This document shows positions 1 to 64,000 of a stretch of DNA of 64,000 nucleotides, piece after piece. The stretch lies in contig NZHD01000020.1 of the NCBI GenBank assembly GCA_002691205.1, positions 92,995 through 156,994 of the forward strand, given 5' to 3'. Position 1 is the stretch's first letter. The number at the start of each line of letters is the position of its first letter. Made by a program: the position numbers and the translations under genes. This DNA is from Deltaproteobacteria bacterium (GTDB lineage: Bacteria > Myxococcota_A > UBA9160 > UBA4427). Under the pieces are notes generated by a model. It was given only the letters and a program-made list of their open reading frames with translations, ran no database searches and was not told where the DNA came from.

Positions 1-789
1 GTGAATCACAGGCAAGCCATCGAGATTCTCCACAGCGCTGTTCAATGTGGCGATTCGCATGAGGTCAGGAGCAATCATGACATTCACAACTTCATCTTCA
101 AGCTCACTCAAGATCTTATCTAGGAATTGGGATTCTTCACTCGATAGAGCCAGGATGACATAATCCACACGGTCTCTAGAGAGAATGGACTTGAGGTCGG
201 TGTACTGCCCAATCACATCCACAGAGCCAACCTTTCGCCCCGACAAGCCATTCGAAAGCGCACCCAGAATACGAAGCCCTGAGCCCAGTTGGCCTTGAAT
301 CCGCTCGATCACTTCCTCGGCCAGCCGACCTTCTCCTAAAACGAGCGCAAAGCGCTGATTGTACCCGCGACTACGCGCTGAACGAAGCACCTTCCGGAGT
401 ACAAACCGTGAGCTGACGAGAAGAAACGGAACCGTCGCTCCGAAAATAATTACGGCACCTCGAGAGTACGAGTAGCTTCGAATAAAGAAGGATAAAGCGA
501 GAAGGAGAACGATGGTCCCGAGAACTGTTCGACCAATATCCCAAGACTCCTCAACGAAAGTCCCCAACCTCTTTGCCTCATAGATCCGGTTACGTCTTGA
601 GAGCACGAACCAGAGAGGCAAGATCACACCCAGAGCCAGTGCATAGTCCTGAATTGGGGGCTGGCCCTTCGTGACCTCAAGTCCCGTCTCAAACCGAAGC
701 CAGTAGGCCAGCATCCAGGCAGCGGCCACCAAAACAAGATCCGCCCCCATAACGAGGCTGCGGAAAATTTCACTGTGGCGATACAGCAC
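1..789 (-). CDS. Undecaprenyl-phosphate glucose phosphotransferase (WcaJ-like), 5' part; runs off the window start
   Basis: Not in the ORF track; translated by hand. GTG at 789 after GAGGT gives MLYRHSEIFRSLVMGADLVLVAAAWMLAYWLRF, several TM helices, then RGYNQRFALVLGEG (CoA-binding-like domain). Confidence 0.8.
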   Translation of the reverse strand, partial: MLYRHSEIFRSLVMGADLVLVAAAWMLAYWLRFETGLEVTKGQPPIQDYALALGVILPLWFVLSRRNRIYEAKRLGTFVEESWDIGRTVLGTIVLLLALSFFIRSYSYSRGAVIIFGATVPFLLVSSRFVLRKVLRSARSRGYNQRFALVLGEGRLAEEVIERIQGQLGSGLRILGALSNGLSGRKVGSVDVIGQYTDLKSILSRDRVDYVILALSSEESQFLDKILSELEDEVVNVMIAPDLMRIATLNSAVENLDGLPVIH

Positions 790-904
790 CCATGGACCTC
801 ATTTAGAATTAAAACACTCTACAAGCGGGCGGCCTATCGCCCACCGCTTTAGGATAACGCTCCGAAGCTTCGAAATCTTCCTTTGGGAAATTTACCCGTT
901 TTCC

Positions 905-2140
905 TCAAATTCCCGCCTCCTCCGCATCCATCTCGATGGCATCGCGAAGCTCAGAAAGAAAGCTCGGCAAAGCCGAACTCACACGACTCCAGTTTGGAAT
1001 TTGCGGTGCACCCATGGGGTCTCGAACGAAGCTCAGACCTGCCGTCCGCAAGGCCCCCGAAAAAGTCTCCACTGCCACCTCTTCGGCGTGCCGATCAAAC
1101 TCGAGACCATTCAACTTCGCGTCGTTACTGAAGCTCGCAATCGCGTCCTGAGCAGTCCTAACGTATGAGGCGATCATTGTGTTCAAGAAGCCTGCCTCAA
1201 ACTCGACCCCATAACTGGCCAAATTCCGAATCAGGGAGGAGGCGATATCAACGACCATCCTATGAAGACCCGCGTTGGCGTCGTTTTCGGAAAGTTCACG
1301 ATGCTTATGTTCATAATTTTCGACGAGCTCAACCTGACAAACTCGCTTCAGCGCACTGTTGCGAAAGACCTCAGCCAACACGCCGATCTCTAGCCCCCAG
1401 TCCGCAGGGATCCGATTGGCTCGCACCAAATCTGTAGTCATTGAGCACTCTCCAGCAAGTGCGTAACGAAAAGACTCCAGGTATTCCAGAAGGGGGATGG
1501 GCCCCAACACCGCCTTCATCGAGCGAAGCAAAGGCATCATAAAAAGACGCGTCACACGACCGTGCAGCCGATCCGTGACTCGACTGTAATACCCCTTTGC
1601 AAACTCATAATTCATATTCGGATTAGCGGTGGGGTAACACAGCCGGGCCAGCAACTCTCGCTGATAGTTTCGAATATCGCAATCATGAATGGCGACCACA
1701 CGTGACTCTTGAGTCGCCAGCACGTAGCCATAGGCCACCCATGTCGCCAAGCCTTTTCCAGAAGGACCTGGATCCAAACCTTCCTCGCCTAACTGCCTCA
1801 TCAAGGCTTTGAGACGGGGGCCATCGTTCCAAATCACCACCGAGCCTTTGCCCTCAATACAGCGAACAGGCTCAAACAGGTCACGCATCTCTTTGAATTC
1901 ATTTAAGCCAGCGGTACCCGAAAGACTCACCACACATTGTCTCAGATAGGGAACCTGGGAAAGCTCATCTACGATTCCCTTGAGAGCTGGACCTCGCGCT
2001 TCCGAAAACAGGGAGGGCAGCACCAAGGCAATCGGCCTCTCCTCGGAGTAATCCAGGAGCTCTCTCTCTAAGCGCGGCAGATCGGGCTTTCCTAAGCGGT
2101 GCAAGGAAGTCACCACGCCGGTCTGATGAAAATCTGACAT
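905..2140 (-). CDS. gpgS: Glucosyl-3-phosphoglycerate synthase-like glycosyltransferase
   Basis: MSDFHQTGVVTSLHRL start, LVLPSLFSE, DxD motif (IHDCD), AKGYYSRV, YALAGE, DWGLEIGVL; start moved to the second Met. Confidence 0.75.
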   Translation of the reverse strand: MSDFHQTGVVTSLHRLGKPDLPRLERELLDYSEERPIALVLPSLFSEARGPALKGIVDELSQVPYLRQCVVSLSGTAGLNEFKEMRDLFEPVRCIEGKGSVVIWNDGPRLKALMRQLGEEGLDPGPSGKGLATWVAYGYVLATQESRVVAIHDCDIRNYQRELLARLCYPTANPNMNYEFAKGYYSRVTDRLHGRVTRLFMMPLLRSMKAVLGPIPLLEYLESFRYALAGECSMTTDLVRANRIPADWGLEIGVLAEVFRNSALKRVCQVELVENYEHKHRELSENDANAGLHRMVVDIASSLIRNLASYGVEFEAGFLNTMIASYVRTAQDAIASFSNDAKLNGLEFDRHAEEVAVETFSGALRTAGLSFVRDPMGAPQIPNWSRVSSALPSFLSELRDAIEMDAEEAGI

Positions 2141-2182
2141 GGTGCAAGCGTCGCACTCTCCTGCACCCGCTGTCAAGTTCAG

Positions 2183-2560
2183 CTAGTCGACTGCCAAAGC
2201 TTCATATTGAGACGTGATCCGCTCAAGCTTCGCCATGGACACCGAATCAGTCCGATCGAATTCAAACCCGATATCGGTCACCCAAGCATCGGTCTCAGTC
2301 GCCCACGCCACGCGCCCTGAGACGGTGAGCTGCTCTTGACCGATCTCAAACGTCACCGTCAAGACTTCGCCTAATTCGATTTCACACCCGGTCACCTGAA
2401 ACCGAATTCCACCGGCACTTACGTCACGTCCCTGGGCCAAGACCTGATCTCGGCCCGCGGGTGCAATGGTTAAAACCTGATCGGTGGGAATTCGCGGATA
2501 CTTCCGCCTTTCGGGTTCGGGCAAACCCATTAAACCTTGTTGAAACTGATTGTTTTTCAT
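2183..2560 (-). CDS. Single-domain PilZ protein (c-di-GMP receptor)
   Basis: RxxxR (RRKYPR) and DxSxxG (DVSAGG) motifs, followed by GRVAW...IGFEF. Confidence 0.85.
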   Translation of the reverse strand: MKNNQFQQGLMGLPEPERRKYPRIPTDQVLTIAPAGRDQVLAQGRDVSAGGIRFQVTGCEIELGEVLTVTFEIGQEQLTVSGRVAWATETDAWVTDIGFEFDRTDSVSMAKLERITSQYEALAVD

Positions 2561-2630
2561 GATCTCATGACATCGGCGTTAAAGGCCGCCAGCTTAAGGG
2601 GTGGGCGCTGAGGTCGAAGGAGTGAAGGTC

Positions 2631-3713
2631 TTACGCCTCAAACAAGTCAAGCTGAGCGTCTTTTTCCCCTGAAATCGCAACCAACCCGGCTGCCACCACC
2701 CCGAGCGAACGCACTTCCGTGACCAGACTCACTTCACACCGATCCAACAAAGACTGGACCGCTCGCTCAAGGTCAAAGCGACTCCCGATAGCGACCGTGA
2801 GAGTTTCGCTCCGAGTCAAACGTGTTTCATCCACGAGCCCCACACGCAGCGCCAAGCGACTTGTTTTCAAACCATGCCGAGCCAGACTTCCTTCAAGGGC
2901 CGTAGATAATCGGGCCAGACAGGCATCCAATGGGCTCCGATCTCGACTGGGGAGAGACAAAGTCTCCTTACGGCTAATCGTCTTCGGGAACCGCGTCGCA
3001 CGAATTACCGAACGATCCCGCCCAGCAGCCATTTCAAGAATAGCCAAACCGTGATTTCCCAACTCCTGCTCCACCACTTTCGTATCGAGTTGCAAAATTT
3101 GTCCCACCGTACGCGCGCCCATCTCTGCCAATCGACTCGCAGTCTTTACGCCAACCCGCGGCAAACGCGAAAGCGAGAGTGGCCCAAGAAAAGCCGCAAC
3201 ATCTGGAGCCTCAACCCATCCAATGCCCTGCTCGCCCGACTCCTCAGCTGCCAAACGTGCCAACATCTTTGAGGGAGCAATCCCGAGCTGAAGCGGAAGC
3301 CCCACCTCCGACCAAGTCAGCCGTACTACTTCTTCTGCCCAACTTGACACATCATGGGCTCGGACCGGGAGCGAACTATACACTTCGCCCAAACTCCCTA
3401 GTTCTAACTTTTGAAGATTTTCCCTCAGACAGCGCACGAGTACACTCGAAACTTCACGATAAAGATCCATACGAGTTGGGCGCACAATCGCATCGGGGCA
3501 AAGCTCAGCCGCCTCGAGCATCGTCATTCCTACGGAAACGCCGACATCTTGCGCTTGCCGGCTCGCCGATTGCACTTTCCCTTTTTTGCCTGGGTCACCT
3601 CCAACGAGGATAGGCTGGCCCACCAGTTTATCATCGGCGCGACGTTCCACCTCGGCATAGAAGTTAGAAACACCCGCAAAAACAATTCTCGCCCTCGACC
3701 CAACGGCTTTCAT
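2631..3713 (-). CDS. DinB/Y-family DNA polymerase homologue lacking catalytic acidic residues (probable pseudo-polymerase)
   Basis: FYAxVE, GIAPSKMLARLA, LPRVGVKTASRL, little-finger region and C-terminal QLDLF are present, but DMD is GVS and SLDE is SLGE. Confidence 0.85.
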   Translation of the reverse strand: MKAVGSRARIVFAGVSNFYAEVERRADDKLVGQPILVGGDPGKKGKVQSASRQAQDVGVSVGMTMLEAAELCPDAIVRPTRMDLYREVSSVLVRCLRENLQKLELGSLGEVYSSLPVRAHDVSSWAEEVVRLTWSEVGLPLQLGIAPSKMLARLAAEESGEQGIGWVEAPDVAAFLGPLSLSRLPRVGVKTASRLAEMGARTVGQILQLDTKVVEQELGNHGLAILEMAAGRDRSVIRATRFPKTISRKETLSLPSRDRSPLDACLARLSTALEGSLARHGLKTSRLALRVGLVDETRLTRSETLTVAIGSRFDLERAVQSLLDRCEVSLVTEVRSLGVVAAGLVAISGEKDAQLDLFEA

Positions 3714-6316
3714 CGAGTGGGCTCCAAGATGAGACGAGCGGTTGTCTCGTCCTCAACGAGCACTCGACTCATAAGCAGCAGGCCCGGCCGGCCCTTTGCC
3801 CAACCTTCCAACCCATCTCCGAAATGTGCACTCTCAGGGAATTCAGACTGACCAGGCGCCAAACTCGTCAGCATCCGGTCCGGAGCCGACAGGTCTACAG
3901 CCATCCGATAGAGGGTCGCTCTATCCGTTTGGAAATCTTCAGAGATTCCGAAAGCCGTTGAAGATAACGTGGCGTCCCCTCCGCCGACTCGGAGTTCAGG
4001 CAGTTGAAGAGAGCCAGAGGGGTCCGGCCCAAAGGCTTCAAACTCGAGACCATGCAGGCCTCCCCACTGCCAGTCTCGACGATCCGGCCCCAACCGTTGT
4101 GACAGCACAACCCATGTCTGTCTGAGCCCCTCATGCACGATTCGCGTGACGTGGTCTCGGTCGGTCCACCCTCCGGCTTCCATACGACGATCTGCAGCCA
4201 CCAAAACCCGCGCCACCAGCGACTGGGGGCGAACGCCGGGTAAAGCCAAATATCTTTCGAGGAGAACGTCTCCGAGAACAGGCCGAAACAGCCGATCGAA
4301 AATCGATTGGATGAGCACAGCGTAGGCTGCGGCTCCCTGACTTGAAGCCGAGAGCTCTCCATCCCAACGAGACAAAATAGACAGGATTTCCTTGGCCTCC
4401 GGACGAAGGGGAGCAACTTGATTTGCGATACTCGATATGGCAGGGACGACTTCGGTCGCCTCAACGTCGCGCACGTCCACTACTAATTCGGCTGCGCTCC
4501 GCAGATCAAGCCTTTCCGGAATTTGATTCGCTCCGGAGCCTTCAAATTCATTCGCCATCATTTCGATTAATATCCGCTCGAGACGTCGCTGGCGAACACC
4601 CGGCTGCCAAGACCATTCAATTTCTGCACGACTTAAACCTGCAGAAAGTCCGCCGTCGGCCACGGCGACCCAAGCACGCTCCGAACGGCCTTCCCCGAGT
4701 GCCTCGGTACCAAGACGAATGATTGGCAGATCCTCGTAAGGAATGGGCCCCCGCCAATCGTAAATTCTCATACGCCCAGGAACCGGCACCAACCGAGAAG
4801 GCAATGTTCTCCGGGGTAGCCAACCCGCCCATTGCATCCCGCCCTGCCCCTGATTGTCCGCGTAAACAACTGCAACCACCGGCTCGTGATGTGAACGCAA
4901 CGCAGCTACGAGTCCAGAGGCATCCCGTGCTTGGACAACTTCTAAAAACGAGGCGATCCCATTGCCCGGACGGGAACCCGTCCACGCCAAGGAGTGGGGT
5001 GGACGTTCCGTTAAGCCACGTGGCTTCAAGCCTTCGCGAGCCAAAGACAAAGAATCTGAAAATAAGCCATCGATAAGGGGACCGTGGCGAGTCGAGCGAA
5101 TACGAAACTCCTCCTCACCCAACCCTCCCGGCTTCAATATCCCAATCTTTTCCACTCGCTCTTCAAGATCCACCCAGCCCTGACCATCATGGTAGATCTC
5201 TCCCGATTGACGCAATGTCTCTTGATAGAGATCGGCCGTTACGGCCCCGGACGGAAGAGCGGCCCAAGCCAAATCCAAATTTCGCCCCGCCCAGAACACA
5301 GGGACACCCGGCACGGTCACACCGGCCACATTCAGAGAAGCCCCCTGAAGTTGAACCTGATAGAAGAGCGAAGGCACCGTCGGTGGCAGTTGATAATCTG
5401 CCACTAACGATGGAGCACCGCTCTCTGTATACATTCCGGCCAGAACCCAAGCCGTGCCGCCAAAAATCCGAGCTGCCTTTAAGAAGTCGGAAGACCCGAG
5501 CGAGGGCTCGCCTCGATTCAGCCCGTCCGGTACGTCTCGATACACCGGAGGCGAGCCTTCTGAATCCACGCCCGACGGGTCCCCTGCAATGCTCGCCGGT
5601 CTAAACAATCTCGCCCATCGACCTCCGAGGGATCGGATCAAATCATCCAGAACTAACTCTGTCTGAATCCCATTGCTCGTCTCCCACGCAATCAGCTTCG
5701 AAATCGCCAAACTATCTACAGGACCCCAGTCTTTCTCGACTTTTCCTGAGGCCCCGTTCAGTTCCTTGGCCACCCCACGATCCGTATCCCTCAGCCCCAA
5801 CCCCAAATTGACCCCGCGTGAGTAGGCCTCAAGGACTGACCGAGTCCTCTCATCCAACCGAGCCCATTCCTCCTGAGCGAGCTTCGCCAGTCCCAAAGTT
5901 CGGACCAATTGGTCGGTTCCAAGAGCCGATTCCCCGAGGACCTCCGAGATCGTCCCCTCCGCCAAGCGACGCAACCAAAGCATCTGAGATGGACGGTCAT
6001 AGGCGTGGGCGAGCCCTAAAGAGAGCCAGGCATCCATATCCTCTCGCGCTTCCACGTGCGGAACACCTCGGCCGTCCCACAAAATCTCGACCCTCGAGGA
6101 CAGGCCTCCTGTCACCTCTAGAGTAAGATCAAGCGGCGTCGAAGCACGCTTGACCCGCAGGTACTCTGCCCCCCAGCCCAAACCGAGCACAAGAACCACG
6201 AGTCCAAGAAGGATGGCCCCGATCCTCTGCGTACCGCCTCGCTCCGCAAAACCGCTCCAAATGCGACTCAGATTCAGGCCTTCGCTGCGTCCCACATTGA
6301 ACCCCACAATTGGCAA
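3710..6316 (-). CDS. Penicillin acylase family (S45, Ntn hydrolase) homologue with N-terminal TM anchor; nucleophile Ser absent
   Basis: DGRGVPHVEA, GLAHAYDR, PSLFYQ, GVTVPGVP, GRN..LAW, RSTRHGP, PGQSE motifs; GSNxW reads GGTAW. Start codon uncertain. Confidence 0.85.
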   Translation of the reverse strand: MPIVGFNVGRSEGLNLSRIWSGFAERGGTQRIGAILLGLVVLVLGLGWGAEYLRVKRASTPLDLTLEVTGGLSSRVEILWDGRGVPHVEAREDMDAWLSLGLAHAYDRPSQMLWLRRLAEGTISEVLGESALGTDQLVRTLGLAKLAQEEWARLDERTRSVLEAYSRGVNLGLGLRDTDRGVAKELNGASGKVEKDWGPVDSLAISKLIAWETSNGIQTELVLDDLIRSLGGRWARLFRPASIAGDPSGVDSEGSPPVYRDVPDGLNRGEPSLGSSDFLKAARIFGGTAWVLAGMYTESGAPSLVADYQLPPTVPSLFYQVQLQGASLNVAGVTVPGVPVFWAGRNLDLAWAALPSGAVTADLYQETLRQSGEIYHDGQGWVDLEERVEKIGILKPGGLGEEEFRIRSTRHGPLIDGLFSDSLSLAREGLKPRGLTERPPHSLAWTGSRPGNGIASFLEVVQARDASGLVAALRSHHEPVVAVVYADNQGQGGMQWAGWLPRRTLPSRLVPVPGRMRIYDWRGPIPYEDLPIIRLGTEALGEGRSERAWVAVADGGLSAGLSRAEIEWSWQPGVRQRRLERILIEMMANEFEGSGANQIPERLDLRSAAELVVDVRDVEATEVVPAISSIANQVAPLRPEAKEILSILSRWDGELSASSQGAAAYAVLIQSIFDRLFRPVLGDVLLERYLALPGVRPQSLVARVLVAADRRMEAGGWTDRDHVTRIVHEGLRQTWVVLSQRLGPDRRDWQWGGLHGLEFEAFGPDPSGSLQLPELRVGGGDATLSSTAFGISEDFQTDRATLYRMAVDLSAPDRMLTSLAPGQSEFPESAHFGDGLEGWAKGRPGLLLMSRVLVEDETTARLILEPTR

Positions 6317-6370
6317 GCCCCCAGTGTAGCGGGACCCGCCCGCTCAGACCCAAAATACGAAGCCGGAACA

Positions 6371-6399
6371 TTGTCGATTTCCGAAGCGACCGGTAGAAT
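6371..6399 (+). promoter_or_regulatory. Sigma70-type promoter for pgk operon
   Basis: TTGTCG (6371-6376), 17-nt spacer, TAGAAT (6394-6399), about 50 nt upstream of the pgk start. Confidence 0.55.
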
Positions 6400-6449
6400 G
6401 CCGCGCCGGCACAATCATGTGCCTTTTCCCCTAGAGAGGGTCACCCGAG

Positions 6450-7649
6450 TTGCACGTCACCAGCCTGGATGATTGGATTTCCCGAGCGAAGGACACCCCG
6501 CGTTCCCTGCGAGGTCGGAGGGTTTTTCTGCGAGCCGACCTGAACGTCCCTCTTGACGGCAATCGGGTCCGAGACGACACACGAATCAGAGCCTCCCTGG
6601 GCACGCTCACCCGACTCTTAAACGAAGGCGCCAGCGTGATTTTAGCGTCTCATCTCGGACGTCCTAAAGGGCAAGTCAATCCGAGCCTTTCCCTCGCACC
6701 CGTGGCAGTTCGTCTTTCCGAGCTTATTCCCAACCCAGTCCACTTCATAGCCGATTGCATTGGAAAAGAAGCCCAAACCGCAGCGGCCGCACTTAGCCCC
6801 GGAGAAGTTCTCGTCCTTGAAAATTTAAGGTTTCATCCAGGCGAAACCGAAAATGATCCCAAGTTTGCCGAAGAGTTGGCTCAGTTGGCCGAGGCCTATG
6901 TCAACGATGCATTTGGGACCGCTCATCGAGCCCATGCCTCAACGGTGGGGATCGTCCACCACCTGCCCGACGCAGTCGCCGGAGACCTCTTGCGTGCTGA
7001 ACTCTCTCACCTTGGAGTCGTCCTTGAGCCCCAGCGCCCTCTCCTATGCCTGCTGGGCGGAGCCAAGGTCTCAGATAAAATGGGCGTTCTTCGAGCCCTT
7101 TCAGAACGCGCAGATGTTCTCGCCATTGGAGGCGCAATGGCATACACCTTTCTCGCGGCCAAGGGACATAGCGTAGGCCAATCTCTGGTCGAAACGGATC
7201 GCATCGACGACAGCCTCAGCATCATGGAGGCCGCGAAAACCAACCAGTGCAAACTCCTCCTCCCCACCGATCACGTGATTGCACGTGGCCTAGAAGAAGA
7301 CAGTGAGACCCGGATCGAAAGTGAGATCCCAGAGGGCTGGATGGGGGTCGATATAGGTCCTATGACCGCGACCGCCTACGCCCATGAAGCCAAGCTCGCG
7401 CAAACCATCATGTGGAACGGACCCATGGGTGTCTTTGAGATCGTTTCTTTTGCCTCGGGTACACGTGAAGTTGCTCAAGCGGTGGCCGGCGCTTCGGCCA
7501 CTAGCGTGGTGGGGGGCGGAGATTCTCTCGCGGCCATCAATCAACTGGAGTTGGGCGATCAAATCAATCACTTATCCACAGGCGGAGGCGCGTCCCTCGA
7601 ATTTATTCAGGGCCTCACTCTTCCTGGCGTCGCAGCACTGGAGAAATGA
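6450..7649 (+). CDS. pgk: Phosphoglycerate kinase
   Basis: RADLNVP, SHLGRP, LLENLRF, NDAFGTAHRAH, GGAKVSDK, WNGPMG, GGGDS, STGGGASLE. Confidence 0.97.
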   Translation: MHVTSLDDWISRAKDTPRSLRGRRVFLRADLNVPLDGNRVRDDTRIRASLGTLTRLLNEGASVILASHLGRPKGQVNPSLSLAPVAVRLSELIPNPVHFIADCIGKEAQTAAAALSPGEVLVLENLRFHPGETENDPKFAEELAQLAEAYVNDAFGTAHRAHASTVGIVHHLPDAVAGDLLRAELSHLGVVLEPQRPLLCLLGGAKVSDKMGVLRALSERADVLAIGGAMAYTFLAAKGHSVGQSLVETDRIDDSLSIMEAAKTNQCKLLLPTDHVIARGLEEDSETRIESEIPEGWMGVDIGPMTATAYAHEAKLAQTIMWNGPMGVFEIVSFASGTREVAQAVAGASATSVVGGGDSLAAINQLELGDQINHLSTGGGASLEFIQGLTLPGVAALEK

Positions 7650-8428
7650 TGCGGACCTTAATTGTCGCGAATTGGAAAATGAATAAGAATCTCGCAGAAG
7701 CGAGTCAATTCATCCAAGACCTATTGGCGATTTGGAAAGCCGGAGGACCTGGAGCGCACTCCACTGAGGTCGTCATCGCACCGCCTTACACGGCGCTCTC
7801 CCCGACCGGAGAGGCCCTGACCGGGAGCCCCCTTCGGCTTGCCGCACAGGACGTGTCAGCCCACAAGGAAGGGGCTTTTACCGGTGAAGTCTCGGCCGGC
7901 ATGCTGGCGGACATCGGCTGTGAATACGGCTTGGTGGGGCACAGTGAAAGGCGCTCTGGGGCCTTTGAAAGCAACGCCATCGTGGCCCAAAAGGCCGAGC
8001 AACTGTGCCTGAACGGTCTCAAACCCATCGTATGCGTTGGAGAGACTCTTGGGGACCGGGAATCGGGAGACACTGCGGAGGTGGTCCTAGAAATGCTACG
8101 CTCCAGCCTGCCGCCCCCGGGAACTCCCGGTCGAGATAAATTGGTGGTAGCTTATGAGCCCGTGTGGGCCATCGGAACCGGGCTCACCGCTTCGCCGGAA
8201 CAAGCCCAGGCCGTGCATGCAATCATCCGGGACTGCCTTGAAGAGGAGATGGGTGAAGCCGGAAAAAGAACGCGAATTCTATATGGGGGGTCGGTAAACC
8301 CCCAAAATGTAAAATCAATCTTGAGCCAAAATGACATTCACGGTGTCCTCGTCGGGGGGGCGAGCTTGGATGCAATTGAGTTTGGCCGGATTTTCGGATA
8401 TTTAGACTCGGAGGACCTTCCATCATGA
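7646..8428 (+). CDS. tpiA: Triosephosphate isomerase
   Basis: ANWKMN, GAFTGEVS, GHSERR, AYEPVWAIGTG, YGGSV, LVGGASL. Confidence 0.97.
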   Translation: MMRTLIVANWKMNKNLAEASQFIQDLLAIWKAGGPGAHSTEVVIAPPYTALSPTGEALTGSPLRLAAQDVSAHKEGAFTGEVSAGMLADIGCEYGLVGHSERRSGAFESNAIVAQKAEQLCLNGLKPIVCVGETLGDRESGDTAEVVLEMLRSSLPPPGTPGRDKLVVAYEPVWAIGTGLTASPEQAQAVHAIIRDCLEEEMGEAGKRTRILYGGSVNPQNVKSILSQNDIHGVLVGGASLDAIEFGRIFGYLDSEDLPS

Positions 8429-8841
8429 TGACAGTGATTCTTGTACTGCACTTCATGGTCTGCTTTGTGCTGATCACAGTTGTGCTCCTTCAGCGAGGTA
8501 AAGGAGCCGACCTTGGGGCGGCCCTCGGCGGTGGCGGAGCCAACACTGTGTTCGGAAGCCGTGGCGCGGGCAACTTCCTGACCCGACTCACGACGGGCAG
8601 CGCTATTCTTTTCATGCTGACCAGCCTTTCACTCGCTTATATCGGCACCCACGAATCAGAAGTGGGTCTTTTTGACGAGAAAGCCCTCCAAGAGGAGCAA
8701 GCCGCGGAACAGGCTGGCAAAGCCGTTTTCGAGGAAGATGCTCAGAGCCTAGGCCTTGAGGACGTGGGCCTCGAAGAAGTAGGGGGACTTGAAGAAATCG
8801 ATCCTTCAGCCCAGAAGGAAGCGCAAACCCCCACCCCTTAA
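8425..8841 (+). CDS. secG: Preprotein translocase subunit SecG
   Basis: VLLQRGKGADLG...FGS...NFLTRLT with two TM segments; conserved tpiA-secG-tRNA-Leu order. Confidence 0.93.
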   Translation: MMTVILVLHFMVCFVLITVVLLQRGKGADLGAALGGGGANTVFGSRGAGNFLTRLTTGSAILFMLTSLSLAYIGTHESEVGLFDEKALQEEQAAEQAGKAVFEEDAQSLGLEDVGLEEVGGLEEIDPSAQKEAQTPTP

Positions 8842-8901
8842 AGGTGGAGTGGGCGAGACAAACGGAGTTGGGTATCCTCGGCCGACTTCAGAGATACGTG
8901 T

Positions 8902-8988
8902 GCGGCGGTGGCGGAACTGGTAGACGCGTCAGCTTGAGGGGCTGGTGGGGGCAACCCCGTGGAGGTTCGAGTCCTCTTCGCCGCACCA
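8902..8988 (+). tRNA. tRNA-Leu(GAG)
   Basis: GCGGCGG/TCGCCGC acceptor stem, TCAGC-TTGAGGG-GCTGG anticodon arm, long variable arm, GTTCGAGTC, encoded CCA. Confidence 0.95.
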
Positions 8989-9059
8989 TATCGAATAAAG
9001 CCGTGGGAATAAAAGAGATCCTTTTCTGAGAACCTCACCCCTGGGCTCAAAATACCGCT

Positions 9060-9084
9060 CCCCCAGTGATCACTGGGGGTTTTT
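9060..9084 (+). terminator. Intrinsic terminator between tRNA-Leu and convergent nadC
   Basis: CCCCCAGTGATCACTGGGGG followed by TTTTT. Confidence 0.75.
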
Positions 9085-9109
9085 CATGACTGAACAGCCC
9101 CATCCTGCG

Positions 9110-9985
9110 TCAGAGTGAGAGCGGAGAGTGGTCCAAGCCTAAATCTAAACAGGCGGCTGAGTGTGTGATCCAACCCACCGAAATTAAGTCGACCCCGGCA
9201 TCCGCCACTAAGCGAACCGTCTCAAGAGTGATGCCTCCCGAAGCCTCGAGCACGGCTCGGTTTTCATTTCGCTTTACCGCTTCTCGCAATGTTTCCGGCG
9301 ACATGTTGTCAAGCAAGATGATCTCTACACCCACTTCGAGCGCCTCATTCAACTGCTCGAGAGTGTCGACCTCAACTTCAATCCGAACCATATGACCCAC
9401 GTTGGCGCGAGCCGCCTCGACGGCCTGCCTCACCCCTCCGGCCATCGCGAGGTGGTTGTCTTTGATCAAAACTGCATCATCGAGTCCAAATCGATGATTT
9501 ACACCCCCTCCCATTCGAACGGCGTGCTTTTCGAACACTCGCATTCCCGGCGTCGTCTTGCGGGTGCAACAGATTTGCGCCGCCGTGCCTTCGACGGCTT
9601 GAACCAAACGGTGCGTCGCAGTGGCAATACCGGAGAGGTGCCCTAAAAAATTAAGCGCCGTTCTCTCTGCCGTGAGAATGGCACGCGCATTCCCATTTAG
9701 AATGAAAAGCGGATCGCCGGGAAGAACATCGCTTCCATCGCCCTTCTGAACCTCGATTTTGATCCCGCGATCAAGCTGCCTAAAAGAGGCCACCGCCAAG
9801 TCTACGCCGGCAATTCGGCCCGCTTCTCGCGCAGAAATTGTGCCGGAAAGCATAGCGTCCACGGGCACCACTGAGTTCGTCGTAATATCTCCCGCACGCC
9901 CGAGATCCTCGGCCAGCGCATGACGAACGGAATCTTCCACAGCCCCTACGGGCAAAGCACCCACCATTCTGGACGTATCACTCAT
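9110..9985 (-). CDS. nadC: Nicotinate-nucleotide diphosphorylase (carboxylating)
   Basis: LAEDLG, ERTALNFL, CTRKTTPG, HRFGLDDAVLIKDNH, EVEVDT, LLDNM, EASGGI; start moved to MSDTSR after GGAG. Confidence 0.95.
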   Translation of the reverse strand: MSDTSRMVGALPVGAVEDSVRHALAEDLGRAGDITTNSVVPVDAMLSGTISAREAGRIAGVDLAVASFRQLDRGIKIEVQKGDGSDVLPGDPLFILNGNARAILTAERTALNFLGHLSGIATATHRLVQAVEGTAAQICCTRKTTPGMRVFEKHAVRMGGGVNHRFGLDDAVLIKDNHLAMAGGVRQAVEAARANVGHMVRIEVEVDTLEQLNEALEVGVEIILLDNMSPETLREAVKRNENRAVLEASGGITLETVRLVADAGVDLISVGWITHSAACLDLGLDHSPLSL

Positions 9986-10014
9986 CGCTGCTCTCCACCT
10001 CAGAAAAAGATCTA

Positions 10015-11640
10015 TCACTTCAACGTAGCAAGAAATTGATTCGCCTCTTTGAGCGTGATCCAACTCCTTTTAGCCTGACCTAAATCCATCGAAGGAAAGT
10101 CAGCCCGGAAGTGACTCCCTCGACTTTCGCACCGAAGGTAAGCGGACGTTGCGATCAACCTCGCGGTTAATGCAGCGCTGGCAATCGAGCTGGAACGTCC
10201 ACTGGCCTCAGATTCAATTCGAGCGGTTTCTTTCACCGCGTGTTTCAGCCCGTCAGCTGTCCGGACCACTCCCACTGAATCCGACATGAGCGTACGCAGG
10301 GAATCGACGAGGACTGAGAGATCCGAATCCTGTCCGACTGCTCCATGGATTTTAGTTTTCGCCGGATCAATCTCGGGCACCGCGCCTACACTCGCCGCGA
10401 TAGAATCTGCGCAACGGGCGCTAAAGACAAGTCCCTCAAGCATGGAATTAGAAGCAAGTCGATTGGCTCCGTGCACACCGCCGGAGGCGGACTCGCCGCA
10501 CGCCCACAGGCCACTGACCGTGGTTCGCCCCTCTGCATCTGTGGCAATCCCGCCCATATGGTAATGCTCCGCAGGCGCAATTGGAATTCGCTCTGTCGCA
10601 GGATCAATCCCAACGCGTCGGCAAGACTCCGCAACCGTAGGGAAAGCCTCTTCAAAACGGCTGCCTATCGCCTCTCGACAATCAAGGAATGCCCCTTTTC
10701 CCCCTTGGAGTTGTTCATCGACACCGCGCGCGACCACATCACGAGGAGCCAGCTCTCCGGCGGGATGCAACTCGGACATAAAGCGGTCACCTGACTTCGT
10801 GACCAAAAGAGCGCCTTCGCCTCGAATGGACTCGGTTGCCAGAGGAGCGGGGGAAAGTCCAACATTCATCGCCGTCGGATGAAACTGCACAAACTCAAGA
10901 TCGGCCAGTTCAGCACCAACTCGAGCCGCCATGGCAATGCCCTCACCTATGGTCTCGGGGGGGTTTGTGGTCACTCGATAGAGACCTCCAATTCCCCCTG
11001 TGGCCAACAGCACCGCCTTAGCCAGAACTACGGTCTCGCCCGAAGGATTGCTCTTAGTGGCTTCACCGCGAACAAATGCACCTGACACGCGGTCACCGGA
11101 CATCACAAGCGCTTCAGCCGAAGCTTCCTCAATAATCCGAATTTTGTTTGAACTCCGAACCAGAGGAACGATCGTCTCCATAAACGCGCGACCTGTCCTG
11201 TCCCCCCCAACTCCAATCACACGATCGGCTTCATGTGCCGCCTCTCGATGAAGTCGAAACGAACCATCAGGATGACGATCAAATGGAACCCCCAGATCAA
11301 CCAGTTCCTGAATTCGCCCTGGCGCCTCGCGTGTCATCAATCCGACCACGTCCGGATCACAAATCCCTGCCCCTGCCGCCAAGGTGTCGTCAGCATGCTG
11401 GGTGACACTGTCATCCACCCCCAGAGCCGCCGCGAAGCCCGCTTGGGCCCAGGTGGTCGAAGACCCCACCGATAGGCTGGACTTAAGAATGAGCGTCACA
11501 GAAAGGGGGGCGAGACGTAGCGCGGTCATCAAACCAGCAATGCCGCCGCCTACGATCAACACATCACAACGAGCATGCACATAGGACGAAATCGTCACTG
11601 CGGTTTCTCTACCTGAAGAGGACACTACTCGATGAGTCAA
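10015..11640 (-). CDS. nadB: L-aspartate oxidase
   Basis: GGGIAG, WAQAG, EAAH, ATGGIG, QFHPT, LAPRD, AEHYHMGG, HGANRLASNS, ESRGSHFR. Confidence 0.95.
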   Translation of the reverse strand: MTHRVVSSSGRETAVTISSYVHARCDVLIVGGGIAGLMTALRLAPLSVTLILKSSLSVGSSTTWAQAGFAAALGVDDSVTQHADDTLAAGAGICDPDVVGLMTREAPGRIQELVDLGVPFDRHPDGSFRLHREAAHEADRVIGVGGDRTGRAFMETIVPLVRSSNKIRIIEEASAEALVMSGDRVSGAFVRGEATKSNPSGETVVLAKAVLLATGGIGGLYRVTTNPPETIGEGIAMAARVGAELADLEFVQFHPTAMNVGLSPAPLATESIRGEGALLVTKSGDRFMSELHPAGELAPRDVVARGVDEQLQGGKGAFLDCREAIGSRFEEAFPTVAESCRRVGIDPATERIPIAPAEHYHMGGIATDAEGRTTVSGLWACGESASGGVHGANRLASNSMLEGLVFSARCADSIAASVGAVPEIDPAKTKIHGAVGQDSDLSVLVDSLRTLMSDSVGVVRTADGLKHAVKETARIESEASGRSSSIASAALTARLIATSAYLRCESRGSHFRADFPSMDLGQAKRSWITLKEANQFLATLK

Positions 11641-11643
11641 TCA

Positions 11644-12762
11644 CTACGCGAAAGATCGCGCAACGCCTCCCACCAAAGCCACATCCTGACCCGTGCCGGT
11701 CAAGTTCCATGCCAAACGCCCCTCTGGAGGCGCTCCAATTTCCAACATCCGCTCCACTGATCGGCGTGCACGCACGGCCATCTCAGTGGGAACATTGACT
11801 TCGCCGTGACCGTAAACTAGAGAATCAAGAATCCGCGGCAACGTGATTCTTTTCATATGCGGGCAGAGATTACATGGGCGTACAAAATCAACGTCGGGTA
11901 ACTCAGCTGCCACGTTGTCGCTCATTGAACACTCGGTGAGCATGACCACGCGAGCCGGTCTCTTTTCTTGAACAAACTTGATCATGCCAGAAGTCGACCC
12001 TGCGAAGTCAGAGGCCTCCAGGACTTCAGGAGAGCACTCAGGATGAGCCAGCACCGTGAGATTCGGATCACTTGCTCGATAGGACTTAATCTCATCCGCG
12101 CTAAATCGCTCATGAACCTCACATCGGCCTCTCCAAGCCAAGATCTCAACATCTGTCTGCCGCGCCACATTCTGTGCCAAATATTCATCCGGCAAAAGAA
12201 GCACTCGATCTACACCGAGAGATTCAACCACGTGCAACGCATTCGAAGAGGTGCAGCAAACATCCGTTTCGGCCTTCACATCCGCAGGTGTGTTCACGTA
12301 ACTCACCACAGGCACGCCCGGGTATTCTGCCCGAAGCCGCCTGACGTCTGCGCCGGTCATTGACTCCGCCAGAGAACACCCGGCTCGCTGGTCCGGAATA
12401 AGCACCACTTTCTCAGGGTTAAGAATTTTGGCCGTCTCGGCCATAAAATGAACACCCGCGAGAACGATCACATCGGCATCGGTCTCAGCCGCTTCTTTCG
12501 CAAGGGCCAGGGAATCGCCGACGATGTCCGCGACGCCATGAAAGATTTCAGGTGTCATGTAATTATGCGCAAGAATGACGGCGTTTTTCTCACGCTTAAC
12601 TTCGTTGATGGCTTTCACGTAGGGCGCAAAGACAGGCCACTCCACCTCAGGAATGACCTGAGAGAGTCTTTCGTAAATCGGACGGACCGCCTTTTCGACC
12701 TCAGGCGTGTAATCAAGATTCGGCAGCTTCTCACCCTGATCTGAAACCTGAAAATTTGGCAT
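11644..12762 (-). CDS. nadA: Quinolinate synthase
   Basis: LAHNY, GDSL, GVHFMAE, GCSLA, YVNT, CCTSSNA, AHPEC, CPHMK; likely start MPNFQ at 12762 after AAGGGG. Confidence 0.95.
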
Positions 12763-12773
12763 GCCAAAGCCCC

Positions 12774-12794
12774 TTATGCTCAAAATGAGTATAT
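12774..12794. promoter_or_regulatory. NadQ-type operator
   Basis: TTATGCTCAAAATGAGTATAT matches the palindromic ttATRCTCannntGAGYATaa consensus; it abuts the nadA RBS and lies downstream of a NadQ-like gene. Confidence 0.8.
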
Positions 12795-12898
12795 ATGGAG
12801 TGGAACAATCTCCGATAAGGAGATCTGACAGTTTAATTCATGCAGTCGAGATACGCCACATCCGGACTCTCAGCGAGCTGCCCCACTCCTCTACTGCG

Positions 12899-13930
12899 TC
12901 ATGAAAACTTTCTCGGAGAAGAAACACGAACGCCCGGGGCCACAAGTTCGTGAACCACCTCGGGCCTATATCGAAACTCCGCAGCCGGCCGGCCACCGGT
13001 CTGATTTAACACCGCGCCAGTCGCCTCCACCAACCCGGCTCGCTCAACCAAGCGCCTGAAGTTCTGTTTGTGGACACGCACCCCTGAAACCGCTTCCACT
13101 GTGCGCTGAAGTTCAAGCAAGGTGAACGTGGGAGACATTAATTCAAAAACGACGGGTCGGTACTTTAACTTGGACCGGAGTCGACCCATTGCAGTTGCAA
13201 GGATGCGTCTATGGTCCGACATCATAGGCAGGCCTAGTTTTTCAGCTAAAACGTGAGCCGACGCCGAATGGTCTAACCCTGAACCGTCTCGCCGAGCCTC
13301 AGCCACCAGTCCAGCTTCATAAAGCAGTTCGTAACGCTCCAGAACCTTTTCTTCGTCCCAAACCGCAGCCTCTTGACCAAAACAACCCCGCATTCGACCA
13401 AGACGAAGTTCTTGGTCGTCTGAATCACTCGACTGCTTGGCCCAAGCTTTAAGAGCAGGCACGATTTCCTCGGCCACGACCTGAGGAGCGCCTTGCCGCC
13501 AATCCTCCCAGGGAAAATGAGCGTACATCGATTTCCAGTTGGCTCCGGACGGACTCTGCCCATCCGACATGTCGGAAAGCGCCAAATAACCCACAGAAAG
13601 CACGCGATGGCCTCCTTCGCGCTCAACAGGATGCCTACCCCGGTCGCCAAATGTATAGAGTTGCTCAACGTACCCTAAACGCACACCCGTCTGCTGATAG
13701 ACGAATGCACGCAATCCAATCTCAAGAGTCCGATGCTCTTCTGGGTCAAACTGCCCAGAAGGCAAGGCATCTCCCGCTACATCGAAGCCACGCCGAACGA
13801 AACGGGCTTGAGCCGCTTTCAATGAGCCTTCCTGGCGAACAAGGAAGCGTGGGGATTGGTCGCTCACCGTTACAGCTACGGCCCCAAGCTCGACAACAAC
13901 ACTTTCCGACTCATGACCCATTCTGGTCAA
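12899..13930 (-). CDS. nadQ: NadQ (COG4111, Nudix-like plus wHTH) NAD biosynthesis regulator
   Basis: LPSGQFDP..HRTLE, YVEQLYTFGDRGR, EEKVLERYELLYEAGL, DHRRILATAMGRLRSKLKYRP, FTL.ELQ, HKQNFRR, GGRPA; directly upstream of nadABC. Confidence 0.85.
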   Translation of the reverse strand: MTRMGHESESVVVELGAVAVTVSDQSPRFLVRQEGSLKAAQARFVRRGFDVAGDALPSGQFDPEEHRTLEIGLRAFVYQQTGVRLGYVEQLYTFGDRGRHPVEREGGHRVLSVGYLALSDMSDGQSPSGANWKSMYAHFPWEDWRQGAPQVVAEEIVPALKAWAKQSSDSDDQELRLGRMRGCFGQEAAVWDEEKVLERYELLYEAGLVAEARRDGSGLDHSASAHVLAEKLGLPMMSDHRRILATAMGRLRSKLKYRPVVFELMSPTFTLLELQRTVEAVSGVRVHKQNFRRLVERAGLVEATGAVLNQTGGRPAAEFRYRPEVVHELVAPGVRVSSPRKFS

Positions 13931-14008
13931 ACACTCCCAGCTCAGAACTCAAAGCATCCCGAGACCTTCAAGTTCCATCAAGCAAATCCAGCCCCGATAG
14001 AAAGAAGT

Positions 14009-14515
14009 CTAGTCGTCATCACTTTGCAACTGGCCCGCAGCCCGAGCCGCCTCCATCCGCGCTTCATTGCGCGCATCCATTTGCTCATCGGTCAAAACCA
14101 GATCGATTTTCCGTGCGAACCTTACATCTGGATCCATCTCGTCAGGGACCCAATAGATAAATAGAAACTGATTCTTTTCAATCTCGTTAATATCGACTCG
14201 CTGGCCGTCGAGAGCCACCGTCGTCCTCTTAAGGACCGATCCCTCAGGCTTCACCTTGAACGTGGCGCTCTTGCCGGTCTTGAGCTTCAACTTCTTGTTC
14301 TTTGGCCTCTTCCCAGTTTTCTTGACGCGCACCTCAAGCAGGTTTTTCTCCGTATCGAGAGAGACAAAAAAAGCTTCGGTCTTGATGCTCTTCGACTTAG
14401 AAGCTGCCCCTGCTGGAGGTGTCCAAAGCAGCAAAAGACCACTCAAGCTCAATATAAAGACTACTCCCAAGGCCCAATTACGCTGCATATACCGATCCAT
14501 AAAACCGCGGCTCAT
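14009..14515 (-). CDS. Secreted Lys-rich hypothetical protein (possible small OB-fold)
   Basis: GGAGG RBS before ATG 14515; hydrophobic signal ending PAGA; beta-rich mature region. Confidence 0.6.
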   Translation of the reverse strand: MSRGFMDRYMQRNWALGVVFILSLSGLLLLWTPPAGAASKSKSIKTEAFFVSLDTEKNLLEVRVKKTGKRPKNKKLKLKTGKSATFKVKPEGSVLKRTTVALDGQRVDINEIEKNQFLFIYWVPDEMDPDVRFARKIDLVLTDEQMDARNEARMEAARAAGQLQSDDD

Positions 14516-14698
14516 AACTTCCTCCGTAAACTCCAAAACTGAAATTCGATCACAAAGACAAAAACGCTAAAAATTCAAAGGTAAACAAATAAAGAACCAA
14601 CCCAATATTCAGCGCTCCTTCGTGCATTCGCGAGCCCAAGAATAGCGAAGGATTTGAATCCGCCGAACGATTGGGGCGAGGTTCATATTCTTGCAGAT

Positions 14699-15346
14699 TC
14701 AAGGGGCAGCCTTCGCTCGCCTTGAAAGGCTTCTCTCAATCCAGCGGCGATAAAGAGCCAAGGGATGGGCACCAACGATCACAGCCGAATTGCCAGCGAG
14801 TTGAACCGCAGGAACTCCCGTCGCGCCCTGATCAAGCGCTTCACGATATTCAGCCACTACTCGCTCTTGCGTTTCGGCACGTGTCGCCAAATCAAACCCT
14901 GAGACAGGAAGCCCTAACTCGCTCCACAATTTGCGCAGAACATCGAAGTCACTGATATCCTGACTCTCTTGAAAGTAAGCTCGCAGGAGACGGTCATGCA
15001 TCGCCGCGAAAGCATCTGCCCCAATCGCTTCGGCTGCCTTACTCACACAATGCGCGGGCAAACTGCTTGAAGGCGGCCCCTCATCGCTAGCCCAGACCTG
15101 AAAGTCTCCCCCGTCCCCCTCCCCGTCTTCCTGGACCTTAATCCAATGACGAGTGTAGGTGCGGAATTTCTCCAAAGATTTTTCTCGGTCAGAGTAAACC
15201 TTATGCTCTGGACGCAATAAATAGCTACGCCACTCCAGCTCCACTCGACCTGCATACTCTAATTCAAGAGCCCTCAACCGAACTGAACCGTTGTAACACC
15301 AGGGGCAAAGATAATCGAAATAGACAATGAACCTCAGAGGGCTCAC
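14699..15346 (-). CDS. DsbA/FrnE-family oxidoreductase
   Basis: YFDYLCPWCY, LEWRSYLL, GATGVP (cis-Pro loop). Confidence 0.85.
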   Translation of the reverse strand: MSPLRFIVYFDYLCPWCYNGSVRLRALELEYAGRVELEWRSYLLRPEHKVYSDREKSLEKFRTYTRHWIKVQEDGEGDGGDFQVWASDEGPPSSSLPAHCVSKAAEAIGADAFAAMHDRLLRAYFQESQDISDFDVLRKLWSELGLPVSGFDLATRAETQERVVAEYREALDQGATGVPAVQLAGNSAVIVGAHPLALYRRWIERSLSRRAKAAP

Positions 15347-15834
15347 TTATCCTCCTCAATCCGCATTTCTCGATACCCACCCTTCCAGTAAACCAGTGGC
15401 TGACGGTCATGGACTTCACTGGACTCCACTTGACCTAGGTAAATCACATGGTCACCCGCCGCATAGGTCGAAACGACCTTGCAATCAAGGTTGACAACAG
15501 CGCCCTCCAGCAAAGGCGAACCCGTTAAGCCCACTGTATACGGAACAGTTTCAAATCGAACATGTTCATATTTTTTAGATGCGAAACGATTTGAAATCTC
15601 TACCTGATCAGCTGCCAGAACATTCACTCCAAAACAATCACTCTCAGCAATCAGGTCTGTCGTAATTGATCCGAGTTGACAACAAACCGCCACCAAGGGC
15701 GGCGACAGAGAGGCCCCACTAAAATCGGAGACCGTCATCCCATGAATGCGGTCCCCGCTTCGACTCGTCAATACGGTCACACCACTGGGCCAAGCCGCAA
15801 GACTGTGCCGGAACTCATCCTCACCGATCGCCAC
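15343..15834 (-). CDS. Flavin reductase family protein
   Basis: FR..LAAWPSGVTV, GMTV, SLSPPLV, GSPLL, GDHVIYLGQV, PLVYWKGGY. Confidence 0.9.
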   Translation of the reverse strand: MAIGEDEFRHSLAAWPSGVTVLTSRSGDRIHGMTVSDFSGASLSPPLVAVCCQLGSITTDLIAESDCFGVNVLAADQVEISNRFASKKYEHVRFETVPYTVGLTGSPLLEGAVVNLDCKVVSTYAAGDHVIYLGQVESSEVHDRQPLVYWKGGYREMRIEEDK

Positions 15835-15902
15835 TTAACTCTCCTTCATAAACCCTGACAAACAAAGCTAACACGCCCACTCCTTGAGTCAGCCCCTGGT
15901 TC

Positions 15903-17228
15903 TCATTTTTCGTCAACCCACAAAAGCGCAAGGTCCATGACATTGGTGCCCGTTGGCCCGGCCGGCAGGCTTCCCCCGACCCTCGAAAAAAAACCATAGG
16001 AATCGTTCCTCTCCAACGCCTTCGAAGCCTCGAGCCCTAACTCCAGGCCGTGCCGCACTGTCTTCTCATCCGCGAAAGCACCCGTAGCTTCACTCTGGCC
16101 ATCCCGCCCATCGGTCCCAACAGATAAAATCGCCGCTTTTCGAACTCTCTTCATTCGATCCCACTCCAGGGCCGCAGACAGGGCAAGCTCCTGGTTTCGA
16201 CCTCCCCGCCCATCCCCAGTCACTCGAACGACTGTCTCACCGCCCGCGACCAGAAGGATTGGCTTCGCCCATCGTACCCCCTGACTTAAAGCAGCCAGGC
16301 GCGCTCCCATCACCCGAGCCTCGCCTTGCATAATTTCACCGAGGTCCACCGTACGCAGCCCCAGGCGTTGCCCCATCTGACACGCCGCAGATCGTGCATC
16401 TTGGTTCGACGCGATCACCCGATAGTGAACCCCTTGAAGCCCAGGAGCATCTGCTTGATGTGACTCTGGTCGTTTCCCCTGAACTCCCGCTTCTAGATAA
16501 TCTCGCAAAGGAGAGGCGATCCTTTCCGTCAGGCCGAAGCGATCAAGCACCTCTCGAGCATCGCTAAAAGTCGTCTCGTCTGCCGAACAGGGTCCAGATC
16601 CAATCACATCCACGCGATCCCCTGGCACGTCTGAGATGGCCAGCACCTCAATCTTTCGTGTGGCGGAAGCCACCGCGAGTCGCCCACCGGAGAAAGAGGA
16701 GCAATGTTTCCGGACAGAATTGACTTCCCCAATGTCAGCGCCACTGGCGAGAAGCATTCGCGTCGCCTCCTCCAGCTGAACCAACGTCAAACCTACAGCA
16801 GGACAAGCCGTCAGAGCCGAAGCACCGCCCGAAAGCAGAACGAGTAAAATATCCTCGTCGGGAATTCCTTGAACGATCTTTAACAAATCCCGCGCGGCTC
16901 GCTCACTGCGTTGATCGGGAAAAGGATGGCCTGCCTCCCGGCTCTCTAGACTGAGGCTGATGCCCTGGAAGTGACCCTCTGGCGAAACAACTAATCCGCC
17001 TCGAAGATGATCTCCCGAAACGGCTTCAACGGCCGCCGCCATATGGGGCGCCGCCTTACCCATGGCCGCCACCCAGAGCCCCGCTCGAGGAGGCAAAATT
17101 CGATCCCCTACCCGCAGCGATCCATTCGGCAGGCGTCTCACCCAACGAGACACAGCATTCCCGGAATGGACCGCCTCTAGCCCCGCTCTCATGATCGACT
17201 CGAGAGCCTCGCGAGACGAAGAACTCAT
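15903..17228 (-). CDS. Glycerate 2-kinase / hydroxypyruvate reductase (MOFRL family)
   Basis: GKAA, GHPFP, LLSGGASAL, SDVPGD..IGSGP, GGETVV, GRGGRNQE, GTDGRDG, TGTNVMD. Confidence 0.9.
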   Translation of the reverse strand: MSSSSREALESIMRAGLEAVHSGNAVSRWVRRLPNGSLRVGDRILPPRAGLWVAAMGKAAPHMAAAVEAVSGDHLRGGLVVSPEGHFQGISLSLESREAGHPFPDQRSERAARDLLKIVQGIPDEDILLVLLSGGASALTACPAVGLTLVQLEEATRMLLASGADIGEVNSVRKHCSSFSGGRLAVASATRKIEVLAISDVPGDRVDVIGSGPCSADETTFSDAREVLDRFGLTERIASPLRDYLEAGVQGKRPESHQADAPGLQGVHYRVIASNQDARSAACQMGQRLGLRTVDLGEIMQGEARVMGARLAALSQGVRWAKPILLVAGGETVVRVTGDGRGGRNQELALSAALEWDRMKRVRKAAILSVGTDGRDGQSEATGAFADEKTVRHGLELGLEASKALERNDSYGFFSRVGGSLPAGPTGTNVMDLALLWVDEK

Positions 17229-17232
17229 CTCG

Positions 17233-18174
17233 CTAGGGCTCGAGAGCGTCGGTTTGAGAGGAAAACACATCTTCACTCACAGTCTCTTTATCCTGCGGAC
17301 GAAGCCTGATCTCAATTCGACGATTTAGAGCACGCCCATCGACTGTTTCGTTTGTTGCAACAGGCCGCGACGATGACAATGAAGTTAAACTCAGACGTTG
17401 CGGTGAGATTCCGTCTTTCTCCAACAAACGAATCACCGCCGCCGCTCGCGCGGCCGCCAGATCCCAATTGCTCGGAAAACGCCCGGCGAGGCGATCGCTA
17501 ATCGCCCGATCATCTGTATGGCCCTGCACTTCAATCTGATGCTCCATGGTGGCCAACTGTTCAGAAAGCTTCAGGATCACTTCTCGCCCTGTCGGGTCCA
17601 ACCTCGCTGAACCCGAAGCAAATAGAATGTCATCCGAAACGGCGACCCGAACCCCCTCCTTGAGTTGGTCGATTCGAATTTGACCGGACGAAACCTCGCT
17701 CTCTAACTCGAGCATGAGCTCTCCGTACGTCGCGGTGATGGCATCCACCTCGCTTTTTACAGATTCGAGTTCTGATCGGGAACGCACCAACTCAAGGTTT
17801 TGAGCCTCAAGTTCAAGCGAGAGAGACCGCTCTGCCTCCTCCAAATCCTGGACTTCGCGATTCAGAATTTCACTTTCAATTCGCTCGTCCTCGACGGTTT
17901 CATAAATGTTCGCCAATTCCGCCTCAAGGCTGGCTACACTGGCTTCAAGTTGCTCAATGCGCACACTCTGCATGGCGTTCGCATCCCTGAGCTTTTCGCT
18001 CGCCGCCACGGCATCCCTGTACTGGCCCGAAAGCGCACAGCCAGAAGAGAGAACCAGAGCGACAAGACCGGTAAGAACCCGATAAAACCGACCTAGACTT
18101 TGACACGTCAAACTGAGGCGCTCACGCCGAAGACGCGATGGGACCGGACATGGTTTGTTTGAGAGCTTCATCAA
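17233..18174 (-). CDS. OmpA/MotB-family lipoprotein with long coiled coil; true start probably near 18111
   Basis: Lipobox-like LVLSSGC, heptad region, ILFASGSA, IEVQGHTD, NWDLAAARA, NRRIEI. Confidence 0.85.
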   Translation of the reverse strand: MMKLSNKPCPVPSRLRRERLSLTCQSLGRFYRVLTGLVALVLSSGCALSGQYRDAVAASEKLRDANAMQSVRIEQLEASVASLEAELANIYETVEDERIESEILNREVQDLEEAERSLSLELEAQNLELVRSRSELESVKSEVDAITATYGELMLELESEVSSGQIRIDQLKEGVRVAVSDDILFASGSARLDPTGREVILKLSEQLATMEHQIEVQGHTDDRAISDRLAGRFPSNWDLAAARAAAVIRLLEKDGISPQRLSLTSLSSSRPVATNETVDGRALNRRIEIRLRPQDKETVSEDVFSSQTDALEP

Positions 18175-20593
18175 GACTACTTACGTAGCTAAGTTCAAGC
18201 CCTTTAAGCAACTCTCCATCGATCTCTTCAACATCCCGACGATTTTGCTCTGGGAGCACCACTTTTTCGATGCCGGCCCGTTTGGCCGCCAAAACCTTTT
18301 CCTTAATGCCCCCCACCGGCAAAACCTTGCCCCGGAGCGTAATCTCGCCCGTGATGGCCGTTCCTGAACGCACGGGGCGCCCAGTCATCATGGACGTGAG
18401 GGAGGTCACCATCGCAATCCCAGCCGAAGGCCCGTCCTTAGGGATCGCCCCTGATGGAACATGAACGTGGATATCTCGGTCGTCAAAGTCTGCCTGTGGA
18501 TCCAAGCCATACTCTTGGGCGTGACTCCGAAGCCACGAACGTGCGGCCTCTACAGACTCTCTCATGACGTCGCCTAAGGAACCCGTAAGCTTCAATTGCC
18601 CTGCACCCTTCATCCCGGTTGACTCTACGAACAGAATGTCTCCTCCTGCCGGTGTCCAGGCCAACCCCATGGCGACACCGGGTTGCAGTTCCTCCTCCAC
18701 CACCCCGGACTCATATTTATAGGGGCCAAGCATCTCGGGAAGGTCCTCAGGGACAATCCGAATCGCTTCCGAAAATTCGGATGGGTCCGATTCAGCGACT
18801 CTCCGCGCAACCTTCCTGCACACTGAACCGATTTCTCTTTCGAGATTCCGCACGCCCGCCTCTCGGGTGTATCGTTCAATCACGAACCCTAAGGCTTCTC
18901 GCGTCAGTTCAAAATCAATTTCAGTAATTCCATTCTCTTTTACTTGGCGCGGCACCAGAAAGGTCTCCGCAATCTCAAGTTTCTCTTCCAGCGTGTAGCC
19001 CGGCAGTTCGAGAACTTCCATTCGGTCCCTCAAAGCAGCCGGTATCGGCTCCATCAAATTCGCCGTCGCGATAAAAAGGACTTGCGAAAGGTCAAAAGGC
19101 ACCTCAAGAAAGTGGTCGCTGAACTCCGTATTTTGCTCCGGATCAAGAACCTCGAGAAGGGCTGACGAGGGGTCCCCACGTCCATCGGCTCCAATCTTGT
19201 CAATCTCATCGAGCATCATTACAGGATTCCGAGTTCCCGCCTTCCGAACGGATTGGATAATCCTCCCCGGCATTGCCCCGATGTATGTTCTACGGTGACC
19301 GCGAACCTCAGCCTCATCCCGAACGCCGCCTAATGAGAAACGAACAAATTCTCGATTCAGTGCCCTGGCGACCGACTTCCCGAGAGATGTCTTCCCCGTT
19401 CCTGGAGGACCTACAAGACACAGAATAGGTCCCTTGAGATCTTTTTTGAGGGACAAGACGGCAATGTATTCGAGAATTCGATCTTTGACTTTTTCAAGTC
19501 CGCAGTGGTCTTGATCGAGAATCTCGCGAGCCGACTGAATATCAAGACGGTCCTCACTGGCGTTCGACCAAGGGAGGTCCGTCATCCACTCGAGATAACT
19601 CCGTATAACACTATGCTCGGCCGCCGCAGGAGGCGTCTGAGAGAACCTTTCCAGTTCCCGTCTCGCCTGCTTGTCAGCTTCCTCGGGCATCTGAAGAGCG
19701 TCGATTTTATCTCCGAAGCGCTCAACCCCCTGTTCGCCCTCCTCGCTTTCACCAAGCTCCCTGCGAATCGCCTCAAGTTGCTGACGCAGCATGTATTCCT
19801 TCTGCGTCTTGCCCATATCACTCTGGACTTTTTCTTTAATCTCGGTCTCAATCTCGAGAGCTTGTCCTTCCTTAGTCAGTTGTGCCAAAACGAGCTTCAG
19901 CCGCTCCGGCACATCTAAGGCCGCCAGCACCTTTTGCTTGCCCGAAATATCCAGTTCTAAATTCGAAGCGACTAAATCAGCGAGCTTGGAAGGATCGTCT
20001 AGATTTGCGACCAGCACTTGAAGGTCATCGCTTAAACGAGCCGTTTCGGTGACAAGCATTCCGAATTGCTGAGAAACATTTCGAGTAAGCGCCTCGACTT
20101 CAACTGAATCCAAATCACCGGATTCAACTACATTTTTAATTTGCGCTCTCAGGTAGGGCTGATCGTCAATCAAAGAGTCAATAGAGACGCGAGCCACACC
20201 TTGGACCAGTAAACGATACGAGTCATCTGGAAATTTGAGCATCTTAACGACCCGCAGAACCGTTCCAACATCAAAAATATCGTCAAAGGTCGGCGGCCCT
20301 TCGATCTCTCTTTTCAAGGCTGCGCAAACCAAGAGCCGATCGGGCCGGAGCAAAACGTCATCAATTAATTCTTGAGAGGCCGGTGTGTTCACTAACAGCG
20401 GGGACAAAAGAAATGGAAAAAGAACCGTATTTTTAAGAGGTAAGATCGGAAGTTCCGAGGGGATATCCACCGGGTCAATCTGTCCGCCGCCCAGATCGCC
20501 TGATTCAACGCGCACCTCTACTCCGCCCGGAAGCACCGCCGAAGCCGGTTGCAGGACTTCATCTTCACTTCGGTCTTTATTTTCGTCGCTCAT
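18122..20593 (-). CDS. lon: ATP-dependent Lon protease
   Basis: LPILPL N-domain, GPPGTGKTS, RRTYIGAMPG, LDEIDK, DGPSAG (catalytic Ser), GGIKEK. Confidence 0.97.
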   Translation of the reverse strand: MSDENKDRSEDEVLQPASAVLPGGVEVRVESGDLGGGQIDPVDIPSELPILPLKNTVLFPFLLSPLLVNTPASQELIDDVLLRPDRLLVCAALKREIEGPPTFDDIFDVGTVLRVVKMLKFPDDSYRLLVQGVARVSIDSLIDDQPYLRAQIKNVVESGDLDSVEVEALTRNVSQQFGMLVTETARLSDDLQVLVANLDDPSKLADLVASNLELDISGKQKVLAALDVPERLKLVLAQLTKEGQALEIETEIKEKVQSDMGKTQKEYMLRQQLEAIRRELGESEEGEQGVERFGDKIDALQMPEEADKQARRELERFSQTPPAAAEHSVIRSYLEWMTDLPWSNASEDRLDIQSAREILDQDHCGLEKVKDRILEYIAVLSLKKDLKGPILCLVGPPGTGKTSLGKSVARALNREFVRFSLGGVRDEAEVRGHRRTYIGAMPGRIIQSVRKAGTRNPVMMLDEIDKIGADGRGDPSSALLEVLDPEQNTEFSDHFLEVPFDLSQVLFIATANLMEPIPAALRDRMEVLELPGYTLEEKLEIAETFLVPRQVKENGITEIDFELTREALGFVIERYTREAGVRNLEREIGSVCRKVARRVAESDPSEFSEAIRIVPEDLPEMLGPYKYESGVVEEELQPGVAMGLAWTPAGGDILFVESTGMKGAGQLKLTGSLGDVMRESVEAARSWLRSHAQEYGLDPQADFDDRDIHVHVPSGAIPKDGPSAGIAMVTSLTSMMTGRPVRSGTAITGEITLRGKVLPVGGIKEKVLAAKRAGIEKVVLPEQNRRDVEEIDGELLKGLELSYVSSLDEALKQTMSGPIASSA

Positions 20594-20928
20594 TCTTTCT
20601 CCACCGGCACGGATCTTCCTGACGGCGTCACCTTGGGAAGCGAAATCGACAGAAAGCCATCCACTAAATGTGCACTGACTCGATCTTGATCGAAAGGAAC
20701 CGAAATTTTGATTTCCCGATGGAAAGGCCCAAAAGCAATCTCCATCTGGTGGAGCCTGGCCACGTCCAATCCCTCAGGCGTGCGGCGAACACCCCCTATA
20801 CGAATGAGATCAGCGTCAGTATTGACCTTGATATCTTCGCTACTCACGCCAGGTAACTCCACCCGGATGATCACCGCACTTCCCGTTTCGAAGATGTCCA
20901 ACGCTGGCATCCATGCATCCCCCCTCAT
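20590..20928 (-). CDS. Hsp20/alpha-crystallin small heat shock protein
   Basis: PALDIFET, ELPGV, I.GVR, EIAFGPFHR, GFLSISLPK; first plausible ATG after the dnaK stop is 20928. Confidence 0.88.
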   Translation of the reverse strand: MRGDAWMPALDIFETGSAVIIRVELPGVSSEDIKVNTDADLIRIGGVRRTPEGLDVARLHQMEIAFGPFHREIKISVPFDQDRVSAHLVDGFLSISLPKVTPSGRSVPVEKE

Positions 20929-20948
20929 TCGGTCGGAATACTCGCCAT
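20925..20948 (-). other. 7-codon upstream ORF (MASIPTE) whose TGA overlaps the hsp20 ATG
   Basis: GAGGAGGTTCCT-ATG GCG AGT ATT CCG ACC GAA TGA, read directly from the sequence. Confidence 0.6.
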
Positions 20949-20980
20949 AGGAACCTCCTCTAGGGAGTTGGCCTGCTCTT

Positions 20981-22891
20981 TCAGGAATCGGTCTTCTCCT
21001 CCGTGTATTCAGCATCGATGACATCTTCATCTGCGCCCTGCTCCGACGAAGCCTCCTCGGTAGGTGCACCCTCTGCCTGAGCGGCCTCCGCCTTGTAGAG
21101 AGACTCTGTCACTTGATGAAGAGCCGCTTCTAGACTCTGCTTTCCACTATCCAGACGAGCCACATCGTTCGTTTCAAGATCTTTCTTGGCGTCTTCTATG
21201 GCAGAGGTCAGAGTCTGCTTAGCTTCTTCATCCATCTTCTCATCGTTATCAGTAATCAGCTTCTCCGCCTGGTAGATCATGCTGTCGAGTTGATTGTGCT
21301 TCTCAATCGTCTCTCTTCTGGAAGAGTCTTCGCTGGCGTGAGACTCTGCGTCCTTCACCATCCGGTCAATTTCTTCGTTCGCAAGACCGCCACTCCCTTC
21401 AATCCGAATCGACTGATCCTTGCCCGTGGCTTTATCCGAAGCTGTCACGGATAGGATTCCATTCGCATCGATGTCGAAGGTGACCTCAATCTGAGGAACT
21501 CCACGAGGCGCCGGTGGAATGCCATCGAGAATAAACTGACCCAACTCTCGGTTATCTGCGGCCATTTCACGCTCGCCCTGCAGAACTCGAATTTCCACTT
21601 GCGGCTGACTATCCGATGCCGTCGAGAACACATTCTGTGCTTTGGTGGGAATCGTCGTATTCCGTTCGATGAGACGTGTATTTACGCCGCCCAACGTCTC
21701 AATTCCCAAGGACAGCGGGGTTACATCAAGCAACAGAACATCCTTGACGTCGCCCGCCAGAACGCCGCCCTGAACGGCCGCACCCACGGCCACCACTTCA
21801 TCCGGATTCACGGTCTGGTTAGGCTCCTTGCCGAACAGCGCCTCTACCTTTTGCCTAACGAGAGGCACGCGAGTCGAACCACCGACGAGAACCACCTCAT
21901 CAATTTCTCCGGCCTTGATCCCCGCATCCGCAAGAGCTTTTCGGCAAGGCTCAAGGGTTCGCTCCACCAACTCTTCCACCAACTGCTCAAATTTAGCCCG
22001 GGTCAACTTCAGAGTGAGATGCTTGGGTCCAGTCTGATCAGCGGTGATGTAGGGAAGATTGATGTCCGTTGCTTGCGCAGACGAAAGCTCCATCTTCGCC
22101 TTCTCCGCAGCTTCGCGCAGACGCTGAAGGGCCATGGCGTCTTGAGTCAGGTCGATTCCTTGATCCTTTTTGAACTCGTCGACCAAGTACTCAATCACAC
22201 GCTGGTCAAGATTGTCTCCACCAAGATGCGTGTCTCCGCTCGTCGCCTTCACCTCAACCACGTTCTCGCCGACTTCAAGAATAGAGATATCAAAAGTACC
22301 ACCGCCAAAATCGTAGACGGCGATCTTCTCATCTTCTTCCTTGTCCAACCCATAGGCCAAAGCTGCGGCGGTCGGTTCATTGATGATGCGCTTGACCTCT
22401 AGGCCCGCAATCTTTCCGGCGTCTTTCGTCGCCTGCCTCTGAGCATCATTAAAATACGCGGGCACGGTAATCACAGCGTCAGTGACCTCGCCCCCAAGAT
22501 GCGATTCGGCCGCATCCTTCAACTTTGCAAGCGTCATGGCCGAGATCTCTGGCGGTGTGTAGTTCTGCCCATCAATTTCAACGACCACACTGCCTTCTTT
22601 TCCCTCAGCAACGGTGTAGGGAATCAAACTCACTTCGTCTGACACCTCAGACAAACGACGTCCCATAAACCTCTTCACCGAATAGATCGTCTTCTCCGGA
22701 TTGGTCACGGACTGGCGCTTGGCAATCGCACCCACCAGCCGCTCGCCCTCATCCGAAAAACCAACGACCGAAGGGGTTGTCCGCCCGCCCTCTTCATTCG
22801 CGATCACGGTGGGCTGTCCGCCCTCCATCACGGCCACAACCGAGTTCGTCGTGCCTAGATCAATCCCAATTACTTTTCCTGAATTCGCCAT
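20981..22891 (-). CDS. dnaK: Chaperone DnaK
   Basis: [59 protein letters not shown] tail. Confidence 0.98.
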
Positions 22892-23574
22892 GTTTCCCTT
22901 CCTGAATGAGCTTTTCCTCGTCCTTGGACAGAACGTCTACGAAAAGCTCTCCTTTTGAATGTCCTGTGGCCTACGCTTCGTTCGCGATAGACCATCTCCT
23001 ATAATTTTCCACCGAGCAGTGCGTCGGCTCCACTTCTGCTCGAACGAACCCTCGCAAGTTTGAACCCAAACGTTGAATGTCAACGCCTGAGAGCGAAATC
23101 ATCTTGAGTAAATGTCAAAACCTGGAACAAAACAGTGTTCGTTTACCCCTCGGGGCACCTCATTCTCGGAACGGAGCCCAATCGCACGGGTTCTCTTTAA
23201 ACATCGGCCACAATCACAACGGACTCCACTCTGAGAAGCATCCGCGACAAAAGGACTAACCCGCCGAAATCCCGACAAGTTTTTTTGGAGGCAGGACGTC
23301 GTGCAGCTATATTTCCTTCGGGTGAGACGGCAGGGGCAAGTGGCCAGTCGGTAAAGGAAGTTTCGTCAAATCAGAGCGTTTCCGTGAAACTGCGTTCGGG
23401 CCTCAACGGCCGAATCAGCCGGTGCCGCGAAGCCGAAAGTGTAATCTAGGCCTCTGCCTGAGGGGCATCTTTTCGTTGGTCGCGGTTCGCGGACAACCCC
23501 CGATAGAAGGAAATTCAATGCAGTCCTCCAGCACAAAGATGAAGGCGTACAAAAGTTTGGAGACTCATTAATCC

Positions 23575-24489
23575 ATGTCCGTGCTCGGCATCCGCCTCGC
23601 AAATATGGCCCTCTTTTTGATGGCGACATGGTTGACGGCTGACGTCGTCACTGACGTGGCGGCGTCCATTCTGATCCCGACGGCCGCCTCTTCCCAGGCT
23701 CGCTCAGCGCCCCCTCCAGCGACAACTCAACCCTGGTCCACCCGCCAAGCCATCCTGGACCGTAATCTCTTCGGGGCCCAAGTCATGGGCGACGACCTCC
23801 TTATCGAAGAAGAACCTGACGAGGAACTCCAAGAGACAAAACTCCCGCTTAAATTACTGGGCACAATCGCATCAAACGACCAAGTGGTCGCCAGCGCAGC
23901 CATCGAAAATAGTCGAAAACGAACTCACGAGGTTGTCAAAGTCGGCGATCGGCTCATGGACTTCAAGGAGGTTGTCGTCTCTCGAATTGATCGAGGCCGT
24001 GTCGTCCTTCAGAACGGAGCCAACCGGGAAGAGCTCAAGATGGGTGAAGAACTTATGGCCCAGGCCAAAGTCAAAGCGTCCAAGCCTAAACCTCGTCCAA
24101 GTCGCCGGCGAGCATCCAAACAAAAATCGAACGAAACCGTCCAAGACCGACTCAAGAGCCTGGCCGACAACTCTGGCATAAGCGGAGCAGCCGCTCTTTT
24201 GTCCCAAGCCCGAGTTCTTCCAAAGTACGAAGATGGAAAGATGGTGGGAATCGAACTGTCGCAGATCGAGTCCAACAGCCTCTATCAAAAAGTAGGGCTT
24301 CAAGACGGAGACATGCTCACAAGTGTGAATGGCGTCACCATTGACAATCCCGCCGCTAGCCAGGAACTACTTAAAGCCCTGACGGAATCCCCCGCACTCG
24401 TCGCAGAGGTGCTAACACCCAACGGGGAAGGAAAAGTGATTACCATCCCTCAAGAGCAATTGGCCGAACTTATGCAAGGAGCAGAGTAG
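23575..24489 (+). CDS. gspC: Type II secretion protein GspC with PDZ domain
   Basis: N-terminal TM, LPLKLLGT HR domain, GLQDGD..VNG PDZ; first gene of the gsp operon. Confidence 0.88.
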   Translation: MSVLGIRLANMALFLMATWLTADVVTDVAASILIPTAASSQARSAPPPATTQPWSTRQAILDRNLFGAQVMGDDLLIEEEPDEELQETKLPLKLLGTIASNDQVVASAAIENSRKRTHEVVKVGDRLMDFKEVVVSRIDRGRVVLQNGANREELKMGEELMAQAKVKASKPKPRPSRRRASKQKSNETVQDRLKSLADNSGISGAAALLSQARVLPKYEDGKMVGIELSQIESNSLYQKVGLQDGDMLTSVNGVTIDNPAASQELLKALTESPALVAEVLTPNGEGKVITIPQEQLAELMQGAE

Positions 24490-24495
24490 CTACCC

Positions 24496-27042
24496 GTGGA
24501 GAATTCGATACGGAGCATGAACCACCGCGCTGGTCTATTGGCGTTCGCAATCAGCGTTGCCCTTTTGGTATCGGGAACGGCATTCAGTCAGATAGGCCCG
24601 CAAGGTGGCCCCGGCGGCAATCGCTTCAGCCAGGGCGATGAGCTCGTGCAAATCGACTTCAAGGACGTAGAACTCACCGTAGTCATTGAGACGATTGCTC
24701 GAATCACCGGAAAAAACTTCATCTACGACGATCGCGTCCGCGGCCGGGTCACGATCGTTTCTCCATCAGAAGTTTCCGTCGACCAAGCCTTCGCCGTTTT
24801 TGAGTCGGTCCTCAAAATAAAAGGTTTCACTGCCATCCCGGGTCCAGGCGGTGCTCTCAAGATTGTCCCGATTCGAGATGCAAAAGAGTCGAGCCTCGAA
24901 ACCATTCAGGGAAGTCGACCCAGCCCAAACCGAGACATGTTCGTCACTCGACTTGTGCCTCTGCTGTATATAGATGCTGAAGGCATCACAAACACGATCA
25001 AACCACTGGTCTCCAAGGATGCTTCAATGGTGGCCTACGCTCCAACGAACACCATCATCCTTACAGATACCGAAGCCAACATCCGTCGACTGATGTCGAT
25101 CCTTGATGCCATTGACGTTGAAACTCATAAAGAAGAGCTGGCGGTCATCAAAATCGAGTATGCCGATGCGGCTACGCTCGGCGACCAAATATCTGAAATC
25201 TACGGCGCCGAGATGACGGAAACAGGCTCCAACGCTGCAAACCGGTCGCGACGTCGCACAAGCCGACGAACGAACAGCAGCAACAATTCGACTCCGAGCA
25301 CACTCGCCCCAGGCGCTAAATCTAAAGTTCGCATTATGACCGATGACCGCACCAATTCGCTTCTGGTGCTTGCCTCACGAAGCGCCCTTGGAGAGATACG
25401 AAGCCTCATCAAAAAATTAGATGTCCCTCTGGTAGGCGGCGGACGCATTCATGTGTACTACTTGAAGCACGCCGACTCAGAAGAACTCAGCAATACATTG
25501 AGCAGCATGCTCTCGGGAAAAACCGGCGGCTCCCCGTCCGGGCCCGGGCGTACCGGAACCACCGGCAATACGGGCCAGAGCCTGCGCTCCCAAGTTACGG
25601 AACTGGCTGAAGGCATCACCATGAGCGCCGACCCCGCGACCAATTCACTGGTCATCCAAGCGAGCAAGGAAGCCTACGAAGTTCTCACCGCAGTCATCGA
25701 GCAACTCGACATTGAAAGGCCCCAGGTCCTCGTCGAAGCGCTGATTCTTGAAGTGGATGTCACCGACAGCATCACCCTCGGAATGGACTGGCTCATCACG
25801 ACAATGAACGCGGATCAGCAATTCGTCTTCAGCACAGCCGCTGCCGCTGGATCTGGCTTAGGCGCACCTGAAGTACTCGGATTCATTTCAGGCGGACTCG
25901 ACCGCGACCCTGCCACCGGCGAACTCGTCCCAGGGCAGGACGGCACAGAGGTACAGTCCTTTATCCGCGCTCAAGCTCAGAATGGGAACATCAATATTGT
26001 CTCCGCGCCTCATATCTTAACTTCGGATAACGAAGAAGCCGAGATCAAAATCGGCGACAACATCCCAATCATCACAAGCCGAGTCCAGCAGGCGACGGGA
26101 AATACAACCGGCCTAGGCACGTCGGTAAACGTTGAGCGGCAAGACATCGGAGTCACCCTCCGAGTCACTCCTCAGATCAGCGAAGGCGACAACCTTCGTC
26201 TAAAGATTTTTCAGCAAATCGAACTGCTTAATCCGGGCATCCAGGGCGACATTGGAAGCGTCGAGGAAGTCGGTGTCGCTCTCTCAAATCGTAAAGTCGA
26301 GAACACAGTCGTAGTCAACGACAATGAGACTGTGGTCATCGGTGGACTCATTAGTGACCAATGGACAGAGAACGAGAGCAAGGTTCCCTTCCTCGGAGAC
26401 ATCCCTGGATTAGGCTGGGCGTTCAAGTCCAAGTCGAAGAGCCTGGTTAAAATCAATCTTCTCATTTTCCTCACGCCTCACATCGTACGCACCGAAGATG
26501 ATATCGAGTACGAGACCATCACAAGGCGAGAAGAATTCCGCAAAAGCGTTGACGAGACGTACTCCATGGATGTCGATAAATCGACCATGGATACAGGCAC
26601 CGAAGCGCCCAACGACCCTGTCGCCAAAGCCCTCAGAGAGCATACGCTCGACTACCCCATTACACGCAAAGAGCAACTCGATGCCGAGTACGCGCGAAAG
26701 CGACAAGAAGAAAAAGAAGCACTCAGGGCCCAAAATCAGTTGGCCACAAACGGTTACATGGTGAGGGCCAAAGTCTTCCAGCAGGAAGGTAAGGCTGCAG
26801 ATATGCTGACACGACTCCTCGATGCGGGCTACGAAGGATCATTAGTCTCGGGCGAGAGCGGAGCGAGCTTAATCTACGAACTTCTCGTCGGCCCCTACCA
26901 AGACCTATCGCGGGCCAAGAATGTCGCGAAGACACTCGGAGAAACCTACAACTTTTCGCCTTCAATTTTGCTCATAGAACTCCCAAAAACGACTCCACCG
27001 GGAACCGAAGAGGGGAAACCGGGATCGGAACCAACGTGGTAA
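24496..27042 (+). CDS. gspD: Type II secretion secretin GspD with C-terminal SPOR-like domain
   Basis: IDFKDVEL, NFIYDDRVRG, TNSL, LDIERPQVLVEA, SAPHILTSDNEEA, VPFLGDIPGLG, LLIFLTPHIV, plus a long C-terminal extension. Confidence 0.95.
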   Translation: MENSIRSMNHRAGLLAFAISVALLVSGTAFSQIGPQGGPGGNRFSQGDELVQIDFKDVELTVVIETIARITGKNFIYDDRVRGRVTIVSPSEVSVDQAFAVFESVLKIKGFTAIPGPGGALKIVPIRDAKESSLETIQGSRPSPNRDMFVTRLVPLLYIDAEGITNTIKPLVSKDASMVAYAPTNTIILTDTEANIRRLMSILDAIDVETHKEELAVIKIEYADAATLGDQISEIYGAEMTETGSNAANRSRRRTSRRTNSSNNSTPSTLAPGAKSKVRIMTDDRTNSLLVLASRSALGEIRSLIKKLDVPLVGGGRIHVYYLKHADSEELSNTLSSMLSGKTGGSPSGPGRTGTTGNTGQSLRSQVTELAEGITMSADPATNSLVIQASKEAYEVLTAVIEQLDIERPQVLVEALILEVDVTDSITLGMDWLITTMNADQQFVFSTAAAAGSGLGAPEVLGFISGGLDRDPATGELVPGQDGTEVQSFIRAQAQNGNINIVSAPHILTSDNEEAEIKIGDNIPIITSRVQQATGNTTGLGTSVNVERQDIGVTLRVTPQISEGDNLRLKIFQQIELLNPGIQGDIGSVEEVGVALSNRKVENTVVVNDNETVVIGGLISDQWTENESKVPFLGDIPGLGWAFKSKSKSLVKINLLIFLTPHIVRTEDDIEYETITRREEFRKSVDETYSMDVDKSTMDTGTEAPNDPVAKALREHTLDYPITRKEQLDAEYARKRQEEKEALRAQNQLATNGYMVRAKVFQQEGKAADMLTRLLDAGYEGSLVSGESGASLIYELLVGPYQDLSRAKNVAKTLGETYNFSPSILLIELPKTTPPGTEEGKPGSEPTW

Positions 27043-27057
27043 ATTTGAACCAAAATC

Positions 27058-28821
27058 ATGCGCACGGTCAGGATTCACATGAGTGAGGCCCCCTTGTCAG
27101 GCGATCTCGAACTTGGACAGATCCTTTTGCGAACGACTCGTTTGTCTCCGGAGCAGCTGGCTCGAGCCCGCTCATGCCAAGACGAGCGGGCCGAAAGGCT
27201 CAGCGAGGTGCTTATTGAAGAAGGCATGCTCAACTCAGACGAAGTCCTGCACGCTTTAGCCGAGCAGTTCGGACTCAACGTACAACAAACGATTTCACTC
27301 GAGGACATCGACGAGGAACTAGCGCATCAGGTTCCAATCGGCTTCGCAAAGCAACACCGGGTTTTGCCGACCTCCATGGATGAAAACCGAGGCATCATCC
27401 ATGTAATCGCCGCCGACCCTCTAGACCCCGGCCCCATTGATGATTTGCGAATCCTTTTCAACGGAGCCGATGTCGAGCTAAGCCTAGCGAGCGAGAGCGT
27501 CATTCTCTCGGCCATCAACCAAGTCTATGATCGAGGTGGCGTTTCCACGGATCAACTCGCGGAGGAGGCCAACGAAGACCTCGATGCTCTAGCCGATAGA
27601 GCATCCAATGAGCCCCAGGACCTCCTTGAAGCCACAGACGACGCTCCGATTATTAAACTCGTCAACTCCATGCTGCAGCACGCTGTAAAAGAACGCGCCA
27701 GCGATGTTCACATCGAACCCTTCGAGAAAGAAATCCGCATTCGCTTTCGAATCGACGATGTCCTTTACGAACCGATGAAGCCGCTCCCCAGAAGCTTGCA
27801 GGCCAGTATTGCCTCCCGGATCAAGATCATGGGGGGACTCGACATCGCCGAAAAGCGACTCCCTCAAGACGGTCGGATACGGCTCAAAATCGCAGGTCGG
27901 GATTATGATGTTCGACTCTCTACACTTCCTGTTGCCTTCGGTGAAAGGTTAGTCCTTCGCCTTCTGCCAGATAGCCAAGCCCTACTCGACCTCCCAAAGA
28001 TTGGCTTCGGCGAAGAGATGATTCGAGTTCTTGACCGAATCATCCGGCGACCGAACGGCATCTTCCTCGTCACCGGCCCCACCGGTAGCGGAAAAACCAC
28101 CACTCTACATGCATGTCTCTCCGAGATTAATGATTCTGAAAAGAATATTATTACGATTGAAGAACCTGTCGAAATCACGCAAGAGGGCATCGGGCAGATC
28201 GAGGTGAATCCAAAAGTCAACCTAACCTTTGCGACAGGACTCAGGGCCATCCTCAGGCAGGACCCCAACGTGGTGCTCGTAGGCGAAATCCGTGACAAAG
28301 AGACCGCGGACATTGCCATTCAGGCCTCACTCACCGGGCACTTGGTTTTATCAACCCTGCACACAAATGATGCTGCGAGCGCTATTACTCGACTTGTGGA
28401 TCAAGGCGTGGAGCCGTTTCTGGTTGGCTCGTCTCTCGTTGCGGTCCTAGCCCAAAGGCTCGTTCGCATTCTGTGCACCGAGTGCCGTGAAGCTTATACG
28501 GCGACAAACGATGAACTGATTGAGATGGGCGTCGAGCCATCGGGGCAGCCGGTCACACTCTACAAGGCAACGGGTTGCACTGCCTGCGTCCATACGGGAT
28601 ACCGAGGTCGGATCGGAATTTTTGAGTTGATGGTCGTCGACGATAATATTCGGGGAATGGTTTCACAAAATGTCGACGCAAAAACGATCAAGAAGCAAGC
28701 CGTCAATCAAGGCATGGGGACACTTCGTGCCGACGGGGCCCGCAAGGTTCTCAATGGACTCACCTCGTTGGCCGAACTCATGCGTGCTACTGAAGAGGAA
28801 GGCACGGTCGACCAGATTTAA
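27058..28821 (+). CDS. gspE: Type II secretion ATPase GspE
   Basis: ASDVHIEP, RLPQDG, GPTGSGKTTT, RQDPNVVLVGEIRD, TLHTND, CxxC/CxxC, YRGRIG; the start may be ATG 27079. Confidence 0.96.
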   Translation: MRTVRIHMSEAPLSGDLELGQILLRTTRLSPEQLARARSCQDERAERLSEVLIEEGMLNSDEVLHALAEQFGLNVQQTISLEDIDEELAHQVPIGFAKQHRVLPTSMDENRGIIHVIAADPLDPGPIDDLRILFNGADVELSLASESVILSAINQVYDRGGVSTDQLAEEANEDLDALADRASNEPQDLLEATDDAPIIKLVNSMLQHAVKERASDVHIEPFEKEIRIRFRIDDVLYEPMKPLPRSLQASIASRIKIMGGLDIAEKRLPQDGRIRLKIAGRDYDVRLSTLPVAFGERLVLRLLPDSQALLDLPKIGFGEEMIRVLDRIIRRPNGIFLVTGPTGSGKTTTLHACLSEINDSEKNIITIEEPVEITQEGIGQIEVNPKVNLTFATGLRAILRQDPNVVLVGEIRDKETADIAIQASLTGHLVLSTLHTNDAASAITRLVDQGVEPFLVGSSLVAVLAQRLVRILCTECREAYTATNDELIEMGVEPSGQPVTLYKATGCTACVHTGYRGRIGIFELMVVDDNIRGMVSQNVDAKTIKKQAVNQGMGTLRADGARKVLNGLTSLAELMRATEEEGTVDQI

Positions 28822-28831
28822 ATTTTCAGAT

Positions 28832-28860
28832 CGAGTCGCCCTGCCCTAAAAAGCGACTCG
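28832..28860. repeat. Intergenic inverted repeat between gspE and gspF
   Basis: CGAGTCGC-N13-GCGACTCG with no U-tract. Confidence 0.5.
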
Positions 28861-28985
28861 GCCTACATTTTTGATAAAAAATCTCTAAATGATGCCACCC
28901 AGCGACACGAAAAGTGCGTTTGCCAACTTAACGACCTGAATGCTACCGCGCACGAGTCAAAAGTTCGGTTCAAAGGAATTACACC

Positions 28986-30218
28986 GTGCCTACTTACTCT
29001 TACAAAGGCGTGTCCAATGCGGGAAAAACCGTAAAAGGAAACGTCAGCGCCGAGAACATTAAGGCGGCTAGAACACGTGTAAGGAGTGACGGAGTCATCC
29101 TCACGGACCTGATTGAAAACGACGCTTCAAATGACGCACAAAAAAAAGAATCGTTCGGACCCAGCTTTGAATTTGAGTTTCTATCACGAATTCCAGCGAC
29201 AGAGCGATCCATCGCAACTCGACAGCTCGCCACTCTTATTTCCTCGGGGATCCCGCTCGTTGAGTCCCTCAGCGCCCTAGTTGAACAAATCGAGCATCGC
29301 GGTCTAAAGAACGTCATTTCTCAAGTTCGAGATCGCGTCAACGAAGGAGCATCCCTCGCGGAAGCGTTGTCGGCGTCTGGCAAGTTCGACACGCTCTACA
29401 TCAGCATGGTGAGAGCCGGTGAAGCCAGCGGCGCACTTGACACAGTGTTAGCCCGAATGGCCGACTACTTAGAGGACCAAGTTCGACTCTCCGGCAAAGT
29501 AACTTCGATCCTTGTATACCCCGCCTCGATGCTCGCGTTTACTCTTTTGGTGGTGGCCTTGCTAGTCACCGTCGTTCTTCCGCAAATCAACGACCTGCTC
29601 CTATCACTCGGAGGAGAGCTGCCTTTTTTTACTCGTGTCATCATTAGCGGTTCGGACTTTATCTCCGCCTGGTGGTGGCTCATCCTGATCGGCATCATTG
29701 CTTTGCTTGTAAGCTTTCGAGCCTACAAAAAAACCGAGCAAGGGCGAATCGCCGTCGATCGCTTCATTTTAAAACTGCCCATCATTGGCAGAGTCTCTCG
29801 AACAATTGCCATCGCACGCTTCTCGCGAACTTTCTCGTCCCTTCTCTCGGGCGGCGTGAGCATCATCCAAGCCTTGGATATCTCTCGCCATGTTGCCCGG
29901 AACGCCGTCATTGAAGAGGCCGTTGAGAACGCACGCACAAGCGTTCTTGAAGGAGCCTCCCTGGCTCAACCACTCAGAGCCAGCGGCCAATTTCCGCCCA
30001 TGGTCCTTACCATGGTCGAAGTGGGAGAACGTGCCGGTGAACTTGAGTCGATGCTGGTCAAAGTCGCTGAAACCTACGACGAGCAGGTCGAAACCACCAT
30101 CACAAAGCTCACATCCCTGATGGAGCCCCTTCTCATCCTCATCATGGTCGGAATCGTACTCTTTATTATTATGGCTACCCTTATGCCATTGATGTCCGTC
30201 ACAAACTCACTGGGCTAA
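28986..30218 (+). CDS. gspF: Type II secretion inner membrane protein GspF
   Basis: RQLATLISSGIPL, AGEASGAL, YP, GERAGELE, MEP motifs. Confidence 0.96.
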   Translation: MPTYSYKGVSNAGKTVKGNVSAENIKAARTRVRSDGVILTDLIENDASNDAQKKESFGPSFEFEFLSRIPATERSIATRQLATLISSGIPLVESLSALVEQIEHRGLKNVISQVRDRVNEGASLAEALSASGKFDTLYISMVRAGEASGALDTVLARMADYLEDQVRLSGKVTSILVYPASMLAFTLLVVALLVTVVLPQINDLLLSLGGELPFFTRVIISGSDFISAWWWLILIGIIALLVSFRAYKKTEQGRIAVDRFILKLPIIGRVSRTIAIARFSRTFSSLLSGGVSIIQALDISRHVARNAVIEEAVENARTSVLEGASLAQPLRASGQFPPMVLTMVEVGERAGELESMLVKVAETYDEQVETTITKLTSLMEPLLILIMVGIVLFIIMATLMPLMSVTNSLG

Positions 30219-30277
30219 TGCCCGCACAATTCATCGAGAAAGACACCAACAGTCTCGAAGTCAGAAAGGAAAACATC

Positions 30278-30769
30278 GTGCATACCCAAAAACACATCGC
30301 AGTCCATCCATCGAAAAAAGTGCTCAATCACGGATTTACATTGATTGAGATTATGGCCGTGGTTCTCATTATGGGACTGCTGATGGGAATTATCGGCGTA
30401 AGCATCAGTGGCCAAATCGACAAAGCTCGATCAGCCACAGCTCGAGCGCAGATCAGTCAACTGGAAAGCGCACTTGAGTTCTACCGGATGGACAATGGAC
30501 GCTACCCCAATACAGCTCAGGGACTCGATGCCCTCGTCAACCGTCCGACCTCGGAGCCCGAACCCCGCAACTATCCGACCGGGGGGTACCTCAAAAAATC
30601 AAATGCCATCCTAGATCCCTGGGGAGAACCCTTTCAATACGAATATCCTGGATCACGAAACGCTCACTCTTTTGACGTCTGGACGCAGGGAGCCGATCAA
30701 TCCCCCGGCGGCGAAGGTGGAGATGGAGACATCGGGAACTGGGAAGCCGAGAAATTCGAGGGAGCCTAG
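30278..30769 (+). CDS. gspG: Major pseudopilin GspG
   Basis: G|FTLIEIMAV, ALEFYRMDNGRYP, DPWG, GADQ..GGEG..DIGNW; GTG start after AAGGA. Confidence 0.95.
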   Translation: MHTQKHIAVHPSKKVLNHGFTLIEIMAVVLIMGLLMGIIGVSISGQIDKARSATARAQISQLESALEFYRMDNGRYPNTAQGLDALVNRPTSEPEPRNYPTGGYLKKSNAILDPWGEPFQYEYPGSRNAHSFDVWTQGADQSPGGEGGDGDIGNWEAEKFEGA

Positions 30770-30772
30770 TTC

Positions 30773-31378
30773 TTGGGAAACCAAGGCCGTACCTCTCAAG
30801 AGGGCTTTACACTCATTGAAATGATGGCGGTGGTCGCCATCATCGGTTTGATGTTGGGCGTCATGTTGCCCAATTTGACAGCCACGAGAGGGTCCGAACT
30901 CAAAAGACAGGCTCAAGACCTAGCCTCCTATTTAGAACTCGCTCGAGAGAGAGCCATCGTAACGAGCTCACCTCATCGAGTCTGGATCGAAATGGAGGAA
31001 GGCGCTTTTCGAGTAGATTGGTGGGTGAGCGAGGAGAAGGCCTTTGGCGAGCTCGAAGAAGGAGAAAATCTCAATTCACAAGCCTCCATCCAGACAGACC
31101 GATACTCACTCACACCGCCCGCGGCTGAATATCGAGACTACTTCCCCATCCCTTCTCGGTTCGGACGCGAGCAATGGCTTGAAGACGATACATTTTTTGA
31201 GGGAATCAATACGGAAACAGGCTGGGTAACCGAAGGTGAAGTTCAACTCGTCTTTCAAACAGATGGAAGCACAGACTATGCAGAGCTCACCCTCACCGAT
31301 GATTGGGGAAACCAAGTGATTCTTGAGGTCCAACCCTTGCTCGATTACGTTCGCGTTCATAGAGTTGAAGAGGATTAG
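30773..31378 (+). CDS. gspH: Minor pseudopilin GspH
   Basis: G|FTLIEMMAV and position in the operon. Confidence 0.8.
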   Translation: MGNQGRTSQEGFTLIEMMAVVAIIGLMLGVMLPNLTATRGSELKRQAQDLASYLELARERAIVTSSPHRVWIEMEEGAFRVDWWVSEEKAFGELEEGENLNSQASIQTDRYSLTPPAAEYRDYFPIPSRFGREQWLEDDTFFEGINTETGWVTEGEVQLVFQTDGSTDYAELTLTDDWGNQVILEVQPLLDYVRVHRVEED

Positions 31379-31383
31379 TCTTC

Positions 31384-32037
31384 GTGCTCCCCCGAGTCAC
31401 CCGTCACGCTTCGCCTGCGAAAAGAAACCAAGGATTTACCCTTCTTGAAGTCCTAGGAGCAGTCGCCGTTCTCGGGATTTGGTATTTCGTTCTCGCCGCC
31501 TTAGCGACGGATGGACTGCTCAAACAAGGTCAGAATCTAAGAAAGCTCCAAGCTGGAATCATCGCGGACCGGGTCCTCGCTGAACTGGAAGTCAGCTCCC
31601 TGGGCGGCTCTGTCCCTGAGAGGATGGACGAGACGCTTGAGGGCGAACTTCCCGAGGATGAGATTTTCACGATTCGCAAACAGGTCCACGAATTCACCCT
31701 TGACTATCGCCCCGCCAATGCCCCAAGAGAAGAGCTCGTTCTCTATGGCGCTACTCCGGACGAGAGGCTTCCCCTCCCAAACCTCCTCGGTCAAAATATT
31801 CCAGGCTTCGCTCAGCACCTGTATACGGTGAAGGTTCAAGTTTCATGGACTGAAGGATTCATGGCAGCAGAGAGCGTACATCGCACCAGTTACGTCTTTG
31901 ACATGCTTTCCGCTGCCGAAGTCTACGAGTCCGCCGAAATAAAGGAAGCAGACGAGGCCGACGAAGAGGATCAAGCCGAGGAGGAAGAACCTAGTTCCGG
32001 GCGCAACTCTAAAAGTCTTGAGGAGCAAGCAGAATGA
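31384..32037 (+). CDS. gspI: Minor pseudopilin GspI-like, acidic C-tail
   Basis: G|FTLLEVLGA and position in the operon. Confidence 0.72.
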   Translation: MLPRVTRHASPAKRNQGFTLLEVLGAVAVLGIWYFVLAALATDGLLKQGQNLRKLQAGIIADRVLAELEVSSLGGSVPERMDETLEGELPEDEIFTIRKQVHEFTLDYRPANAPREELVLYGATPDERLPLPNLLGQNIPGFAQHLYTVKVQVSWTEGFMAAESVHRTSYVFDMLSAAEVYESAEIKEADEADEEDQAEEEEPSSGRNSKSLEEQAE

Positions 32038-33044
32038 AAGCCACCTCCCAGAGTTCTGCAGTCCACGGCTTTACGCTGCTTGAGGTCTTAGCCGCAATTT
32101 TCCTGACTTCGGTCATCACCGCTTTTGCCGTTGGATTCTATATCAACCTCTCAGATTCGAGTTCACGAGCCACCGAAGTCATGCGAGAAGGCATCCGGGC
32201 CACCGCCGTCCTCAATCGCATCGCAAGAGATCTGGACAGCGCCACCCTCATGGTGAAAGCCGAAGAAGCAGACCCGCTCACACACCCCTGGTACTTCGTC
32301 GCCGAAAGTGACTTTGCCTTTGATGGGGCTGACCGAATCAAATTTATCTCACGCAACCATAAGCCCACAGCGAGTTCAACTCATACCTCGGATCTCATCC
32401 AAGTGGCCTATCAAACCACTCCAGAAGAGGACGAAACCCTGAGCCTCTATCGCTGGATCAGCCCCGCTCTGCCCGAAGGGTATGATGGATCTTTTCCTAG
32501 CCTAGATGATCCTCAAAGCTTCATTGTCGCTGAAGGACTCTCATCGTTCTCGATGCAATTTCTCACCTCCGAGGGTGAGTGGGTTGAGCAATGGGACTCC
32601 ACACAACTTGAAAGATCTGGCCAGCTCCCCATGGGCATCAGAATTAACTTATCCCTTTCTACGGAAGAAGAGGGCCCGATGGATCAACTCGAAGAGCCCC
32701 GCCTATACTCGCGGCACCTCAACCTCCGGAACACGCCGATTAATCTAGAACAGATGCTTTTAGCCAAAATGGAGGCCGAAAATGGTGGTCCTCGAGAAGC
32801 CAGGCGAGGCGGATTGGGCAATGAAGAGGGGATTGATCTAGATGGCGACGGCGAACCTGATGTTCTAAGCGGAGATTCCAACAACCCGAACTCTCCAGCT
32901 GCACCCGGCTCTGTTGCGGACTGCATACGAAAGAACTGGGATCAATGTTCCACACGATTTGGGACGGCCAACTGTAGTCAGTGGTCCACGCTGTCTCAAT
33001 CTCAAGTCAGTAGTTTCGGAATTGATTTATCATGGTGCCAATAA
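32034..33044 (+). CDS. gspJ: Minor pseudopilin GspJ-like with C-terminal extension
   Basis: G|FTLLEVLAA, RIARDL, GQLPMGIRINL and position in the operon. Confidence 0.78.
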   Translation: MKATSQSSAVHGFTLLEVLAAIFLTSVITAFAVGFYINLSDSSSRATEVMREGIRATAVLNRIARDLDSATLMVKAEEADPLTHPWYFVAESDFAFDGADRIKFISRNHKPTASSTHTSDLIQVAYQTTPEEDETLSLYRWISPALPEGYDGSFPSLDDPQSFIVAEGLSSFSMQFLTSEGEWVEQWDSTQLERSGQLPMGIRINLSLSTEEEGPMDQLEEPRLYSRHLNLRNTPINLEQMLLAKMEAENGGPREARRGGLGNEEGIDLDGDGEPDVLSGDSNNPNSPAAPGSVADCIRKNWDQCSTRFGTANCSQWSTLSQSQVSSFGIDLSWCQ

Positions 33045-34129
33045 TGAAACCCACCAGCAAGCGCCTACAGGGAGTGGTCCTTCCGCTTGTACTCATTATC
33101 GGACTTCTGCTGTCTGCAGGGATTTTTACTTTCGTTCGTCGAAGTATTGTAGACGGCATCCTCGTGGCCAATCGCGACAACGGTGCGGCCGCTATGGCCC
33201 TTGCGCGAGGCGGAGTGCAGATCGGAACGGCCGTTCTCTATCAACAAAGATACTCCTCACAAATTCAAGCGATGGAAGGTCGAGATCCAGGGGCGACACT
33301 TGATGACTTCTGGGCCCAAATCAGGCACAGCAACCTGACCACCGAATGGGGCGGAAGCCTCGTCATCGAAATCGAAGATGCAGGTGCCCGGCTGAATCTC
33401 AACTCGCTTGTCCCGCACGCCGTTCCAAACGAGGAGGGTGAAGTCAGTGCTGAATCTCAGGCCTCAGAGGACACGGAAGAATTTCTCGTTGAATTGCTCC
33501 GAAAAATCATCTCCGAAATTCCACCGAACTCTGGCGAAGAACTCGTCTATGACGAAAGAGAGCTAGCACGAAACCTCATCGACTACCTCGATGCTGATGA
33601 TGTCGCAATCAACGGCCGAAACGAAAACGACTATTACCTAAGCCAGAATCCACCCCATTCCCAAGCCAACGGCCCCATCCTAAGCATGGAAGAGGTCGCT
33701 ATGATCGAAGGTTTTGATGCCCGGCTCGCAGAGGCAATGAAGCCCTACATCACAGTTTATCCTCTCTTCGGAGAAGAAGGGATCAACCTCAATACTGCAC
33801 CCAGTCATGTGCTTTCTCTGATCTACCATGGAAGCAGCGGTGACATGCGACTGGCCAGCGAGGCGATGGTGGGAGACATCATGCAAGCCCGGGAAACCGA
33901 CCGCTTTGTCTGCAGTCAAACGGAGAGTGATCCAGACAAATGCATCTCCCTCACCGAAGTTGGACTGGGCGAGGGTGGAATTTTCCCCCCAGTCACCCTG
34001 CCGCAGGTTTCCCTTGTCTTCAAAATTACTTCTCGGGGGGAAGTCAACCAGGTGGCGAAGACCGTCGAGGCCGTAATCGATCTGACGAACAGAGAATCAC
34101 CACAGCTGCTATCTTGGAAATCCAATTAG
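33044..34129 (+). CDS. gspK: Minor pseudopilin GspK
   Basis: QG|VVLPLVL, IEDAGARLNLN, IDYLDADD, EEVAMIEGF, INLNTAP; ATG overlaps the gspJ stop. Confidence 0.9.
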   Translation: MKPTSKRLQGVVLPLVLIIGLLLSAGIFTFVRRSIVDGILVANRDNGAAAMALARGGVQIGTAVLYQQRYSSQIQAMEGRDPGATLDDFWAQIRHSNLTTEWGGSLVIEIEDAGARLNLNSLVPHAVPNEEGEVSAESQASEDTEEFLVELLRKIISEIPPNSGEELVYDERELARNLIDYLDADDVAINGRNENDYYLSQNPPHSQANGPILSMEEVAMIEGFDARLAEAMKPYITVYPLFGEEGINLNTAPSHVLSLIYHGSSGDMRLASEAMVGDIMQARETDRFVCSQTESDPDKCISLTEVGLGEGGIFPPVTLPQVSLVFKITSRGEVNQVAKTVEAVIDLTNRESPQLLSWKSN

Positions 34130-34152
34130 AGGGCCGAAAAGAGAGACCAACG

Positions 34153-35727
34153 ATGCCAATGCTCAAAAATGTACTCGGGCTAGACCTGGGATCACAAGCC
34201 TTCAAGGCCGTGGAGTTCAAACAAACCCTACGAGGACTTGAACTCGTGCAGATGAGGATTCACTCTCGCGCTTCTGATGAAATTGACTTTTCCGAGCAGG
34301 TCCGTGATTTCATTCAGCAAAATGAATTCTCCACCGAGTACGTCTGCTCAGCAGTCCCCGGAAGCCTCGTCTCAAGCCGGACCGTCGATTTTCCGTTCCG
34401 CGATCGAAAAAGGCTTAATCAAGCCGTTCCGTTTCAAGTCGAAGGCGATATCCCCTTCGATATCGAGGACGTGCTCATCGAGTGGCAAATCATCGGTGGT
34501 GATCGAAACCACTCCACGGTCAACACGAGTGTCGCTCAGCGAAGCCACATCTCCGAACTCGTCGAGAAACTCGCAGAGGCCAACGTACAGTCCCGAGTCA
34601 TTGAGTCAGGGGGGCTCGTCCTTGCAAATCTGACGACACTTTTTGAACTTGAGGGAAGTCGAGTTCTCGTCGATCTGGGTCATACCCAAACCACTTTCTG
34701 CCTGCTACGTGACGGCCAACCCATTGGAACCCGAACGGTCCCAGTTGGAGGGCGAGCGATTACCCAAGCCATGGCCAGTGATCGGGGGCTAGACCTGACG
34801 GATGCAGAAAGACTCAAATGCGAACAAGGTATTTTTGAAGAAGGTTGGGGAAGTCCCTATCCCAACGCGGTGGCCGCGGTCGATCGAATTGCCAGAGAAA
34901 TTCTGAGAAGTATCGAGGGCTCCAGCACCCCAACCGGTGAGCCCGCAAATCCGTCCATGTTCGAGATCACGCTCATGGGAGGAGGAGCACATCTCAAGGG
35001 GATCTCTGAATATCTAAGTGAGCGTACAGGGATTCATACTTCTCTAATTGCCGCCCCTGAAGATAGTGAAGAGGCCCAACTCGCCTCGGGAGGAGACCCC
35101 GTTCTCTTCGGACCCGCCATTGCGCTCGCTCTTCGAGGCACATCGCGTGCGACTACCCAATCCAACTTTCGAAAAGAAGACTTCGCGTTCAAGACGGACT
35201 ACGGCTGGTTACGTAGCAAGGAGCTACGGCCTACCCTTGTGCTCGCCGGCCTGACACTCCTGCTCCTTGGGGCCTCTAGCATTGCTTCCATCAGCATAGA
35301 ATCCAATCGTGCCGATAGAATGGAAAGACAGATCGCAAGTCAATATGGCCGAGCCTTCCCTGGCGAACCCATCCCGAATCGTCCTGTCGCCGCTATGCGA
35401 CAAGCCGTAGATGATGCACGCGAACGGGCTGATTTTCTGGGACTCTACGGAGGCAACCTGTCCGCACTCGACCTCTTGTCTCTCCTCTCGGAGAAAATTC
35501 CACCAGATTTAAAAATACGCTTCGAAGAAGTAAACATCGACCGAAATGTGATTCGAATTAAGGTCGTTGCCGAGAATTATGAGTCACAGGATCGAATGGA
35601 AAACTTACTCCGGTCGGAGACCGTTTTCTCGGAAGCGAATGTCTCAGGAAGTGCCAAACGGATGAAGGATGGCAGCGTCACTTTCGCGCTGAGCATTCCA
35701 CTTGAACAGGTGGGGGAAGAATCGTGA
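34153..35727 (+). CDS. gspL: GspL/PilM-like actin-fold assembly protein with TM and periplasmic domain
   Basis: LGLDLGS, VDLGH..T, GGRAIT, LMGGGA, then a TM helix; start moved to MPMLKNV. Confidence 0.85.
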   Translation: MPMLKNVLGLDLGSQAFKAVEFKQTLRGLELVQMRIHSRASDEIDFSEQVRDFIQQNEFSTEYVCSAVPGSLVSSRTVDFPFRDRKRLNQAVPFQVEGDIPFDIEDVLIEWQIIGGDRNHSTVNTSVAQRSHISELVEKLAEANVQSRVIESGGLVLANLTTLFELEGSRVLVDLGHTQTTFCLLRDGQPIGTRTVPVGGRAITQAMASDRGLDLTDAERLKCEQGIFEEGWGSPYPNAVAAVDRIAREILRSIEGSSTPTGEPANPSMFEITLMGGGAHLKGISEYLSERTGIHTSLIAAPEDSEEAQLASGGDPVLFGPAIALALRGTSRATTQSNFRKEDFAFKTDYGWLRSKELRPTLVLAGLTLLLLGASSIASISIESNRADRMERQIASQYGRAFPGEPIPNRPVAAMRQAVDDARERADFLGLYGGNLSALDLLSLLSEKIPPDLKIRFEEVNIDRNVIRIKVVAENYESQDRMENLLRSETVFSEANVSGSAKRMKDGSVTFALSIPLEQVGEES

Positions 35728-36281
35728 ATAGTATCCTCGAGCAGTTGCGCTCGACTTGGACAAACCTATCGCCTAGAGAGCAAATCCTTCTCGGAGTTCT
35801 GGGCGTCGGACTGGGGCTCAGCATTCTCCTCTTCGGGATGATCATGCCATTCGTGCAAATGGCGGATCGTGCAGAGGAGCGAGTCGATTCGGCGCAGCGT
35901 CAAGCCCAGCTCATGCAACGGTTAAGTGCAGAGCACAGCGAGATCCAAAACCGACTCTCTGGTGTAGAGCAACGGATACAAACTCAAGGAGGTCGACAAA
36001 ATATAAAAACGCTCCTTGAAAGCCTGGCTCAAAAATCCTCTGTACGAATCGCATCCATGGAAGAGCGTCAAGCGGGCAAGAACAACCAGTATCGAGAAAC
36101 CAAGGTAGAAGTCACGTTAAAAGGGGTCTCTCTAGGGCAGACCATTCGATACCTTCACAACATCGAAGACTCAAACCAACAACTCTCAGTGAAGGGGCTT
36201 CGAATTAAATCAAAGAAGTCGGGTAACGAAGCGCAACTTCTCGATATCACCTTTTCTGTTTCCTCTTTCGAAGCGGCCTAA
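35724..36281 (+). CDS. gspM: Type II secretion protein GspM
   Basis: LSPREQILL + TM + coiled coil + ferredoxin-like C-terminus. Confidence 0.85.
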   Translation: MNSILEQLRSTWTNLSPREQILLGVLGVGLGLSILLFGMIMPFVQMADRAEERVDSAQRQAQLMQRLSAEHSEIQNRLSGVEQRIQTQGGRQNIKTLLESLAQKSSVRIASMEERQAGKNNQYRETKVEVTLKGVSLGQTIRYLHNIEDSNQQLSVKGLRIKSKKSGNEAQLLDITFSVSSFEAA

Positions 36282-36298
36282 GGCCGCGCAGGACTTAG

Positions 36299-37153
36299 AT
36301 GATCAACCTACTCAGAGACCCCCTTCCAAAATCCCTAATCTGGATCGGGATGCCCATCATCGCCATCGTATTGATCATCCTGTTGTTTTTTATACGCTTC
36401 CCTTACGATGAGTTCCGCGTACCTCTTCAAAATCAATTAAGCCAAATCTCGAATGCCGAAGTTCGAATCGGTACCATAGAACCCGCTTTCACTTGGGCTG
36501 GACCCGCACTCGCTGCAGTCGATGTGAATTTTATCCAGCCCAACCAGCCCAGAATGACTTTGGAGCGAATTCAGCTTCGGCCGGCTTGGTCTTCCGGTTG
36601 GTTCAACTTAGCCCCAACCTTAGACGTCGGAATCACCAGCCCACTCGGTTCAGCCCAAGGCATGCTTTCACTTGGAAGTGCTCCTCGCTGGACAGGCACC
36701 ATCAACCTCCCTGATCTCTCAGCCCTCCCTCTGCCTGAAACAATCCCAGTGGGCCTGACGGGCTCTCTCATCGCAGAGGCAGATCTCCAACTTCGAGCCG
36801 GTCAGGCAGCGGGTCCTGTGGAGTTCGAAGCGCTAGCCGGCAGTTTTAGCCATCCAGAGATCCCCATCCCCGTCGAATTCAAACGGCTGATCGGCGAACT
36901 CGCCTTGGGAGGCCAGAATCTACTGGAAGTCAAAGAACTCCTCCTCGATGGCCCCGTCATCGCCGCCGATATTGGCGGAGTCATTCAAAATCCAACCCAA
37001 GGGATGGCTCCAGCCATCGACCTTGATGTCATCATTGAGGTCAAGAGTCCTCCTCTGAGGGCTATGCTTATGGGAATGGGTGTGCAGTTAGACCGAGCCG
37101 GACGGACGTCCATCGAACTCGGCGGCACTCTCACCCGGCCCATCACACGTTGA
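36299..37153 (+). CDS. gspN: Type II secretion protein GspN
   Basis: TM followed by RFPYDE, beta-rich body, GGTLTRP terminus. Confidence 0.8.
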   Translation: MINLLRDPLPKSLIWIGMPIIAIVLIILLFFIRFPYDEFRVPLQNQLSQISNAEVRIGTIEPAFTWAGPALAAVDVNFIQPNQPRMTLERIQLRPAWSSGWFNLAPTLDVGITSPLGSAQGMLSLGSAPRWTGTINLPDLSALPLPETIPVGLTGSLIAEADLQLRAGQAAGPVEFEALAGSFSHPEIPIPVEFKRLIGELALGGQNLLEVKELLLDGPVIAADIGGVIQNPTQGMAPAIDLDVIIEVKSPPLRAMLMGMGVQLDRAGRTSIELGGTLTRPITR

Positions 37154-38142
37154 GTATGCCCGAAACGGCCACCGAGAAACTACAGCGCATCTTTAAGACC
37201 CTCTCTGATCCAACGAGGATGAGAATCCTCCGTCTTCTCAAGAGCGAAGAGCTTATGGTTCAGGAACTCATGGAGGTTCTTGGCATGGCCCAATCTCGAG
37301 TCTCTCGGCATCTATCGATCCTTAGAGAAGCTGGCCTGCTCGCCGACCGGCGAGATGGGACCTACGTGTTCTATCGATTCGTACACCAAGAGGATGAGCC
37401 GTGGCAAACGGGATGGAAACTTGTCGAAAGTCAACTTAGACAAGACACCACGGCCCAGCGTGACGATGCCTTACTCGGTCAAGTGATTGAAAAAAGATCT
37501 TTCCAGACGCGAAATTTTTTCGAGGCCATTGGTCCAGAGTGGGATGCGCTCAGAAAAGTCTTCAACGACGAGGCCTTGAGAGCCCGTGCCATTAGCCGTC
37601 TTGTCCCCCAAAGCCTGAAAGTCGCTGATGTCGGTACGGGCACCGGAATTCTTGCTCTTGAATTAGCTCGCCTGGGGCTCGAAGTTCTCGGCATTGACCG
37701 ATCTCCTCGAATGCTGGAGGCCGCACGAAACAACATTCGAGAAGAAACTTTTCCGGCCCCTGGTTCCATCCAACTCGAACTTGGAGAGGCCTACCAAATG
37801 CCCGTTTCTGACCAAGTCATGGATGCGGCCTTCGCCCACATGGTGCTTCATTACGTTCAAAGCCCCGAAGATGTCGTAAAAGATATGGCGAGAATCGTGA
37901 AACCGGGTGGTCACATTGTCATCGTGGAATTCACAGAACACAGCAACGACTGGATGACGCAGGAATTAGGCGTGATCTGGAAAGGCTTCAACCTTGAAGA
38001 CGTTCGAGGTTGGTTTGAATTGGCAGGTCTCAGCAACTTCCGTCACGAACAGTCCGTAGCTTTGGGCTCTGATCGAAAACTGCCCGCCGCATTTATCGCC
38101 TCTGCTCAAGTCCCTCTTTCAGGCTCTTCGGCGTCTAGATAA
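37150..38142 (+). CDS. ArsR-family HTH fused to a class I SAM-dependent methyltransferase (SahR-like)
   Basis: LSDPTRMRIL, QSRVSRHL, RRDG; DVGTGTG, AHMVLHY, VKPGG. Confidence 0.88.
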   Translation: MSMPETATEKLQRIFKTLSDPTRMRILRLLKSEELMVQELMEVLGMAQSRVSRHLSILREAGLLADRRDGTYVFYRFVHQEDEPWQTGWKLVESQLRQDTTAQRDDALLGQVIEKRSFQTRNFFEAIGPEWDALRKVFNDEALRARAISRLVPQSLKVADVGTGTGILALELARLGLEVLGIDRSPRMLEAARNNIREETFPAPGSIQLELGEAYQMPVSDQVMDAAFAHMVLHYVQSPEDVVKDMARIVKPGGHIVIVEFTEHSNDWMTQELGVIWKGFNLEDVRGWFELAGLSNFRHEQSVALGSDRKLPAAFIASAQVPLSGSSASR

Positions 38143-38563
38143 TTTACACTGAAGTTCCGGGCTCTGATCGCAGAGACAAGCTGGACCCTTCGTCCGGCGG
38201 GCGTCCGACCTCGGCCGGCCAAGCACAAACCCGAATCAAAAAACGTTCGAATAACTTTAAGCTGTGCCTGCGAGGTCTCATTTAAAGCCCTGAAATTGCT
38301 CAGTTTATTAAAATTTTCAGACTTCGATGCTGAACCCCTTGGGTCTCACCAGCGCGAATAAAACCCGAGAGCCCCACCCCTGGAGCTAAAGACAGGTCGA
38401 CCTTTGCTTTCCAAATTGACCTTTTCGTCAACGGCTTGTCTCTCCCATTTTATTGACCCTTCATATTGCGAAGAACCCCACCCCCCCGACATCGATGCGG
38501 GGGCTCGCTACCCTGACTTTGCTAAAGCGCTTCCGCGACAAAACGCGCAACCGGAGACAAAAA

Positions 38564-40030
38564 ATGGCCGACAATGAAAACGCTGCTCCCCTCGCCAGTC
38601 GCGAGGGCGCACTCGAATTCTTTCGAGAGCGCTATGGGCTCGACAATCAAAGCCTCACAGACACACTCGGAGTCGCTCTTGAGCGTCAAGTTGACTATGC
38701 GGACATCTACTTTGAGCACTCCTCTCTCGACTCCGTATCTCTCGAAGAGGGAATCGTCAAAAGCGGAAGTCGACACTTGGAACAAGGTGTCGGGGTACGA
38801 GCCTTGTCAGGAGAACGCCAAGGATATGCCCACTCGGACGAAATCAGCCTTGAAAGTGCCCGCCTGGCGGCAGGCACCGCTCGCGCCATCTCGGCCGACA
38901 CCGGCGCCTCACACAAAATTTCGGTGGCTGGCCAAACTGGACACGACCTCTACCCCATGGAGCAGTCATCCTCTGAGCTCCCTGTTGAAGAAAAGATTTC
39001 CTTTCTCAGTGAGCTGGATAGCTATGCGAGACGAAAAGATTCTTGCGTTGAGCAAGTCATGGCCAGCGTCATCACCCACAATCGAAAGATCCTGGTGTGC
39101 TCAAGCGACGGCATCTTGGCCGCCGACATGCAGCCCCTTGTAAGACTCAATGTCCAAGTCATCGCAGCCGACGGCAGCCGACGTGAAGTCGGCTACGAAG
39201 GAAGAGGTGGCCGTCACGAACTCCAACGAATGATGGAACCCCAGGTTTGGCAAGAGATGGTCGACGAAGCCATCCGTGTGGCACGCCTCAATTTAAGTTC
39301 CGTGCCCTGCCCTGCCGGCAGCATGACGGTGGTACTGGGCCCCGGTTGGCCCGGCATTCTTCTGCACGAAGCCATCGGACATGGGCTCGAAGGCGATTTC
39401 AATCGCAAAAAAACATCGGCCTTTTCGGATCGAATCGGCCAGCGGGTCGCTGCTCCGGGCGTGACTGTGGTGGACGACGGCACTCTTCCTGAGCGCCGAG
39501 GCTCGATCAATTTCGACGATGAAGGGACCCCATCCCAACGCAATACCCTCATCGAAGACGGAATTTTAGTGGGCTATCTGCACGATAAACTCAACGCTCG
39601 ACTGATGGGAACTGAGCCCACAGGCAACGGTCGCAGGGAAAGTTACGCTCACGTTCCTCTTCCGCGCATGACGAACACCTTCATGCTGGGCGGAGAAGAT
39701 GACCCTGAGGAAATATTAAAGTCCGTCAAGAAGGGGCTCTACGCCGTGTCATTCGGTGGCGGACAAGTCGATATCACAAGCGGTAAATTCGTATTCAGTG
39801 CCAGCGAAGCGTATCTGATCGAAGACGGTCAAATCGGCGCGCCCGTAAAAGGGGCCACGCTCATTGGCAATGGCCCCGATGTGCTAACTCGAGTGGACCG
39901 TATCGGGAATGATCTCGCGCTCGATCGAGGGGTAGGAACCTGCGGCAAAGACGGGCAAGGGGTTCCCGTTGGAGTGGGCCTGCCTACGATCCGCGTTAAT
40001 GACTTGACCGTCGGAGGCACAGAGGGATGA
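38564..40030 (+). CDS. tldD: Metalloprotease TldD
   Basis: GVGVRA, HEAIGHGLEGDFNRK, DDEG, GNGRRES, PRMTNT, GTCGK.GQ; start after GGAG. Confidence 0.95.
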   Translation: MADNENAAPLASREGALEFFRERYGLDNQSLTDTLGVALERQVDYADIYFEHSSLDSVSLEEGIVKSGSRHLEQGVGVRALSGERQGYAHSDEISLESARLAAGTARAISADTGASHKISVAGQTGHDLYPMEQSSSELPVEEKISFLSELDSYARRKDSCVEQVMASVITHNRKILVCSSDGILAADMQPLVRLNVQVIAADGSRREVGYEGRGGRHELQRMMEPQVWQEMVDEAIRVARLNLSSVPCPAGSMTVVLGPGWPGILLHEAIGHGLEGDFNRKKTSAFSDRIGQRVAAPGVTVVDDGTLPERRGSINFDDEGTPSQRNTLIEDGILVGYLHDKLNARLMGTEPTGNGRRESYAHVPLPRMTNTFMLGGEDDPEEILKSVKKGLYAVSFGGGQVDITSGKFVFSASEAYLIEDGQIGAPVKGATLIGNGPDVLTRVDRIGNDLALDRGVGTCGKDGQGVPVGVGLPTIRVNDLTVGGTEG

Positions 40031-41397
40031 CCGCTCTTACAAACACCCATGATCTAGAACTCATCAACCTGGCCATTGAACGAGCCCGCAAAGCTGGCGC
40101 AGATCAAGTAGACGCCGTCCTGATTCGTGCGGACTCAAGAGAAGCCCGAGTCCGAGGCGAAGAAATCGAATTCGTCAAGCAAGCCTCGGAATGCTGTCTT
40201 GGGATTCGAGCCATGATGAAACATACCACGGGGCGATCGACAGCCCTCAGTTCGACCAGTGACCTATCTCCCCATGCTGTCGAACAAATCGCAGTGGATG
40301 TTGTAACACTCGCCCAAGCGACAGCGCCCGATGAACATGCGGGATTACCGGACGGTGGGTTCGCAAAAGATCTCCCTGACTTGGCCATGCATGATTCGGG
40401 AGACCAGAATGTTTCAATTGAGGCACGAATTGAGGATGCGCGCACCACAGAGCAAGCAGCGCGCACCTTCGACCCCAGGATCAACAACTCCGAAGGAAGT
40501 CAGGCCAGCTCAGATTTCTCAGAGGTCAACTACGGAAACTCGGCCGGCTTCTCTGCCAGCTATAAGAGTACCTACCATTCACTTTTCAGTTCACCTCTAG
40601 CCACCGAGGGAGAGAGCAAGCAGGTGGACTACTGGTCCACCGTGGGGCGTCGCCTCGTCGACCTTGAAGACCCAGCCAGCGTTGGGCGTCGAGCCGCCGA
40701 AAGAGCGATCGGCCGCCTAGGCGCAAGGCGAGTCCCCACTTGTGAAGCGCCCGTCATCTTCGACAGCCTGATCGCGCCAAGCCTCCTCGGTCAAGTCACA
40801 TCTTGCTTAAACGGCTACTCGGTTTACCGAAAATCGTCTTTTCTCGCCGATCAAATGGGAACACAAATCGCCTCAGACTTGGTCACTGTCATCGACGATG
40901 GCCGTATGATGGGAGGCTTGGGAAGCAAACCGTTTGATGGAGAGGGCCTCGCCACTCGACGCAATATCCTCATCGAAAACGGAATCCTCCGCTCGTGGCT
41001 ACTCGACACCTATTCGGGTCGAAAATTAGGGATGGCTTCCACCGGGAGCGCATCTCGCTCGGTAGGCAGCGGCCCGAGCGTCTCCACCACCAACTTGTGG
41101 GTCACGCCGAACGCAGGAACTCTCGACGAAATCGTCCATGAAACCGGTCGGGGCCTACTGGTCACAGGACTCATGGGAATGGGCTTCAACCCCACCACAG
41201 GCGACTACTCTCAAGGGGCAAGTGGATACTGGATCGAGGGGGGGAAGATTGCCTTTCCCGTGGAGGAAATCACCATCGCCAGTAACCTGGGAACAATGCT
41301 GAAAACCATTGATGCAGTGGGAGAAGAGCTTGTTTGGCGAGGAAGAACAGCCTCGCCTCCGCTTCGCATTCAGCAGATGACCATCGCGGGAGAGTAA
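40027..41397 (+). CDS. pmbA: TldE/PmbA
   Basis: NSEG, PFDGEG, LLDTYS, TGDYSQGASG, VEEITIA; coupled to tldD. Confidence 0.92.
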   Translation: MTALTNTHDLELINLAIERARKAGADQVDAVLIRADSREARVRGEEIEFVKQASECCLGIRAMMKHTTGRSTALSSTSDLSPHAVEQIAVDVVTLAQATAPDEHAGLPDGGFAKDLPDLAMHDSGDQNVSIEARIEDARTTEQAARTFDPRINNSEGSQASSDFSEVNYGNSAGFSASYKSTYHSLFSSPLATEGESKQVDYWSTVGRRLVDLEDPASVGRRAAERAIGRLGARRVPTCEAPVIFDSLIAPSLLGQVTSCLNGYSVYRKSSFLADQMGTQIASDLVTVIDDGRMMGGLGSKPFDGEGLATRRNILIENGILRSWLLDTYSGRKLGMASTGSASRSVGSGPSVSTTNLWVTPNAGTLDEIVHETGRGLLVTGLMGMGFNPTTGDYSQGASGYWIEGGKIAFPVEEITIASNLGTMLKTIDAVGEELVWRGRTASPPLRIQQMTIAGE

Positions 41398-41400
41398 ACC

Positions 41401-42288
41401 ATGTGCGGAGATTCAAAGAGCAGCCCAGACGCGAGCGTGATGCTGGGCATGCAAATGCCAAATACCGACAAATGGTCTCAACGGGTCACGACTGCACTGG
41501 GTCAAAATCCCAGCGCCTTTACAGGCCCCGGCACCAACACCTACCTCGTGGGCACCGGGGAAGAACGAATTCTTCTTGACACGGGGGACGGGCGCCCCGA
41601 GTACCTCCCCGTTCTTGAAGAAGCGATTGAGCAATCCGGATGCCGATCGATTCAGGAGATCGTACTCACACATGGGCACCCCGATCATATTGGTGGGGTC
41701 CAGTCCATCTTCGATCATTTTGGCCCGTGTCGGGTGACCAAGATGAAATACGATGCTTTTGATTCGCCCTACGACTTCGAAATCCACGAAATTGCAGACG
41801 GTGATCAGATCTCGACGGAAGGAGCTACCTTACATGCGCTTCATGCTCCCGGGCATGCTCCCGATCATATCTGCTTTATGCTCGAGGAGGAACGCGCTCT
41901 TTTTACGGGCGACAACGTCTTGGGTGTAGGCACGACCATTATCCCGGCGGATTCGGGCAGCCTCGCCGACTACATGGACTCCTTACATTACCTCCTCGCC
42001 CAAAAACCTGAGCACTTATTCCCGGCTCACGGTCCGCTCGTGACCAACGGCATGGAGAAAATTCAGGAATACATCGACCACCGCCTAAACCGCGAGCAGC
42101 AGATATTAGCAGCGATGCAGCAAGGCGCAGAAAACGTACAGGCCATCGTTGAGATCATTTATGCTGCCTATCCGAAGTCTCTACATGCGGCTGCCGGTCA
42201 ATCAGTGACATCTCATCTCATCAAGCTCGAAAGTGAAGGCCAAGTCCAATCCGTTCCAAATACGCAGCAAGGCTGGACTCTTTTGTAA
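41401..42288 (+). CDS. MBL-fold metallo-hydrolase (LACTB2-like) with C-terminal wHTH
   Basis: GPGTNTYLVG, THGHPDH, PGHAPDH, FTGD, PAHG. Confidence 0.9.
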   Translation: MCGDSKSSPDASVMLGMQMPNTDKWSQRVTTALGQNPSAFTGPGTNTYLVGTGEERILLDTGDGRPEYLPVLEEAIEQSGCRSIQEIVLTHGHPDHIGGVQSIFDHFGPCRVTKMKYDAFDSPYDFEIHEIADGDQISTEGATLHALHAPGHAPDHICFMLEEERALFTGDNVLGVGTTIIPADSGSLADYMDSLHYLLAQKPEHLFPAHGPLVTNGMEKIQEYIDHRLNREQQILAAMQQGAENVQAIVEIIYAAYPKSLHAAAGQSVTSHLIKLESEGQVQSVPNTQQGWTLL

Positions 42289-42392
42289 AAAAATTGGTTT
42301 CTGCATTTCGAAGAATTCTTTTAAAAAATCTCATCCTTAAACCGACTGCAGCTTGAATCATATCCAAAACGACCTTCAGAGAGGAAGATCCG

Positions 42393-42668
42393 ATGGAACC
42401 GAACAGCGAGTCCGAAAACATCGTAAAAGAATTCAGCCAACAAAGTGACGCGATCTGCAGCGAACTGAGCCGTCTTCGCGAGGTCTCCGACTCCAACCAG
42501 AGCGAGGCCGTCAGCGTACTCGAAGAGACTTTACAGGTGCTGCAAAAAATTGAATCTCGAATAGAAGCTTCCGACGAAATGCTAAACAAGGGAATGAGCC
42601 TTATCTTCTGGGTGCAACTCGCCACCCTAGCCGCTTTTCTCGCGATGGGATTTTTCTTTCTCCTCTAA
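42393..42668 (+). CDS. Small coiled-coil protein with C-terminal TM helix
   Basis: GAGG RBS; fills the gap between the MBL hydrolase and maf; no family recognised. Confidence 0.55.
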   Translation: MEPNSESENIVKEFSQQSDAICSELSRLREVSDSNQSEAVSVLEETLQVLQKIESRIEASDEMLNKGMSLIFWVQLATLAAFLAMGFFFLL

Positions 42669-42689
42669 CCCGATTGATCTGCCTCTAAA

Positions 42690-43349
42690 ATGAATTCACC
42701 CACCGACACATGGATCAATCCGTCGCCTCTTGCTCCCGGGACTCTCATTCTTGCAAGCGCATCGCCCCGAAGACGGGAACTTCTCAGCCAACTCGGCCTC
42801 GAATTCGAAATCCGACCAGCGAATATCGATGAATCACCCCAGGTAGGAGAGGTTCCTTTTGACCTCGTTCGCCGGCTAGCCCTCGAGAAGGCCACCGCTA
42901 TTGCTCAGGAAGATCAAATCGGCGATCGGCGCTTCGTGCTCGGCTCGGACACGTTGGTCGTTCTTGACAACGAGCCCATAGGAAAGCCTGCCGATGAATC
43001 CGAAGCCGTTCGCATGCTGCAGCGGCTAACAGGACGCACCCATACTGTCATGACCGGTATTGCTGTGGTCGATGCCCATACGGGCTCGATGCTCGCCGAG
43101 GTTGTGGAGTCCTCCGTCGAAATGCGAACAGCGCCCCTGGAGGAACTGCAGGCGTATGTCGCCACCGGCGAATCTCTTGATAAAGCCGGGGCCTACGCGC
43201 TGCAAGGAGGCGGGCGAAGGTTTGTGAATCAGGTCCGAGGCAGTGAATCGAACGTCATCGGTCTTCCGCTTGAAGAAACACGTACGCTCCTTCATCTGGC
43301 TCGAGGGCTTTCCGAACCAAAAGAAAGCGACTCGGAGTCACAAATTTGA
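42690..43349 (+). CDS. maf: Maf nucleotide pyrophosphatase
   Basis: LASASPRRRELL, EKA, GSDT, GKP, DKAGAY, NVIGLP. Confidence 0.93.
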   Translation: MNSPTDTWINPSPLAPGTLILASASPRRRELLSQLGLEFEIRPANIDESPQVGEVPFDLVRRLALEKATAIAQEDQIGDRRFVLGSDTLVVLDNEPIGKPADESEAVRMLQRLTGRTHTVMTGIAVVDAHTGSMLAEVVESSVEMRTAPLEELQAYVATGESLDKAGAYALQGGGRRFVNQVRGSESNVIGLPLEETRTLLHLARGLSEPKESDSESQI

Positions 43350-44101
43350 GCGCCCTCATCGACCCCATGGTTCTTCGCGATGCCGCTGAGCGCTTGGCCG
43401 TCGTTCAGGCTCGCATGGAGAAGGCCTGCAAAGCCGCCGGACGAGACGTCTCTGAAATCACCCTCGTCGGCGCCTGTAAACGTCAGCCCGTAAATAAAAT
43501 TGCAGCCAGCCTTTTCGCGGGGCTCCGAAATCTCGGCGAGAACTACATACAGGGAGCTGAAGCGACCCAGATCACTTTGCCACAGTTCTTATCGGAACCC
43601 TCAAATGGGACCCCGCCGCCGCTTCCTAGGTGGCACATGATCGGGCATTTGCAACGCAATAAAGCCAAGCAGGCCGTCGAGAACTTTGAAACCGTGGACA
43701 GTCTAGACAGCCCCCGTCTAGCCAAAGCTCTCCACCGCCGAGCCGAGGAATTGAACCGAACGATTGAGGTCTGTATCCAAGTGAATCTCAGCGGAGAAAG
43801 CACGAAGTCAGGCACATCTCCAGCCGAGCTTCCAGAACTCATCTCCACTCTCGCGGAACTCAGCCGCGTCAGAGCCATTGGCCTCATGACCATGCCGGCT
43901 CCGGGGACTGAAGCCTCTCGGCATGACTTTGCAGAACTTCGAGAACTTCGAGATCAGCTACGCGACCAACCCGGATGTGAAAGCCTCACCGAGCTCAATA
44001 TGGGAATGTCCGGCGATCTAGAGATCGCAATCAAAGAAGGCGCCACGATCGTCCGAATCGGAACAGACCTTTTTGGTGAACGAAAAACCCCGAGCGAATA
44101 A
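43346..44101 (+). CDS. yggS: PLP homeostasis protein YggS
   Basis: GEN, WHMIGHLQRNKAK, QVN, GLMTM, MGMSGD, GATIVRIGT. Confidence 0.95.
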   Translation: MSALIDPMVLRDAAERLAVVQARMEKACKAAGRDVSEITLVGACKRQPVNKIAASLFAGLRNLGENYIQGAEATQITLPQFLSEPSNGTPPPLPRWHMIGHLQRNKAKQAVENFETVDSLDSPRLAKALHRRAEELNRTIEVCIQVNLSGESTKSGTSPAELPELISTLAELSRVRAIGLMTMPAPGTEASRHDFAELRELRDQLRDQPGCESLTELNMGMSGDLEIAIKEGATIVRIGTDLFGERKTPSE

Positions 44102-44128
44102 TCCTAAAGATCAGCCAGTGAGGACTCT

Positions 44129-44965
44129 ATGAAAAGCGCATTGCAAACTCAGAAAATCGGATTCATTGGCTGTGGCGCGATGGCCAGCGCACTGGCCGGA
44201 GGGCTCGCCCGAATGGGCATCCCTCTGGATCAGATGTGTGCAGCCGATCCAGACTTGTCTCAACGCGAACGATTCGCCTCCTCGTTGGGGATCCGCACCT
44301 TGGCCGACAATTCCGCTTTGGTTGAACAATCGGAGATCGTCGTTCTCTGTGTAAAACCCGTGATGGTTGTTCGCGTTCTTTCCAACCTACCCAAAAGCAT
44401 CCACTTGGAACGTCCTCTCTGGATCTCAATCGCCGCAGGGGTCCGACTCATTTCGCTCGAGGCGGCGCTGCCCGACGGCGCCCGAATCGTACGAGCCATG
44501 CCGAACACACCCGCCCTCGTCGGCGAAGGCGCAACCGCCTACTTCGCCAATGCAGCCACCCGTCCAGAGGAATTTAGAACAGCGGAAACACTCTTTTCCT
44601 CCGTCGGGGCCACTTGGCTAAGTCAAACCGAAGGACAACTCGATGCCGTGACTGGACTTTCGGGAAGCGGCCCTGCGTATGTGTTCCTCTTCCTTGAGGG
44701 GCTGATCGAAGCCGGACTCAAGGAGGGTTTGCCCGAAGAAGCAGCCGAAAAGTTAGCCTTTCAAACGGTCCTTGGCGCAGCGCGATTGGCCATCGAAGAC
44801 GAGCGAAAACCCGGAGTTCTCAGAGAACAGGTCTCCTCTCCCGGCGGGACGACGGTGGCAGGACTGGGCGAGCTTAACGCCGGAGACCTCAAAGGAATCC
44901 TCAACAAGGCTGTCAGTGCTGCCACGCGTCGCTCACAAGAACTCTCAAGCGAGAGCGGCGACTAA
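44129..44965 (+). CDS. proC: Pyrroline-5-carboxylate reductase
   Basis: IGCGAMA, VKP, SIAAG, RAMPNTP, GSGPAY, SPGGTT. Confidence 0.95.
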   Translation: MKSALQTQKIGFIGCGAMASALAGGLARMGIPLDQMCAADPDLSQRERFASSLGIRTLADNSALVEQSEIVVLCVKPVMVVRVLSNLPKSIHLERPLWISIAAGVRLISLEAALPDGARIVRAMPNTPALVGEGATAYFANAATRPEEFRTAETLFSSVGATWLSQTEGQLDAVTGLSGSGPAYVFLFLEGLIEAGLKEGLPEEAAEKLAFQTVLGAARLAIEDERKPGVLREQVSSPGGTTVAGLGELNAGDLKGILNKAVSAATRRSQELSSESGD

Positions 44966-45031
44966 ACGTCTGCCTCAAGGGTTGAGTCCCGATGACCGAT
45001 AAGACGTTATCTACTTGGGAGTAGGCATCTT

Positions 45032-45547
45032 ATGCGCATGACGCCCCTCGACATACAAAGTCATCAATTTAGTCGACGGATACGTGGCTTTGACCGGGAC
45101 GAAGTCGAAGCGTTCTTACAGATGGTGACGGAGGACTACGAAGCCCTCGTCATTGAAAATGCCGAACAACGTGAACGCATACGGCGCTTGGAAGAGCAGA
45201 TCCACCAATTTAAAAATCAAGAAAAGCTACTTCGAGAAACCTTGACTTCCGCCCAGGCAGTGAGCGAGCGGATGCACAACACAGCCGAAAAAGAGTGCCA
45301 AGCAAGAGTCAGTGAGGCTGAAACTCAAGCTCTCAAAATGACCCAACAGGCGCACAGCGAAGTCGCCCGTCTCGCTGAAAATATCAGAGAACTGAGAGGG
45401 ACTCGGGCACAGATAGCGGAGTGCCTCCGAACGACCTTGAGAACTCATATGGACTGGGTGGACTTGCTCTCGGTCCAGGAGAAAGAACAGCCGACCTGGG
45501 AACAAAAGAGCCTGACTGAAACGCGCCCGACGTCCAGAAGGCCTTAA
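45032..45547 (+). CDS. divIVA: DivIVA domain protein
   Basis: MTPLDI..QF.R.RGFD.DEV..FL followed by a coiled coil. Confidence 0.9.
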   Translation: MRMTPLDIQSHQFSRRIRGFDRDEVEAFLQMVTEDYEALVIENAEQRERIRRLEEQIHQFKNQEKLLRETLTSAQAVSERMHNTAEKECQARVSEAETQALKMTQQAHSEVARLAENIRELRGTRAQIAECLRTTLRTHMDWVDLLSVQEKEQPTWEQKSLTETRPTSRRP

Positions 45548-46070
45548 GCTTTAGTCTGTCAGGCCTTAAAAAAAGCCTCATCGATTAAAGAGGTCCGCCG
45601 GCCGCCTCAGACTCATCCCGATTTGTCCCATGGGCCAGAAAACCGGTATGCCCGCATCCGCCCCAAAGCGACCCGCAACAGGCTCTCATTCGCTTAGGCC
45701 CAAGAGCGCCCATCCGTTTACAGCCAAAAGAGCGAAGGAGACCTTCCTGCCCGCTCTTGAGAGCCCTTGGAGGTTCCATTCGGCCCCATATTGACCTGAT
45801 TGGTCTTTCACGGCGGCACAGGCTGATCCTGCCAGAGGCCCATGGACTCCGAAGAAATTTCCCGAATCGTGAAAAACCGAATCCCCTTGCCAAAGCCGTT
45901 CATACTGACCCCAGAAATCACACTCAGCCCATTTCCGGTCCGTTCCTGCTGGCAAGCGAGCCCCGAATTAGATAAAACACACCCTCGGACCGACGTTTTG
46001 GGAGAATGGATTTCCCAGCCTCGATTCGCGGTTTGCGGTCGCCCTTGGGGTGGCCAAATCGGAGCCCCTG

Positions 46071-46415
46071 ATGCCCATCTACGAATATGAATGTGCAAAA
46101 TGCGGTCACCAGTTTGAGCGGGAGCAGCGGATGTCTGACTCCCCCGTCAAAACGTGCCCAGTGTGTAAAGCGCGAAAAGTCAACAAACTGATTTCCCGCA
46201 GTTCTTTCGTCCTGAAGGGCGGCGGCTGGTACGCGGACGGTTATGCAGATGCCTCCGGGGCCAAAGATACGTCTGATGCGAAGGATGCCTCTAAGGACAA
46301 GGCGGAATCCAGCACAGTCGAAACCAAAAGCGCCGACGCCAAACCGGCTAAAAACCAGTCGAAAAAACAAAAAAAAGCCACAAAGAAAAAAGGCTCAAGC
46401 AAGAGCGCAGCCTGA
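46071..46415 (+). CDS. FmdB-family zinc-ribbon protein with Lys-rich tail
   Basis: [23 protein letters not shown]. Confidence 0.9.
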
Positions 46416-46524
46416 CTCCCCTCGCCTTCCGGCGGTCAGAGCTTCTTTTCAATTCAACGTCATCCCATTCACTCAAGGCATTTAACCGCAGCCCGGGTCG
46501 CGGAAAGGCCTTTCGGAGATCAAC

Positions 46525-47400
46525 ATGAGCGACTCCACAGAGGCAACTGACACCGAAGTTCTCGACGGTCTCGGCCTCGCCAATCAAATCCGGGCTGAAT
46601 TGGCCGATGAAATCAGTCAACTGGTGGCCGCCGGCCACCGCGCCCCTCGCCTCGTGGTGATTCTCGTGGGCGACGACCCCGCGAGTCGTTCTTACATTAA
46701 GGGCAAGCAACGTGCCTGCAGCCGAATTGGGATGGAATCGCTCGAGCATCTCTTGCCCGAAAGCACCACTGAAGCCGAACTCCTTGAACTCATCCGTGAA
46801 TTAAACCGTGACGACGAGGTCGACGGCATTCTCGTGCAGCTGCCCCTTCCAAATGGGATCTCGGCCGCGCGCGTTGCCGAAACGGTCAGCCCCGAAAAAG
46901 ATGCCGATGCTTTGCACCCGATCACCTCCGGCCAGCTCATGGCGGGCACCGCCGAGCTCATCTCGTGCACCCCCCTTGGAGTCATGGCCGCTTTAGACCA
47001 TCACGCCATTCCCATGGAGGGAGCCCATGCGGTGGTCATCGGAAGAAGCAACATCGTGGGCAAACCAGTCTCTCTTCTGCTGCAACAACGAAATGCCACA
47101 GTCACCATGTGCCATTCACGGACACGTGACCTCGCTTCCGTTTGCCGAAGTGCTGATATTCTCGTGGCCGCGACGGGTCGTCCGCGAATGGTCAAGGCAG
47201 ACTGGGTCAAGCCCGGGGCCGCGGTCATCGATGTCGGGGTCACCGAAGTCGACGGGAAGCTGGTTGGAGATGTGGATTTTGAGGCCATGCTCGGACACGC
47301 TCGATTGGTAACCCCTTCTCGCAGGGGAATCGGGCCGTTAACCATCACCATGTTGCTGCGAAACACTCTGCACGCATACCGGTCACGAAAAAACATATGA
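46525..47400 (+). CDS. folD: Methylenetetrahydrofolate dehydrogenase/cyclohydrolase
   Basis: SRSYIKGK, GILVQLPLP, CTP.G, GRSNIVGKP, IDVG, GDVDF, GP.TI.ML. Confidence 0.96.
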   Translation: MSDSTEATDTEVLDGLGLANQIRAELADEISQLVAAGHRAPRLVVILVGDDPASRSYIKGKQRACSRIGMESLEHLLPESTTEAELLELIRELNRDDEVDGILVQLPLPNGISAARVAETVSPEKDADALHPITSGQLMAGTAELISCTPLGVMAALDHHAIPMEGAHAVVIGRSNIVGKPVSLLLQQRNATVTMCHSRTRDLASVCRSADILVAATGRPRMVKADWVKPGAAVIDVGVTEVDGKLVGDVDFEAMLGHARLVTPSRRGIGPLTITMLLRNTLHAYRSRKNI

Positions 47401-48503
47401 GCTCAACTTTGCGTACACCTCTGTACGCTCGTCACGTTGAGCTTGGGGCAAAAATGATGGAGTTTGCTGGCTTCTCCATGCCTGTGCACTACTCCTCAAT
47501 CAAGATCGAGCACGCCGCGGTCCGTGAATGCGCTGGAGTCTTCGACGTCTCCCACATGGGCCAAATCAGTATTCAGGGCCCCCAAAGCGTTCCATTTCTC
47601 GAGTCTCTCCTGACCTGCCACATCTCCACGCTGGAGCCTGGGCAGGTTCGATATGGCTTGATGTGTAATGAGGATGGGGGCTGCGTGGACGATGTCACGG
47701 TCTACCGCCGGGCCGAGCATGACTTCTTCCTGTGCGTCAATGCAGCCAACCTCCAGTCTGGACTCGGGTGGATCCTTGAGCACCGGCCCCAGGGCTGCAC
47801 AGTCCACGACGAAAGCTCTTCCACGGGCTTAGTTGCCCTCCAGGGACCGCACTCGGCTCGAATCCTGGACCAACTGATTGCCACCAACGACTCCGTCAAG
47901 CCCAGCGCTCTCAAGCGCTTCCGGTTTTCGACCTGGAGCTGGGAGCAGACTTCCCTTTGCGTCTCACGCACGGGCTACACCGGCTCAGACGGCTTTGAGA
48001 TCTATATCGACTCATCTGCAACGCCCAACTTCTTTGACGCGCTCATGGAGACTGGAGCCCCTCTCGGACTGGTTCCCGCTGGTCTCGGCGCGCGAGACAC
48101 CCTACGTATCGAAGCCGCCCTCCCCCTTTACGGCCATGAACTTGACTCTGAGACTTCGCCTCTCGACGCCGGTCTGGAGAAGTTCATTAAACGCAAAGAC
48201 GGGGGATTCCTTGGACATGAGGCCATGGAGCGCAGGGCCACTGACCCAGCACGCCCCCACCTGATCGGCTTCGAGCTCATCGACCGAGGCGTCGCCCGAG
48301 CCGGCTATCCCATCTACTCCGAAGAAAAAGTAATTGGCCATGTCACGTCGGGAACGCCGTCTCCCACTCTGGGCAAATCCATCGGCCTCGGCTTCGTGCC
48401 CCATGATCAAGCCAAGGAAGGTCTCGTTTTCAGTATTGATGTCCGAGGTCGCAAAATTGCCGCTCAAAGGACGAAGATTCCCTTCGTCGTAAAACCTAAA
48501 TAA
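47397..48503 (+). CDS. gcvT: Glycine cleavage aminomethyltransferase T
   Basis: FAGFSMP, FDVSHMG, DD, ALQGP, RTGYTG.DGFE, GLGARDTLR.EA...LYG. Confidence 0.96.
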   Translation: MSSTLRTPLYARHVELGAKMMEFAGFSMPVHYSSIKIEHAAVRECAGVFDVSHMGQISIQGPQSVPFLESLLTCHISTLEPGQVRYGLMCNEDGGCVDDVTVYRRAEHDFFLCVNAANLQSGLGWILEHRPQGCTVHDESSSTGLVALQGPHSARILDQLIATNDSVKPSALKRFRFSTWSWEQTSLCVSRTGYTGSDGFEIYIDSSATPNFFDALMETGAPLGLVPAGLGARDTLRIEAALPLYGHELDSETSPLDAGLEKFIKRKDGGFLGHEAMERRATDPARPHLIGFELIDRGVARAGYPIYSEEKVIGHVTSGTPSPTLGKSIGLGFVPHDQAKEGLVFSIDVRGRKIAAQRTKIPFVVKPK

Positions 48504-48545
48504 CGCAATGACTCAGCTCAAAGGCGTACGCCCAAGGAGATAGAA

Positions 48546-48947
48546 ATGGCAGACTACAACCTTCCGTCGGAACACCGTTACAGTTCAGACGATGAATGGG
48601 CCAGCCTCACCACTGAAGGCCAGTACCTCATCGGCATTAGCGACTACGCACAACAACAACTGGGCGACATCGTCTTTGTTGAGCTGCCCACCCCGGGTGA
48701 TGTAGTCACGGCCGGACGCCCTCTGGGCGTGATCGAGTCCGTCAAGGCCGTCTCTGATATTGTCTCTCCCCTATCAGGTGAGATCATCTCCATCAATGAA
48801 GATCTGGCTGACAATCCGGAAAGAATCAACGAGGACTGCTACAGCTCAGGCTGGCTCATCTGCATCGAACCCTCGGAACCGGCCGAGTTCAACGAATTGA
48901 TGAACGCGGATGAATACCTCACTCACATTGAAGAGCGTGAGGACTAA
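48546..48947 (+). CDS. gcvH: Glycine cleavage H protein
   Basis: GISDYAQ..LGDIVFVELP, lipoyl ESVKA, GWL. Confidence 0.95.
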   Translation: MADYNLPSEHRYSSDDEWASLTTEGQYLIGISDYAQQQLGDIVFVELPTPGDVVTAGRPLGVIESVKAVSDIVSPLSGEIISINEDLADNPERINEDCYSSGWLICIEPSEPAEFNELMNADEYLTHIEERED

Positions 48948-49004
48948 CCGACCTAAAGAGAACGAGGACAACAAGAACGAGGATCCTGAGCGCTCTCGAA
49001 AAAA

Positions 49005-49904
49005 TCAACCCTCTTGTTGGTCATCCTGTGTCTTTGAGACACGCATCTTCGCAATATCCGACCATGCTCCTGAGCTATCGACTTTTAAGTATTGCTTCCA
49101 ATGCTTCCGAGCTTGCGCTGGACGTGAAAGCTTCTCGAAAAGCAGTGCCAAGTTGATATGAAGGTCAGGGTAAAGAGGATCAGCCGCTAGAGCCCGCCTG
49201 TAATGATGCAGCGCCCCATCGTCTTCCCCCACCTCCTCGAGGAGGTTACCGAGGTTAAAGTTCGCCTCAAGATGATTTGAATCGAGCTTGAGGCACGCTT
49301 CGAAGTACCCGCGCGCCATAACGCGTTCGCCGCGATTGTAATAAACGGCTCCCAGATTGCAGTGACAGTCCGCAAAGTCTGGCGCGAGTTCAAGGCCAAG
49401 CAAATAACACTCGATAGCCTGACTGAGTGTGGCTGGGTCCGAATCCAATTCACAGCCCTTTGCAAAAAGAGCTTCGGCCTCCTCACTCACGGTCAGCTCT
49501 CTCTCCGCCTGAGGATCAAAATGAGCGACTTTTGGCTTCTGGTCTCGACTCACCCCTGCGAAATCTAAAACCGTCTGCCCACTCGGCTCAAGCAAGGCTC
49601 CTTCGTGTCGAACCACAATGCGATCAGACCCTTCAAGCCACACACGCAGCGAACGAACAGGATCATCCAAATCGGGCAAGTGTTCTCGAACGGCCTCCAC
49701 CTGCCTACGAATGCGATGCAGAGAGATGCCCTGCTCCAGCAAGGACAACACGCCACGAACGCTCACAAGATCAGCAAACCCAAAGCGCGGTTTCTCTTCT
49801 CCATCGAACTGCGGAGACACCAACGCTGTGCGTTCCCAGTAGCGAAGACGCGCCGGGGAAACCTTGAGGATCCTTGCGGCATCAGGGAGCGAATAAAAGC
49901 TCAC
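49005..49904 (-). CDS. MerR-type HTH protein with C-terminal TPR repeats
   Basis: AARILKVSPARLRYWER, FGFADL, then repeated A..NLG..Y TPR motifs; likely GTG start. Confidence 0.85.
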   Translation of the reverse strand: MSFYSLPDAARILKVSPARLRYWERTALVSPQFDGEEKPRFGFADLVSVRGVLSLLEQGISLHRIRRQVEAVREHLPDLDDPVRSLRVWLEGSDRIVVRHEGALLEPSGQTVLDFAGVSRDQKPKVAHFDPQAERELTVSEEAEALFAKGCELDSDPATLSQAIECYLLGLELAPDFADCHCNLGAVYYNRGERVMARGYFEACLKLDSNHLEANFNLGNLLEEVGEDDGALHHYRRALAADPLYPDLHINLALLFEKLSRPAQARKHWKQYLKVDSSGAWSDIAKMRVSKTQDDQQEG

Positions 49905-50021
49905 GGCCGGAATAGTACACAGAACAATCGCGGGAGGAAACCATCGCCTCTTATTTTTCCAAAACATCTCGATTCACCGAGATCAATTCACACGGAGCAT
50001 AGGCACGCTAGTCTTGGAGGT

Positions 50022-50120
50022 GGCGGGGTTTCCGCGGCTGGTGCCCGGCCTCGACTTCAAATCGAGTGTGGAGCGTGTCGCCACGTTCTAGGCGGGTTCG
50101 ATTCCCGTCCCTCGCCGCCA
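50022..50120 (+). tRNA. selC: tRNA-Sec(UCA)
   Basis: CTCGA-CTTCAAA-TCGAG anticodon arm, TGGT D-loop with long D-stem, 9-bp variable arm, TTCGATT T-loop, G discriminator, CCA; 99 nt. Confidence 0.92.
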
Positions 50121-50557
50121 ACAAAAGCTTCAAAAAAAATCGCCTGGGCTTTCCCCTCGATGATCAAAGTGCCATTGGGGCAAAAAAAACCCAGCTGAAA
50201 TCTCATTCAGGGTAAGCTCACCCACCCTTCAACACAGTGAAGCCTATCTGGCCCTATAAAATCCATCGTCGCAAGTCTCTGCGGATAGTGCCTTTGAACT
50301 TTATGATTTGGTTACGCCCTCAAGTCAAAACCTGCCGGAACCTCAACTCCGGCCTAATCTGGCTCAAACGCAATACAGACAGCTTTCACCTGTGTGGTAT
50401 CCTATCAGGTGAGTGATGTGGAAACAGCGGAAGAAACGCCTTTCAAGACCCCAGCCCGCTACGACCCCAGGTCGTAGCCGCACGGGCCTCCCCCGCTCTG
50501 AGCCATCCACATCCTCCATTCACCCTGGGCGCCCTGCGTCCAACATGGAGGAACACT

Positions 50558-50902
50558 ATGACCGAATCTGCCCGAATCCAAACCCATTGGCGGAATCTGC
50601 CCGCCGACGAACTCACAAATCAATACCTCGCCCGTCGCTGTGATCAACTCACTGCGGAATTTCCCGAGGCTGATAGCTTTGAAATCAGCCTCCAAGTCGA
50701 GGGGAAGCAAGTCGAGGGCCACGCACATGTTGATGGAAAGCGTACGCGTCTCGCGGCGCACACCCGCGGCGCGTTGAGTTCGCGGCAGGCGGCGGAGCGT
50801 GTTCTCGACAAGCTTGAACGTGAAATGAGAAAAGAACATGACAAACGAATTTTCAGCGCCCGTAGAAAGGCACAGAAATCGCAAGTCAAACGCCAAGAAT
50901 AA
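50558..50902 (+). CDS. HPF/RaiA-like ribosome hibernation factor (divergent)
   Basis: GGAGG RBS; beta-alpha-beta-beta-beta-alpha pattern ending AAERVLDKLEREMRKEHDK with a basic tail. Confidence 0.65.
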   Translation: MTESARIQTHWRNLPADELTNQYLARRCDQLTAEFPEADSFEISLQVEGKQVEGHAHVDGKRTRLAAHTRGALSSRQAAERVLDKLEREMRKEHDKRIFSARRKAQKSQVKRQE

Positions 50903-50972
50903 TTCTTTAGTCGGAAACGAAACCGACGGCTGCTCGAGTACCCTGGACCCCTTTGAGGCACGAGAGAGGGGT

Positions 50973-53771
50973 TCAGGCTCGAAGGGCTTCCGCCGTGTAG
51001 GAGACCTCGCTCATCATGAGATCCTCAGGGGGCCCCTCCGCCACAATTTCACCTCCCCCCGGCCCACCTTCAGGTCCGACATCAATCACCCAATCAGCGC
51101 GACGAATCAGGTCCAGATTGTGCTCCACCACAATCACGCTCCCACCCTGGTCGATCAGTTCAGCGAGACAACCGAGCAAAATCTGAACATCCGATGCATG
51201 CAGGCCCGTCGTCGGTTCATCAAAGACATAAAGGCGCCCCTTCGCGGACTCTGTGAGAGCCAGAGCCAATCGAATTCGCTGATGTTCGCCCCCCGACAGC
51301 GTAGATAGCGGCTGCCCCAAAGTGAGGTAGCTCAGACCCACTTGTGACAAAGGAGCCAGCTTCGATTCGATTCGAGTATCTCCTGCAAAGAACTCGAGGG
51401 CCTCGCGAATCGTCATCTCTAAAACATCGACGACCGAGCGGCCATCTAACTTGATACTCAAAACTTCCTTGCGGTAGCGCCTCCCTCCGCACGCATCACA
51501 GGGCATGTGAACATTGTCCAGAAACTGCATATCCACCACCACCTCGCCTGAACCTTCGCAACTATCACAGCGCCCTCCCGGCACATTGAATGAGAACCAA
51601 CCCGGGCCAACCCCCAATGCGCGTGCCTGACGTGTTGCAGCGAAGCGTTGACGTATGCCGTCAAAGGCCTTGCAGACCGTCGCCGGATTAGATCGAGCGC
51701 TTCGAACCGCCGGAGTCTGATCCACTACCACAACCCCCGACACCTTCTCAGCACCCTCAATTCGATCACACTCACCAGGAGGATCTCGACGTCCATTCTG
51801 GTCAGCCAAATTTCCAACCAAGACCGATTGAATCAGAGTCGACTTCCCGGCGCCTGAAACACCTGTGACCGCCACCATGCAGTGCAAGGGAATATTTACC
51901 GTCACTGATTTCAGGTTGTTCGCCCGAGCCCCCACAATTCGCAGGCTGTCCATTTTTTCAAGAACTCCCGCCGAACGAGGTTTTCCACTGGACTCAAATT
52001 CACCGCGAAGAAGCTTTCCTGTCTCCGAAGAAGGGTGACCTCTTACCGCGTCAAGCGACCCTTCAACGAGAAGTTGTCCTCCCAGCCTCCCCGCACCCGG
52101 ACCTAGATCGATCACATGATCGGCCGCTGCTAGAATTTCAACCGCATGCTCAACAACCACCACTGTGTTTCCCTGATCCCGGATGGCCATCAAAACGTCG
52201 ATGAGACGACGCATGTCTCGCGAATGCAATCCCACGGAGGGTTCATCTAAGACGTACAAAGAGGCCGTCAATCCACCGCCAAGTGCAGTGGCCAATTGAA
52301 TCCTCTGGGCTTCCCCTCCTGAAAGTGTTCGCATAGGTCGATCAAGTGAGATGTACCCCAAGCCCACAGCATCCAGCGTCGCCACGCGCGTCTGTAACAT
52401 TTCCGGGAGTCGGCCTGCAATCTCTTGCTCTTTTTCTGTGAGTTCCAGCGCATCGATCCATGCCGCAAGAGAAGCCACATCAAAGGTACTGAGCTCGCCC
52501 ACATGAACCCCTGCAACCTCAATGGATCGCGCCTCAGGACAAAGTCGCGACCCCTCACACTCATCGCATAAAATATAGGTTCGATAGCGCGCAATCAGAA
52601 CACGGCTTTGCACCTTGTACCGACGTCCTTCAAGCCAATCAAAAAAGCCCTGCACGCCGTACCAGCCCTCTTCATCGCCCTCCAGAACCCAGGCCCTGTC
52701 AGCCTCCTCAAGTTCAGACCAAGGCAATTCAACGGGGACACCTCGGATCTCACAGGCTGAGAGAAGGTCGCGCTCTAGGCTCCGGCCCATCGGGGTTGCA
52801 AAGGGGGCGATCGCATGATCTTTCAAACTCACATCCTGATCGGGTACCACGCGCCCCCAGTCGATCGTCGCTTGACGGCCGAACCCTTGGCAGGCCTCAC
52901 AAGCCCCCAACGGACTGTTAAACGAAAGCCGAGCAGGCTCCGGATTTGGGAAACGACGCCCACACCCCTGACATGCGAACCCTTGACGAAAGAAGGCTAA
53001 ATCGTTCTCGCCCTCACCGTGCAGAGCCACAATCAATTCGCCCTCTCCGCGCATAAAGGCGGCCGCAATCGCCTCCGAAAGGCGTGTTAATTCAGAATCC
53101 CTGGACTCCTCTGAATCTCCGTGTGTGGCCCGAATCGCCAATCGATCGATCAACAGGAAGCCCTTTGAAACCAAAGACTCAAGTACGACGATCGGTGACT
53201 CCATCCAGTCCACTACGGCCCCAGATGCATCGACCATCCGAGTAAATCCCTCAGAACAGTAACGATCTCTCAAATCCTGAAGATTCTCGCCCGTCGCTTC
53301 CGGAAGGCGAACGCCGATTAAAATTCGCTGCCCCTTAAATCGCTCTAAAATACGCTGGGCGATATCCGGAACCGTTCCTCTCTCAACCAAAAGGTCGCAG
53401 TCCGGACAACGCGTACGCCCCAGTTTCGCAAAGAAGAGACGGAGAGCATCCAAGACCTCACTGGCCGACCCGACTGTGCTGCGCGCCTGAGTGACACGGT
53501 TCACCTGCTCTATCGCAATGGCTGGAGGCAAACTCGAAATTCGGTCCACCGCCGGCCGAGGCAACCTCTCGAGAAATTGTCGAGCATACGTGGAGAGCGA
53601 ACTGACGTAGCGTCGTTGCCCCTCCGCATAAAGGGTATCGAAGGCCAACGTTGATTTGCCCGAGCCCGAAACCCCCGTAATCACTGTCAGAGATCTCAAC
53701 GGGATACGGCAGTCCACGCCCTTTAAATTGTGAGAACGGGCGTTCTCAATGAGAATCTCAGTCTGTGCCAT
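50973..53771 (-). CDS. uvrA: Excinuclease ABC subunit A
   Basis: HNLK, GVSGSGKS, LAFDTLYAEGQRRY, Zn fingers, LSGGE x2, DEPSVGLH, DEPTTGLH. Confidence 0.95.
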   Translation of the reverse strand: MAQTEILIENARSHNLKGVDCRIPLRSLTVITGVSGSGKSTLAFDTLYAEGQRRYVSSLSTYARQFLERLPRPAVDRISSLPPAIAIEQVNRVTQARSTVGSASEVLDALRLFFAKLGRTRCPDCDLLVERGTVPDIAQRILERFKGQRILIGVRLPEATGENLQDLRDRYCSEGFTRMVDASGAVVDWMESPIVVLESLVSKGFLLIDRLAIRATHGDSEESRDSELTRLSEAIAAAFMRGEGELIVALHGEGENDLAFFRQGFACQGCGRRFPNPEPARLSFNSPLGACEACQGFGRQATIDWGRVVPDQDVSLKDHAIAPFATPMGRSLERDLLSACEIRGVPVELPWSELEEADRAWVLEGDEEGWYGVQGFFDWLEGRRYKVQSRVLIARYRTYILCDECEGSRLCPEARSIEVAGVHVGELSTFDVASLAAWIDALELTEKEQEIAGRLPEMLQTRVATLDAVGLGYISLDRPMRTLSGGEAQRIQLATALGGGLTASLYVLDEPSVGLHSRDMRRLIDVLMAIRDQGNTVVVVEHAVEILAAADHVIDLGPGAGRLGGQLLVEGSLDAVRGHPSSETGKLLRGEFESSGKPRSAGVLEKMDSLRIVGARANNLKSVTVNIPLHCMVAVTGVSGAGKSTLIQSVLVGNLADQNGRRDPPGECDRIEGAEKVSGVVVVDQTPAVRSARSNPATVCKAFDGIRQRFAATRQARALGVGPGWFSFNVPGGRCDSCEGSGEVVVDMQFLDNVHMPCDACGGRRYRKEVLSIKLDGRSVVDVLEMTIREALEFFAGDTRIESKLAPLSQVGLSYLTLGQPLSTLSGGEHQRIRLALALTESAKGRLYVFDEPTTGLHASDVQILLGCLAELIDQGGSVIVVEHNLDLIRRADWVIDVGPEGGPGGGEIVAEGPPEDLMMSEVSYTAEALRA

Positions 53772-53802
53772 ACCCTAGAGCCTACACGCCCTGAAAAAGC
53801 CC

Positions 53803-54153
53803 TCAATGCTCAGCGTCGCCCACACGTGCTTGTCGACGCGCCGTCTCCGAGTAGATCGTCTTGCCGGCTTTTTCGGCCGCTTCGGCCAATTTAAGCCATC
53901 GGTCCGATGAAAAATCTCGGCCCAGAGCCTGCCCCACTTGCTTAAGAAGAAAGGCGTCTCCTTCGCCCACCGCTTGTTCAGCAAGGGCCTCAAGTCGGTC
54001 GGTGGCGTTCGCTTTTGAGAGGAAAACAATTCCCTCCTGAATTCGACCGGCTTCCATGTAGGCGTCTGCGAAAGCAAGACTCTCTGCATCGCTCATTTCT
54101 TGCTCAATAAAGTCTCTTCGCTTGAGGGAATTGGGGATCACTGTTTGTTTCAT
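53803..54153 (-). CDS. Helical hypothetical protein
   Basis: GAGG RBS before ATG 54153; lies between moeZ and uvrA; no family recognised. Confidence 0.6.
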   Translation of the reverse strand: MKQTVIPNSLKRRDFIEQEMSDAESLAFADAYMEAGRIQEGIVFLSKANATDRLEALAEQAVGEGDAFLLKQVGQALGRDFSSDRWLKLAEAAEKAGKTIYSETARRQARVGDAEH

Positions 54154-54225
54154 TCTGCGCCTCGTCTCCTCACCTTGTTTTAGGGCCTTGTACAACTCGC
54201 ATCTCAGGCCAATCGCCCGGGGTCC

Positions 54226-55389
54226 TTAATATCTAGGCACCTGATCATCCACAGTCAAAGACCAGGCTTCGATGCCTCCATCGAGATTTTTAACTTGCTC
54301 AAAGCCCGCTTCCATCAGCCTTTCGCAGACGCCCTGACTTCGCCCTCCTTTGTGGCAATGCACAATGATGGGCTTGTGCTTCCAAGCCTCCAAGCCAACT
54401 AGTCCGGCTTCAAAGTCAGAAAGGGGAATCCACTGAGCCCCCTCTATGCGAGCACAGGCGACTTCGTCGGCTTCGCGAACGTCGACCAAGAGCAACTCTT
54501 CCCCACGCTCCATCTGAGCATGCACTTCATCCGCCGAAACCGTTTCCACCCTCTCGTGCCCCGCGGAAGGAACCGCGCCACAGAAGTCGAGATAGTCAAT
54601 CAATTCAGTCACGGTGGGGTGCTCACCGCAGACCGGACAGTCCGGATCCTTTTTGAGCTGAAACTCAGTCCATTCCATGGCCAGGGCATCATAAATCAAC
54701 AAACGTCCCACCAAAGAACGACCCAATCCTGTGAGTAATTTAATAGTTTCTGTCGCCTGAACCGTCGCAATCAAACCTGGCAGAACGCCCAAGACGCCTC
54801 CTTCCGCGCAGGAGGGAACAGACCCTGGCGGGGGCGGTTCGGGGAATAAGCATCGATAACACGGCCCCGAGCGAGCATCAAAAACACTCGCCTGGCCATC
54901 AAAACGAAAAATCGAACCATAGACATTGGGCTTGCCGAGAAGAACACACGCGTCGTTAGAAAGGTAACGCGTCGGAAAATTGTCGGTTCCATCGACAATC
55001 ACATCGTAGTTCTTAAAGATTTCCAGAGCATTTCCTGAATCCAGACGCAGCTTATGCACCTCAACTTGGATGTCAGGATTCAGAGCCCGTACGCGCTCTT
55101 GGGCCACGTCCACTTTCGCTCGACCGATATCGGCCGTGCTGTAAAGAATCTGGCGCTGAAGATTAGAGAGGTCGACGACATCGTCATCCAGCAATCCGAG
55201 ACGCCCAACTCCGGCCGCTGCAAGGTAAAGAGCCAAAGGGCACCCGAGCCCTCCAGCGCCGATCAACAAAACGCTGGCCTCAAGCAAACGCTCTTGGCCC
55301 TCGATTCCCATCTCAGGGAGACTGAGGTGCCTGCGGTAACGTTCAAACTGGTCGGGACGAAGTAGACCTTTACGAGCACCCATAGGCAT
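54226..55389 (-). CDS. moeZ: MoeB/ThiF adenylyltransferase fused to rhodanese (MoeZ-like)
   Basis: RYRRH, GAGGLG, SNLQRQ, DGTDNF, CYRC, CAEGG, CPVC, rhodanese CHKGGRS. Confidence 0.92.
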   Translation of the reverse strand: MPMGARKGLLRPDQFERYRRHLSLPEMGIEGQERLLEASVLLIGAGGLGCPLALYLAAAGVGRLGLLDDDVVDLSNLQRQILYSTADIGRAKVDVAQERVRALNPDIQVEVHKLRLDSGNALEIFKNYDVIVDGTDNFPTRYLSNDACVLLGKPNVYGSIFRFDGQASVFDARSGPCYRCLFPEPPPPGSVPSCAEGGVLGVLPGLIATVQATETIKLLTGLGRSLVGRLLIYDALAMEWTEFQLKKDPDCPVCGEHPTVTELIDYLDFCGAVPSAGHERVETVSADEVHAQMERGEELLLVDVREADEVACARIEGAQWIPLSDFEAGLVGLEAWKHKPIIVHCHKGGRSQGVCERLMEAGFEQVKNLDGGIEAWSLTVDDQVPRY

Positions 55390-55495
55390 ACCCTATCCAA
55401 ACCTCACCCATTGGGCGAGGAGTCACCGTTGGCCTCTCTGCCCCATCAGGCATATCCCATTCATCCCGACAAAAGGAGTTGGGAGGGCGGGTCAA

Positions 55496-55816
55496 TCAAT
55501 CCTCTTCTTCTTTCGGCGGCAAGACCTTAATCTTGTAAGCCTTTCGGGGCTTGTCGATAAACTTCCAAGAGACCGTGACCCAATCCTTCTTTTTGAGTTC
55601 TTTCCACTCCGTCTTGCCCTCGCCCGAAACTTCGGAGGGATCGGCTGGCACAAACGACACTTTGTCACCCATGCGGTTGTCGACGATCATCCGCTTCTTG
55701 CTTACTCGATCAATCCGTCCCGTAAATTCTCTCATCTGCGCTTGAACGAGGGCCGGTCCCAAAAGAAGACTGACCACAATGAGCGAAAGACCCAGAACAC
55801 GACTCAACTTCATCAT
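55496..55816 (-). CDS. Secreted Lys-rich hypothetical protein (possible small OB-fold)
   Basis: AGGTG RBS; signal peptide ending VQA; beta-rich mature region. Confidence 0.65.
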   Translation of the reverse strand: MMKLSRVLGLSLIVVSLLLGPALVQAQMREFTGRIDRVSKKRMIVDNRMGDKVSFVPADPSEVSGEGKTEWKELKKKDWVTVSWKFIDKPRKAYKIKVLPPKEEED

Positions 55817-55915
55817 TCTCACCTTTTTCATTAAAATTCTCTCTTCTCTCCGAGCCCTCCTGAAGGCTCGTAGCACCTGTCCGAGGGCTTGGGAGACTCA
55901 GCCTACGGTAAACTG

Positions 55916-56002
55916 TGGTGCCGGAGGCGGGATTCGAACCCGCACGGCCTTGCGACCGGGGGATTTTGAGTCCCCTGCGTATACCAGTTTCGCCACTCCG
56001 GC
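55916..56002 (-). tRNA. tRNA-Leu(CAA)
   Basis: Reverse complement GCCGGAG...GGGGA-CTCAAAA-TCCCC...GTTCGAATC...CTCCGGC-ACCA. Confidence 0.95.
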
Positions 56003-56068
56003 AGCGGGCTGCATCATAACGCACGACCGATTTGTTTTCCGGCTAGGACGCTTTCAAAAAATGCCCCT

Positions 56069-56098
56069 TTGACAAGACCCCATGCGGCGGGTTAGCCT
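56069..56098 (+). promoter_or_regulatory. Sigma70 promoter for tRNA-Ala
   Basis: TTGACA-N18-TAGCCT, 13 nt before the tRNA. Confidence 0.6.
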
Positions 56099-56111
56099 GC
56101 CCATCCCGTGT

Positions 56112-56187
56112 GGGGCCGTAGCTCAGTTGGGAGAGTGCCTGAATGGCATTCAGGAGGTCGCCGGTTCGATCCCGGCCGGCTCCACCA
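56112..56187 (+). tRNA. tRNA-Ala(GGC)
   Basis: GGGGCCG/CGGCTCC acceptor stem with G3:U70, CCTGA-ATGGCAT-TCAGG anticodon arm, CCA; 76 nt. Confidence 0.96.
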
Positions 56188-56432
56188 GGGACCGCTTCTT
56201 CAAGGGCGTGCAGAAAACACAATCGAAGCCGCCCACCGAAAGGCCTCTGGCTTTTCCCCGCGGGTCCCCAGCCCTGCCCCAACCGCTCATGCTCGGCACT
56301 GCATGGCCCCTCAAGTACGCCACGAGCCCCGCTCAACTCTGGATTCAGAACTTTTGCCATGAGCTGGAAGCCGCCCCGATCCAGATGCCCTGGAACATGC
56401 ATTTTGAAAGACCCGACGCCCTGTCACGCCCG

Positions 56433-56446
56433 TAGAACGTGTTCTA
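56433..56446. promoter_or_regulatory. KstR-type operator within a putative sigma70 promoter
   Basis: TAGAACGTGTTCTA fits TnnAACnnGTTnnA; it lies between CTGTCA (56421-56426) and TAATAT (56445-56450). Confidence 0.7.
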
Positions 56447-56529
56447 ATATCGGCGCCGTTCGGCTCGGCCCTTTGGCGCCGGCGCCGCTTTCATCGACGG
56501 ACCACACGACCTTGAAGCAGGAGTTCCTC

Positions 56530-57510
56530 ATGAGCCATCCGACCCCCGAAACGGACGTCATCCTCTCAGCACCTCACGTGCTTGAGTATGATTATCGCCG
56601 TTCCCTAGGTCCCGTTCTCAGCCATTTTTTTTCGGCGCTCCGAGAAGGCCAAATACACGGGGTCAAGACAAAAAGCGGCCGAGTGTTAGTTCCGCCGGCC
56701 GAGTACGACCCCGAAACCGGCGAATCTACAACCGATGAATTCGTCGCGGTAGGGCCAGGAGGCGTTGTCGAAAGCTGGGCCTGGGTGGGAACGCCGCGAA
56801 AGAACCATCCCATCGCTCACCCCTTTGCGTTTGCTCTCATTAAGCTTGATGGAGCGGACACGGCCCTTCTTCACGCAGTGGATACACGAGACGAAAGTCT
56901 GATGGCCTCCGGCATGCGAGTCACGCCGCGCTGGGCCGCTACGCCCGAAGGAGGCATCACAGACCTCTGCTGTTTCGTCCCTGAAGACCAAGGCGTACAA
57001 ACCGTCGAGGCTCCCGATGAAGTCTCAGAACCCACTCAGAGCATCGTCACCCCAGTGAATGTCGAATACGTCTATTCTCCCGGGAAGGCGGCCACTCGAT
57101 ACCTCCAAGGCCTGAAACAGGGCAAGTTTTTGGGACAGGCCTCGGATAGCTCCGGGCTCGTCTACATCCCTCCACGCGGCGCCTGTCCCCGTGACGGCGT
57201 CCCCACCAGTCGAGAGGTCGAGGTCTCGGGCAAAGGCACCGTCGTCACCCTGACCATCGTTCGCGTGCCCTCTGCGAACATTACAGTCGACCTTCCTTAC
57301 TGCACGGCCAATATTCTTTTAGACGGGGCCGACATCAGCTTTACGGGCCTTCTTCAAGAGTGCCCCTTAGAGGATGTCCGAATCGGAATGCGAGTCGAAG
57401 CGGTTTGGGTCGATTCCTCTGAATGGGATTACAGCTCCGAGAACATCAAATACTTTAGACCTATCGATGAACCCGATCTGCCCTTCTCAGAAATCAAGGA
57501 GTACTGCTGA
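56530..57510 (+). CDS. Tandem DUF35 OB-fold protein (Rv3521-like aldolase partner)
   Basis: Two repeats of VPP....P..G, G.G.V..W, A.I.LDGAD, GMRV...W; start after AGGAG. Confidence 0.85.
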   Translation: MSHPTPETDVILSAPHVLEYDYRRSLGPVLSHFFSALREGQIHGVKTKSGRVLVPPAEYDPETGESTTDEFVAVGPGGVVESWAWVGTPRKNHPIAHPFAFALIKLDGADTALLHAVDTRDESLMASGMRVTPRWAATPEGGITDLCCFVPEDQGVQTVEAPDEVSEPTQSIVTPVNVEYVYSPGKAATRYLQGLKQGKFLGQASDSSGLVYIPPRGACPRDGVPTSREVEVSGKGTVVTLTIVRVPSANITVDLPYCTANILLDGADISFTGLLQECPLEDVRIGMRVEAVWVDSSEWDYSSENIKYFRPIDEPDLPFSEIKEYC

Positions 57511-58565
57511 TGCGTGATGTAGCCATTGTCTCCTATGCCCAGAGCCCTTCGGTTCGCACGCAGCAAGACGAGAACGAAGTCGAAATGTTGATGCCTTTGA
57601 TCAAGGAGGCGGTGGAAGGCTCGGGGATTGCCAAGCAAGATATTGGATTCACTTGCTCCGGCAGCACCGACTACCTTTCAGGTCAGTCCTTTGCCTTTGT
57701 GATGGCCGTCGATGCCGTCGGAGCATGGCCGCCGATCAACGAAAGCCACGTTGAGATGGATGGCGCGTGGGCGCTGTATGAGGCCTGGATTAAAATCCAA
57801 TGCGGCGAAGCCGACTCTGCTCTCATTTTTAGTTTTGGTCGGTCTTCCATGGGCGAAACCGCGGAAACCCTCGGACTTCAGCTCGACCCCTACACCCTCG
57901 CGCCGCTTAAGGCCGACGCGATCAGCTTGGCTGCACTTCAAGCCCGTGCCGGACTGGATGCAGGCAAATGGACTGAGCGCGAGATGGCCGAAATCGCGGT
58001 TCGGTGCCGGGCTCAAGCCAAAGACAATCCGGACGCGCAGCTCTCAGGGGACTTTGAAACCGACCAACTTTTAGCCGACCCATACCTGGTCTCGCCTCTG
58101 CGCAAGCACGACTGTCCGCCCGTTTCCGATGGTGCGGCCGTCATGGTGATCGCCGCAGAAGAAGTTGCTCGAAAGGGGCCTAATCCGCCCGTCTGGATCC
58201 GCGGATTGGAGCATCGTCTGGACTCCCACCAGCCTGGAGGACGAGATCTGACCCTCTCCCCTTCGACTTCTCTCGCGGCCCAGGCCGCCGGAGTGGCTGA
58301 TGGCCCCATCGATTTTGCCGAACTGCACGCGCCGTTCACACATCAAGAAGTCATCTTGCGAGAAGCCCTGGGGCTTGGGCCTGATGTTCTCATCAATCCA
58401 TCTGGAGGCCCACTCAGTGGGAATCCAATCATGGTGGCCGGTCTTGCTCGGCTCGGTGAGTCCGCACGCCGCCTTTGGGCAGGTCATGGAAAACGAGCAG
58501 TCGCCCACGCCACCTCGGGCCCTTGTTTGCAGCAGAACTTGGTCTGCGTCCTGGAGGGAGAATAG
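57510..58565 (+). CDS. Thiolase-like lipid-transfer protein (Ltp4-like)
   Basis: MRDVAIVS, SGSTDYLSG, ESHVEMDGAWALYEAW, DGAA, NPSGG, HATSGPCLQQNLV. Confidence 0.85.
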   Translation: MRDVAIVSYAQSPSVRTQQDENEVEMLMPLIKEAVEGSGIAKQDIGFTCSGSTDYLSGQSFAFVMAVDAVGAWPPINESHVEMDGAWALYEAWIKIQCGEADSALIFSFGRSSMGETAETLGLQLDPYTLAPLKADAISLAALQARAGLDAGKWTEREMAEIAVRCRAQAKDNPDAQLSGDFETDQLLADPYLVSPLRKHDCPPVSDGAAVMVIAAEEVARKGPNPPVWIRGLEHRLDSHQPGGRDLTLSPSTSLAAQAAGVADGPIDFAELHAPFTHQEVILREALGLGPDVLINPSGGPLSGNPIMVAGLARLGESARRLWAGHGKRAVAHATSGPCLQQNLVCVLEGE

Positions 58566-58567
58566 AT

Positions 58568-59728
58568 ATGGCAGAACATGCAGCCGTGATTGGCATTGGC
58601 CAGACCGACTTTGACGCGAAACGCGTGGATGTCTCTCAAGTTGGCTTAATCCGCGAGGCCGCCTTACGGGCCCTAAAGGATGCTCAGCTAGAATGGAGTG
58701 ATATTGATGCCGTGGTGATCGGCAAGGCCCCGGACATGTTTGAAGGCGTCATGATGCCCGAACTCTTCTTGGCCGAAGCCCTGGGTTGCGTTGGCAAACC
58801 CATGCTCCGCGTCCACACCGCGGGCAGTGTCGGTGGATCCACCGCCATTGTCGCCGCCAGTCTGGTTCAGAGCGGGATCCACAAGCGGGTCTTGACGGTC
58901 TCCTATGAAAAGCAGAGCGAAAGCAATGCCATGTGGGCCCTCTCCATCAAGCTCCCCTTCTCACAAACGCTGGTCGCCGGGGCTGGAGGATTCTTTGCCC
59001 CGCTCATCCGTGGGTATATGGCGCGCTCTGGGGCGCCCGAAGACACCGGAATTCGCGTCGCACTCAAAGACCGTCTGAATGCGCTCAAGAACCCAGTGGC
59101 GCACCTGAAGCTCCCTGACGTCACTTTTGAAATGATCGCAAACTCGCCCATGCTGTGGGATCCCATTCGCTATCTGGAAACCTGCCCGTCTTCAGACGGA
59201 GCCTGCGCTCTCATTATTGGCGACTCAGCAGCCGCGAAGCAGTCACGCAGCCATCCCCCCGCCTGGATTCACGCCACACAGATGAAGACCGAACCCACGA
59301 TGTTTGCCAAGCGCGACCAGGTCATGCCTCAGGCGGGACTTGACTGTTCGGCCGCCCTTTACAAAAAGGCAGGCATCACCGACCCACGCAAAGAGATCGA
59401 CTGCGCTGAGGTCTACGTTCCCTTTAGCTGGTTTGAACCCATGTGGATGGAAAACCTCCACTTCGCCCCGCCCGGCGAAGGCTGGCGCATGACCTACGAA
59501 GGAGCCACGGCCCTCGACGGAGACCTGCCCATCAACATGTCGGGCGGCGTTCTTTGCACGAATGCCATTGGCGCCTCGGGAATGGTTCGCTTTGCCGAAG
59601 CCGCCATGCAGGTGCGCGGTCAAGCGGGCGAGCATCAGATCGATGGGGCAAAAAAAGCCCTCGGTCATGCCTACGGTGGAGGATCACAATATTTCTCCAT
59701 GTGGATCGTCGGAGACCAACCGCTCTGA
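58568..59728 (+). CDS. Thiolase-like lipid-transfer protein (Ltp3-like)
   Basis: GKAPDMFEGVMMPE, HTAGSVGGST, TCPSSDGACA, YVPFSWFE, SGGVL, HAYGGGSQY. Confidence 0.88.
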   Translation: MAEHAAVIGIGQTDFDAKRVDVSQVGLIREAALRALKDAQLEWSDIDAVVIGKAPDMFEGVMMPELFLAEALGCVGKPMLRVHTAGSVGGSTAIVAASLVQSGIHKRVLTVSYEKQSESNAMWALSIKLPFSQTLVAGAGGFFAPLIRGYMARSGAPEDTGIRVALKDRLNALKNPVAHLKLPDVTFEMIANSPMLWDPIRYLETCPSSDGACALIIGDSAAAKQSRSHPPAWIHATQMKTEPTMFAKRDQVMPQAGLDCSAALYKKAGITDPRKEIDCAEVYVPFSWFEPMWMENLHFAPPGEGWRMTYEGATALDGDLPINMSGGVLCTNAIGASGMVRFAEAAMQVRGQAGEHQIDGAKKALGHAYGGGSQYFSMWIVGDQPL

Positions 59729-59767
59729 ACCAACTTTACTTTTCACCAATCCACCCGGAGACACCCT

Positions 59768-61315
59768 ATGGCTGAACTCGGCTTCTGGAACTTTGCATCA
59801 CAAAACCCCGAGCCATTGGCTCTCGTCGACCCGAACCTAAAGGAGTGGAGTCGAGGCGAGTTGCTGGCCGAGACCAACAAGATCGCCCATGGCCTTCGAA
59901 GCCTCGGGCTGACACGCGGCGATTGCGTGGCCATTGTGATGGAAAATTCAGCCGAGTTTTTTCAAATTTACTTGGCCGTGACACAAATCGGCCTTTACCT
60001 CACGCCCATTAACAATCATCTCACCGGGCCAGAGATTGCCTACATCATCAAGGACAGCGACGCGAAAGTCTTTTTCGGGTCGGCTCGTTTCAAGCCCGCT
60101 TGTGTCGCCGCGCGAGAAGAACTGGACTTCCCTGAGAGCCGTTCCTTCTCACTGGGCGCAGTGCCGGGATTCAGAGCCCTTGAAGAGCTCAAACACGGGC
60201 AGCCGGAAGGACTGCCCGAGGAGCGCTCGGCAGGTCAGGTCATGAACTACACCTCAGGCACGACGGGACGCCCCAAGGGTGTCCGGCGGCCGCTTGTAGA
60301 CATCTCCCCTGATCTCGTGGCCACGCTCACCACAGGCTTCTTGGGCATGTTTGGCGTTCAGCCTGAAGATGACAACGTCCACATCTGCGGCTCACCGCTC
60401 TACCATACGGCCGTCTTGATGTTCAGCGGCAGCTCCATGCACATGGGGCATACCGTGGTCCTCATGGAAAAATGGCTACCTGAAGAAATGCTGCGCTTGA
60501 TCGAGAAGTATCGCGTTACCCATAGCCACATGGTCCCTACCCAGTTTCATCGACTCCTTAAGCTCGATGAAAAGATTCGCAGCCAATACGACATGTCTTC
60601 GTTGCGCACAATGGTGCATGCCGCAGCGCCGTGCCCGATGGAAACCAAACGAAAAATGCTCGACTGGTGGGGGGATGCGATTTTTGAATATTACGCGGCC
60701 ACCGAAGGCGGCGGGACTCTGGTCACACCCCAAGAGTGGCGAAAATACCCAGGCACCGTCGGCAAAGCCTGGACGAACTCGGATATCAAAATTTATGATG
60801 AAGACGAAAACGAACTTGGCCCGAACCAAGTGGGCACCGTCTACATGCTCCTTGGACAAGCGGACTTTAAGTACAAAGATGCTGAGAAGAAAACCCGCGA
60901 CAATCGGATCGGCAATTACTTCACTGTGGGCGACGTCGGAGAACTTAACGACGAAGGCTACCTCTTCCTTCGAGACCGAAAGACGGACATGATCATCTCA
61001 GGCGGAGCCAATCTCTATCCCGCCGAAATCGAGTCCGAGCTAATCCAACACCCCAAAGTGGCCGACGTCGCCGTCTTTGGCATCCCCAACGACGATTGGG
61101 GAGAGGAAATCAAAGCGGTCATTCAACCCATGGACGGGGTCGAGGCCAACGAGAACCTCACCGACGAAATTTTCAGCTGGTGCGAATCCAGGCTCGCCAA
61201 AATGAAGACGCCCCGCTCCATCGACTACGTCGTTGAATTGCCCCGGGACCCCAATGGCAAGCTCTACAAACGAAAGCTGAGGGATCCCTACTGGGAAGGC
61301 CGAAGCCAGATTTAG
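59768..61315 (+). CDS. Acyl-CoA synthetase (FadD family)
   Basis: YTSGTTGRPKG, PLYH, EYYAATEG, GDVG, DRKTDMIISGG, GKLYKR. Confidence 0.92.
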   Translation: MAELGFWNFASQNPEPLALVDPNLKEWSRGELLAETNKIAHGLRSLGLTRGDCVAIVMENSAEFFQIYLAVTQIGLYLTPINNHLTGPEIAYIIKDSDAKVFFGSARFKPACVAAREELDFPESRSFSLGAVPGFRALEELKHGQPEGLPEERSAGQVMNYTSGTTGRPKGVRRPLVDISPDLVATLTTGFLGMFGVQPEDDNVHICGSPLYHTAVLMFSGSSMHMGHTVVLMEKWLPEEMLRLIEKYRVTHSHMVPTQFHRLLKLDEKIRSQYDMSSLRTMVHAAAPCPMETKRKMLDWWGDAIFEYYAATEGGGTLVTPQEWRKYPGTVGKAWTNSDIKIYDEDENELGPNQVGTVYMLLGQADFKYKDAEKKTRDNRIGNYFTVGDVGELNDEGYLFLRDRKTDMIISGGANLYPAEIESELIQHPKVADVAVFGIPNDDWGEEIKAVIQPMDGVEANENLTDEIFSWCESRLAKMKTPRSIDYVVELPRDPNGKLYKRKLRDPYWEGRSQI

Positions 61316-61391
61316 GAGCTCTCCCCCAAACTAGCTTTCTGACGAAGAGTCAAAACCCTCTAAGTTAGCTAAGGCCCCCAGGGACCCTATT

Positions 61392-61583
61392 TCAATCGAC
61401 GAGTTGGATAGCCTGGCGAGGGCAGAGTCGCTCGGCTTCTTGGGCTGTTTCCTTGAACTCGGCCGGGACCTCTTCCATTAGCACCGTCAACGTATCATCG
61501 TCTTCAACGCGAAAAATCTCTGGAGCCTGCTCCATACAAATCGCATTGGCCTCACAGAGATCGTAGTCAACGACTACCTTCAT
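61392..61583 (-). CDS. Ferredoxin, FdxD/3Fe-4S type
   Basis: VVD.D.CEANAIC...APEIF...CP.QAI; AAGGAG RBS. Confidence 0.9.
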   Translation of the reverse strand: MKVVVDYDLCEANAICMEQAPEIFRVEDDDTLTVLMEEVPAEFKETAQEAERLCPRQAIQLVD

Positions 61584-61735
61584 AACGTTCTCCTTAAAAG
61601 CGGCCCTCTAACCGGGCCTTTTCTTAAACAGCGTTGATGCTCCACCCCTTTTGGTGCGTCCTAGTCTAGGGCCAAACCTCCGGCCTTGCTCGACTTTCTG
61701 AAATTCAACAGAAAATCGAGACAGGAGGGCTTTGG

Positions 61736-62653
61736 CTAAGCGGGAGGAACAATAAAACTATCTCGAACAGGGTCTCGCTGAGCCAGCCAAGGAGTCAAGG
61801 CGTCATCGACATTCTCATACGTCCAAGATTCGGAGACCTCAAAATCAGACGCATAACCGGGTTTCTCTAGAACTCGAATTGAGCGCCCCCAGATCACATA
61901 CACATTCCCGGAGCTACGCTCCGACGCCGGCGAAGCCAAATAGCCCACAAGCGGCGCCACATGTTCGGGCGCAAACGTGTCAAACCCATGTTCGGGTTCT
62001 GCGAAAAAAGCCGCCGTGGGGCCGTCGGTGGTCATGCGCGTGCGCGCTCGAGGCATGATGGTATTCGCAGTCACGCCGTACCGCTCCAGCCCCTGGGCGG
62101 CGGCCCCCGTCAATGCAACGATTCCCGCCTTTGCAGCGGCATAATTCGGTTGACCCACTGAAGCAAAAATAAAAGCCTCAGAGGAGGTACTCACAATCCT
62201 CCCGTAGGTCGGGCTTCCCATGGATTTTGACTTATTGCGCCAATATTCTGCGGCGTGGCGCATGCCGACAAAATGGCCTTTGACATGAACTCGCATCACG
62301 TCGTCAAAATCTTCTTCTGTCATTGAAAAAAGCATCTTGTCCCGACAGAAGCCTGCATTGTTGACCAGGATATGAAAATCGCCCCACGTCTCCAGCGCTT
62401 TCTCAATCATAGCCTTCGACTCGTTCCAGTCGGCCGCGTCGCCGTGATGAGCCACGGCCTCTCCGCCCGCCGAGAGAATTTCCTCCACCACGGACTCAGC
62501 GCCGTCCGCACTCGCTCCTCGCCCGGCTCCATCTGTTCCTAGATCAGAAACAACCACTCGCGCACCTAAGCGAGCCAATTCCAAAGCCTCGACTCGCCCC
62601 AGTCCGCGGCCCGCCCCGGTCACTGCGGCCACGCGTCCCTCTAAAACCGTCAT
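61736..62653 (-). CDS. Short-chain dehydrogenase (Hsd4A-like / 3-oxoacyl reductase)
   Basis: TGAGRGLG, NNAG, SSEA, YAAAK, APEHVAPLV. Confidence 0.88.
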   Translation of the reverse strand: MTVLEGRVAAVTGAGRGLGRVEALELARLGARVVVSDLGTDGAGRGASADGAESVVEEILSAGGEAVAHHGDAADWNESKAMIEKALETWGDFHILVNNAGFCRDKMLFSMTEEDFDDVMRVHVKGHFVGMRHAAEYWRNKSKSMGSPTYGRIVSTSSEAFIFASVGQPNYAAAKAGIVALTGAAAQGLERYGVTANTIMPRARTRMTTDGPTAAFFAEPEHGFDTFAPEHVAPLVGYLASPASERSSGNVYVIWGRSIRVLEKPGYASDFEVSESWTYENVDDALTPWLAQRDPVRDSFIVPPA

Positions 62654-62704
62654 TCCGCCTCTCCTTCAAATTCTCAACAGTCGATCTCGCAATTCAACGC
62701 CAGA

Positions 62705-63874
62705 CTAACCTTGTCCGAGCACCATCCCGCTGGTCGGCACACCCACTCCGGCCGTCACGAGAACATGCTCATTTTTATCGGGCTGGCTTGAAGACGTGCC
62801 TCGAATCAAACGAACGCCTTCGTTGACGCCATTCATCCCGTGCAAGTAAGCCTCAGACAGTTGCCCACCATGCGTATTGGAAGGAAGCCTTCCGCCCAAA
62901 CGAAGATTTCCGTCACGAACGAAATCCTTAGCTCGCCCCTTCTCACAGAAACCAAAACTCTCCAATTGAAAAAGAACATTTGAGGAAAAAGCGTCGTACA
63001 TCACAGCGGCGTCCACATCATCGGGGCCAAGCCCTGAAATCGCCCAACACTGTTTGGCAACAAGATCCATCTCGGGCAAATCTGACAGACTGGGCCGATA
63101 AAAACTCGTCATGGACTCTTGGTCACCGGCTGCGCCTTGGGCCACCGCCCGAATCATGGCCGGAGCATGAGGCAGCTCGCGTGCCATCTCCGGGCTCACC
63201 ACCACACACGCCGCACCCCCATCTGTTTCCTGACAGCAGTCATATAAACGCAAAGGCTCCACGATCGGTCGCGCACTCTGATGCTCTTCAAAGGTCAGGG
63301 GCTTCTCGTAAAAAAACGCGCGAGGGTTTTTGACGGCATGATCTCTCTGGGAGAGGCAAACCTCAGCCAGATCCTCTCCCGTGCAGCCGTAGTCATGCAT
63401 GTAGCGCTGGGTATACATGGCCACCCAACTCGCGGGGGTCATTAAACCGGACGGCATATACCAACTCCAGTGAATCAGGTCGGACGTCGTGGGGCCTCCT
63501 GAAACACCTTCGCTGTAGCGGGAGCCTGAACGTCCATTCAGAGCTCGATAAACCACCACCGCCTTCGCACTTCCCGTGGCGACGGCCATCGCCGCTTGAT
63601 GCATGACACCAATCGCCGCTCCACCCCCATGAGGCGTTCGACTAAAAAATGTCAGATCCTTCACGCCCACGGCCCGGGCCACCTCTATTTCATCACTGTT
63701 GTCCATGGTAAATGTCGTCATGCCGTCGATATCGGCCGGTGTCAAACCGGCATCACTAATCGCTGCAGCACAGGCTTCGCTAGCCAAGGAAAGCTCCGAC
63801 CGACCCGAATTTTTTGAGTATTCGGTTTCTCCAATTCCAACGATGGCCGCTTGGTCCTTCAGCGTCGTCGGCAT
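62705..63874 (-). CDS. ltp2: Ltp2-like steroid side-chain aldolase (thiolase fold)
   Basis: AAIVGIGET..SK.SGRSEL, HGGGAA, DCCQETDGG, YDAF, NTHGGQL.EAY.HG, TAGVG.PTSG. Confidence 0.85.
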   Translation of the reverse strand: MPTTLKDQAAIVGIGETEYSKNSGRSELSLASEACAAAISDAGLTPADIDGMTTFTMDNSDEIEVARAVGVKDLTFFSRTPHGGGAAIGVMHQAAMAVATGSAKAVVVYRALNGRSGSRYSEGVSGGPTTSDLIHWSWYMPSGLMTPASWVAMYTQRYMHDYGCTGEDLAEVCLSQRDHAVKNPRAFFYEKPLTFEEHQSARPIVEPLRLYDCCQETDGGAACVVVSPEMARELPHAPAMIRAVAQGAAGDQESMTSFYRPSLSDLPEMDLVAKQCWAISGLGPDDVDAAVMYDAFSSNVLFQLESFGFCEKGRAKDFVRDGNLRLGGRLPSNTHGGQLSEAYLHGMNGVNEGVRLIRGTSSSQPDKNEHVLVTAGVGVPTSGMVLGQG

Positions 63875-63875
63875 C

Positions 63876-64000
63876 TTAATTCGCCTCCCTGGGCAAGATC
63901 AAGCCCACCGTTCCCGTCACATGATTCCCCCATGCATTCTTGCCAGTCACCTCAACGGTCACGGAGCCTTCCTGATCATTTTTCTCAATGACGGCCCCGG
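63876..64000 (-). CDS. C-terminus of a MaoC-like hydratase (ChsH1-like), partial
   Basis: Hand translation GAVIEKNDQEGSVTVEVTGKNAWGNHVTGTVGLILPREAN*; stop 1 nt before the ltp2 start, as in the chsH1-ltp2 order. Confidence 0.65.
   Translation of the reverse strand, partial: GAVIEKNDQEGSVTVEVTGKNAWGNHVTGTVGLILPREAN

Follow-up and report, generated by a model that had tools for sequence, protein, structure and literature searches.

Level 8 of the acceptor/T helix in selC from an uncultured marine member of the Myxococcota: a mismatch that appears typical of the lineage

The question raised by this locus is how a tRNASec with a mismatch inside its acceptor/T helix is built, and whether it requires a selenocysteine machinery of its own kind. 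In the window, by which we denote the whole stretch of 64,000 nucleotides that was analysed, a selC gene was found at 50022-50120 on the forward strand, reading GGCGGGGUUUCCGCGGCUGGUGCCCGGCCUCGACUUCAAAUCGAGUGUGGAGCGUGUCGCCACGUUCUAGGCGGGUUCGAUUCCCGUCCCUCGCCGCCA. A reading made from the sequence alone had described it as a structural variant, with a 7/6 alternative to the usual acceptor and T stems, a bulged D stem and a 5-bp anticodon stem, and had concluded that SelA and SelB are adapted to it. ARAGORN called 50022-50120 as tRNA-SeC(tca), and the covariance-model search proposed in that reading assigned the gene to Rfam tRNA-Sec RF01852 with 64.3 bits and E = 8.8e-11 (gathering cut-off 47). 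In the search of the whole 4.56-Mb genome with RF01852, this was the one selC above threshold. The consensus of RF01852 is a 9/4 drawing and marks levels 8-9 of the gene as non-canonical, hence the model makes no call on the register. The parts of the tRNA are as follows, with conservation given for relatives from the same order unless stated otherwise.

50022-50120, + strand: selC, tRNA-Sec (UCA), 99 nt including the encoded CCA; ARAGORN, Rfam RF01852, sole copy in the genome
50022-50028, + strand: 5' strand of the acceptor stem (nt 1-5, 5a and 6), paired with 50110-50116; 7 standard pairs, 4 of 7 with both partners altered across 43 relatives, 100% of cells paired
50029, + strand: U7, opposite C66 (50109), at level 8 of the 13-level acceptor/T helix, non-standard; 43 of 51 relatives with U, 6 with A, one with C and one with G
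50030-50031, + strand: acceptor-to-D linker U8 U9; identical bases in the linker of Aquifex aeolicus
50032-50048, + strand: D arm, 6-bp stem with bulged C50035 and 4-nt loop UGGU, including G14:C21 (50037:50044) and C15:G20a (50038:50043); 5 of 6 pairs with changes on both sides
50049-50068, + strand: anticodon arm, C26:G44 (50049:50068) plus 5 bp, bulged U50067 (43a), loop CUUCAAA, anticodon UCA at 50056-50058; 4 of 6 pairs covary
50069-50090, + strand: extra (variable) arm, 9-bp stem and 4-nt loop UCGC; 7 of 9 pairs with changes on both sides
50091, + strand: linker G48; invariant in the order, G in 80 of the 84 diverse selC listed with any base at 66, A in Dormibacterota
50092-50108, + strand: T arm, 5-bp stem (G49:U65, C50:G64, then three G:C) and loop UUCGAUU; 100% of cells paired
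50109, + strand: C66, across from U7 and able to pair with G48; conserved as C in 49 of 51 relatives
[quoted passage not shown]

The pairings on which the sequence-only reading was built are present. G50022-G50028 pair with C50116-C50110 over 7 bp, including one G:U (G50026:U50112), and are followed by the mismatch of U50029 with C50109; C50109 is complementary to G50091, and it is precisely this 7/6 cloverleaf that minimum-free-energy folding gives, at -47.8 kcal/mol. The bulged C in the D stem (CCG[C]GGC / GCCCGG) is C50035. The anticodon stem does contain the five pairs described, but is better read as 6 bp, with C50049:G50068 added and U50067 bulged. The features by which a tRNASec is recognized were found throughout: the anticodon UCA in the 7-nt loop CUUCAAA (50055-50061), G50117 as G73 followed by CCA, an extra stem of 9 bp (6-9 bp in bacterial tRNASec), and a D arm of 6 pairs and one bulge with the loop UGGU, corresponding to the 6-bp stem and 4-nt loop that constitute the SelA identity element. 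With 8 nt between T stem and G73, the acceptor/T helix has 13 levels, 12 of them standard pairs, and level 8 is either U7.C66 or, alternatively, G48:C66. The same distance of 8 nt led us to reject the 12-bp tRNASec variants, 7/5 or 8/4, as a description of this gene.

Within the window, selC is located between the genes of a MerR-HTH/TPR regulator and a UvrA-like protein, with folD-gcvT-gcvH upstream:

46525-48947, + strand: folD, gcvT and gcvH, upstream of selC
49005-49967, - strand: MerR-HTH/TPR regulator, neighbour of selC
50973-53771, - strand: UvrA-like ABC ATPase of 932 aa, neighbour of selC
54226-55389, - strand: MoeB/ThiF-rhodanese protein, neighbour of selC

No sel genes occur among the neighbours of selC in the window, and a promoter and terminator scan around the gene gave no matches. 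An ORF of 197 aa at 49605-50198, which overlaps the tRNA, was discarded as spurious.

The genome was also searched for selA, selB and selD, as the sequence-only reading had advised, and all three were detected above their cut-offs. SelA matched TIGR00474 with 490 bits, SelB matched TIGR00475 with 306 bits and comprises GTPase, beta-barrel and winged-helix domains, and SelD matched TIGR00476 with 262 bits and has a pyridine-nucleotide disulphide oxidoreductase domain fused to its N-terminus. The selD frame (contig C96, 1390-3768, - strand) encodes 793 aa, with the N-terminal Pyr_redox_2 domain being NADH-oxidoreductase-like; about 5 kb from it, the same contig carries an NAD-type formate-dehydrogenase-like molybdoenzyme without Sec. 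On the + strand of contig C41, serS (170-1459) is followed by selB (1381-3414) in an overlapping frame on the same strand, probably an operon joining the beginning of the Sec pathway to its end.

Candidate selenoproteins were collected by scanning for an in-frame TGA with a neighbouring Cys and then requiring a Pfam match that spans the TGA. This yielded five candidate genes with TGA at the position of a redox Cys, one Rdx/SelW-like, three AhpC/TSA-Redoxin and one UGSC, with the motif CxxU in the Rdx protein and W-U-P-x-C in the AhpC/TSA-Redoxin proteins, one of which is fused to DsbD_N. A Sec-containing formate dehydrogenase was not among them, as an in-frame stop was present in none of the four molybdopterin oxidoreductases of the genome. 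The five loci are:

C8, 8074-8286, + strand; C84, 15055-15822, + strand; C90, - strand; C113, ~18340-18903, + strand; C118, 51513-52631, + strand: candidate selenoprotein genes

Since selA, selB and selD are present together with five candidate selenoprotein genes, the tRNASec of the window is, as judged from gene content, in use.

For comparison within the order, selC was taken from 50 other genomes and combined with the gene of the window to a set of 51 genes, 43 of them distinct in sequence. Among these 43, changes on both sides were observed in 22 of 34 stem pairs, and the observed covariation score was reached in none of 500 shuffles. The seven outer acceptor pairs covary without restriction (compare GGCGGGG/CCUCGCC with GGAAGCG/CGCUUCC), C15:G20a is invariant, G14:C21 is kept in 42 of 43 and C26:G44 in 43 of 43 distinct sequences. 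The bulged D stem is common to nearly all genes of the set, the bulge lying one position further along in some relatives. At level 8, C66 lies opposite U or A in 48 of the 51 genes, with the invariant G before the T stem, and positions 7 and 66 form a standard pair in just 1 of the 43 distinct sequences. Exceptions are G047 with C7:G66, a canonical 8/5 gene, G048 with G7:C66, and G037 with A7.G66 and G48, in which neither register pairs. On contig C140 of genome G051, two selC copies with equal scores (707-801 and 1978-2072) lie 1.27 kb apart on the same strand.

These data bear directly on the suspicion that the mismatch stems from faulty sequencing or assembly, or from a pseudogene in decay; nothing but the mismatch itself speaks for this. 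U50029 is not a sequencing error, because the gene is identical over all 99 nt in two other species (G028 and G033) and because U occupies this position in 43 of the 51 relatives; the level-8 state as such recurs in 48 of 51. Compensatory changes are spread throughout all stems, and the genome has the full sel set together with candidate selenoprotein genes. Conservation across species has thus effectively refuted both error and decay.

Two further scans covered bacteria at large. In the first, a collection of species-representative genomes was searched for the anticodon loop and T arm of the window selC with C66 fixed. Among the 112 parsable selC obtained (105 distinct), position 7 was U in 108 (96%) and A in 4, never G or C; most came from Actinomycetota (Acidimicrobiia, Mycobacterium, Streptomyces, Micromonospora, Saccharopolyspora, Kocuria), with some further ones from Myxococcota, Gemmatimonadota and Acidobacteriota. 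In the second, looser scan, the search was for the anticodon loop and GGUUCGANUCC only, which gave 84 well-formed selC from many phyla; these are the first scan matches listed, a non-random sample in which kinship is ignored. Among these 84 listed, 48 have a standard pair at 7:66; the other 36 (43%) do not, comprising G.A (13), G.G (10), A.G (4), U.C (4), A.C (2) and three others. Wobble pairs G.U or U.G at 7:66 were found in none of the 84 listed diverse selC. Where two pyrimidines meet at 7:66, they are almost exclusively U.C, C being the sole base at 66 able to pair with G48, and G48 itself is present in 80 of the 84 listed irrespective of the base at 66.

A search for the same T-arm family without G48 returned about 27 species of Ca. 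Dormibacterota with U7, C66 and A48, and one Acidimicrobiia genome with A7, C66 and A48; in Sandaracinaceae (Myxococcota), C7:G66 is combined with U48 or A48. In Dormibacterota, selC lies between selD and selA-selB (for example CAWHWM010000010.1, 4477-4572, with selD on the - strand), and because of this selD-selC-selA-selB cluster it is taken to be a working gene. From these comparisons, a level 8 that is not of the Watson-Crick type appears common in bacterial tRNASec, being found in about four of ten lineages sampled among the 84 listed, and U7.C66 is the normal, inherited condition throughout the order as well as in the selC genes of Actinomycetota and Dormibacterota. In the latter, U7 with C66 persists in the absence of G48.

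How the junction folds was then weighed between registers. In a true 7+6 fold, G48 (50091) would leave the D-stem triple and form a Watson-Crick pair with C66 (50109) as the sixth pair of the T stem, which we regard as possible but doubtful. It would, as part of the same tentative reading, have U7 join U8-U9 as a 3-nt linker and keep the 13-bp helix with its boundary shifted by one level; the extra arm would abut the T stem without a linker, as it does in archaeal and eukaryal tRNASec. The 7/6 alternative can be drawn, as the sequence-only reading had noted: minimum-free-energy and centroid folds both show it, it is favoured in the nearest-neighbour model by about 2.3 kcal/mol, and in the folding of point variants the in silico change G48A left a minimum free energy of -45.5 kcal/mol in place of -47.8, a cost of about 2.3. 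The pair G48:C66 is possible in 41 of the 43 distinct sequences of the order, and it would neatly explain why C66 is strongly kept beside the invariant G48 in the order and in Actinomycetota, and why C, which alone pairs with G48, is the partner in nearly all pyrimidine-pyrimidine cases. U7, conserved at 96% while positions 8 and 9 vary, resembles the conserved U that follows the 7-bp stem of ordinary tRNAs. The idea is also already in print for mycobacteria, whose tRNASec has an identical junction and is drawn with seven acceptor pairs and six pairs in the T stem (Behra et al. 2026, RNA Biol, PMC13449736), but that published drawing is a prediction.

What the 7+6 fold lacks is covariation, for which the sequence-only reading had suggested looking among related selC genes: 48:66 is G:C in 41 and unpaired in 2 of the 43 distinct sequences, and the sole both-side change in the order, in G047, yields a pair between 7 and 66, C7:G66. 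G48 is near-universal even where the base at 66 is A or G and unpairable, and its conservation is explained by the triple of the crystal structure of Aquifex aeolicus tRNASec, in which linker G48 stacks on U8 and forms C15:G20a:G48, while U8 forms G14:C21:U8 (Itoh et al. 2013, PMC3711452). The A7.G66 of G037, with G48, pairs in neither register. The strongest evidence comes from Dormibacterota (A48) and the one Acidimicrobiia genome (A7, A48), in which C66 is retained with no G available as its partner; in Dormibacterota, A48.C66 could still be an A+.C wobble within a 7/6 register. Because Dormibacterota keep U7 and C66 with A48, a Watson-Crick pair at level 8 is not needed in either register. 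A dynamic junction, in which 8+5 (U.C) and 7+6 (G:C) exchange and SerRS, SelA, SelB and the ribosome select between them, would accommodate the difference of about 2 kcal/mol between the registers in the nearest-neighbour model, and both states would be sterically simple shifts of a nick in a coaxial stack, to go by the Aquifex structure. The A48 lineages, however, show that the G:C state is dispensable, and we consider such an exchange improbable.

The identity and conservation of selC, the presence of selA, selB and selD, and the candidate selenoprotein genes come from the present analysis, and function is assigned by homology. The gene at 50022-50120, the single selC of this uncultured marine Myxococcota bacterium, is probably functional and most likely folds as 8+5, with U7.C66 as a tolerated, possibly selected, closing pair of non-Watson-Crick type. 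In this 8+5 fold, U7.C66 would stack on G49.U65, and G48 would stay in the triple C15:G20a:G48. Should the class with U7, C66 and G48 (Myxococcota, Actinomycetota and some Planctomycetota) really fold as 7+6, which seems to us rather unlikely, this would constitute a third natural build of the 13-bp acceptor/T helix beside 8+5 and 9+4, having an acceptor of canonical length, a conserved U, a 3-nt linker and an extra arm set directly on the T stem.

By homology, SerRS would charge the tRNASec via G73 and the long extra arm, SelA would turn Ser into Sec while reading the D arm, and SelB would bring Sec-tRNASec to UGA codons. In E. coli, the pairs C7-G66, G49.U65 and C50-G64 form a box that is antideterminant for EF-Tu and determinant for SelB (Rudinger 1996, cited in PMC9976931). 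Level 8 lies within a box of this type (7:66, 49:65, 50:64), which would reject EF-Tu and be read by SelB, and by analogy a non-standard 7:66 may help to keep the tRNASec off EF-Tu. The discrete classes seen at 7:66, with G.U missing, suggest selection for particular non-Watson-Crick pairs in this EF-Tu/SelB box. Within the order, any of U.C, A.C, A.G, C:G and G:C at level 8 is evidently tolerated by the local machinery, at least to judge from the genes compared. Tolerance is preferred over co-adaptation of SelA and SelB because level 8 varies within the order and because the same junction occurs with G48 or A48 across phyla. For the adapted SelA and SelB proposed by the sequence-only reading nothing was found: the D arm read by SelA is standard, and level 8 is varied within one order. 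Nor does the term structural variant fit the junction, since U.C at level 8 is standard in the whole order (48 of 51) and in several phyla. The selC of the window thus appears to be an ordinary one, with a junction mismatch typical of its lineage and no need for a special SelA or SelB.

For the window itself, this is of little consequence; the comparison of selC genes has a modest general value. In 2013, G48 was stated to be completely conserved in bacterial tRNASec (PMC3711452), a claim made from fewer sequences that is contradicted by its exceptions, above all A48 in about 27 Dormibacterota species. The variety at 7:66 and the exceptions at G48 are relevant to the way in which SelB and EF-Tu recognize the box 7:66 / 49:65 / 50:64, and to designing tRNASec variants with which the genetic code can be expanded.

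Among known systems, the closest description in three dimensions is the crystal structure of Aquifex aeolicus tRNASec, which has 99 nt and the 8+5 build, with acceptor pairs from 1:72 to 5a:67a, 6:67 and 7:66 and the linker U8-U9, a D stem of 6 bp from which C11a is flipped out, a D loop of 4 nt, an anticodon stem of 6 bp by virtue of C26:G44 with U43a flipped out, and an extra stem of 9 bp (Itoh et al. 2013, PMC3711452). The gene of the window shares with it the length of 99 nt, U8-U9, the bulged 6-bp D stem and 4-nt loop, C26:G44 with the U43a bulge, the 9-bp extra stem, the linker G48, G73 and all parts of both triples, which are conserved in the order. It differs in the place of the D-stem bulge, which follows nt 12 here and nt 13 in some relatives, as against C11a in Aquifex; bulges at or near the C11a and U43a positions are frequent in bacterial tRNASec (PMC3711452). 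Because the same parts occur in the Aquifex structure, the D-stem bulge and the anticodon stem of seemingly 5 bp, which the sequence-only reading had counted towards a variant, are textbook features of a normal bacterial tRNASec. Level 8 is U7.C66 here; the comparison with Aquifex follows the published description of its structure.

The tRNASec of mycobacteria and other Actinomycetota resembles that of the window in the 7-bp acceptor, the following U, the T arm G-GCGGG-UUCGAUU-CCCGU-C and G73. The mycobacterial selC has about 95 nt, a shorter extra arm and in some cases an unbulged D stem, whereas the selC of the window has 99 nt and a bulge; the mycobacterial gene is also directly upstream of selA-selB, whereas selC, selA, selB and selD lie on four separate contigs here. 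With the tRNASec of E. coli (8/5), the gene shares the 13-level helix, G49.U65, C50-G64, G48, G73 and the UCA anticodon, and departs from it at level 8, C7-G66 there and U7.C66 here. The D stem in E. coli has no bulge, and the extra arm is shorter than that of the window selC. The 12-bp variants, 7/5 of the Cloacimonetes type and 8/4 with a bulge 51a (Santesmasses 2017, PMC5330540; Mukai 2017, PMC5389517), likewise depart from the 8/5 textbook drawing and came from genome surveys; they miss one level of the helix, whereas all 13 are occupied here.

Follow-up and report, generated by a model that had tools for sequence, protein, structure and literature searches.

A tRNA-Ala(GGC) gene (nt 56112–56187, + strand) marks the upstream limit of a 342-nt promoter region (nt 56188–56529) in the window, i.e. 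the whole stretch of 64,000 nucleotides that was analysed, and four genes follow on the same strand. The first (nt 56530–57510) codes for a 326-aa Rv3521-like protein having two DUF35/OB_ChsH2_C domains (Pfam PF01796, matched in two stretches). Next are the genes for two thiolase-fold proteins, one ltp4-like (nt 57510–58565; NCBIfam PRK07937, 535 bits versus a cut-off of 419) and one ltp3-like (nt 58568–59728, with the ATG at nt 58568 behind GGAGGGAG; NCBIfam PRK08313, 677 bits versus a cut-off of 514), and then the gene for a FadD-type acyl-CoA ligase (nt 59768–61315), recognized by the Pfam AMP-binding model and having FadD4 as the nearest NCBIfam model (493 bits, below the cut-off). The Rv3521/ltp4/ltp3-like operon of the original prediction was therefore confirmed, with the ligase gene at its end.

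On the opposite strand, the window contains the genes for a 63-aa single-cluster ferredoxin (nt 61392–61583; Fer4_15 and Fer4_13), for an SDR of the PRK07792/PRK07791 type (nt 61736–62653; Hsd4A/ChsB1-like, with 358 bits for the first model and 343 for the second, short of their cut-offs of 414 and 373) and for an ltp2-like aldolase (nt 62705–63874; PRK07855, 609 bits versus a cut-off of 469). Beyond the end of the window, a chsH1-like (MaoC) gene on the same strand as ltp2 (L001:11871–12293) and a chsH2-like gene (L001:12319–13296), coding for a FAS1-like dehydratase region (hotdog), a zinc ribbon and a DUF35 domain, are found together with a gene for a kstR-like TetR protein of 199 aa (minus strand, G000:C68:158320–158919, corresponding to L001:13321–13920). 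Gene order and strands indicate two convergent operons, DUF35x2-ltp4-ltp3-fadD on one side and kstR-chsH2-chsH1-ltp2-SDR-ferredoxin on the other, the ferredoxin gene being the last of the latter. Orthologues of the two-DUF35 protein were found in 62 out of 201 genomes of the phylum; here, as in about half of the relatives (loci L110–L114 were looked at), a single fused gene encodes it, and in many genomes of the same family and of the same order two adjacent genes, of approximately 160 aa each, do so.

The 342-nt gap between the tRNA-Ala gene and the ATG at nt 56530 contains a perfect 14-bp palindrome, TAGAACGTGTTCTA (nt 56433–56446; reverse complement TAGAACACGTTCTA), in which the arms TAGAAC and GTTCTA are separated by GT. 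This sequence is identical to the palindrome of the mycobacterial kstR promoter, TAGAAC(N2)GTTCTA (Kendall 2007, PMC1995591), and both its sequence and its conservation before orthologous operons (see below) qualify it as a predicted KstR-type operator box. Its end lies 83 nt before the ATG, which is preceded, at a distance of 6 nt, by the Shine-Dalgarno sequence AGGAG (nt 56519–56523, + strand). A −35-like hexamer, CTGTCA (nt 56421–56426, + strand), and a −10-like hexamer, TAATAT (nt 56445–56450, + strand), the latter having its first two bases in common with the box, are spaced by 18 nt. The palindrome with 6-bp arms between these two hexamers and its distance from the operon start, both claimed in the original prediction, were found exactly as described, and the box showed zero variants in four independent metagenome runs.

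A consensus sigma-70 scan of nt 56150–56600 called neither a promoter nor a terminator, and the CTGTCA/TAATAT pair scores 8 out of 12 against the sigma-70 consensus (4 out of 6 for CTGTCA alone). Despite this weak score, the −35/−10 reading is supported by the alignment of the upstream regions of the focal genome and five relatives, where the only conserved blocks are (C/T)TGTC(A), the box and TA(A/G)(T/G)AT. The first block is kept 6–7 nt upstream of the box in five of the six regions, while the last overlaps the box end at the same position in three loci of the same family (AATAC is present in L090). It is on this conservation that both hexamers are assigned as putative promoter elements. 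The resulting geometry (hexamer, box and overlapping −10) matches that of the mycobacterial kstR promoter, where the box likewise overlaps the −10 region (Kendall 2007, PMC1995591).

For the loose pattern TnnAACnnGTTnnA, two occurrences in the window compare with an expectation of 0.54, and no enrichment was observed genome-wide, with 56 occurrences versus about 48 expected in the 4.56-Mb genome. The caveat made at the outset, that the loose consensus should occur about once per 65 kb by chance, was right, and the mere occurrence of the loose motif is uninformative. Conservation was followed with a strict form of the box, defined as T[AG][AG]AAC(GT/AC/AT)GTT[CT][CT]A. A second box-like sequence, TCAAACGTGTTTCA, is present in the window at nt 2816–2829 with a PWM score of 19.3, above that of the focal site; it falls inside a DinB-like ORF (nt 2631–3713, minus strand), about 190 nt before the stop codon, and may be either a chance match or an internal site.

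The TetR protein, encoded 9.5 kb from the palindrome by the first gene of the convergent operon, has KstR (NF033703) as its best NCBIfam model, matched over the full length with 106.2 bits (runner-up 46 bits; the Bacillus FadR model gave 36 bits). Two Pfam domains were recognized, PF00440 (55.9 bits) and the KstR-type C-terminal domain PF17925 (39.2 bits versus a cut-off of 26.5), and the same two models are matched by a fragment of Mycobacterium tuberculosis KstR, with PF17925 at 132 bits. In the PDB sequence search the best match was again M. tuberculosis KstR (E 7.5e-20, residues 6–197 versus 19–199), to which the protein is 28% identical, with a nearly identical recognition helix, reading VALGTLYRRF here and VAVGTLYRYF in the mycobacterial protein. 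The helix-turn-helix is invariant in 17 aligned homologues, whose overall identity is only 57–84%. When the AlphaFold model (pLDDT 89) was searched with Foldseek, the 16 best fold matches were all M. tuberculosis KstR chains (TM up to 0.87/0.93), the first being the DNA-bound KstR 5fmp (TM 0.85/0.93, rmsd 1.5 Å, 28% identity); the ranking continues with the Rhodococcus protein 3bjb and then drops to TM 0.66, the value of Thermus FadR bound to lauroyl-CoA (rmsd 5.7 Å). Reciprocally, when the genome was searched by tblastn with the fragment of M. tuberculosis KstR, the TetR gene was the best hit, at 9e-17. A second match (E 4.8e-5) covered the N-terminus only, and by this search no other of the 33 TetR proteins encoded in the genome resembles KstR. 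Since 106.2 bits is below the NF033703 equivalog cut-off of 280, the protein belongs to the KstR-type subfamily as a distant relative rather than a close orthologue. Of the KstR orthologue foreseen for this genome, what was found is a KstR-like TetR, so identified by best model, PDB search, fold and reciprocal hit, though below the equivalog level.

Two further boxes, TGAAACACGTTTCA and GGAAACACGTTTCA (L001:13931–13944 and L001:13953–13966), lie 22 bp apart in the promoter of kstR itself, 10 and 32 nt upstream of its ATG. Both are contained in a 157-nt region (L001:13921–14077; G000:C68:158920–159076) shared with a divergent gene for a DUF455 (ferritin-like) protein, which is followed by a gene for a 413-aa protein without family match. 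For comparison, 80 orthologous kstR loci were collected from distinct MAGs, covering 828 kb in total and coding for repressors 48–82% identical to the focal TetR. A box is present within 250 nt upstream of the TetR gene in 68 of them, with a second one in many, and strict box pairs are 22 bp apart in all 13 cases. The DUF455 gene is divergent from kstR at no more than 300 nt in 35 out of 75 assessable loci, and at no more than 2.5 kb in 10 more, an arrangement that would tie the divergon to the sterol regulon. Upstream of the focal kstR, the proximal box ends 10 nt before the ATG (L001:13918–13944) with no Shine-Dalgarno sequence visible, and the kstR mRNA may be leaderless or nearly so.

Around the 80 orthologous loci the strict box occurs 111 times versus 0.017 expected, an enrichment of several thousand-fold, and the sites other than those in kstR promoters precede pairs of large and small acyl-CoA dehydrogenases (ACADs) and DUF35-ltp4-ltp3 operons. 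Upstream of the orthologous DUF35-ltp4 operon it was found in 20 out of 29 other genomes, and these 29 loci have 23 strict sites in 110 kb versus 0.003 expected. The focal genome has four strict sites versus 0.53 expected, all on promoters flanking sterol-type beta-oxidation genes: the focal box before DUF35x2-ltp4-ltp3-fadD (window nt 56433–56446), one in the shared promoter of the kstR/DUF455 divergon (C68), one between a large/small ACAD pair and a TIGR03617 F420-type LLM oxidoreductase gene (C6:13509), and one before a second large/small ACAD pair (C96:16591). Near-strict sites are the second kstR box and a site between an NMO/FabK-like gene and a hydantoinase A/B pair (C21:5419). With a PWM built from the relatives, these six strict or near-strict sites are among the top eleven matches of the genome, the strongest exceptions being the coding site at window nt 2816 and further coding-region matches at 14–16.5 bits. 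The enrichment near steroid genes that had been anticipated for the motif is therefore true of the strict form, with four out of four genome sites at sterol-type promoters, and not of the loose one, which stays at chance level.

These data bear on the possibility that the palindrome is a chance match or a relic, unbound in vivo, or is bound by another of the 33 TetR proteins. Such an explanation could draw on the chance frequency of the loose consensus, on the equally good PWM match inside the coding region at nt 2816 and on the symmetric TAGAAC form being a minority type in the lineage. Conservation of the box contradicts it, as in other genera the site keeps its place in the promoter while the surrounding sequence is not conserved, and its strict form is several thousand-fold enriched around orthologues; moreover, no other TetR of the genome resembles KstR, the next tblastn match being the N-terminal one already mentioned. 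We regard it as very improbable.

The half-sites differ between promoters of the repressor and of its putative targets, with 124 TGAAAC and 13 TAGAAC in the former versus 40 and 64 in the latter (Fisher p 5e-18). In line with this, the kstR promoter of the focal genome uses TGAAAC half-sites, whereas the focal box is of the symmetric TAGAAC form. Counted by box (L005–L114 and the genome sites), 78% of the kstR-proximal ones are TGAAAC and 58% of those on enzyme promoters are TAGAAC, mostly as TAGAAC/TGAAAC hybrids. The hybrid sites and the shared conservation support the idea that one protein would bind both box types. The boxes on the repressor's own promoter and on those of the two ACAD pairs, the F420-type oxidoreductase and the NMO/hydantoinase pair are of the same type as the focal one and would belong to one regulon. 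At the level of the phylum the repressor is present in 62 out of 201 sampled genomes; repressor and operon occur together in 55, often on the same contig or adjacent, each of them occurs without the other in 7, and both are missing from 132 (odds ratio 148, uncorrected for phylogeny).

Taken with the promoter geometry, these results indicate that the palindrome is very probably the operator of the KstR-like TetR whose gene belongs to this cluster and lies 9.5 kb downstream. The observation was confirmed, and its interpretation, i.e. KstR-like regulation outside Actinomycetota, is supported computationally by the repressor match, the conserved strict box and a contig that is not chimeric (see below). 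By homology with the mycobacterial system, a repressor dimer on the box would occlude the −10 region and block RNA polymerase. A FadD-type ligase, for which the operon's own ligase is a candidate, would convert a partly degraded sterol side chain to its CoA thioester, and binding of the latter to the C-terminal pocket would release the repressor, as in mycobacteria. The freed operon, with its homologues of ltp3/ltp4 and of their DUF35 partner, would then act on sterol side chains. The mechanism thus proposed, a TetR repressor on a promoter, is in itself ordinary.

The regulated set, comprising ChsH1/ChsH2, Ltp2, Ltp3/Ltp4, heteromeric ACADs and the Hsd4A-like SDR, is the characteristic set for sterol side chains, and genes for ring opening are also present in the genome. 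They form a cluster (G000:C39:10114–16309; L115:2115–8310) in which hsaA (464 bits versus a cut-off of 450, i.e. at equivalog level), a kstD-like gene (526 bits, below the cut-off) and an LLM oxidoreductase gene are divergent from a gene for a kshA-like Rieske oxygenase (KshA_C, 231 bits) and an SDR gene. Between the two groups, the promoter shows no more than a degenerate half box (TGATTCACGTTTCA), with no inverted repeat found, so that the regulon may be narrower than in mycobacteria. The same intergenic region contains TGATTCACGTTTCAGTCTGGA, of which 16 identical bases (CACGTTTCAGTCTGGA) are common with a kstR-promoter box and its flank. A second KshA_C match, in C34, adjoins a different TetR gene and has no box. 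As to the substrate, Ltp3/Ltp4 are required for C24-branched sterol side chains in Rhodococcus, and algal sterols of this kind would suit a planktonic host; by analogy, the operon may act on sterol side chains, possibly those of C24-branched algal sterols.

A general fatty-acid regulon of the PsrA or FadR type, responding to ordinary long-chain acyl-CoAs and controlling generic beta-oxidation with no sterol link, was also considered. PsrA-type repressors bind short AAAC..GTTT-type palindromes, and the box TGAAAC-N2-GTTTCA of the repressor's own promoter resembles the PsrA consensus, (G/C)AAAC-N2-4-GTTT(G/C). Many of the regulated genes code for acyl-CoA dehydrogenases, ligases and thiolase-fold proteins, the next fold neighbour past KstR and 3bjb is the lauroyl-CoA-bound Thermus FadR, and KstR itself has been described as a lipid-degradation regulator (Kendall 2007, PMC1995591). 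However, no PsrA model or structure is among the matches listed, and FadR comes far behind KstR in the fold comparison (TM 0.66 and rmsd 5.7 Å versus 0.85 and 1.5 Å). The targets are sterol-specific, from the ChsH1/ChsH2 MaoC-DUF35 hydratase to Ltp2, Ltp3/Ltp4, the ACAD pairs and the Hsd4A-like SDR, and the genome also has the hsaA, kstD-like and kshA-like genes described above. KstR being a much closer relative and the targets being sterol-specific, a fatty-acid regulon is unlikely.

With regard to the host, it is a diderm lineage of Myxococcota, uncultured, widespread and marine. Genes for the type II secretion proteins GspD, GspE and GspF are on the same 164-kb contig, and the closest named relatives of UvrA are from Myxococcota MAGs (74% identity). 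Marine or aquatic metagenomes contain the stretch (window nt 50000–64000) in at least 20 runs, under nine study codes from 2014 to 2025, and the 80 orthologous loci are mostly labelled as Myxococcota, Myxococcales or Deltaproteobacteria, with the same synteny recurring. Several MAGs (L007, L013, L017, L023–L025, L038, L039, L077 and others) are instead labelled as Spirochaetaceae/Spirochaetales, and one as Nitrosopumilus; on a Myxococcota-type cluster, such names suggest mislabelling or mis-binning, and one Spirochaetaceae/Spirochaetales-labelled isolate is named HK-STAS-MYXO-51.

The cluster might also have been of actinobacterial origin and attached to a Gram-negative contig through an assembly or binning error. 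Its ltp2, ltp3 and ltp4 proteins exceed the cut-offs of PRK-derived NCBIfam models, whose names correspond to mycobacterial genes; it begins directly after two tRNA genes and shows a slight rise in G+C, from 0.54–0.56 in the neighbouring windows to 0.58–0.59. Against this, the contig also bears the T2SS secretin genes and the Myxococcota-like uvrA, the region from uvrA to ltp2 is covered evenly by short contigs of four independent metagenome runs, mostly at 99% identity or higher, the synteny recurs in the 80 MAG loci and the estimated contamination of the genome is 0.48%. A chimera with actinobacterial DNA, named beforehand as what would overturn the prediction, was not borne out and is excluded for practical purposes, while the Gram-negative nature of the host, until then only apparent, was confirmed by the contig genes, the UvrA relatives and the independent metagenomes.

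Compared with known systems, KstR of mycobacteria (Rv3574/MSMEG_6042; PDB 3mnl, 5cw8, 5fmp, 5ua1) has likewise the TetR fold and the PF17925 C-terminal domain, and in Mycobacterium and Rhodococcus it uses the same 14-bp box TnnAACnnGTTnnA overlapping the −10 region. The two repressors are further alike in self-regulation from a divergent promoter (predicted here), in having two boxes on some promoters and in the targets Rv3521-ltp4-ltp3, chsH2-chsH1-ltp2, heteromeric ACADs and F420-type LLM oxidoreductase. Unlike M. tuberculosis KstR, the focal TetR, 28% identical to it and below the NCBI equivalog cut-off, belongs to a diderm host, its promoter favours TGAAAC half-sites in place of the TAGAAC palindrome of the mycobacterial kstR promoter, and its gene heads the chsH2-chsH1-ltp2 operon and faces the DUF455 gene pair, whereas mycobacterial kstR faces fadE34. 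The regulon looks small here, with five promoter regions and six boxes, while in M. tuberculosis 16 further intergenic motif sites have been reported (Kendall 2007, PMC1995591) and 74 genes are assigned to the regulon (2019 review). KstR2 (Rv3557c), the second TetR regulator of cholesterol catabolism, which controls C/D-ring genes, is also a TetR repressor of steroid genes responsive to a CoA thioester, but its structures 4w97 and 4w1u match the focal TetR only in the N-terminal HTH (E about 1e-4). The PsrA/FadR-type repressors, TetR proteins which respond to acyl-CoA and control beta-oxidation genes, have a much weaker similarity of sequence and fold, and regulons without the ChsH/Ltp2/Ltp3/Ltp4 set.

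KstR has been treated so far as an actinobacterial regulator. None of the papers covered by the literature search connects KstR with Myxococcota, Deltaproteobacteria or Gammaproteobacteria in a relevant manner. Two large surveys located aerobic steroid catabolism in Actinobacteria and in Alpha-, Beta- and Gammaproteobacteria, and in no other group (Bergstrand 2016, PMC4810484; Holert 2018, PMC5790920). Both the sterol gene set and its control code appear to extend to a second phylum for which steroid degradation is not on record, in a large and uncultured radiation of Myxococcota. What is added here is a repressor with structural and reciprocal support, an 80-locus footprint with 22-bp tandem boxes, the half-site classes and the DUF455 link. 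The box together with the TetR gene provides a simple sequence marker for sterol-catabolic regulons in MAGs, and a participation of myxobacteria in marine sterol turnover is suggested. A KstR so divergent (28% identity with the same operator) also lends itself to studies of how specificity for operator and ligand is maintained.

A broader and tentative reading, to which we give rather less than even credit, is that the control by KstR box and repressor is ancient and resident in a widespread, sterol-degrading radiation of marine and soil Myxococcota, and that three points would be novel. The TGAAAC and TAGAAC half-sites could confer different affinities and an ordered de-repression. DUF455 (a ferritin-like di-iron protein) and its 413-aa partner, which in roughly half of the lineages have the operator region in common with kstR, would be undescribed members of the sterol regulon, possibly acting as a non-P450 sterol oxygenase. 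In the plankton, the pathway would serve to degrade C24-branched algal sterols. If this reading were true, Myxococcota would be a third phylum-level group of aerobic steroid degraders.

In three metatranscriptome runs from the same samples none of the stretch was found. A role of DUF455 as a missing C26 hydroxylase is unneeded in view of the 23 cytochrome P450 genes of the genome, and was set aside as a low-probability idea. That number is high for 4.56 Mb, and in the focal genome no P450 gene was found adjoining a strict box. Finally, a GDSL-type lipase/acylhydrolase gene (G000:C96:16717–17592; L003) is located directly upstream of the boxed ACAD pair of C96, and might code for a sterol-ester hydrolase.
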